DNA of 24,000 nucleotides from contig JBJHBJ010000008.1 of NCBI GenBank assembly GCA_050485425.1, forward strand, positions 30,432-54,431. The letters run 5' to 3'. Under the pieces are notes generated by a model, which was not told the origin of the DNA, ran no database searches, and saw nothing but the letters and a program-made list of their open reading frames with translations. The number at the start of each line of letters is the position of its first letter. Position 1 is the stretch's first letter. The DNA is from Ectothiorhodospiraceae bacterium (GTDB taxonomy: Bacteria > Pseudomonadota > Gammaproteobacteria > Nitrococcales > Aquisalimonadaceae). The position numbers were made by a program, and so were the translations under genes. Shown here piece by piece: positions 1-24,000 of this stretch.

Positions 1-1074
1 GTGCTCCGCGACCTGGGCCTGCTGGACCAGCTGGAACGCCGTTGCGACCGCGTGGACGCGCTGGACGGACGGGCAAGCGGCGGGCGGCGCGTGATGAACG
101 TACGCTACACCGACCTTGCTCCGGACACCTACGCGCTGGGCGTCCACCGCGCCAACCTGCTGCAAGTGCTGCTGACCGCCGCGGCCGGCCTCGACATCCA
201 CTGCGGCTCCGAGGTGGAGCGCGTCCTGCCCACGGGTGATCGTACCGCACTGGTACTGGCGAACGGCGAGCGGCACGAGGGTTTTGACGGTCTGGTCATC
301 GCGAACGGCACGCAATCCCGACTGCGTAGCCAACTGGACATCCCCCAAAGCTCCACGCCCTACCCTTGGGGCGCGCTCTGGTCCATCTGCCCGGCACCGG
401 AGGAACTGCGCCAGCCGATGCTGCAGCAACGCTACGCCGGGGCATCGGTGATGATCGGCATCATGCCCACCGGACGGAATCCCGCCACGGGCGAGCCCTG
501 CGTGAGCTTCTTCTGGAGCCTGAAAACCGCTGATCACGCGCTGTGGAACCGCACCCCGTTCGATGACTGGAAAACAGAGGTGCTGGGACACTGGCCTGAG
601 ATCGAACCGGTGCTCGCATCCATCGGCTCACGGAAACAATTGCTGCTGGCCACATACGCGGACGTGCGCATGCGATGCTGGCATGCGGGCCGCATGGCAG
701 TACTCGGCGACGCCGCCCACGGCATGAGTCCCCAACTCGGCCAGGGAACAAACCTGGCCCTGGTAGATGCCATGGTGCTCGCCAGCTGTCTTAGGAGACA
801 CCCGGACATCCCTTCGGCATTCGCCGCCTACTCGAACCAGCGCCGCCGGCACCTGCGGTTCTACCAGTTCGCCAGCCGCTGGCTGACGCCGCTGTTCCAG
901 TCCGACAGCCGCGTGGCCGCCTGGCTGCGCGACCTCGGTTTCCCCCTGACGCCACGCCTGCGGTTCACCCGGCAGGAGGCGGTGCGCACCGTTGCCGGGC
1001 TGAAGACCGGGCTGGCATTCGACCGGCCACTGATGACACTCGACCGGGAGGAGGCCGTTTCCACCTCGGCCTGA
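1..1074 (+). CDS. FAD-dependent monooxygenase/oxidoreductase (UbiH/salicylate-hydroxylase-like), 5' end probably truncated by the window edge
   Basis: The ORF runs from position 1 to a stop at 1072-1074. The C-terminal FAD-binding fingerprint GDAAHGMSPQLGQGTNLALVDAMVLA is typical of class A flavoprotein monooxygenases. No N-terminal GxGxxG motif is visible, so the true start probably lies upstream of the window. Confidence 0.8.
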   Translation: MLRDLGLLDQLERRCDRVDALDGRASGGRRVMNVRYTDLAPDTYALGVHRANLLQVLLTAAAGLDIHCGSEVERVLPTGDRTALVLANGERHEGFDGLVIANGTQSRLRSQLDIPQSSTPYPWGALWSICPAPEELRQPMLQQRYAGASVMIGIMPTGRNPATGEPCVSFFWSLKTADHALWNRTPFDDWKTEVLGHWPEIEPVLASIGSRKQLLLATYADVRMRCWHAGRMAVLGDAAHGMSPQLGQGTNLALVDAMVLASCLRRHPDIPSAFAAYSNQRRRHLRFYQFASRWLTPLFQSDSRVAAWLRDLGFPLTPRLRFTRQEAVRTVAGLKTGLAFDRPLMTLDREEAVSTSA

Positions 1075-1127
1075 CACCGTACATGGTCTATGGTGAGAAG
1101 AGGCCAGCATCGGGGAGGGACCGAACG

Positions 1128-2279
1128 ATGCGTTTGTGGATGATCCCGTGCACTGCACTGTTGCTCGGCGGTTGCTTCAGCGACGGCGACGGTGTCGACG
1201 ACGGGCCGAGCGGCTTCGACGTGGAGCTGGTCGCCGAAGGCCTGGAACACCCATGGGGGCTCGCCTTCCTGCCGGACGACGAAACCCTCGCGCTGGTGAC
1301 GGAACGGCCGGGGCGGTTATTGCTGGTCAACCTCGACGACGGCACCACCGAGGCCATCGACGGCGTCCCCCCGGTGGCGGACGCAGGCCAGGGCGGTCTT
1401 CTGGACGTCGCCCTGCACCCCGACTATCCCAATTACCGCTGGGTCTACCTTACCTATGCCGCGGCGGGGGACGGCGGCTACGCCACGCACGTGGGCCGCG
1501 GGGAACTCGACCTGGCCGACCTGACGCTGCAGAACTTCGAGGTGCTCTACGTGGCCACGCCGTTCACGACCAACACCGGGCATTTCGGCTCCCGCATGGT
1601 CTTCGACACCAGCGGCCTGCTTTACGTCACCGTGGGCGACAGGCGCGAACGGGACGCCGCGCAGGACCTGGAAAGCCACTTCGGCAAGACGCTGCGGCTG
1701 GAGCCGGACGGCGACATACCGCCCGGCAACCCCTTCGTCGATGACGACCAGGCGCTGGACGCCATCTACAGTTACGGCCACCGCAACGCCCAGGGCATGG
1801 CGGTACATCCGGAAACCACCCGCATCTGGCTGAACGAGCACGGCCAGCAGGCCGGTGACGAGGTGAACATCCTGGAGGAAGGCGGCAACTTCGGCTGGCC
1901 GATCGCCACCTACGGCCGGGAGTACGGCAGCGGCGAGCCCATCGGCGACCTGCCGCCGGACAACCCCGACACCGTCAACCCCATTCACTACTGGGAAGAC
2001 GAAGCCTTCCCACCATCAGGCATGGCCTTCTATTTTGAGGACACGTTCCCGACCTGGCACGGCAGTGTGTTCATCGGCGGACTCGGCCGCCAGTACCTGG
2101 CGCGGTTCCCTCTGAACGGCCAGGGGCTCGGCAATGAAGAACGTCTGCTTGAAGGCCGCGACTGGCGCATCCGTGACGTGCGGGTCGGCCCGCATGATGG
2201 CTATGTCTACGTGCTGGTGGATTCCGGAAACGCGCCCCTGGCACGACTGGTGCCGTCGGAAGAAGACGGCGAGGAGTAG
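1128..2279 (+). CDS. PQQ-dependent sugar (aldose/sorbosone) dehydrogenase, YliI-like, predicted lipoprotein
   Basis: I moved the start to ATG 1128, which is preceded by GGGGAGGGA at 1112-1120. The N-terminus MRLWMIPCTALLLGGC has a lipobox-like LLGGC. Motifs such as GHRNAQG and GGNFGWP are typical of soluble PQQ glucose/sorbosone dehydrogenases. Confidence 0.85.
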   Translation: MRLWMIPCTALLLGGCFSDGDGVDDGPSGFDVELVAEGLEHPWGLAFLPDDETLALVTERPGRLLLVNLDDGTTEAIDGVPPVADAGQGGLLDVALHPDYPNYRWVYLTYAAAGDGGYATHVGRGELDLADLTLQNFEVLYVATPFTTNTGHFGSRMVFDTSGLLYVTVGDRRERDAAQDLESHFGKTLRLEPDGDIPPGNPFVDDDQALDAIYSYGHRNAQGMAVHPETTRIWLNEHGQQAGDEVNILEEGGNFGWPIATYGREYGSGEPIGDLPPDNPDTVNPIHYWEDEAFPPSGMAFYFEDTFPTWHGSVFIGGLGRQYLARFPLNGQGLGNEERLLEGRDWRIRDVRVGPHDGYVYVLVDSGNAPLARLVPSEEDGEE

Positions 2280-2288
2280 GCGCCGGCG

Positions 2289-2900
2289 ATGACGAGGCTC
2301 CCATATCTCCTGGCCACAAGGCGATTCGCCGGTACAGTGGCGGGACTGGTACTGCTGGCGGCACTGGCGGCATGCTCAGAGGCGCGCCAGTGGCAAACCA
2401 GCACCCTGGACAAGGGCTTTCCCGAGCTGTCCCTGGAACTGACCACGCACGACGGGGCCACCCTGACCGAGGGCAAGCTGCGTGGAGGCATCACCCTGCT
2501 GTTCTTCGGCTACACGTCCTGCCCGGACGCATGCCCGGCCACGATGACCACACTGCGCGCGGCGCTCGGCGAGTTGCCGGCGGATCAGCAGGCGCAGGTC
2601 ACCGTCGTGTTCGTCAGTGTCGATCCGGAGCGGGATACCCCCCAACGCCTTGCGGCCTACGCCAGCTACTTCGGTCCCCGGTTCACCGGCGCCACCGCGG
2701 ACATCCCGCGCCTGCGGCAACTGGCCAGTCGCTACGGCACCACGTTCGACTACGGACCGGGCTACGGCGGCGACTACTATGTGGTCAGCCACGGCAGCAA
2801 CGTGCTTGCCTTCGACCGGGACGGCCGGGCACGGCTGCTGATCCGGCCCCACGACAGCATCGAGGCCATCGTTCATGACCTCCGCCGACTTCTCTCCTGA
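2289..2900 (+). CDS. SCO1/SenC family copper chaperone (thioredoxin fold)
   Basis: The protein has the signature FFGYTSCPDACP (CxxxC) and a downstream conserved His region (VSHGSNV). The N-terminal signal or lipoprotein-like segment is LLAALAAC. It starts 9 nt after the dehydrogenase stop. Confidence 0.85.
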   Translation: MTRLPYLLATRRFAGTVAGLVLLAALAACSEARQWQTSTLDKGFPELSLELTTHDGATLTEGKLRGGITLLFFGYTSCPDACPATMTTLRAALGELPADQQAQVTVVFVSVDPERDTPQRLAAYASYFGPRFTGATADIPRLRQLASRYGTTFDYGPGYGGDYYVVSHGSNVLAFDRDGRARLLIRPHDSIEAIVHDLRRLLS

Positions 2901-3252
2901 CCTGCTGACTTATCTCCGGCGTGCCGGCGCCGCGCTGGGCGTTACCCTCGTCCTGGCAATCGCCTATGCCGTCCCCGTCAGCCTGGTGCTGCGGGAGGCC
3001 GCTTTCCTGGCCGACCCCGGCGACCGGCTGGTGGTCATCTTCCCGCCCGGCACGCCGACCGGCACGGCGGTGGAACGGCTCGGCGCAGCCGGCTCGGTCT
3101 TCTCCGGTACGACGAGGCTGCCGCAGGTGTACCGGGCCGATGTTCTCGACCCGCAGGCCGCCCGGCGGCTGGCCGAGCGCGCCTGGGTCATACGGATACC
3201 GGCGCAGCCGACGCTGAGCAGTTGTTTCGGCCTGGTTACCGGGGAGCGTTGA
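2875..3252 (+). CDS. hypothetical protein with one N-terminal TM segment
   Basis: A 125-aa ORF with GC3-rich codon usage. The ATG overlaps the SCO gene 3' end by 26 nt. The hydrophobic stretch GAALGVTLVLAIAYAVPVSLVL suggests a membrane anchor. I recognise no family. The Shine-Dalgarno sequence is weak. Confidence 0.45.
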   Translation: MTSADFSPDLLTYLRRAGAALGVTLVLAIAYAVPVSLVLREAAFLADPGDRLVVIFPPGTPTGTAVERLGAAGSVFSGTTRLPQVYRADVLDPQAARRLAERAWVIRIPAQPTLSSCFGLVTGER

Positions 3253-3256
3253 TGCG

Positions 3257-3628
3257 ATGACGACAGGCACCGAGACCGCCCTGACGCCCGCCAGCCTGCC
3301 CCCGGAATTCGCCGCCGGCGGCGCACTCGCCGGCACCATGCTACTGATGGTGGGCTTTCTGGCGGGATCGCTGTCCGTCGGCGTGGCCGGTCTGACGGTG
3401 ATCGGCCTGGCGGCAGGACTCCACGGTTCCGTCCGCCACAGATTGCTGGTGGCCGCAGCGGTCTGGGCAGTGGCGACCGCCCTGGCCGTTGCCGGCACGC
3501 TGTTCGGCCCACAGGTGTTCGAAATAGCCGCCCCGGTCGTGTTCGGCCTGCTGTTCGTGGCACTGGGCCAGGCTCTCGGCCTGCTGGCGGGAATTTTCAT
3601 TCAACGCCCGATCCAGCAGGGTCGCTGA
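3257..3628 (+). CDS. hypothetical small integral membrane protein (about 4 TM segments)
   Basis: A 123-aa ORF that starts 4 nt after the previous stop. It has GC3-rich codons and consists almost entirely of Gly/Ala/Leu/Val hydrophobic stretches. I recognise no family. Confidence 0.5.
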   Translation: MTTGTETALTPASLPPEFAAGGALAGTMLLMVGFLAGSLSVGVAGLTVIGLAAGLHGSVRHRLLVAAAVWAVATALAVAGTLFGPQVFEIAAPVVFGLLFVALGQALGLLAGIFIQRPIQQGR

Positions 3629-3647
3629 CCTTTTCGTAAGCAGTGCG

Positions 3648-5057
3648 TCAGCCGTTCGCGGCATGATCCGCCAGCACCATGGCCATGGCACCCGTCAGTC
3701 GCCGCGCGGTGGCCAGGTGCAGGAATTCATTGGGACCGTGGGCATTGGAGTGCGGACCCAGCACGCCGGTGATGACGAACTGGGCGTTCGGGAAGGCATC
3801 GCCCAGCATGGCCATGAACGGGATGGTGCCGCCCTCCCCCATGCTCATGGCCTGCGCACCGAAGCACTGCCGGGAGGCCCGGTCCAGGCTTTGCGTCAGC
3901 CAGTCGGCCAGCGGCGGCGCATGCCAGCCGCTGGAGGCCTGATCGGGCCGGAAACTGATCCGCGCACCATAAGGCGGGTCGGATTCCAGCAGGTTCTGCA
4001 AGGCGGCCGTGGCCTGTTCCGCATCCACGGTGGGTGGCAGCCGCAGCGACAGCTTCAGCGCCGTTCCGGGCCGGAGCACATTGCCCGCCTGGTCCAACGC
4101 CGGCAGACCTGCTGCACCGGTCACCTCCAGCATCGGCCGCCAGGTGCGGTTCAGGATCAGCTCCGCCAGTTCGGCGGACACCGGCCGGGCGCCTTCCACG
4201 AAGGGGAAACGGCGGTACAGCGTCTCCCCCAGCACCCCGGCGGCGGCCTCGGCCTGTTCCCGGCGCACTTGGGGAATATCGGCATGGAAGTCTGCTGGGC
4301 GTATCGCACCGCTGGAACCGTCTTCCAGTCGCGCCAGCAGCTCCCGCTGGATGCGGAAACTCGACGGCACGATGCCGCTGGCATCGCCGGAATGCACCCC
4401 TTCTTCCAGGATGTCCACACTGAGCACGCCGCTGGCGATGCCCCTGAGCGAGGTGGTACACCAGAGCTGCTCGTAGTTGCCGCAGCCGGAGTCCAGGCAG
4501 ATCACCAGATCCGGCTCGCCGATGCGGTGCGACAGGTGGTCGATATAGGCCGGCAGGTCATAGCTGCCGCTTTCCTCACAGGTCTCGATCAGAATCACGC
4601 AACGGGCATGCGGGACGCCCTGCTCCCGCAACGCCAGCACGGCGGTCAGCGAGGCGAAGACGGCATAGCCGTCGTCCGCACCGCCGCGACCGTAGAGCTT
4701 GCCGTCCTTCATCACCGGCTTCCACGGGCCCAGCCCCTCCGCCCAACCGGTCATCTCCGGCTGCTTGTCCAGATGACCATAGAGCAACACGGTGCCATCC
4801 GCCTGGCCGGGAATCTCGATGAGCAGTACCGGCGTGCGCCCGGGCAGGCGGACCACCTGCAGGTCCATGTCCGCATCGAGCTGCCGGCGGCACCAGGCCT
4901 CGGCCTGCTGCACGGCCTCCTCGATGTAGCCGTGCGCCTCCCAGTCCGCATCGAAGTGCGGGGACTTGGCCGGGATGCGTATGTACCGTTCCAGTTCCGG
5001 GACGATATCGGTTTCCCAACTGGTGTCTACGCGCGTCTGCAGTTGATTCAGGTCCAT
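3648..5057 (-). CDS. M20 family metallopeptidase/dipeptidase
   Basis: I trimmed the start to the ATG at 5057 (MDLNQLQTRV...). The 55 upstream in-frame codons look non-coding. Metal-site motifs LLYGHLDKQP and YGRGGADDGY are typical of the M20 (ArgE/DapE/CPG2) clan. Confidence 0.85.
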   Translation of the reverse strand: MDLNQLQTRVDTSWETDIVPELERYIRIPAKSPHFDADWEAHGYIEEAVQQAEAWCRRQLDADMDLQVVRLPGRTPVLLIEIPGQADGTVLLYGHLDKQPEMTGWAEGLGPWKPVMKDGKLYGRGGADDGYAVFASLTAVLALREQGVPHARCVILIETCEESGSYDLPAYIDHLSHRIGEPDLVICLDSGCGNYEQLWCTTSLRGIASGVLSVDILEEGVHSGDASGIVPSSFRIQRELLARLEDGSSGAIRPADFHADIPQVRREQAEAAAGVLGETLYRRFPFVEGARPVSAELAELILNRTWRPMLEVTGAAGLPALDQAGNVLRPGTALKLSLRLPPTVDAEQATAALQNLLESDPPYGARISFRPDQASSGWHAPPLADWLTQSLDRASRQCFGAQAMSMGEGGTIPFMAMLGDAFPNAQFVITGVLGPHSNAHGPNEFLHLATARRLTGAMAMVLADHAANG

Positions 5058-5109
5058 GGGGATGTCCGTCCAGCAGCTGTATGAAATGCCCGGATATGGC
5101 CAGCACTGA

Positions 5110-5901
5110 TCAGTCGCGCAGCCGCCCCTCCAGCACGGTAACCGCCCGGCCACCGAGTACGACGCGATCACCGCTGATTTCCATGGCCACCAGACCACCG
5201 CGTCTGGACGCCTGGAAGCCACGCAGACTGGTCCGGCCCAGGCGCTCTGCCCAGTGCGGTGCCAGGCAGCAATGGGCGGAGCCGGTCACCGGGTCCTCGG
5301 GCACCCCCATGGCCGGCGCGAAGAAACGCGAGACGAAATCGTACTCCGGGCCCGCGGCCGGCGCGGTGGCGATGACGCCGCCGACGTCCACCCCGGCCAG
5401 CAGGGCCTGGTCGGGGGCAAGCGCACGCAGTCTGGCTTCGGATTCCAGCACATAGAGAACCTTGTGCCGTCCCCGACCCACCCACGACGGGGCCGCGCCC
5501 ATGGCCTCTTCCAGGCCTGCCGGAAGCGGGATCTCTGCCGGCGGATCGGCGGGGAAATCCATGGCAATCCCGTCGCCTTCACGGCTGGTGGTCAGCAGGC
5601 CGCTGCGGGTATGGAACTGCAGGGTCTCGGCAGTCACGCCGCGCTCGTTCCACAGAACGTGCGCAGAAGCCAGCGTGGCGTGACCGCAGAGATCCACTTC
5701 CACGGTGGGCGTGAACCAGCGCAGATCCCAGTGATTGTCTTCCTGCGGTGCGAGAAAAGCGGTTTCGGAAAGGTTCATTTCCGCGGCGACCTGCTGCATC
5801 CAGGCGGCATCCGCCGAGGATTCCAGCAGACAGACCGCGGCCGGATTGCCGCGAAACGGCGCGTCAGTGAATGCATCGACGATGTACAGCGGCGTGCTCA
5901 T
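5110..5901 (-). CDS. PhzF family isomerase (phenazine biosynthesis-like protein)
   Basis: I set the start at ATG 5901 (MSTPLYIVDAFTDAPFRGNPAAV...), which is the canonical PhzF/YddE N-terminus. The length of about 263 aa fits the family. Confidence 0.85.
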   Translation of the reverse strand: MSTPLYIVDAFTDAPFRGNPAAVCLLESSADAAWMQQVAAEMNLSETAFLAPQEDNHWDLRWFTPTVEVDLCGHATLASAHVLWNERGVTAETLQFHTRSGLLTTSREGDGIAMDFPADPPAEIPLPAGLEEAMGAAPSWVGRGRHKVLYVLESEARLRALAPDQALLAGVDVGGVIATAPAAGPEYDFVSRFFAPAMGVPEDPVTGSAHCCLAPHWAERLGRTSLRGFQASRRGGLVAMEISGDRVVLGGRAVTVLEGRLRD

Positions 5902-5912
5902 GGCATGATTCC

Positions 5913-6398
5913 TTAAAGACTCCCCACAACCACCACCCGCGGCTCGCACTTCACCGGAAAGCAGACGGAATTCGCGATGAAACAGCGGGCATGCGCGCGT
6001 TCGTGCAACGCGTCGGCCAGATCCGGATCGCTGTTTGCGTCCACCGTTACCAGAGGCCGGAGTACAACCTCGGTGAAATGGCCCCCGCCGCCGGCAGTGA
6101 CGGTCATGGAACCGACGGCGTCATCGGAGTAGGCCTGCACGCGAATTCCGGCCTCGCTGGCCAGGTGCAGGTACCAGAGCATGTGACAGGCGGACAGCGA
6201 AGCCACCAGGAGGTCCTCGGGGTTATGCCTGTTGGCGTCGCCCAGGAACGCGGGGTCTGCAGACCCCTTGATCGCCGGCCGGCCTTCGACGATGACGTCG
6301 TAATCCCGGCCGTAGGCCTTGTAATGACTAGTCCCGGAGCCGCGATTCCCAGTCCAGGCAACACGGGTCCGATAGGTGTGTTCAGCGCCCTCGCTCAT
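5913..6398 (-). CDS. OsmC family peroxiredoxin-like protein
   Basis: A 161-aa protein. The two conserved Cys contexts (ASLSACHMLWYL and ERAHARCFIANSV) match the OsmC/Ohr fold. Its stop lies 11 nt upstream of the PhzF start, so co-transcription is likely. Confidence 0.85.
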   Translation of the reverse strand: MSEGAEHTYRTRVAWTGNRGSGTSHYKAYGRDYDVIVEGRPAIKGSADPAFLGDANRHNPEDLLVASLSACHMLWYLHLASEAGIRVQAYSDDAVGSMTVTAGGGGHFTEVVLRPLVTVDANSDPDLADALHERAHARCFIANSVCFPVKCEPRVVVVGSL

Positions 6399-6458
6399 GG
6401 TGTGTCATCCCCTTCTGCCTCGGGCAGTGTATGCTGCATCCCGCACCCGTTTCACCCC

Positions 6459-6487
6459 CTTGAAACCATTCCGGCCGACCCTATTTT
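6459..6487 (+). promoter_or_regulatory. sigma32 (RpoH)-type heat-shock promoter upstream of the Hsp20 operon
   Basis: CCCCCTTGAAA ends at 6465. A 13-nt spacer follows, then CCCTATTTT at 6479-6487. This compares well with the E. coli sigma32 consensus CNCCCTTGAA-N13-17-CCCCATNTA. The site lies about 60 nt upstream of the Hsp20 ATG. Confidence 0.55.
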
Positions 6488-6549
6488 CGCTAATGATCCA
6501 GAGGCAACAGCGGCCGCGAAACGGCCACAATCGTTAGAGGAGGTGCAAC

Positions 6550-7002
6550 ATGTTCAGCCGGTTGTCTCCATTCAACTCACCGTTGTTCAGTGATTTTGAC
6601 CGGTTGTTCCGGTTCATGGACGAAGCCATGAGTGATCTGGGCTTCGACGATATCCGTTCAGCTCCGCGGGGCGCCTTCCCGGCGATCAACGTGGGCGAAA
6701 CCGAAGACACCGTCCACCTGTACGCCTTTGCGCCCGGCGTGGCAAATGATGACATCGAACTCAATGTGGAAGACGGGATGCTGTTCATCCGCGGGCGCCG
6801 TTCGCTGGATGACGAGTCGGCCGAGGGCCGCACCTACTATCGTCGTGAGCGCTTCGGTGGCGAATTCACCCGCGCGGTGCGGCTGCCCGACTACGTCAAC
6901 CCCGAAAATGTAGAGGCCAGCCTGCACAACGGCGTGCTGACGGTGCGCCTGCGCAAGCGCGAGGAATCCCGTCCCCGGAAGATCGAGATCAAGGCCGCTT
7001 AA
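6550..7002 (+). CDS. Hsp20/alpha-crystallin family small heat-shock protein (copy 1)
   Basis: A 150-aa protein preceded by the RBS GAGGAGG at 6537-6543. The alpha-crystallin domain includes GVLTVRLRK and a C-terminal IEIKAA (IxI-like) tail. Confidence 0.9.
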   Translation: MFSRLSPFNSPLFSDFDRLFRFMDEAMSDLGFDDIRSAPRGAFPAINVGETEDTVHLYAFAPGVANDDIELNVEDGMLFIRGRRSLDDESAEGRTYYRRERFGGEFTRAVRLPDYVNPENVEASLHNGVLTVRLRKREESRPRKIEIKAA

Positions 7003-7022
7003 CCGGCCGGGAGGTAACAGCC

Positions 7023-7454
7023 ATGGTCGACAGGAATGAAGATCGCAAGACGTCGATGAGCACCGCCGAGGAGCGGAACCTGGAGCAGCGGCAGCAGGGT
7101 CGGCAGCTTGCCGAAACGGCGCCGCGCGACCTGGTGCCGCCGGTGGAAATCTTCGAGGACGGCGATGCCGTCTACGTCGTGGCGGACATGCCCGGCGTCA
7201 GCCCGGAGAACCTGAACGTGGAAGTGGCCAACCAGATGCTGGAGATCACCGGCAACATCACGGTGGAAATGCCGGACGGCGTCACCGCCACGTTCGCGGA
7301 GATCCGCGGCAGCCGCTACCGCCGCCAGTTCACGCTGGGTCGGGAACTGGACCACGACGGCATCGAGGCCACCATCCGGGCCGGCGTGCTGCAGGTGCGC
7401 CTGCCGAAGGCCGAATCCCGTCGCCGTCGGCGGATCGAGATCAAGGCCGCCTGA
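7023..7454 (+). CDS. Hsp20/alpha-crystallin family small heat-shock protein (copy 2)
   Basis: A 143-aa protein preceded by the RBS GGGAGG. The alpha-crystallin domain includes AGVLQVRLPK and the same C-terminal IEIKAA tail as copy 1. It starts 20 nt downstream of copy 1. Confidence 0.9.
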   Translation: MVDRNEDRKTSMSTAEERNLEQRQQGRQLAETAPRDLVPPVEIFEDGDAVYVVADMPGVSPENLNVEVANQMLEITGNITVEMPDGVTATFAEIRGSRYRRQFTLGRELDHDGIEATIRAGVLQVRLPKAESRRRRRIEIKAA

Positions 7455-7481
7455 GTCCGGCAACGCCGGCCTCCAGTCTCA

Positions 7482-7510
7482 CCCCCCGCCTGCGCGGGGG
7501 GTTGTCTTTT
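7482..7510 (+). terminator. rho-independent terminator of the Hsp20 operon
   Basis: There is a perfect 8-bp GC stem, CCCCCCGC (7482-7489) with GCGGGGGG (7494-7501). The loop is CTGC. TTGTCTTTT follows the stem. Confidence 0.7.
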
Positions 7511-7535
7511 CGGAACGCTTTGCGGACCGCCGGGC

Positions 7536-7767
7536 TTGGTGGATATCGGCTTCGCCTCCATCCACCCTACGCAGCATCGGAACCCGCGTAGGGTGCTCAG
7601 AGCCGGAGGCGATGCGCACCGACCACGCCAATAGTAGGGTGTGCACCACAACGTGGTGCGCACCATTGCCCACCACGGCCCGGTGCGCAGGCCTTGCGGC
7701 CTGGACACCCTACGCGGGTTCTCATCAAGGAATTCTGGTGGATGGAGGCGAAGCCGATATCCACCAA
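7536..7767. repeat. composite REP/MITE-like structured repeat, copy 1, bounded by 31-bp perfect inverted repeats
   Basis: The segment 7536-7566 (TTGGTGGATATCGGCTTCGCCTCCATCCACC) is the exact reverse complement of 7737-7767. The interior has a CCCTACGC-N13-GCGTAGGG hairpin at 7565-7593. It also has a 44-nt unit A at 7586-7629 and a 93-nt unit B at 7634-7726. Both units recur at 14464-14664. Confidence 0.85.
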
Positions 7768-7895
7768 TCCGGCCAACGGCCGAACGTTCGCTTGACCACC
7801 TGGACGGTATCCGCACCTGCAGAAACCGGCAACATCAACTATGCCTACCAGGGAAGCGCTGAAGTATTCACGCTGCCGCGTCAGCAGGCCAGGCC

Positions 7896-8276
7896 ATGGA
7901 CAAAGAAAGCCAGCGCAACGCTGTCGATTCCCTGCGCGAATGGAGCAAATGGCTGATCGGCATCGACTTCGCCGCGGCGACCGGCTGCGTGGTGATCCTG
8001 CAGGGAGGCCCGGAGGGGGCCCCGCGTTTTTTCCTGATCGTGGCCATCGGCGCTTTCGCGCTGTCCGTGCTCTGCGCGGTGCTGCTGGTCCGGGTGCTGG
8101 CGGCCGTGGTCGAGCGGCTGCCACTGACAGGTGACGACGGCAAACCGATCAGCATTTCCGAATACCGCCTGCGTTCGGGCGTTACCATCGAACAGCTCGC
8201 CGGCATCCAGTTCCTGCTTCTGGTACTGGGTGCGCTGTTCTTTCTGGCCTGGGTAGTCCTGAGGCCGCCGCTGTGA
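7896..8276 (+). CDS. hypothetical small membrane protein (about 3 TM segments)
   Basis: A 126-aa ORF with GC3-rich codon usage and hydrophobic segments (WLIGIDFAAATGCVVIL, FFLIVAIGAFALSVLCAVLLV, FLLLVLGALFFLAWVVL). The RBS is weak and I recognise no family. Confidence 0.5.
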   Translation: MDKESQRNAVDSLREWSKWLIGIDFAAATGCVVILQGGPEGAPRFFLIVAIGAFALSVLCAVLLVRVLAAVVERLPLTGDDGKPISISEYRLRSGVTIEQLAGIQFLLLVLGALFFLAWVVLRPPL

Positions 8277-8326
8277 GAGGTCGGGCGAACCCGGGCCTCG
8301 TCGCCAGCGGCGACCTCGCCGGGGCA

Positions 8327-9214
8327 TCAGGCCGCCCGGTACATCCTCCCCAGCTCCTGCGCAAAGTCCTCGAACCGATACGCCGTCGTGTTCTGCGCTG
8401 TCCGCCCTGCTGCGGGCCGGATGGTGCCCTTGCTGAAGCCCTGCGTCATTTCGTGGTACAGGCGGGCGAAGCTCTGAGACAGGCCGGCCTCCACCATCGC
8501 CTGCTCCAGCTCGGCGTACGGTAGCTGGACGTAGGCGAGATCCGGCTTGCCGATGCACGCGCCCAGAATGCGGGCTGCCTCGCGATAGCTGAGATCCCGC
8601 GGTCCCAGCAACTCACGGATGACCTCGCCCTGCCAGTCGCGCCGGGCCAGCGCCTCGGTCGCGGCCGCGGCGATATCCCGGGTACCGACCATGGGGATGG
8701 CCAGATCCGCTTCCACGCAATCGGCCAGCACGCCGTGATGGCGGATGGTTTCCAGCGCTTCGAGGAAATTCTCGAAGAACGAGGCCGGTCGGAGCAGGCA
8801 CAGGTTCACGCCCGGAATCCGGCGCAGCCGCTGCTCCTGGGCATGCAGGCCGAGAATGACCCCGGTGCCGTCATCCAGATCGGCGCCGATGCTGCTGAGC
8901 GCCACCACGCAAGGCACGCCGCTGGCGCGAATGGCTTGCGCGATAGCCTCGCCTTCCTGCATCTGCCTGGCACGGTAATCCGGCGCTCGCGGATCCGTGG
9001 GCAACAGCGTATAGACCGCATCGGCGCCCCGAAATGCCTCGGTAAGGAAGGCCGCGTCCGCCGCATCCCCCACCCGGATATCAGCCCCAAGCCCGGTCAG
9101 CGCCTGCAGCCGGTCTTCCGACCGGCCCAGTGCCCGCACCTGCTCGCCGCGCCGGAGCAAGGCGCTGGCGATCTTCGATCCGGTGTTCCCCGTCGCTCCC
9201 ATGATGGTAATCAT
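8327..9214 (-). CDS. NmrA-family / SDR-like NAD(P)-binding protein
   Basis: I trimmed the start to ATG 9214, which has GGAGG upstream. The N-terminus MITIMGATGNTGSKIA is the Rossmann GxxGxxG motif typical of NmrA/atypical SDRs. Confidence 0.8.
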   Translation of the reverse strand: MITIMGATGNTGSKIASALLRRGEQVRALGRSEDRLQALTGLGADIRVGDAADAAFLTEAFRGADAVYTLLPTDPRAPDYRARQMQEGEAIAQAIRASGVPCVVALSSIGADLDDGTGVILGLHAQEQRLRRIPGVNLCLLRPASFFENFLEALETIRHHGVLADCVEADLAIPMVGTRDIAAAATEALARRDWQGEVIRELLGPRDLSYREAARILGACIGKPDLAYVQLPYAELEQAMVEAGLSQSFARLYHEMTQGFSKGTIRPAAGRTAQNTTAYRFEDFAQELGRMYRAA

Positions 9215-9283
9215 GTGTACCTCCAGATGTGACTTGCGATGTGAAGCAGAGCATCCAGAATGGAGGAACACATCAGGACTATC

Positions 9284-9320
9284 CATGCCTGTTAATCTTC
9301 ATATCATGCTCATTAATCCA
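9284..9320. promoter_or_regulatory. candidate AraC-type operator: two direct-repeat half sites 21 bp apart in the NmrA/AraC divergent region
   Basis: CATGCCTGTTAATCTT (9284-9299) and CATGCTCATTAATCCA (9305-9320) share 11 of 16 positions, including the CATGC and TTAATC cores. Their phase is exactly 21 bp. They sit in a visibly AT-enriched intergenic region. Confidence 0.3.
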
Positions 9321-9363
9321 TAATCGTTGGACGTTCGGGTAGATCTGCAGGCATACTCCTTTC

Positions 9364-10347
9364 ATGGAAGACCTCTGGACGCATCAAGACCCCCTGGGTG
9401 ATGCCCTGCACCTGCTGCGTATGAGCGGAACCTTCTACAGCCGCTCGGAATTCACCGCGCCCTGGGGCGTGGAGATGCCACCCTTGCCCGACTGCCTGAT
9501 GTTTCACGTCATCACCGAGGGCCAATGCTGGCTTGAAACAGCAAGTGCGGAACCGAAACTGCTTCAGCCCGGACACCTGGCGCTGATGCCCCACGGACAG
9601 GGTCATCGCATGCTCAGCGAACCCGGCGCATCGGCCGCCGCCCTGTTCGACCTGCCCCGGGACCAGCTCAGCGATTGTTACGAGGTGCTGCGGCACGGTG
9701 GAGGTGGCGCCGCAACCACGGTGATCTGCGGCGCCGTGCGTTTCGATCACCCGGCGGCACGGCAGTTGGTGCGGCTCCTGCCCGAGATGATCTGCGTCGA
9801 TGCCTGGGAGTCGCCGCAGATGGAATGGGTCCAGAGCACTCTGCGGCTGATGGCGATTGAAGCCAGGGAGCCCCGTCCCGGTGGGGATACCGTGATTACC
9901 CGGCTCTCCGACATCCTGGTGATCCAGGCCATCCGTTCCTGGATTGCCCACGACCCGGCGGCGCGCACGGGCTGGCTGGGCGCGCTGCAGGACAAGAAGA
10001 TCGGACGCGCGCTCGCCCGCATACACCGCGACCCGACCCACCCCTGGTCGCTGACCTCACTGGCCGCCGAAGCCGCACTCTCCCGCTCGGCCTTCGCCGC
10101 CCGTTTCACCGAACTGGTGGGCGAACCGGCCATGCAGTACGTCACCCGCTGGCGCATGCAGCTTGCCCTGTCCTGGCTGCAGGAAGAGCGCACCCCCCTG
10201 GCAGAGCTCGCCCTGCGCCTGGGCTACCAGTCCGAGGCCGCGTTCAGCCGCGCGTTCAAGCGCTTCAACGGCATGTCCCCAGGGGAAGCACGACGCAGGC
10301 CCCGCGCGGGCGCAGCTTTCTTTCCAGACACCCTGGCAGAAGGCTGA
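9364..10347 (+). CDS. AraC family transcriptional regulator (N-terminal cupin-like sensor plus C-terminal double HTH)
   Basis: A 327-aa protein. The N-terminus DPLGDALHLLRMSGTFYSRSEFTAPWGV is typical of the AraC cupin_6 type. The C-terminus has the AraC signature LGYQSEAAFSRAFKRFNGMSPGEAR. Confidence 0.9.
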   Translation: MEDLWTHQDPLGDALHLLRMSGTFYSRSEFTAPWGVEMPPLPDCLMFHVITEGQCWLETASAEPKLLQPGHLALMPHGQGHRMLSEPGASAAALFDLPRDQLSDCYEVLRHGGGGAATTVICGAVRFDHPAARQLVRLLPEMICVDAWESPQMEWVQSTLRLMAIEAREPRPGGDTVITRLSDILVIQAIRSWIAHDPAARTGWLGALQDKKIGRALARIHRDPTHPWSLTSLAAEAALSRSAFAARFTELVGEPAMQYVTRWRMQLALSWLQEERTPLAELALRLGYQSEAAFSRAFKRFNGMSPGEARRRPRAGAAFFPDTLAEG

Positions 10348-10388
10348 CCTCCAGCATACGGAACGGGGAATGCGCAGACTGATGACTG

Positions 10389-11396
10389 TCATCCCCTGGC
10401 GCCCCGGGGTCCGGCCGCCCGCGCCGGCTTTCCGAACACGATGAACAGCAGCCCGACGATCATCAGGCCCACGGCTCCCAGCGCGACCACCGAGTAGTTC
10501 TCACCCAGCAGCAGGGCACCGCCGACCATTCCGGCCACCAGCGTGATCTGGCCGATCAGGCTGAAAATGACCGGCGTTGCCCGCTTCTGCAGCGCGAAAT
10601 AGGCCAGGAACTGCACCGCTGCAATCACCATCTGGGCGAAGACCAGCGCGCTGACGCCTTCGATGGCCCAGAACGCCAGTTCCGCACCGAACAGCATGGC
10701 CGGCAGCAGGAACATTACGGCGGCAGCCAGTAGCATGCCGGCGGCAAGCTCGATCGGACGGGCATCCTGCGGCCAGGCGACGCGCCGGTAGATGTTGCCG
10801 CCGGCAATGACCACGGGAGCGGCCAGTACCAGCAGCATCCAGGGTGCCGCGCCCGGCGGCAGCGCACCGGCCGACGGCATCACCAGAATGGTGGCCCCCA
10901 CCGCGCCCAGCACCGCACCCACGAGCCGCATGTGGGAGTGGGCTTCCATGCGGAACAGCCGCGCCATCGCCCAGGTTGCCAGTGTTGGCAGTGCGAAGGC
11001 GACGGCCGCCATGCCCGCGCCGATGCGTCCCACGGCGATGAAGACCAGCAACTGGGGAACGGCGATGGAGAGCAATCCCGATATCAGCCAGTAGTTCAGC
11101 TGGCCCGCCACCGGCCGCGGCGGGCGCCGCACCAGCGCGCCGGCGGCCAGCAGCAGGCCTCCGCCCAGGGTCATCCAGAAGCCGTAGGCGATGGGGGAAA
11201 GGCCCATTGCCTGGGCTTCTTTGGACAGGGCCAGCGTGGCGGCCAGCAACAGCCCGTTCACCAGCAGCAGGACGGCGATCATCACCGCCCGGCTCCGGCC
11301 GCCGCGCCCTGTCGTGTCGCCGGCAGTCGCGGTTTGCACCTCACGTTCCGGTGCGGCCGGAACGGCGTCCCTTCGTTCTGCACCCAGCGCAATCAT
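10389..11396 (-). CDS. DMT superfamily (EamA-like) transporter
   Basis: About 10 hydrophobic segments, with two EamA-like halves. I chose the start at ATG 11396 because GGGAGGG lies 8 nt upstream. The track start at 11426 is a GTG without an RBS, and the exact start remains uncertain. Confidence 0.8.
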   Translation of the reverse strand: MIALGAERRDAVPAAPEREVQTATAGDTTGRGGRSRAVMIAVLLLVNGLLLAATLALSKEAQAMGLSPIAYGFWMTLGGGLLLAAGALVRRPPRPVAGQLNYWLISGLLSIAVPQLLVFIAVGRIGAGMAAVAFALPTLATWAMARLFRMEAHSHMRLVGAVLGAVGATILVMPSAGALPPGAAPWMLLVLAAPVVIAGGNIYRRVAWPQDARPIELAAGMLLAAAVMFLLPAMLFGAELAFWAIEGVSALVFAQMVIAAVQFLAYFALQKRATPVIFSLIGQITLVAGMVGGALLLGENYSVVALGAVGLMIVGLLFIVFGKPARAAGPRGARG

Positions 11397-11443
11397 TGTG
11401 ATGCCCTCCCGTATCTCCCTGCGCACCGCGGAAAAGCTCGCCG

Positions 11444-12076
11444 TCAGGCACTCGCGCGGTTCAACTGCCGCCCCCGTGCCATCGCCATGGCAACCTCGGC
11501 TACATGGCGCCCCTGAAACCTGGCACCCTCCAGTTCATTCGCGCTCGGCTGGCGGTCGTCGCCGTTGTGATCATTTGCCAGCGTGGAAGCGCCGTAGGGG
11601 GAACCGCCGGTAATCTCGTCCATGCGCAACTGGCCCTTGAACGTGTACGGCAGCCCGACCACCACCATGCCCAGGTGCAGCATCACGACATGGGTGGAGA
11701 GAATGGTGGACTCATGCCCGCCGTGCTGGCTGCCGTTGGACGTGAACACGCCACCGACCTTGCCCACCATGCGGTCGTGGAACCACAGGCCGCCCGCCTG
11801 ATCCAGGAAGTTTTTCATCTGCGCCGCCATGTTCCCGAAACGGGTGGGCGTGCCGATGATGATGGCGTCGTAATCGGGCAGCTCCTCCACCGTGGCGATA
11901 GGAGCCTGCTGATCCAGCTTGTAACCCGATTTTTCCGCGATGGAATCGGGTACCAGCTCGGGCACCTGCTTGACGACCGCGCTCGCACCGGCTTCCCGGG
12001 CACCGGCGGCGACTGCCGAGGCCATGGCCTCTATGTGGCCGTAAGACGAATAGTAGAGAACGAGGACTTTGCTCAT
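11444..12076 (-). CDS. wrbA: NAD(P)H:quinone oxidoreductase, type IV (flavodoxin-like WrbA)
   Basis: The N-terminus [19 protein letters not shown] and the [18 protein letters not shown] motif are canonical WrbA. The gene lies 47 nt upstream of the DMT gene on the same strand. Confidence 0.9.
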
Positions 12077-12200
12077 GCCGTTTTCCCTCTGGTCTTAAGA
12101 AAACTCTGATTAATGGTTGCCTGACGGGGAAAACGATACTATTTACTTCTAATCGGATAATCGGGTATCAAGTAGCAATACTGTCAACTTAGAGTAAATA
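12077..12200. promoter_or_regulatory. AT-rich divergent promoter/operator region between wrbA and the LysR regulator
   Basis: This is the most AT-rich stretch of the window. It contains a tandem TAATCGG repeat (12150-12156 and 12158-12164) nested inside the inverted pair GATAC (12135-12139) and GTATC (12165-12169). The divergent LysR-plus-target arrangement is classical. Confidence 0.4.
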
Positions 12201-13091
12201 ATGGACCGGTTTACCGCTCTGCGGGTTTTCAAGCGGGTGGTCGAGCTGAACGGGTTCACCGCCGCCGCCCGCGACCTCGGCCTATCGAACGCGGCAGTCA
12301 GCAAGAACGTGAACGAACTCGAGGCACACCTGGGTGCCCGGCTGCTGACCCGCACCACCCGGCGCATGAGCCTGACGGAAGCCGGCGAAGCCTACTACCA
12401 CCGTTGCGTGCGCATTCTGGAAGATCTGGAAGAGGCGGATACCGTCGTTACCAGCATGGCCGCGGCGCCGCGCGGCGTGCTCCGCGTCACCGCCCCGATG
12501 TCGCTGGGCCTGGTCAGGCTCTCCGGCGTCATTCCCCGCTTCCTGGCCCGTTATCCCGAGGTGAAGATCGACCTGAACCTGGACGACCGCGTGGTCGATC
12601 TCATCGACGGCGGCTACGACATCGCGCTGGGAACCCGTTCGACGCTGCAGGACTCCAGCCTGGTCTCCCGCCGCCTCGGCCCCCTCCCCCGCGTGGTCTG
12701 CGCTACGCCGGACTACCTGGAGCACCACGGCGTCCCGGAGACCCCGCAGGATCTCGCCCATCACCGCTGCCTGCTGTTCAGCCTGATGCATTCACCGCGG
12801 GAGTGGTCGTTCGAGCGGCAGGGAACCAGGGAAACCGTACACGTGGATGGCCCGTACAGCGTCAACAGCTCCCTGACCATCCGCGAAGCGCTGCTCCAGA
12901 GCGTGGGCATCACGCTGATTCCGAGAGCCTACGTCGAAGACGCACTTGCCAACGGCACACTGGTCACGGTACTGGACGACTGGCAGCCATCGGAACAATC
13001 CGTGTACGCCATCTTTCCCTCGGCACGTTATCTGTCGCCCAAGGTGCGGGCATTCATCGATTTCCTGGTCGAGCGCTTCTCCGAAGAATGA
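12201..13091 (+). CDS. LysR family transcriptional regulator
   Basis: A 296-aa protein. The N-terminal wHTH MDRFTALRVFKRVVELNGFTAAARDLGLSNAAVSKNVNELEAHLGARLLTRTTR is typical, and a LysR substrate-binding domain follows. Confidence 0.9.
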   Translation: MDRFTALRVFKRVVELNGFTAAARDLGLSNAAVSKNVNELEAHLGARLLTRTTRRMSLTEAGEAYYHRCVRILEDLEEADTVVTSMAAAPRGVLRVTAPMSLGLVRLSGVIPRFLARYPEVKIDLNLDDRVVDLIDGGYDIALGTRSTLQDSSLVSRRLGPLPRVVCATPDYLEHHGVPETPQDLAHHRCLLFSLMHSPREWSFERQGTRETVHVDGPYSVNSSLTIREALLQSVGITLIPRAYVEDALANGTLVTVLDDWQPSEQSVYAIFPSARYLSPKVRAFIDFLVERFSEE

Positions 13092-13155
13092 CGGCGTCGT
13101 GAAATCTGGCGTAAGCTGCCGTGAGCATGCCAGCGCGATCTTGAGGAGGCCCGTC

Positions 13156-13704
13156 ATGGGGACGCATTTCTCTGTCTTCGATACGGCAATGGGCCGTTGC
13201 GGCATCGTCTGGCAGGAGCGGCAGATCCGGGGGACCTACCTGCCGGAACGGAACGAGTCCGCGCTGCGCGACCGCATCCGGGAGGAACACCCGGGCGTCG
13301 AGGAAAGCGCGCCATCCGCGACGATCCGGTCCATCGTCGACGCCATCGTGCGCCTGATGGACGGCGAGGCGGTCGATCTGTCCGGCGCCGGGCTGGATAT
13401 GGCCGGTATCTCCACCTTTCACCGCCGGGTCTACGAACTGGCGCGCACCATCCCTCCCGGCCAGACCCTGACCTACGGCGACATCGCCAGGCTGCTGGAT
13501 GCCCCCGGTTCGGCCCGCGCCGTGGGCCAGGCGCTGGGCCGAAACCCGTTCCCCATCATCGTCCCCTGCCACCGCGTGCTGGCGGCCGGAGGCCGGTCCG
13601 GCGGCTTTTCCGCCGAGGGCGGCGTGAGGACCAAGCTGCGCATGCTCGCCATTGAGCAGGGAGCGTGGGTTCCCGGGCTTGCCGGCGATACAGCCAGGCC
13701 ATGA
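13156..13704 (+). CDS. ogt: methylated-DNA--protein-cysteine S-methyltransferase (Ogt/MGMT family)
   Basis: I trimmed the start to ATG 13156, with GAGGAGG at 13143-13149. The active-site motif is IIVPCHRVL (PCHR). Confidence 0.85.
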   Translation: MGTHFSVFDTAMGRCGIVWQERQIRGTYLPERNESALRDRIREEHPGVEESAPSATIRSIVDAIVRLMDGEAVDLSGAGLDMAGISTFHRRVYELARTIPPGQTLTYGDIARLLDAPGSARAVGQALGRNPFPIIVPCHRVLAAGGRSGGFSAEGGVRTKLRMLAIEQGAWVPGLAGDTARP

Positions 13705-14366
13705 AGAGCATCGCGGCGCCACACCACCCCTACGAATTCGACGTACCCGCCGCACTGGAGCACCTGCGTGCCAGGGATCCGGTACTGGCCGGGGTGATGG
13801 ACCGGGTCGGCCCGTTCGCGCTACGGATCAGCGATACACCCACGCCCTTTGGGATGTTGTCGCAGGCGCTGGTCTACCAGCAGCTTTCCATCAAGGCTGC
13901 CGGCACCATCTTCGGGCGTTTCCGTGCGCTGTTCGGGCCTGATGTCCGCTGGCCGACACCCCGCCAGGTACTCGGCGTGGACCTTGAGACCCTGCGCGGT
14001 GCCGGCCTGTCCATGGCCAAGGCCAGAGCGGTCACGGATCTGGCCGAAAAAACCGAGCAGGGCATCATTCCTCCGTTGAAATCGCTCCGGGAAATGCGCG
14101 ACGAAGAGGTGATCCGGTGTCTGGTGCAGGTGCGCGGCATCGGTCGGTGGACGGCCGAGATGTTCCTGATTTTCGCGCTCGGCCGGCCGAACGTGCTGCC
14201 GATGGACGACCTGGGCATGCGCAGGAGCTTCCAGTTGGCCTATGGGCTGAAGCAGCTTCCGGAGCAGCGGCGCCTTGAAAGGCAGGCCAAGCGCTGGAGG
14301 CCCTATTGCACCGTGGCAACCTGGTACCTTTGGGAGGCGCTGGAGGTTACCCCCGACAAGGGTTGA
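13701..14366 (+). CDS. DNA-3-methyladenine glycosylase II family protein (HhH-GPD, AlkA-like, short form)
   Basis: I trimmed the start to ATG 13701, which forms an ATGA overlap with the ogt stop. The HhH motif is VRGIGRWTAEMFLIFALGRPNVLPMDDLGMRR, with the catalytic Asp region. Confidence 0.85.
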   Translation: MKSIAAPHHPYEFDVPAALEHLRARDPVLAGVMDRVGPFALRISDTPTPFGMLSQALVYQQLSIKAAGTIFGRFRALFGPDVRWPTPRQVLGVDLETLRGAGLSMAKARAVTDLAEKTEQGIIPPLKSLREMRDEEVIRCLVQVRGIGRWTAEMFLIFALGRPNVLPMDDLGMRRSFQLAYGLKQLPEQRRLERQAKRWRPYCTVATWYLWEALEVTPDKG

Positions 14367-14418
14367 TCGGGCTGCGCCGGAAAACCCGGGAAAGTCTCCG
14401 GCCGCCCGCCGGATCGAT

Positions 14419-14698
14419 GGCAATCGCCTGCGGCGATTACCTCCCTACGCCGGTTCCGCTCAAGCGTAGGGTGCTCAGAGCCGGAGGCGATGCGCACCGA
14501 TCACGCCCATGGTGCGCATCGCTGCGCTCTGAGCACCCTACGATCTGCCCGTGTCCGGGCTGTCAGCAGGCGTAGGGTGTGCACCACAACGTGGTGCGCA
14601 CCATTCCCAGGCTCGGGTCGGTGCGCAGGCCTTGCGGCCTGTACACCCTACGCGGGTCCTCATCGATGGTATCCGGTGGATGCCGCCGCGCTCCATCC
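14419..14698. repeat. composite REP-like structured repeat, copy 2 (longer version)
   Basis: The element opens with a 10-bp hairpin at 14419-14441. A CCCTACGC-N13-GCGTAGGG hairpin follows at 14443-14471. Unit A is a complete 76-nt hairpin at 14466-14541, with 16-bp outer and 12-bp inner stems. Unit B lies at 14572-14664. By hand alignment, unit A matches copy 1 at 43 of 44 positions and unit B at 84 of 93. A degenerate GGTGGAT...CTCCATCC motif lies at 14675-14698. Confidence 0.85.
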
Positions 14699-14789
14699 CT
14701 GGCAAGCAGCGCACGGGTGAAATGTGTCGACGAATGGGCCTATAGTGACAGCTACACACAGGAACCCAACCGGCACAAGGAGTCTGCCC

Positions 14790-15218
14790 ATGTTTCCCTG
14801 GATGCTGTTCCCCTGGTTGAGCCTGCCTGCGGCATCGGGCCTGTACCGCTGGCCATTGAGCGGCGATGTCTCTCAGGACATCACACCACTGACCAATCTC
14901 TTCTCGCCGCAACTGTCCATGCACTTTGCCGGCAACCAGGAGATCGAGCGCGAGGTGGTCTCCCAGGTCGCCAGCTACGGCAAGCAGCTGGGCATGCTGA
15001 CCGAAGCCGTGCTGGCCGTGGCCGGTGACAGCAAGGACCCCGCCGTGGAACGGCTGCGCGAGACGCGGGACGCCGTGGAAGACATCAAGGCGCGCCATCA
15101 GACGCAGGCGGCGAAAGCCGCCGAACAGGCCATGGAACGGCTTCGCCGGACCGACGAAGCGGCGTTCCGGAACCTGCTCCGCCAGTTTTCGGACACTACA
15201 CCGCCAGATAACGGCTGA
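14790..15218 (+). CDS. hypothetical protein (142 aa), hydrophobic/aromatic N-terminus and helical charged C-terminal half
   Basis: ATG 14790 is preceded by AAGGAG at 14777-14782. The codons are GC3-rich. The sequence reads MFPWMLFPWLSL...PLSGDVSQDITP...VASYGKQLG, followed by an Ala/Glu/Arg-rich helix. I recognise no family. The 3' end overlaps urtE convergently. Confidence 0.5.
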   Translation: MFPWMLFPWLSLPAASGLYRWPLSGDVSQDITPLTNLFSPQLSMHFAGNQEIEREVVSQVASYGKQLGMLTEAVLAVAGDSKDPAVERLRETRDAVEDIKARHQTQAAKAAEQAMERLRRTDEAAFRNLLRQFSDTTPPDNG

Positions 15219-15888
15219 TCTCGTCCGCATCGCAGTCGGCGCTGGCGACTTCGTGAACCAGGCGGCCGGACTCCAGCACCAGCAGCCGGTCGGCGATCTC
15301 CATCGTGAAGCTCAGCACCTGTTCAGACACCAGGATGGTGATCTCGCGCATCCGGCGGATTTCGTTCAGCGTCTGGGCGATCTCCTTGATAATGGACGGC
15401 TGGATTCCCTCGGTGGGCTCGTCCAGCAACAGCACCTTGGGCTCCGAGACCAGCGCCCGGGCAATGGCCAGTTGCTGCTGCTGACCACCGGAGAGATTGC
15501 CGCCCTTGCGATGACGCATTTCTCGCAGCACCGGGAACAGAGAGAATATCTCCTGTGGCACCGTCTTGCGGTTACGGGCGGTTTCCAGCCCGGCCTGGAT
15601 GTTTTCCAGCACCGTCAGGTTCGGGAAAATCATCCTCCCCTGGGGAACGTAGGCCATGCCCGCCGCGACGCGGGCATGGCTGGGCAGTCCGCCCAGTTCA
15701 CGCCCATCGAGCGTCACGCTACCGCCAGAACCCTTCAGGATGCCGATCAGCGTCTTGAACAACGTGGTCTTGCCCATGCCGTTCCGACCCATCACCGCCA
15801 CCGTCTCGTTGCGCGAGGCAACGAGATCCAGGCCATGTATCACCTCGCTCTGGCCATAACTCGCCGTTAATCCGCTGACTTCCAGCAT
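15196..15888 (-). CDS. urtE: urea ABC transporter ATP-binding subunit UrtE
   Basis: A 230-aa protein with Walker A GRNGMGKTT, the signature LSGGQQQ and Walker B LLLDEP. It is the last gene of a urtABCDE-ordered cluster. Confidence 0.9.
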   Translation of the reverse strand: MLEVSGLTASYGQSEVIHGLDLVASRNETVAVMGRNGMGKTTLFKTLIGILKGSGGSVTLDGRELGGLPSHARVAAGMAYVPQGRMIFPNLTVLENIQAGLETARNRKTVPQEIFSLFPVLREMRHRKGGNLSGGQQQQLAIARALVSEPKVLLLDEPTEGIQPSIIKEIAQTLNEIRRMREITILVSEQVLSFTMEIADRLLVLESGRLVHEVASADCDADEISRYLAV

Positions 15889-15904
15889 GGTGGCTTCCCC
15901 ATGG

Positions 15905-16651
15905 TTAGTGACCCAGGTACACGTCGATCACGCGCCGATCCGATTGCACGCTGTCCATGTCGCCCTCGGCCAGAATCACGCCCTGATGCAACACCGTGAC
16001 CTTGCGCGCAATCCGCTTGACGAAATTCATGTCGTGCTCGATGACGATCACCGAGCGGCCCTCGGTGATCGTGTTCAGCAGCTCGGCCGTCTGCTCCCGT
16101 TCCTTCACGCTCATGCCGGCCACGGGCTCGTCCAGCATCAGCAGTTCCGGATCCTGCATCAGCAGCATGCCGATCTCCAGCCATTGCTTCTGGCCGTGGC
16201 TGAGCAGTCCCGCTTCCTTGTCCAGCAACTCCTGTACGAAGACCGCCTCGGCCACCTCGTCGATCTTCTCCAGCACCTCGGCGTCCCTCTTGAAGGCGAG
16301 CGCCCCCCAGACTCCGCGGCCACGCGGGTACGAGACTTCCAGATTGTCGCGGACACTCAGGCTGTCGTAGATGGAGGGGGTCTGGAACTTTCGTCCCACC
16401 CCGGCAGCAACGATGCGGTGCTCCGGCAGCCGGGTCAGTTCGGTGCCCTTGAACTTGATGGAGCCGGCACTGGCCTTGGTCTTGCCGCAGATCAGATCCA
16501 GCAACGTCGTCTTGCCGGCGCCGTTGGGTCCGATCACCACGCGCAGTTCATCGTGGTCCACGTAGAAATTGAGACCGTTGATGGCCTTGAAGCCGTCAAA
16601 GGACACGGTGAGATCCTCGATTGCCAGCAGGAAATCGGTATTCGTGCTCAT
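15905..16651 (-). CDS. urtD: urea ABC transporter ATP-binding protein UrtD
   Basis: A 248-aa protein with Walker A GPNGAGKTT, the signature LSHGQKQ and Walker B LMLDEP. Its start overlaps the urtC stop as ATGA. Confidence 0.9.
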   Translation of the reverse strand: MSTNTDFLLAIEDLTVSFDGFKAINGLNFYVDHDELRVVIGPNGAGKTTLLDLICGKTKASAGSIKFKGTELTRLPEHRIVAAGVGRKFQTPSIYDSLSVRDNLEVSYPRGRGVWGALAFKRDAEVLEKIDEVAEAVFVQELLDKEAGLLSHGQKQWLEIGMLLMQDPELLMLDEPVAGMSVKEREQTAELLNTITEGRSVIVIEHDMNFVKRIARKVTVLHQGVILAEGDMDSVQSDRRVIDVYLGH

Positions 16652-17859
16652 GAGCGTGCCTCCTGTACGCCGACGTCGGTCTCCTCCGCTCCTGCCTGCG
16701 CATCCCGGCCCGCACGGCTGGCAGACGTCGCAGAGGGTGTCGGAGGCCGGGGCGGCGAGGAACGCTGACGACCCGAGGAACGCAGCAGCGCCGGCATCCG
16801 CGCCGCGTACTTGCCGTAGAGACCGGCCAGCCCATGGGGCAGGAACAGCACCACCGAAATGAACACGGCACCGATCAGGAACAGCCAGAGCTGCGGATAG
16901 GCCTCGGCGAACATCACCTTGGCGAAGCCCACGATCAGCGAACCGTACACCGCCCCGAGCAGCGACAGCCGCCCGCCCACGGCGGCGAAAATGACAAACT
17001 CGATGGACGGCACGATGCCCACGAACGAGGGCGACATGAAGCCTTCCTGCAACGTGAACATGGCACCGCCTATACCGGAGAACACCCCCGCCAGGCAGAA
17101 GATGAACACCTTGAAGTTGGCCACGTCATAGCCGGAAAACCGCACCCGGTCCTCGCGGTCGCGCATGGCCACCAGGATGCGACCGTACTTGGTGGAGAGC
17201 ACCCACTTGGCCAGCAGGATCACACCCAGCAGCAGCGCAGCGTTCACGAAATACAGCGTGACCAGTGACTCGTCGCTGGTGATGCTCCAGCCCTTCAGGG
17301 TGCGCAGGTCGGTGATGCCGTTGGCCCCGCCGGTATAACCCTGCTGACCGATGATCAGAATGGTCATGATCACCGCGATGGCCTGGGTAATGATGGCGAA
17401 GTACACGCCACTGACCCGCCGCTTGAACATGGCGATGCCGATCACGAAGGCGAAGGCCGCCGGCACCAGAACGATGGCGAACAGCGTGAAGGTAAGGCTC
17501 TGGAACGGTTCCCAGAACCACGGCAGCTCGGTGATCCGGTTCCAGTCCATGAAGTCCGGAATGCCCGGGGTGGTCTGGATGGACGTAGCCTCGGGGTCCG
17601 ACGCCTCCAGTTTCAGGAACATGGCCATGGCATAACCACCCAGGCCGAAGAACACCCCCTGCCCCAGGCTCAGGATGCCGCCGTAGCCCCAGCACAGCAC
17701 CAGCCCGACGGCGACAAAGGCGAACGAGAGGAAACGTCCGGTCAGCGTCAGCTGGTCCACGCCCATGGTCATGGGGAACACCACGAGAACCAACGCCGCT
17801 AGAAGGAGCAGGCCGATCAGGCCGCTTCTGCCACCGATGAAGTCCGGTAGTCTGTTCAT
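16648..17859 (-). CDS. urtC: urea ABC transporter permease UrtC (with a Pro/Ser/Arg-rich C-terminal tail)
   Basis: A 403-aa LivM-type permease at the expected position in the operon. The last 45 aa or so are low-complexity (RSSGRQRSSPPRPPTPSATSASRAGRDAQAG...). Confidence 0.9.
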   Translation of the reverse strand: MNRLPDFIGGRSGLIGLLLLAALVLVVFPMTMGVDQLTLTGRFLSFAFVAVGLVLCWGYGGILSLGQGVFFGLGGYAMAMFLKLEASDPEATSIQTTPGIPDFMDWNRITELPWFWEPFQSLTFTLFAIVLVPAAFAFVIGIAMFKRRVSGVYFAIITQAIAVIMTILIIGQQGYTGGANGITDLRTLKGWSITSDESLVTLYFVNAALLLGVILLAKWVLSTKYGRILVAMRDREDRVRFSGYDVANFKVFIFCLAGVFSGIGGAMFTLQEGFMSPSFVGIVPSIEFVIFAAVGGRLSLLGAVYGSLIVGFAKVMFAEAYPQLWLFLIGAVFISVVLFLPHGLAGLYGKYAARMPALLRSSGRQRSSPPRPPTPSATSASRAGRDAQAGAEETDVGVQEARS

Positions 17860-17882
17860 GATTCAGTCTCCCTGCGCGCCGA

Positions 17883-18806
17883 CTAGCGGCGTACCTTGCT
17901 GGCAAACAAGCCTTCCGGGCGCATCATCAGAATGCCGATGACGATGAGCAGCGTGACCACCTTCGCCATGGAACCGCTGATGAAGAACTCCAGGATCGAC
18001 TGCCCCTGGGCAATGGAGAACGCCGACGCCACCGTCCCCAGCAGGCTGGCGGCACCGCCAAAGACCACAACCAGAAACGTGTCGACGATGTAGAGCGAAC
18101 CGCTGGTGGGGCCGGTGGAGGAAATGGTGGTGAAGGCTGCTCCGGCGATGCCGGCAATGCCGCAGCCGATGGCGAACGTGATCCTGTCCACCTTGCGGGT
18201 ATTGATGCCGACGGCGCCGCTCATCTCGCGGTTGGCCGTGGTACAGCGCACGCGCAGCCCCCAGCGCGAACGGAAAAGGAACCAGGCAACCCCGCCCGTC
18301 ACCAGGACCGTCAGCACCATGATCGCCATGCCGTTGATCGGGATGTCGATCATCATCGTCGGCCGATAGGAGCCCTGCAGCCACTCCGGCAACCGCACGC
18401 TGACCTCGCGCGCGCCAAACGTGGACCGGAATGCCTGCTGCATGACCAGCGCCAGCCCCCAGGTGGCCAGCAGCGTATCCAGCGGCCGGTGGTAGAGATG
18501 GCGTATGAGCACCAGCTCCACCAGCCAGCCGGCGATGAATGCCATGCCGAATGCGGCCGGAATGGCAAGGAACACGTAGTAGTTCAGCAGGCCGGGGGCA
18601 TGGCTGAGCACCAGCGAGGAGATGAAGTAGGTGGTATAGGCGCCGATCACCATGAACTCACCGTGAGCCATGTTGATCACGCGCATCTGACCGTAGATGA
18701 CCGCCAGCCCCAGCGCCATCAGCAGCAGTACGCTGAACAGGCTCAGGCCGGCGAACCCCTGCATGGCGAAGATGGCCAGTAGTTCCTGTGTGGTGAAGTC
18801 ACTCAT
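17883..18806 (-). CDS. urtB: urea ABC transporter permease UrtB
   Basis: A 307-aa LivH-type permease containing the motif VINMAHGEFMVIGAY. The RBS GGGGAG lies upstream of ATG 18806. Confidence 0.9.
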   Translation of the reverse strand: MSDFTTQELLAIFAMQGFAGLSLFSVLLLMALGLAVIYGQMRVINMAHGEFMVIGAYTTYFISSLVLSHAPGLLNYYVFLAIPAAFGMAFIAGWLVELVLIRHLYHRPLDTLLATWGLALVMQQAFRSTFGAREVSVRLPEWLQGSYRPTMMIDIPINGMAIMVLTVLVTGGVAWFLFRSRWGLRVRCTTANREMSGAVGINTRKVDRITFAIGCGIAGIAGAAFTTISSTGPTSGSLYIVDTFLVVVFGGAASLLGTVASAFSIAQGQSILEFFISGSMAKVVTLLIVIGILMMRPEGLFASKVRR

Positions 18807-18872
18807 GGGTCGCTCCCCTGTCGGGCCGAAGCCCGCATGCGGCCTTCATTCAGGCCGGCGAACCGGCTCGGG

Positions 18873-18923
18873 CTTTGAAGAAGGCGGGAACCGGGCCGAC
18901 GGGCAGACAGACCCGGCTCCGCC
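18873..18923 (-). terminator. candidate intercistronic attenuator/partial terminator between urtA and urtB
   Basis: On the minus strand, GGCGGAGCCGGG pairs with CCCGGTTCCCGCC. These lie at about 18883-18895 and 18912-18923 on the plus strand. TTCTTCAAAG follows the stem. Further GC hairpins and a CCGCATGCGG palindrome (18833-18842) lie in the same 129-nt spacer. Confidence 0.35.
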
Positions 18924-18935
18924 TGACGGGCAAAC

Positions 18936-20204
18936 CTACTGGTAACCCTCCGGGAACGGATTGGGCTCGATCAGATCCTCCGACTCCCACACCACGGAGG
19001 CCTGGCCGTCGCCGTTCCAGCGGCCGATCCGGGTGCGGCTCCACAGGTGGTGATTGTCATGCACCTTGACGTAGCCTTCCGGCGCGGTGTCCAGCTCGAT
19101 GCCGGGCAGATGCTCCCGGATCCTGTCGACGTCGAAACTGCCGGCGGCCTCCACCGCGGCCTTCCAGAGCCACGGCCCCAGATAGGCGGCCTGGGTCACG
19201 TCGCCGATCACGCTGTCGTCACCCCAACGTTCCTTGAACGCCTGCACGAAGGCCTCGTTGTTGCCGTTCTCCAGGCTCTGGAAGTACTTCATGGAGGAAT
19301 AGAAGCCCTCGACGTTCTCGCCGCCGATGCCCAGCACCTCGTCCTCGGTCACCGAGATGGTCAGCATTTTCTGGTTGCTGCCGTTGATGCCGGCGGCGTT
19401 GAGCTGACGGAACCAGGCCACGTTGGAACCGCCCACCACGGCGGCGAAGATCATGTCCGGCCGGCGCAGGCGTATGCGATTGATGGCGGACCCGAACGAG
19501 GTGTGGCCCAGCGCGTAGTAGTCCTCGCCGACCACCTGGCCACCCAGCACATCCTCGATGTGAATGCGGGCGATCTTCATCGACGTGCGCGGCCAGATGT
19601 AGTCGGAACCGATCAGGTAGAAAGTCCGCGCGCCCTGCTCGTGCCAGGCCCAGTCGATGCCGGCGAGGATCTGCTGGGTCGCTTCCTGGCCGGTGTAGAT
19701 GACGTTGGGCGACTCCTCCAGGCCCTCGTAGAAGGTGGGGTAGAACAGCATGCCGTTCTCGCGCTCGAAGATCGGCAGCACCGCCTTGCGGGATGCGGAG
19801 GTCCAGCAACCGAACACCGCCGCCACGTTGTCCTGCCGCAGCAGCTTGCGGGAACGGTCGGCGAACGTGGGCCAGTCGCTGGCACCGTCTTCCCGGACGA
19901 TCTCGATCTGGCGACCCAGCACGCCGCCCTGGGCATTGATCTGCTCGATGGCCAGCGTCTCCGCCTCCACGGAACCGGTCTCGCTGATGGCCATGGTGCC
20001 GGTCAGCGAATGCAGGATGCCGACCCGGACCGTGTCATCGGTGACCGCCAGGCCGGTGGTGTTCACCTCCGACGTCGGGTACTCGGAGGATGCGGCGGCT
20101 ACGCCGCCCATGAGCAGAGCCAGCGACGCCATCGCCAGCCCGGCCAGCAAGGTGCGGCGCCACCGCGACACGACCCCGTGATGGATGGATGCAGTACGTG
20201 ACAT
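18936..20204 (-). CDS. urtA: urea ABC transporter substrate-binding protein UrtA
   Basis: A 422-aa protein with a signal peptide (LLAGLAMASLALLMGGVAAA). It has the UrtA signature VGILHSLTGTMAISE. The RBS AAGGAG lies at 20211-20216 on the minus strand. Confidence 0.9.
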   Translation of the reverse strand: MSRTASIHHGVVSRWRRTLLAGLAMASLALLMGGVAAASSEYPTSEVNTTGLAVTDDTVRVGILHSLTGTMAISETGSVEAETLAIEQINAQGGVLGRQIEIVREDGASDWPTFADRSRKLLRQDNVAAVFGCWTSASRKAVLPIFERENGMLFYPTFYEGLEESPNVIYTGQEATQQILAGIDWAWHEQGARTFYLIGSDYIWPRTSMKIARIHIEDVLGGQVVGEDYYALGHTSFGSAINRIRLRRPDMIFAAVVGGSNVAWFRQLNAAGINGSNQKMLTISVTEDEVLGIGGENVEGFYSSMKYFQSLENGNNEAFVQAFKERWGDDSVIGDVTQAAYLGPWLWKAAVEAAGSFDVDRIREHLPGIELDTAPEGYVKVHDNHHLWSRTRIGRWNGDGQASVVWESEDLIEPNPFPEGYQ

Positions 20205-20310
20205 TCAAGACTCCTTGAGCTGCGCGCTGACAGCCGGTTGCTAACGAAACCCGTGCGCCGGGCACTGTTCGGAGGCTAAGATTGTCGGTACGTGCTGCAC
20301 TGCAAAACAA

Positions 20311-20326
20311 TACGTCGATTGACGTA
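20311..20326. promoter_or_regulatory. candidate operator: palindrome TACGTC-GATT-GACGTA in the urtA / sensor-kinase divergent region
   Basis: Perfect 6-bp inverted arms are separated by 4 nt. On the urtA strand the palindrome lies immediately upstream of a weak sigma70-like pair, TTGTTT-N18-GACAAT. Confidence 0.3.
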
Positions 20327-20505
20327 TGGCCGGGCAGCCGGCTTCCACGCAATATGCTCCCCAGGGGCACAGTGATTCCGCGGCAGGCGAACACGGTCGG
20401 GGGGCCGTCGCCCGCCACTGATGGGCACAGGCAGGCGAGGATCAGACGATCGGTCCGCCGTCTGTCCCCCGGCAGGGCATCGCTGCTGCCGGCAGGGGGA
20501 AGACC

Positions 20506-23500
20506 GTGGCAGTTGATGTACAAGCGGCAGACAAAGACGACCCGGGCGGTACCAGCCGACAGCGGGTCGTCCGGTTCCGGCGTACCTACAACCAGTGGGT
20601 GGCGAACCAGACCCTGGAGGATTTCGCGCTGCGCTTTACCGCCAAGAAGGCGCGACGCTTCTCCCGCTTCCAGGTCGCCAGTACCGCGCTGGGCGCGGTG
20701 TCGTTCCTGGCCCTCGAGGCCATCGGCGGTACCATCACCGTCGCTTACGGCTTTGGCAACGCGGTCACCGCCATTCTGGTGGTGGCGCTGCTGATCTTCG
20801 CCACCGGTCTGCCCATCACCTACCACGCGGCGCGCTCGGGACTGGATATCGATCTGCTCACCCGTGGCGCCGGGTTCGGCTATATCGGCTCCACCGTCAC
20901 TTCGCTGATCTACGCCTCCTTCACGTTCATCTTCCTGGCCATCGAAGCAGCCATCATGGCCATCATGCTGGAGCTCTGGATCGGCTTGCCGCTGTGGGCG
21001 GGCTACGTGGTCAGTGCGGTTGTGGTGATTCCGCTGGTGACCCACGGCATCACGCTGATCAGCCGTTTCCAGGGCTGGACGCAACCGGTCTGGCTGGTGC
21101 TGCACATCCTGCCGTTCATCTTCATCGGCGTGCACGGCCTCTACGACATGGGCGGCTGGACCCGTTTTGAAGGCACGCACCCGCAGGCCGGCAGTGGATT
21201 CAACCTGCTGTTGTTCGGCGCCGCCGCCTCGGTAGTGTTCGCGCTGGTGGCACAAATCGGCGAGCAGGTGGACTACCTGCGTTTCCTGCCGCGGGACCGG
21301 CGCGGAGGGCGGTTGGGCTGGTGGGCCGCCCTGCTCGCTGCCGGTCCCGGCTGGATCATACCCGGTGCGCTGAAGATGCTGCTGGGGTCGTTCCTGGCCT
21401 ACATGGCCATCAGCCTGGGCTCGTCCCCGGAAAGCGCGGCAGAGCCGACGGAGATGTACCTGGTCGCATTCCGGCAGGTCACCAGCAATCCGGATATCGC
21501 GATAGCGCTCACCGGCATCTTCGTCATCGTCTCCCAGATGAAGATCAACGTGACCAATGCCTATGCGGGCTCCATCGCCTGGTCCAACTTCTTCTCACGG
21601 CTGACCCGCAGCCATCCCGGCCGGGTCGTCTGGCTGGTATTCAACGTGGCCATCGCGCTGCTGCTGATGCAACTGGGCATCTACAAGGCGCTGGAGCAGA
21701 TCCTGGGGCTGTACTGCCTGGTTGCGGTGGCCTGGGTAGGCGCCCTGGTGGCGGATCTGGTCATCAACAAACCGCTCGGCCTCAGCCCCCGCCATATCGA
21801 GTTCAAGCGGGCCCACCTCTACGACATCAACCCGGTCGGCATCGGCTCCATGCTACTGTCGCTGGCGGTCGGCGTGCTGGCCTACATCGGCCTGTTCGGC
21901 GAGACCGCACAGGCGCTGGCGCCGTTCCTGGCCCTGGCAATCCCTTTCGCGTCCGCGCCGCTGATCGCACTGGCCACGGGCAGCCGCTACTACATCGCCC
22001 GCACGCCGCGGCGCGACTGGAAGGAGGGCGACAGCATTCGCTGTCATGTCTGCGAACACCGCTTCGAGACCGAGGACATGGCCCAGTGTCCGGCTTACGG
22101 GGGGCCGATCTGCTCGTTATGCTGTTCGCTGGATGCCCGCTGCAACGACGCCTGCAAGCCCCATGCGCGCATCTCCGCACAGATGCACGGCGTGCTGACC
22201 TGGCTTTTCCCGCCCACCGTGGTGGAGCGCCTGCATTCCCGTTTCGGCCACTACCTGTTTCTGCTCACGGTCATGCTGGCCGTGGTGGGGTTCTGTCTGT
22301 CGGTGATCTACGTGCAGGCCACGCTGGACGACAGCGCCGCCCCAGAGGTGATCGGTGCCACGCTGTGGAAGACGTTTTTCGTGCTGGCGCTGATCTGCGG
22401 CGTGGTCGCCTGGCTGATCGTGCTGGCCCATGAGAGCCGGAACGCGGCAGAGAACGAATCCCGCTACCAGAACGAATTGCTGATGGAGGAAATCGAAGCA
22501 CACGACCGCACCGACCAGGAGCTGCAGCGGGCCAAGGAAGCCGCCGAGGCCGCCAACCAGGCCAAGAGCCGCTACATGGTCGGCATGAGCCACGAACTGC
22601 GCACCCCGCTGAACGCCGTTCTGGGCTACGCGCAGATTCTGGAACGCGACGACCAACTGCCCGCCAATCGGGTCGAGGCCGTCCGGGTCATACGCCGCAG
22701 CGCGGAGCATCTGTCCGGCCTGATCGACGGCGTGCTGGACATCTCCCGCATCGAAGCCGGCCGGCTGCAGCTCTATCGCGAGGAAGTCCGCATTCGCGAA
22801 CTGCTGGATCAACTGGTGCAGATATTCCGGCTGCAGGCCCAGGAAAAGAACATCGCCTTCCACTACCGCTGCGCCGACCGCCTGCCCGTTGCCGTTTACG
22901 CGGACGAGAAACGCCTGCGTCAGGTACTGATCAACCTGCTTTCCAACGCGGTCAAGTTCACCGACAACGGCCAGGTCAGCCTGAACGTCAGCTACGGAGG
23001 CCAGGTGGCCACCTTCCGGGTTCGCGACAGCGGCGTCGGCATTTCGCAGGAAGACCTGGCGCGCATCTTCAAGCCGTTCGAACGCATCAGCCACGGACCC
23101 GCCAAACCCGGCATGGGCATCGGGCTCACCATCACCAAGCTGCTGGCCGAGATCATGGGAGGGGAAATCGAGGCCAACAGCGCCCCCGGAGAGGGCAGCG
23201 AGTTCGTGGTGCGCATCATGCTGTCCGCCGTTCCGGCCGGGCGCGACGACGGACAGGGACAGCGCCGCATCGTCGGCTACGAAGGCCGGCGCATCCGGGT
23301 GATCGTGGCAGACGACGACGGGCCGCACCGCGGCATCATGCAGGAATACCTCGGCGCCATCGGCTTCTCCGTCACAGTGGCCACCGACGGCGCGGAGTGC
23401 CTGGCACTTGCCGACGCGGTGAGACCCGACCTGTTCCTGCTGGATATCACCATGCCGGGCATGAACGGCTGGGATCTGGCGAACGCGCTTCGGGCACGCG

Positions 23501-23946
23501 GACAGGCCGGCGGCATCATCATCGTCTCTGCCGACGCATCCGGGCTCATGCGCTTCAGCCTGCGGGAAGGACCCTGGAACGATTATCTGACAAAGCCCGT
23601 GGACCTGACCCAACTGCTGGAGAAGATCCGCCGTCTGCTGGCCCTGAAATGGATATTCGGTAACCCGGAGCAAGCCATCGGCCCGGCACCTTTACTGGCC
23701 GGCGAACCGCACGCGGTCCCTTCGGCGACCGAGCTGTCCGCCCTCAGGCGGCTGGCGGAAATCGGCCATGTACAGGCGGTTCGTGAAAAACTGGATGCCA
23801 TCGGCCAGGACATGCCGGACTGCCGCGACTTCATCACCCGGGCCAGTTTCCACGCCAGCCGCTTCGAGTTCGACCAACTGGTCACATTCATCAGGAGTGT
23901 GGAACGTGAAAACCCTGACCAGGACCATGACCATCAAGTCACCTGA
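20506..23946 (+). CDS. hybrid sensor histidine kinase/response regulator with an N-terminal 12-TM NCS1 (cytosine/purine permease)-like domain
   Basis: The start is GTG 20506, with GGGGGAAG upstream. Residues 25-495 form about 12 hydrophobic helices with a CodB-like GLDIDLLTRGAGFGYIGS segment. Residues 513-550 hold 8 Cys. Two more TM helices span residues 583-640, followed by a coiled coil. The H-box SHELRTPLN has H696 at nt 22591. The N-box is NLLSNAVKFT, and the G-boxes are DSGVGI and GMGIGL. The receiver has DD at residues 936-937, D980 at nt 23443 and K1030. A C-terminal region of about 100 aa is unassigned. Confidence 0.9.
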   Translation: MAVDVQAADKDDPGGTSRQRVVRFRRTYNQWVANQTLEDFALRFTAKKARRFSRFQVASTALGAVSFLALEAIGGTITVAYGFGNAVTAILVVALLIFATGLPITYHAARSGLDIDLLTRGAGFGYIGSTVTSLIYASFTFIFLAIEAAIMAIMLELWIGLPLWAGYVVSAVVVIPLVTHGITLISRFQGWTQPVWLVLHILPFIFIGVHGLYDMGGWTRFEGTHPQAGSGFNLLLFGAAASVVFALVAQIGEQVDYLRFLPRDRRGGRLGWWAALLAAGPGWIIPGALKMLLGSFLAYMAISLGSSPESAAEPTEMYLVAFRQVTSNPDIAIALTGIFVIVSQMKINVTNAYAGSIAWSNFFSRLTRSHPGRVVWLVFNVAIALLLMQLGIYKALEQILGLYCLVAVAWVGALVADLVINKPLGLSPRHIEFKRAHLYDINPVGIGSMLLSLAVGVLAYIGLFGETAQALAPFLALAIPFASAPLIALATGSRYYIARTPRRDWKEGDSIRCHVCEHRFETEDMAQCPAYGGPICSLCCSLDARCNDACKPHARISAQMHGVLTWLFPPTVVERLHSRFGHYLFLLTVMLAVVGFCLSVIYVQATLDDSAAPEVIGATLWKTFFVLALICGVVAWLIVLAHESRNAAENESRYQNELLMEEIEAHDRTDQELQRAKEAAEAANQAKSRYMVGMSHELRTPLNAVLGYAQILERDDQLPANRVEAVRVIRRSAEHLSGLIDGVLDISRIEAGRLQLYREEVRIRELLDQLVQIFRLQAQEKNIAFHYRCADRLPVAVYADEKRLRQVLINLLSNAVKFTDNGQVSLNVSYGGQVATFRVRDSGVGISQEDLARIFKPFERISHGPAKPGMGIGLTITKLLAEIMGGEIEANSAPGEGSEFVVRIMLSAVPAGRDDGQGQRRIVGYEGRRIRVIVADDDGPHRGIMQEYLGAIGFSVTVATDGAECLALADAVRPDLFLLDITMPGMNGWDLANALRARGQAGGIIIVSADASGLMRFSLREGPWNDYLTKPVDLTQLLEKIRRLLALKWIFGNPEQAIGPAPLLAGEPHAVPSATELSALRRLAEIGHVQAVREKLDAIGQDMPDCRDFITRASFHASRFEFDQLVTFIRSVERENPDQDHDHQVT

Positions 23947-24000
23947 ACAGCATCAGCGGGATACCGTTCTGGTGGTCGACGACTCCCCGGAGACGCTGGG
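23927..24000 (+). CDS. response regulator receiver protein, N-terminal fragment (continues beyond the window)
   Basis: The frame from ATG 23927 reads MTIKSPEQHQRDTVLVVDDSPETL, a typical receiver beta1 strand with the acidic DD pair. An in-frame GTG at 23906 is an alternative start. The gene overlaps the kinase stop by 20 nt and stays open to the window end. It is too short to appear in the ORF track. Confidence 0.55.
   Translation, partial: MTIKSPEQHQRDTVLVVDDSPETL

Follow-up and report, generated by a model that had tools for sequence, protein, structure and literature searches.

The window (the whole stretch of DNA that was analysed, 24,000 nt) carries two Hsp20 genes ending at position 7454 and, further along, an Ogt-type gene (PF01035) with an HhH-GPD (AlkA-like) gene ending at 14366. 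The initial annotation had described a multi-hairpin repeat in two copies, one downstream of the Hsp20 pair and one downstream of the Ogt-AlkA-like pair, and a re-reading of the window sequence found both copies to be real, at the positions and in the gene context described. Recomputed alignments gave the same identities, 43 of 44 positions for its unit A (7586-7629 against 14464-14507) and 84 of 93 for its unit B (7634-7726 against 14572-14664), with seven of the nine unit B differences falling inside 7668-7680, between the complementary arms GCGCACC (7658-7664) and GGTGCGC (7682-7688). The 29-nt hairpin (CCCTACGC-N13-GCGTAGGG) was present at 7565-7593 and 14443-14471. The extra sequence of copy 2 does complete a 76-nt hairpin at 14466-14541, but it is about 64 nt long (14508-14571) and not 60 nt (14511-14571) as first given. 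A repeat finder also recovered the direct repeats of copies 1 and 2, of which repeat D1 reaches 14682, together with a 34-nt inverted repeat (7533-7566 and 7737-7770, 97% complementary) that forms the edges of copy 1.

Each copy is a mosaic of short GTAGGG-headed hairpin modules and not a single element (Table 1). Copy 1 (7529-7774) has the order R5< R1> R2> R6< R5>, and copy 2 (14396-14651) the order R4< R1> R1< R2> R6<, followed by a degenerate R5-like remnant. In unit B, R2 and R6 are thus paired as an inverted doublet, each consisting of GTAG and a 12-bp stem in which a T.G pair is conserved; unit A is R1, present as a full R1/R1 doublet in copy 2; and the 29-nt hairpin is formed where two GTAG ends facing inward join. 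The apparent terminal inverted repeat (TIR) of copy 1 is made up of two R5 units, the right one without its GTAG. With R1 and part of the doublet loop kept and the second arm missing, copy 1 may plausibly be a deletion derivative, as had been proposed.

Table 1. Modules and linkers of the two repeat copies and the terminator preceding copy 1, in window positions.
Feature	Position	Strand	Remarks
Intrinsic terminator of hsp20 pair	7481-7511	+	9-bp GC stem (7481-7502) and T run; upstream of copy 1, outside the repeat
R5 unit, left "TIR" arm	7529-7570	-	GTAGGG head at 7565-7570 on the minus strand
17-nt spacer between inward-facing GTAG ends	7571-7587		with the ends, makes up the "29-nt hairpin"
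R1 unit, CGGAGGC-containing variant	7588-7620	+	single here; doublet-loop remnant 7621-7633 after it
Unit B of copy 1, REPIN-like doublet	7634-7713	+	R2> 7634-7664, 17-nt variable spacer, R6< 7682-7713
Linker GCGGGTTCTCATC..., R6< to R5>	7714-7732		also at C10:72010, C2:39290, C81:7217, C8:59950 and in window copy 2
R5 unit, right "TIR" arm	7733-7774	+	GTAG head mutated to TTCT
R4 unit	14396-14448	-	main hairpin and small CCGGCC tail hairpin; head CCCTAC at 14443-14448; type flanks RAYT-2
17-nt linker GCCGGTTCCGCTCAAGC, R4< to R1>	14449-14465		conserved; in at least five other clusters
Full unit A, inverted R1 doublet	14466-14541	+	R1> 14466-14498, loop, R1< 14511-14541; 76-nt hairpin
Unit B of copy 2	14572-14651	+	R2> 14572-14602, spacer, R6< 14620-14651
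Linker GCGGGTCCTCATC... and degenerate R5-like remnant (GGTGGATG..CTCCATCC)	14652-14700		by eye against the R5 consensus

All GTAGGG sites in the genome (G000, a draft MAG of 4.53 Mb in 110 contigs with 64.7% GC) were sorted by the bases that follow them, which defined six families: R1 (GTAGGGTGCTCAGAGC..GATGCGCACC), R2 (GTAGGGTGTGCACCAC-AACG-GTGGTGCGCACC), R3 (GTAGGGGAGTAACCGC-GCAG-CGGTTGCTACC with a small second hairpin), R4 (GTAGGGGGGTAATCGCC-GCA-GGCGATTGCCACC, also with a small second hairpin), R5 (GTAGGGTGGATGGAGGCGAAGCCGATATCCACC) and R6 (GTAGGGTGTGCAGGCC-GCAA-GGCCTGCGCACC). The six consensus sequences all begin with GTAGGG, and after this head comes an imperfect hairpin of 25-45 nt. Further copies are indeed plentiful in the genome: the census of the six types reached approximately 310 units in 146 clusters, with GTAG intact in 262 of the 310. 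These copy numbers are lower bounds because the genome is a 110-contig MAG. R5 accounts for 31 units, 10 of them lone, and the R1 head GTAGGGTGCTCAGAGC is the most abundant 16-mer of the genome with 82 copies.

The modules recur in fixed combinations. The commonest doublets were R1>/R1< and R3</R4>, R1>R1< being the second most common architecture, and the R2>/R6< doublet was found with a spacer of 17-19 nt at no fewer than 16 loci. The linker GCGGGTTCTCATC between R6< and R5> recurs in at least five loci, both window copies among them, clusters with the linker GCCGGTTCCGCTCAAGC contain blocks of approximately 130 nt that are 92-96% identical to copy 2, and the block R5<-spacer-R1> of copy 1 is also present on contigs C67 (96% over 94 nt) and C70. 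In several clusters the R1 doublet is placed between R3< and R4>, a pair otherwise adjacent. BLAST searches of the genome returned tens of matches for each part of the composites separately and no second full-length copy of either composite, the sole full-length match of copy 1 being copy 1 itself. The composite shared by the two copies is far beyond chance, its modules each occurring 20-125 times in the genome, and reversed-pattern controls for the R2/R6 scaffold and the R1 16-mer gave 0 matches. Overall, the units combine an imperfect palindrome and an unpaired GTAG with the copy number and extragenic location of repetitive extragenic palindromes (REPs), the inverted doublet recurs as a unit as in REPINs, and the clusters join different REP types in alternating orientation through conserved linkers as in bacterial interspersed mosaic elements (BIMEs).

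Other repeats were also encountered in the genome. A seventh type, R7 (GTAGGTTGGGGTGAGC..AACCCCAAC), had approximately 47 head matches. Additional GTAG-headed motifs (e.g., at C107:2184-2454 and C51:32064-32486) comprised GTAGGTTGGCGGT with 16 copies, GTAGGCTTGTCGG/A with 25 and GTAGATACCGTCT with 10, the last mostly adjoining R1 doublets as the fixed linker GTAGATACCGTCTTGTTGGTCAAG. Among the most abundant 16-mers were also those of a CRISPR array on contig C32 (approximately 5150-8600), with about 47 copies of a 37-nt repeat (GCTTCAATGAGGCCGAGGCATTTCGCCTCGGATTAC) at a 73-nt period.

The proposal that structure is under constraint, originally drawn from the two window copies, held across the many copies of the genome, in which variation spares the stems. 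The 12-bp stems of R2 and R6, which enclose 4-nt loops, were 95.6-98.9% paired across copies and the stems of R3 91.9%, and the non-consensus rate in R2 was 0.176 in loops compared to 0.018 in stems, an approximately tenfold difference. Because the copies of a type are very similar, classical covariation is sparse within any single type; compensatory variants were observed in R3, R4, R5 and R6. R2 and R6 share a common scaffold (GTAGGGTGTGCA-N11-12-TGCGCACC) in which the outer stem is fixed and four inner pairs are variable (CCAC/GTGG, GGCC/GGCC, AGCC/GGCT, CCGC/GCGG, GCGC/GCGC and others). All four variable inner positions pair in 46 of 48 scaffold copies, and 10 of the 12 distinct inner stems are fully paired, whereas 1000 shuffles averaged 3.4 and never exceeded 7. 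R2, R3, R4 and R6 all keep a T.G pair in the 5' arm, which gives the GTAG strand a better hairpin than the complementary strand. Stem irregularities and GTAG are among the features known to be recognized by TnpAREP (PMC8266576).

Three genes for REP-associated tyrosine transposases (RAYTs), HUH/Y1 enzymes of the TnpAREP type, were identified in the genome, flanked by the same modules that make up the window copies. They scored 207.1, 180.8 and 185.7 bits against NCBIfam NF047646, for which the cut-off is 80. RAYT-1 (C49) matches the E. coli TnpAREP structure PDB 4ER8 (E = 2.2e-44), and its aligned residues HIH, VDY, N and H are the equivalents of the H-u-H motif, Y115, N119 and H123; in RAYT-2 (C83) the aligned residues are HLH, MDY, N and H. 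In TnpAREP, H59 and H61 are the HUH histidines, Y115 is the catalytic tyrosine, and N119 and H123 are two further metal ligands (PMC3479197). As the three RAYTs are only 50-56% identical to one another, they are distinct genes and not IS-like duplicates. RAYT-3 (C51:125-613) is without the N-terminal segment, with a stop codon before the conserved core and close to the contig start, and R7 lies after the gene.

An inverted R1 pair lies immediately 5' of RAYT-1, where the R1 head is found, and an R2-like/R6 doublet directly 3' of it, while RAYT-2 has R4</R3> on both sides. The 16-mers flanking the RAYTs occur 82, 34/32 and 12 times genome-wide; a flanking 16-mer that is the most abundant of its genome is the criterion used by Bertels et al. 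for REP-associated RAYTs (PMC5581495). No RAYT flanked by R5 was found in this assembly, and in the congener G003 a RAYT with 67% identity to RAYT-1 has R5 on both sides. The RAYT-1 homologue of a second congener, G001, is syntenic, lying downstream of the same uvrA-like gene. A complex predicted for RAYT-1 and the R2 strand reached a score of 0.49 and could not be told apart from shuffled controls, the best of which reached 0.44.

The placement of the units relative to genes was assessed with crude gene calls, for which long ORFs rich in GC at third codon positions were taken and which covered 79% of the genome and left 21% uncovered. The units are extragenic and favour the 3' ends of genes: 281 of the 310 (91%) lie wholly outside called genes, and of the 129 clusters with genes on both sides 44 (34%) are in convergent spacers, an enrichment over the 15.6% background, and eight (6%) in divergent spacers, for which the background is also 15.6%. 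In co-directional spacers, the cluster was closer to the upstream stop codon than to the downstream start in 52 of 77. A REP lies within 200 nt of a contig end in 11 contigs, and the REP types explain the fragmentation of the assembly into 110 contigs.

This preference for gene ends would also be expected if the clusters were kept mainly for a role at the RNA level, as 3'-UTR hairpins that block 3'-5' exonucleases or terminate transcription, a role that is compatible with a REP/RAYT origin and has likewise been suggested for GTAG REPs (PMC3733652). The conserved T.G pairs on the GTAG strand would be stable as G.U in RNA, and copy 2 follows the stop codon of the alkA-like gene, where no intrinsic terminator was predicted. 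Lone REPs, however, were not significantly biased towards either strand of the upstream gene, with 21 in sense and 15 in antisense orientation (P = 0.4), and copy 1 comes after the strong intrinsic terminator of the hsp20 pair, which makes copy 1 unlikely to form the 3' end of the hsp20 mRNA. The earlier idea of an mRNA 3' stabiliser is weakened for copy 1. We regard RNA-level retention as improbable as the main explanation of the clusters, and as possible for copy 2, judging from its sequence context.

The initial annotation had also raised the options of MITEs and of a structured RNA family, and neither was supported. A classical MITE would be an internally deleted IS with TIRs that is moved by a DDE transposase, and the 34-nt inverted repeat bounding copy 1 has that appearance. 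Each of its arms, however, is an R5 REP, a unit that exists independently elsewhere in the genome, in 10 of 31 cases alone, and that flanks a RAYT in G003; the right arm has no GTAG head; the bases outside (cggaccgccg and ggccaacggc) are not a direct repeat, with no target-site duplication seen; the inner modules also occur with other outer modules, such as R4 in copy 2; and the genome holds no second complete copy of the 238 nt. The MITE reading of copy 1 was rejected as very improbable. Genes for a structured small RNA family would account for the long stable hairpins, which reach approximately -180 kcal/mol as RNA on either strand. Against this, neither strand folds better than the other, the modules are found in both orientations and in numerous combinations with no strand bias relative to transcription, and no promoter-like site was found ahead of either copy; one such site, at 14717-14746, lies downstream of copy 2. 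Rfam 15 gave 0 matches at the gathering score for both regions, and a relaxed search returned weak, sub-threshold matches to eukaryotic miRNA hairpin models. A small RNA family is thus extremely unlikely.

The range of the REP types was searched in 31 genomes, consisting of G000 and 30 relatives. The R2/R6 scaffold had 48 occurrences in G000, 25 in G001 and a single one in G003, and was not found in the other 28 of the 31 genomes. The R1 16-mer, with its 82 copies in G000, had 11 in G001 and was found nowhere else among the 31 genomes, with 0 in G003. The REP types were therefore confined to this genus among the genomes searched. Homologues of the RAYTs, for their part, are widespread; relatives at 50-62% identity occurred across many phyla in one scan of a genome collection from which the window's own record had been left out. 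Widespread RAYTs with lineage-specific REPs would fit old enzymes acting alongside fast-evolving REPs.

Both clusters are missing from the orthologous sites of G001. At the first site the neighbouring small membrane-protein gene is also missing and a terminator equivalent to that of the hsp20 pair is present; at the second a different gene occupies the place of alkA. Because these sites differ by larger indels, they provide no clean empty site or insertion boundary that would define the mobile unit. Public DNA contigs from four runs, examined over 6400-9300, broke at the cluster and are uninformative on polymorphism; their only usable signal was a depth spike of approximately 35-fold, and the apparent "joints" in these contigs at copy 1 derive from paralogous clusters elsewhere in the genome. 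The best-matching public run, a mine-tailings metagenome, may be the source of this genome.

The sequences around the two clusters displayed some further differences. In G001 the counterpart of 13665-14366 (L018) has the alkA-like gene after ogt replaced by a stretch encoding a different small hydrophobic ORF, indicating that the ogt-alkA pairing is not shared throughout the genus. A hydrophobic protein of 126 aa is encoded by an ORF (7896-8276, plus strand) that lies after copy 1 and before the convergent NmrA-like gene of the window; the orthologous spacer of G001 lacks this ORF, and the DNA of the ORF has an approximately 71% match in G022 and G028, which belong to another family of the same order. 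Just upstream of this small membrane-protein gene, at 7848-7882, is a different and unexplained repeat (CCAGGGAAGCGCTGAAGTATTCACGCTGCCGCG) with approximately 12 copies in the genome, which in G005, from another genus of the family, occurs at 90-97% identity and often as inverted pairs approximately 240 nt apart.

Taken together, the two window copies are very probably BIME-like mosaic clusters of GTAG-tagged REP/REPIN elements, the non-autonomous partners of three RAYTs. This supports the first option of the initial annotation, REP/BIME-like RAYT substrates. Cleavage and mobilisation by the RAYTs, and any effect of the REPs on mRNA, we infer by analogy with characterised systems. As judged from the E. 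coli and Stenotrophomonas enzymes, the GTAG-bearing strand of single-stranded DNA would fold into a hairpin, the RAYT would bind hairpin and GTAG together, and its catalytic tyrosine would cut at a nearby dinucleotide. By joining strands, the RAYT could then disperse and reshuffle both REPs and doublets among extragenic spacers, for the most part at the 3' ends of genes. In a REPIN, as the term is defined, what replicates is the doublet and not the lone REP. It is rather unlikely, if conceivable, that the spreading unit here is a larger composite with fixed linkers, such as R4<-linker-R1>R1< or R2>R6<-linker-R5>. Mosaics with fixed linkers correspond to the BIMEs of E. coli and the hybrid dimers of Stenotrophomonas (PMC8266576, PMC3733652). 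Because these larger composites combine REPs of different RAYTs, a RAYT would take along, or cross-mobilise, REPs that are substrates of another RAYT, and R5, which has no RAYT of its own in this genome, could survive in that way. The window thus adds an uncultured GC-rich lineage to those with a known kind of bacterial repeat, its REP types are lineage-specific markers for the genus, and six REP types with three RAYTs make up a compact natural set for asking how a RAYT tells its own REP under the common GTAGGG head.

The closest known counterparts are the GTAG REPs and their dimers (Di Nocera et al., 2013; PMC3733652), especially the long-stem GTAG-24 of Pseudomonas and Azotobacter. Both have a 5' GTAG and an imperfect palindrome with G.T pairs in the stem, several families per genome, dimers whose GTAG ends point outward or inward, hybrid dimers, and an extragenic location mostly between convergent or co-directional genes. 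By comparison of descriptions and not of consensus sequences, they differ in that the stems described here are genus-specific, being absent from 27 genomes of neighbouring genera, and in that the longer head GTAGGG is common to all six types. The SMAG repeats of Stenotrophomonas maltophilia (PMC3733652) are similar in coming from a GC-rich genome with several GTAG families and hybrid dimers, a likeness drawn from the literature description only, whereas their sequences and lineage differ.

The BIMEs of E. coli, built from y, z1 and z2 REPs and associated with TnpAREP (PMC3479197, PMC8266576), likewise alternate REP orientation with conserved linkers and have imperfect stems, and RAYT-1 is a clear homologue of TnpAREP (PDB 4ER8; E = 2e-44) with the catalytic residues kept. 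E. coli, however, has three REP types and one RAYT compared to at least six types and three RAYTs here, and its stem irregularity is an AA/GC bulge where here it is a single T.G pair. BIMEs are known to bind IHF or gyrase, and Pol I binding counts as a further mark of the class. Finally, the REPIN-RAYT system of Pseudomonas fluorescens (Bertels and Rainey, 2011, PMC3116915; Bertels et al., 2017, PMC5581495) shares with the present one inverted doublets with a short spacer, doublets flanking single-copy, vertically inherited RAYTs with flanking 16-mers that are the most abundant in the genome, and common lone REPs that are likely decayed doublets. In contrast to the P. fluorescens REPINs, the doublets described here often consist of two different types (R2 with R6, R3 with R4) and are nested in larger mosaics with units of another RAYT.

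Follow-up and report, generated by a model that had tools for sequence, protein, structure and literature searches.

In soil, in sea water and in hosts, urea and small amides rank among the major sources of nitrogen, and for the genes that take them up, general nitrogen control is usually the only regulation described. What, then, might be sensed and controlled by a histidine kinase with a transporter-like N-terminal half, encoded divergently from a urea-type ABC importer? Such an arrangement occupies one end of the window considered here, that is, the whole 24-kb stretch of DNA that was analysed. We consider it probable that the kinase and its partner regulator form a two-component system dedicated to the use of short-chain amides and/or urea.

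Organization of the Locus

The features of the locus are collected in Table 1. The urtB, urtC, urtD and urtE genes (15196..18806, -) code for two permease and two ATPase subunits. An ORF downstream of urtE (14538-15230, 230 aa) was judged spurious, being rich in Arg, Gly, His, Pro and Cys and having neither a family match nor a homologue in any locus.

Table 1. Features of the kinase locus (positions in the window)
Feature	Positions	Strand	Evidence
urtE	15196-15888	-	TIGR03410, over cut-off
urtD	15905-16651	-	TIGR03411, over cut-off
urtC	16648-17859	-	TIGR03408, over cut-off
urtB	17883-18806	-	TIGR03409, over cut-off
urtA-type periplasmic binding protein (amide/urea subgroup)	18936..20204	-	TIGR03407, 512.7 bits vs. 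cut-off 492.75
Control region shared by urtA and the kinase gene, 301 bp	20205..20505	.	Flanking ORF coordinates
Perfect 18-bp palindrome ATACGTCGATTGACGTAT, candidate operator of a LuxR-type regulator	20310..20327	.	Conservation across loci
Hybrid sensor histidine kinase, 1146 aa	20506..23946	+	ORF and translation, Pfam domains, homologues
NCS1-like 12-TM (LeuT-fold) sensor domain, residues ~35-495	20608..21990	+	AlphaFold2, Foldseek, hhalign; no Pfam match
Cytoplasmic Cys-rich zinc-ribbon-like module, residues ~508-552	22027..22161	+	Conserved Cys, AlphaFold model
2-TM hairpin TM13-TM14, residues ~579-640	22240..22425	+	AlphaFold model
HisKA/DHp domain, residues 688-752	22567..22761	+	Pfam PF00512, E 9.6e-17
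HATPase_c catalytic domain, residues 800-905	22903..23220	+	Pfam PF02518, E 1.9e-25
Fused receiver (Response_reg), residues 932-1042	23299..23631	+	Pfam PF00072, E 4e-20
C-terminal helical bundle, residues ~1074-1143	23725..23934	+	Model pLDDT >90
Response-regulator gene, 5' end	23927..24000	+	Sequence; full gene (304 aa) on contig L090

The kinase gene is genuine and not a chance ORF; it starts with a GTG codon, directly upstream of which lies GGGGGAAG. Its phospho-accepting residue, His696 (codon 22591-22593), is found inside the HisKA/DHp domain, and the fused receiver carries Asp980 (codon 23443-23445) together with a conserved KP motif. The H-box MSHELRTPLN, H696 and D980 are each kept in at least 95% of 78 kinase homologues, as is expected of a HisKA-type hybrid kinase. 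This architecture is very common rather than rare: at least 8000 homologues were found in 90%-identity clusters and 1637 representatives in 50%-identity clusters, the latter being spread over the Alpha-, Beta- and Gammaproteobacteria. A Pfam Hpt search of the kinase gave no match, and no HPt gene was seen in the locus. We also considered the C-terminal tail as an HPt domain and rejected this idea: the only histidine in the tail helices, H1088, is unconserved (mostly Tyr in homologues), and the tail model had no match at E<0.9 in a PDB fold search.

Two elements join the transporter-like domain to the kinase core. One is a module with the motif CxxC ... CSLCCSL..C..C, folded in the AlphaFold model into four short strands. 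Among its eight cysteines, C513, C516, C536 and C539 are invariant in 97 sequences, free-standing permeases included, while C528, C540, C546 and C550 are at least 90% conserved; such a zinc-ribbon-like module would be expected to bind metal. The other is a hairpin modelled as helices 579-605 and 613-669, where TM14 runs on unbroken to residue 669, toward the DHp domain.

The regulator gene begins with an ATG at 23927, has AGGA upstream and overlaps the kinase stop codon (23944-46) by 20 nt. Within the window it reads MTIKSPEQHQRDTVLVVDDSPETL, which aligns with full-length regulators from other loci. The public contig L090 is 100% identical to window positions 20208-24000 (the last 3.8 kb) and carries the complete gene, whose product contains a REC domain at 14-125 and a GerE domain at 243-295 (Pfam). 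A receiver followed by a C-terminal GerE helix-turn-helix places this protein in the NarL/FixJ (LuxR-type) family; its additional conserved middle domain of ~110 aa gave no family match.

Overall, the initial annotation had described this gene arrangement accurately. The 1146-aa kinase with HisKA, HATPase and REC modules is confirmed by Pfam, the 12-TM N-terminal domain, the Cys-rich linker and the 2-TM hairpin are all visible in the AlphaFold model, and the regulator gene does overlap the kinase stop. Coordinates and NCBIfam scores likewise agree with a complete urea-type ABC importer, divergent from the kinase gene across 301 bp.

An NCS1-like Sensor Domain

The same annotation had taken the N-terminal half of the kinase for a complete 12-TM transporter of the NCS1/CodB type, and the predicted fold supports this view. 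When the AlphaFold2 model of the sensor (pLDDT 88.6, pTM 0.86) was compared with the PDB using Foldseek, the best five matches were all CodB or Mhp1 (E 2e-9 to 2e-7, target TM-score 0.62-0.82), led by CodB 7qoa (E 2e-9, target TM-score 0.80-0.82) and including the Mhp1 structures 2jln/4d1a/2x79. The SSS members SiaT, DUR3 and SGLT2 ranked under the NCS1 members. Of the two checks proposed for the assignment, the structural comparison to Mhp1 and CodB was thus passed clearly, and the Pfam search of residues 1-500 failed, with neither PF02133 nor any other family matching at E<=0.1. Pfam and NCBIfam searches of residues 1-650 gave no match either, and PDB sequence and profile searches with the N-terminal half returned chance matches only. 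The NCS1 assignment therefore rests on the predicted structure and on a moderate hhalign score, obtained by aligning the 97-sequence family profile to the single E. coli CodB sequence (probability 66.6%, E 5.4e-5; 202 columns, TM1-TM6 in register). The sensor shares the 12-TM topology of CodB (7qoa) and Mhp1 (2jln), and a D(Y/F)(L/V)RF motif behind its TM6 can be aligned with CodB. However, identity to these proteins is 16-19%, and the sensor differs from them in having no PF02133 match, a Cys-rich C-terminal module, a kinase fusion and another predicted substrate class.

The family also includes free-standing relatives of the sensor, which are annotated as purine-cytosine permease family proteins and three of which carry precomputed PF02133 matches; for a distant relative, P0269, the PF02133 score is 17.9 bits and the cut-off 23.5. 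In each of the five free-standing relatives whose neighbourhood we examined, the adjoining genes code for formamidase, FmdB, aliphatic amidase or urease. An alignment of 65 free-standing permeases has 146 columns conserved to 95% or more, and in 126 of these the kinase-fused forms hold the same residue; judging from this alignment, the sensor is constrained as a permease would be. Kinase-fused forms have their own group-specific substitutions, namely S354A and S358A in TM8 as well as G64A and G148A, with which the capacity for transport could perhaps have been lost.

Conservation of the Locus and the Likely Signal

Our comparison set, for which related loci were searched with the 97-sequence alignment, comprised 80 alpha-, beta- and gammaproteobacterial loci. 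An urt-type operon is adjacent and divergent to the kinase gene in 67 of them and lies at most 10 kb away in 8 more, so that the linkage to urt genes proposed for checking by the initial annotation is indeed conserved. A REC-LuxR regulator of ~300 aa is encoded immediately downstream of the kinase in 76 of the 80 loci, and most of the detected regulator ORFs have 4-20 nt in common with the end of the kinase gene.

Which solute does such a locus serve? Past the window end, contig L090 continues with the regulator gene, a palindrome box, orf85-fmdA and then fmdB, its fmdA scoring 565 bits with NF045496 against a cut-off of 500; inside the 24-kb window there are no remnants of fmdA, amiE or fmdB, even at E<=5. 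In loci with a UrtA of the window type, fmdA comes after urtE in 52 of 53 cases, and the adjacent 'urea' transporter is, from sequence comparison, a member of the subgroup linked to formamidase and aliphatic amidase. With fmdA-fmdB continuing the locus and UrtA in the amidase-linked subgroup, a short-chain amide is therefore, by gene content and sequence, no less probable a signal than urea. At the window locus the gene context favours amides, and in other clades urea.

The primary wording of the initial annotation was narrower, with a urea-specific sensor governing a true urea importer. All five Urt subunits do exceed the NCBIfam cut-offs for urea transporters (TIGR03407-03411), UrtA being the nearest to its cut-off, and the Fmd cluster of Methylophilus is reported to be induced by formamide as well as urea (PMC10781810). 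In addition, about 16 of the 80 homologous kinases adjoin urt operons trailed by urease genes, and one free-standing relative adjoins an archaeal urease operon. However, urease-linked urt operons form a separate subgroup, and the UrtA of the window is just 35-40% identical to their binding proteins vs. 64-77% to formamidase-linked ones. A neighbour-joining tree, too, places the window kinase among the formamidase-linked kinases, fmdA-fmdB stand behind the second box at this locus, and no urease gene is present within the 24 kb. Taken together, this makes an exclusively urea-directed system unlikely.

Transporter-kinase co-sensing is established in other systems, and linkage to an urt-type operon is nearly universal in our set. 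One might thus suppose that the 12-TM domain binds no solute itself and instead senses how active or how occupied the ABC transporter is, e.g., through contact with UrtA or UrtBC. We find this quite improbable, as the sensor retains the residues conserved in free-standing permeases and some kinases have no such transporter at hand. In Acidihalobacter (L085), the kinase-regulator pair is divergent from a permease-fmdA-fmdB-amiE operon, with the palindrome between them and without urt genes, while two further loci (L061 and L062) have no urt gene within 10 kb of the kinase.

A Palindrome in the Control Region

The exact palindrome of the control region occurs once in the 24-kb window. Sites matching its consensus, ATACGYN6RCGTAT, with at most one mismatch were found in 54 of 67 homologous intergenic regions vs. 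10 such sites in the flanking DNA (1.34 Mb), which is a ~300-fold enrichment; the majority of the 13 control regions without such a box have the variant CTACGTCATTTGACGCAT. The palindrome recurs upstream of fmdA, amiE and permease operons, L088, the closest relative, having it ahead of urtA, amiE and fmdA. Across three proteobacterial classes it keeps its sequence, beyond mere pairing potential. Such a distribution suggests that the palindrome is likely the operator of the regulator, and its presence in the shared control region supports local control of urtABCDE by the kinase-regulator pair. A scan of the control region for a sigma-70 consensus promoter detected none, and no sigma-54-like element was seen there by eye.

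Pseudomonas amidase operons are under antitermination control, and the sense strand of urtA scores at the palindrome as a terminator-like hairpin followed by TGTTTTG. Yet an RNA element at the palindrome, such as a hairpin that terminates or attenuates transcription in the urtA leader, is very hard to credit in place of an operator: in each arm, the outer five bases keep their sequence in Alpha-, Beta- and Gammaproteobacteria alike, in both L090 and L088 the box immediately follows the regulator stop codon and precedes the next operon, the regulator has a LuxR-type DNA-binding domain, and Rfam gave no match in the window or the control region. We rejected the terminator reading because the palindrome is conserved in sequence and most loci, including every Bradyrhizobium locus, have no T-run.

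Proposed Mechanism

Keeping these observations in mind, the route that we propose for the amide/urea two-component system is as follows. The sensor would be a paralogue of an NCS1-type amide/urea permease, in which formamide or acetamide, possibly urea, occupies the central site of the 12-TM domain. A change of the alternating-access type would then be relayed by the zinc-ribbon module and by the TM13-TM14 hairpin to the long signalling helix, increasing autophosphorylation at His696. From there, phosphate would be transferred to the REC-LuxR regulator, the gene of which appears to be translationally coupled to that of the kinase; because the kinase has no HPt domain, its own receiver (Asp980) is probably a modulator or a phosphate sink. 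The phosphorylated regulator dimer would bind ATACGYN6RCGTAT at two places, i.e., at the first box, which adjoins the probable urtA -35 region, and at the second box, which precedes orf85-fmdA-fmdB just beyond the window end. We infer that binding activates, switching on high-affinity uptake by UrtABCDE together with formamidase.

It is tempting to go further and to suppose that the NCS1-like module and the eight-cysteine zinc ribbon make a genuine ligand-gated transceptor for formamide, acetamide or urea, although we hold this stronger version only tentatively and rather doubt it. The zinc ribbon and the TM hairpin would then be an undescribed transmission device, the counterpart of STAC in SLC5 kinases. 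The zinc ribbon occurs in free-standing permeases too, and these may signal as well, e.g., to the FmdB zinc-ribbon proteins encoded alongside them.

Relation to Known Systems and Significance

The system of the window is apparently an unstudied variant of the transporter-fused sensor kinases. In CbrA/CbrB, CrbS/CrbR (MxtR/ErdR) and RpuS/RpuR, the kinase likewise has a complete LeuT-fold transporter domain at its N-terminus (PMC5715377, PMC9100948, PMC7918813). CrbS is also a hybrid kinase with a fused receiver and a LuxR-type partner, CrbR, whose binding site is an inverted repeat at -52 to -36 (PMC5715377), just upstream of the -35 element, and which activates genes for small-solute uptake and catabolism; a similar arrangement is proposed here. 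The differences are nevertheless considerable. The known kinases are of the SLC5/SSS type, whereas that of the window is NCS1-like, with no Pfam match to SSF or STAC and no PAS domain. In place of the STAC linker of CbrA and CrbS, it has the eight-Cys zinc-ribbon-like module and an extra 2-TM hairpin. Its predicted signal is a nitrogen source, amide or urea, rather than acetate, pyruvate or histidine, and its palindrome differs in sequence from the SLC5/STAC operator.

Amide-inducible control is familiar from AmiC/AmiR, which governs the aliphatic amidase operon of Pseudomonas aeruginosa. There, the sensor AmiC is soluble and resembles a binding protein, AmiR works as an RNA antiterminator, and neither a membrane kinase nor a phosphorelay takes part. 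The likeness to our system lies in the amide-inducible amidase operon and in a gene for an AmiB-like AAA ATPase in the relative L088.

The same set of target genes is known from fmdCABDEF of Methylophilus methylotrophus and blr0968-blr0973 of Bradyrhizobium japonicum, which encode a Urt-like five-component ABC transporter, the formamidase FmdA, the zinc-ribbon protein FmdB and an aliphatic amidase (PMC10781810, PMC3098086). These accounts treat FmdB as a putative regulator and do not mention an adjacent kinase-regulator pair or an operator (PMC10781810, PMC3098086). In the literature we found no characterization of the kinase, the regulator or the operator, the gene pair being merely listed in some genome papers (PMC2907700, PMC13296017); the initial annotation had likewise regarded an NCS1-like, urt-linked kinase as uncharacterized.

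The use of urea and amides would gain a layer of substrate-specific control from a dedicated membrane sensor whose operator and regulon can be predicted. Our results also suggest that many 'urea ABC transporter' annotations belong to formamide/acetamide operons, and an amide-inducible promoter-regulator pair might serve as a biosensor. With this kinase, NCS1 would become the second transporter superfamily, after SLC5, to be recruited as kinase input, offering a natural system in which to ask how an alternating-access movement becomes a kinase signal. If the module were indeed a ligand-gated transceptor, it would represent a second class of bacterial receptors derived from transporters, and a very large one, as well as the first dedicated extracellular amide/urea sensor.

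Organization of the locus and its continuation beyond the window

The kinase ORF is a genuine gene, and every descriptive statement of the initial annotation held, namely those on the kinase ORF and its domains, the overlapping regulator gene, the divergent urtABCDE genes and the intergenic region that they share. Pfam recognized HisKA (residues 688–752), HATPase_c (800–905) and Response_reg (932–1042) in the kinase; residues 1–500 gave no Pfam match even at E ≤ 0.1. The regulator gene overlaps the end of the kinase gene by 20 nt.

Coordinates of the main features (window positions unless another locus is named)
Feature	Location	Strand	Remarks
Kinase ORF	20506–23946	+	GTG start, GGGGGAAG upstream, 1146 aa
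Codons of kinase residues 64, 148, 354, 358	20695–20697, 20947–20949, 21565–21567, 21577–21579		
Kinase stop codon	23944–23946		
Regulator gene, 5′ end	ATG 23927	+	continues past the window end
Complete regulator gene	L090 3720–4634 (= window 23927 onward)		304 aa from ATG; REC 14–125, GerE 243–295
urtA, urtB, urtC, urtD, urtE	20204 down to 15196	−	each exceeds its NCBIfam cut-off
urtA–kinase intergenic region	20205–20505		shared
Perfect palindrome ATACGTCGATTGACGTAT	20310–20327		control region
Free-standing permease genes	L081 8001–9668; L083 8001–9662; L085 6001–7680; L086 6001–7779; L087 6001–7689		related loci

Neither an amidase nor a urease gene was found in the 24 kb of the window. An exact-sequence look-up of the kinase returned a public contig of 6.9 kb (L090), which is 100% identical to window 20208–24000 over 3793 nt and reaches 3.1 kb further. 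This extension carries fmdA, recognized as formamidase by NF045496 (565 bits; cut-off, 500), and a gene for an FmdB-family zinc-ribbon protein. The window's own locus continues with formamidase genes, situated 3′ of the regulator gene; in most relatives, fmdA takes the position on the other side that corresponds to window 14424–15195. A similar layout was seen in the closest relative, a Halomonas MAG (L088; UrtA 83% and kinase 72% identical), where amiE, a gene for an AmiB-like AAA ATPase, fmdA and fmdB follow the regulator gene.

Several further observations concern the surroundings. The ATPase gene between amiE and fmdA in the Halomonas MAG (11880–12818) has AAA_2 and ClpB_D2-small domains and is reminiscent of AmiB, encoded in the amidase operon of Pseudomonas. 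In L090, an 85-aa ORF (4778–5035) lies just beyond the window, with a second palindrome box (see below) on one side and fmdA on the other; it had no family match, and none of the other loci examined showed it. The stretch of about 770 bp located 3′ of urtE holds no convincing gene: the 230-aa ORF at 14538–15230 on the minus strand overlaps urtE, has a translation rich in Arg, Gly, His, Pro and Cys, and showed neither a family match nor a homologue among the 80 loci described below. Farther away (12946–14366), a gene whose 252-aa product has a 6-O-methylguanine-DNA methyltransferase domain (158–238) overlaps the start of a HhH-GPD glycosylase gene; the couple looks like an Ada/Ogt–AlkA-type alkylation-repair pair and is adjoined by a LysR regulator gene (12201–13091).

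Synteny of the kinase, regulator and importer genes

We inspected 80 loci with 10-kb flanks, on contigs of one genome per species from Alpha-, Beta- and Gammaproteobacteria, with 56–66% identity in the sensor region. A urt-type operon lies directly upstream of the kinase gene and divergent from it in 67 loci and within 10 kb in eight more; the remaining five showed none, and upstream sequence is missing in two of them. The REC-LuxR regulator homologue immediately follows the kinase gene in 76 of the 80, most of the ORFs detected overlapping the kinase stop by 4–20 nt. Of the four loci lacking it, three end at or just past the kinase gene; in the other, that place is taken only by a 225-aa ORF.

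Two types of importer can be distinguished. In 59 loci, UrtA is 64–77% identical to that of the window; where enough sequence was available, fmdA follows urtE in all but one of these (52/53), fmdB is usually next and an aliphatic amidase gene is often present. In another 16 loci, UrtA is no more than 35–40% identical and UrtB, at about 540 aa, is long; urease genes, where detected, come next. Both UrtA types score above the TIGR03407 cut-off, so that they cannot be told apart by the annotation "urea ABC transporter". The SIMBAL paper (PMC3098086) came to the same conclusion for blr0968/0969 of B. japonicum, whose neighbours include formamidase blr0972 and amidase blr0973. Among the formamidase-linked kinases of a neighbour-joining tree, that of the window pairs with the kinase of the Halomonas MAG; the urease-linked ones are divided among several separate clades.

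The sensor domain and its free-standing relatives

To the initial annotation, the N-terminal part of the kinase looked like a transporter of the NCS1/CodB type. The structural side of this claim stood, since Foldseek ranks CodB and Mhp1 first, but Pfam matches nothing there, and by the Pfam criterion the domain is outside PF02133. NCBIfam likewise returned nothing, and no match among all PDB sequences was obtained by phmmer or by the family profile. An AlphaFold2 model of residues 1–670, computed from 97 sequences (mean pLDDT 88.6, pTM 0.86), has twelve TM helices, a small Cys-rich module of four strands at about 508–552, amphipathic helices, and two extra TM helices (579–605 and from 613 onward), the last of which is predicted to run uninterrupted to residue 669, immediately ahead of the DHp domain. 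The top PDB match was CodB (7qoa; E 2e-9, target TM-score 0.80–0.82, 19% identity), accompanied by three Mhp1 entries; the other LeuT-fold families (SiaT, DUR3, Nramp, AdiC and LeuT) scored below. The family profile also aligned with the E. coli CodB sequence, with TM1–TM6 in register (probability 66.6%, E 5.4e-5) and GEQVDYLRF paired with TADFVRF. On the basis of the modelled fold ranking and this alignment, we conclude that the sensor most probably represents a divergent NCS1-type fold. Its homologues number at least 8000 in 90%-identity clusters; at 50% identity there are 1637 representatives, 422 of them at E ≤ 1e-30. JGI annotates some members as "purine-cytosine permease-like protein".

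Free-standing relatives of about 555 aa, in which the 12-TM domain is joined to the same Cys-rich module, are frequent; they are encoded in Bacillota, Actinomycetota, Chloroflexota, Acidihalobacter and Sulfolobales, and are named "purine-cytosine permease family protein" by NCBI. All five that we looked up have telling neighbours: FmdA_AmdA, Zn_ribbon_8 and CN_hydrolase (aliphatic amidase) in Alicyclobacillus acidocaldarius, a complete urease operon and a split amidase in Saccharolobus caldissimus, fmdA-fmdB-amiE in Acidihalobacter prosperus, an amidase in Kyrpidia, and a binding protein, fmdA and an amidase in Amycolatopsis. They look like so far uncharacterised amide/urea permeases. This permease family, with its eight-cysteine C-terminal module, is large and has no Pfam model.

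The permease-fmdA-fmdB-amiE operon of Acidihalobacter and the genes for a 1137-aa kinase and a 292-aa REC-GerE regulator are divergently oriented, and the kinase N-terminus is 53% identical to the adjoining permease. Among the 146 columns whose conservation is 95% or more in the free-standing proteins, the kinase-fused forms have the same residue in 126; hence, judged from the alignment, the sensor appears to be a permease paralogue in which the conserved core has been retained. Group-specific switches between the two forms are few and include G64A, G148A, S354A and S358A. The last two fall in TM8, which often bears cation-site residues in LeuT-fold transporters, and might possibly be a sign of lost ion-coupled transport.

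A conserved palindrome as a candidate operator

The palindrome in the control region is 105 nt away from the start codon of urtA (ATG) and 178 nt from that of the kinase gene (GTG). Searching for ATACG-N8-CGTAT with at most one mismatch, we found the box in 54 of 67 homologous control regions; most of the other 13 contain the variant CTACGTCATTTGACGCAT. There were 58 sites in 23.8 kb of control regions versus 10 in the remaining 1.34 Mb of the same loci. The outer bases are kept in Alpha-, Beta- and Gammaproteobacteria around a variable centre of GTC..GAC or GC....GC. Within 2–5 nt after the palindrome, in the sense direction of urtA, comes a conserved TGCnnnGCAnCA-like stretch, which could include the −35 element.

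The control-region copy is the sole exact match in the window. A copy with one mismatch (ATACGCGGACGTGCGCAT, 654–671), within a FAD-binding monooxygenase gene, is probably meaningless, as chance alone would produce about 0.17 such sites per window. Beyond the window, a second box (L090 4639–4656) stands 5 nt past the regulator stop, ahead of orf85-fmdA. Boxes also precede amiE and fmdA in the Halomonas MAG and fmdA in a further locus (L030), and the Acidihalobacter kinase gene and permease-fmdA operon have one between them. A terminator-like reading of the palindrome is unlikely, because conservation resides in the sequence and does not extend to the T-run. The palindrome would rather have the look expected of an operator for a LuxR-type regulator; a parallel is CrbR, which binds the ACTU inverted repeat at −52 to −36 (PMC5715377).

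Signal transfer and proposed mechanism

H696 of the H-box and D980 of the receiver are conserved in homologues. The final ~100 residues of the kinase are confidently predicted as a helical bundle, which might be taken for an HPt domain; we ruled this out because the bundle has no PDB match and its sole helix-borne His is Tyr in most homologues. No HPt domain is encoded near the kinase gene. In the simplest reading, H696 would hand its phosphate directly to the regulator, and the fused receiver would act as a modulator. Between its REC and HTH parts, the regulator contains a middle domain, conserved over about 110 aa (ALDxxGR...W.TPQA...E.LLRL in our alignment of response regulators, A3) with invariant Trp and Glu. 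It matched no family, Pfam included, and no solved structure, and could be a second, cytoplasmic input.

Starting from the observed architecture, fold, synteny, motif and gene identities, we propose that the permease-derived sensor would detect a short-chain amide and/or urea, and that the kinase would phosphorylate the REC-LuxR regulator. The latter would bind the ATACGYN6RCGTAT boxes and switch on the genes of the high-affinity ABC importer and the formamidase. The ligand and the sign of regulation, together with the phosphate route and transport competence, are what we infer here.

The proposed system would work similarly to the SLC5/STAC kinases CbrA, CrbS/CrbR and RpuS/RpuR (PMC5715377, PMC9100948, PMC7918813). 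Unlike them, the kinase has an NCS1-like transporter domain, placing it outside that family, and where they carry STAC and PAS domains it has a zinc-ribbon-like module and a TM hairpin. The gene pair next to urtA appears, uncommented, in two genome papers: a 1131-aa kinase and a 308-aa receiver in Dechloromonas (PMC2907700), and the pair in Ectopseudomonas guguanensis, whose fmdA (ACMHYQ_02750) immediately follows urtE (ACMHYQ_02755) (PMC13296017). We found no functional study of the system in the full texts searched, which came largely from outside subscription journals. The family is of great size, the regulon and operator that we predict are sharply defined, and our proposal can be tested directly.
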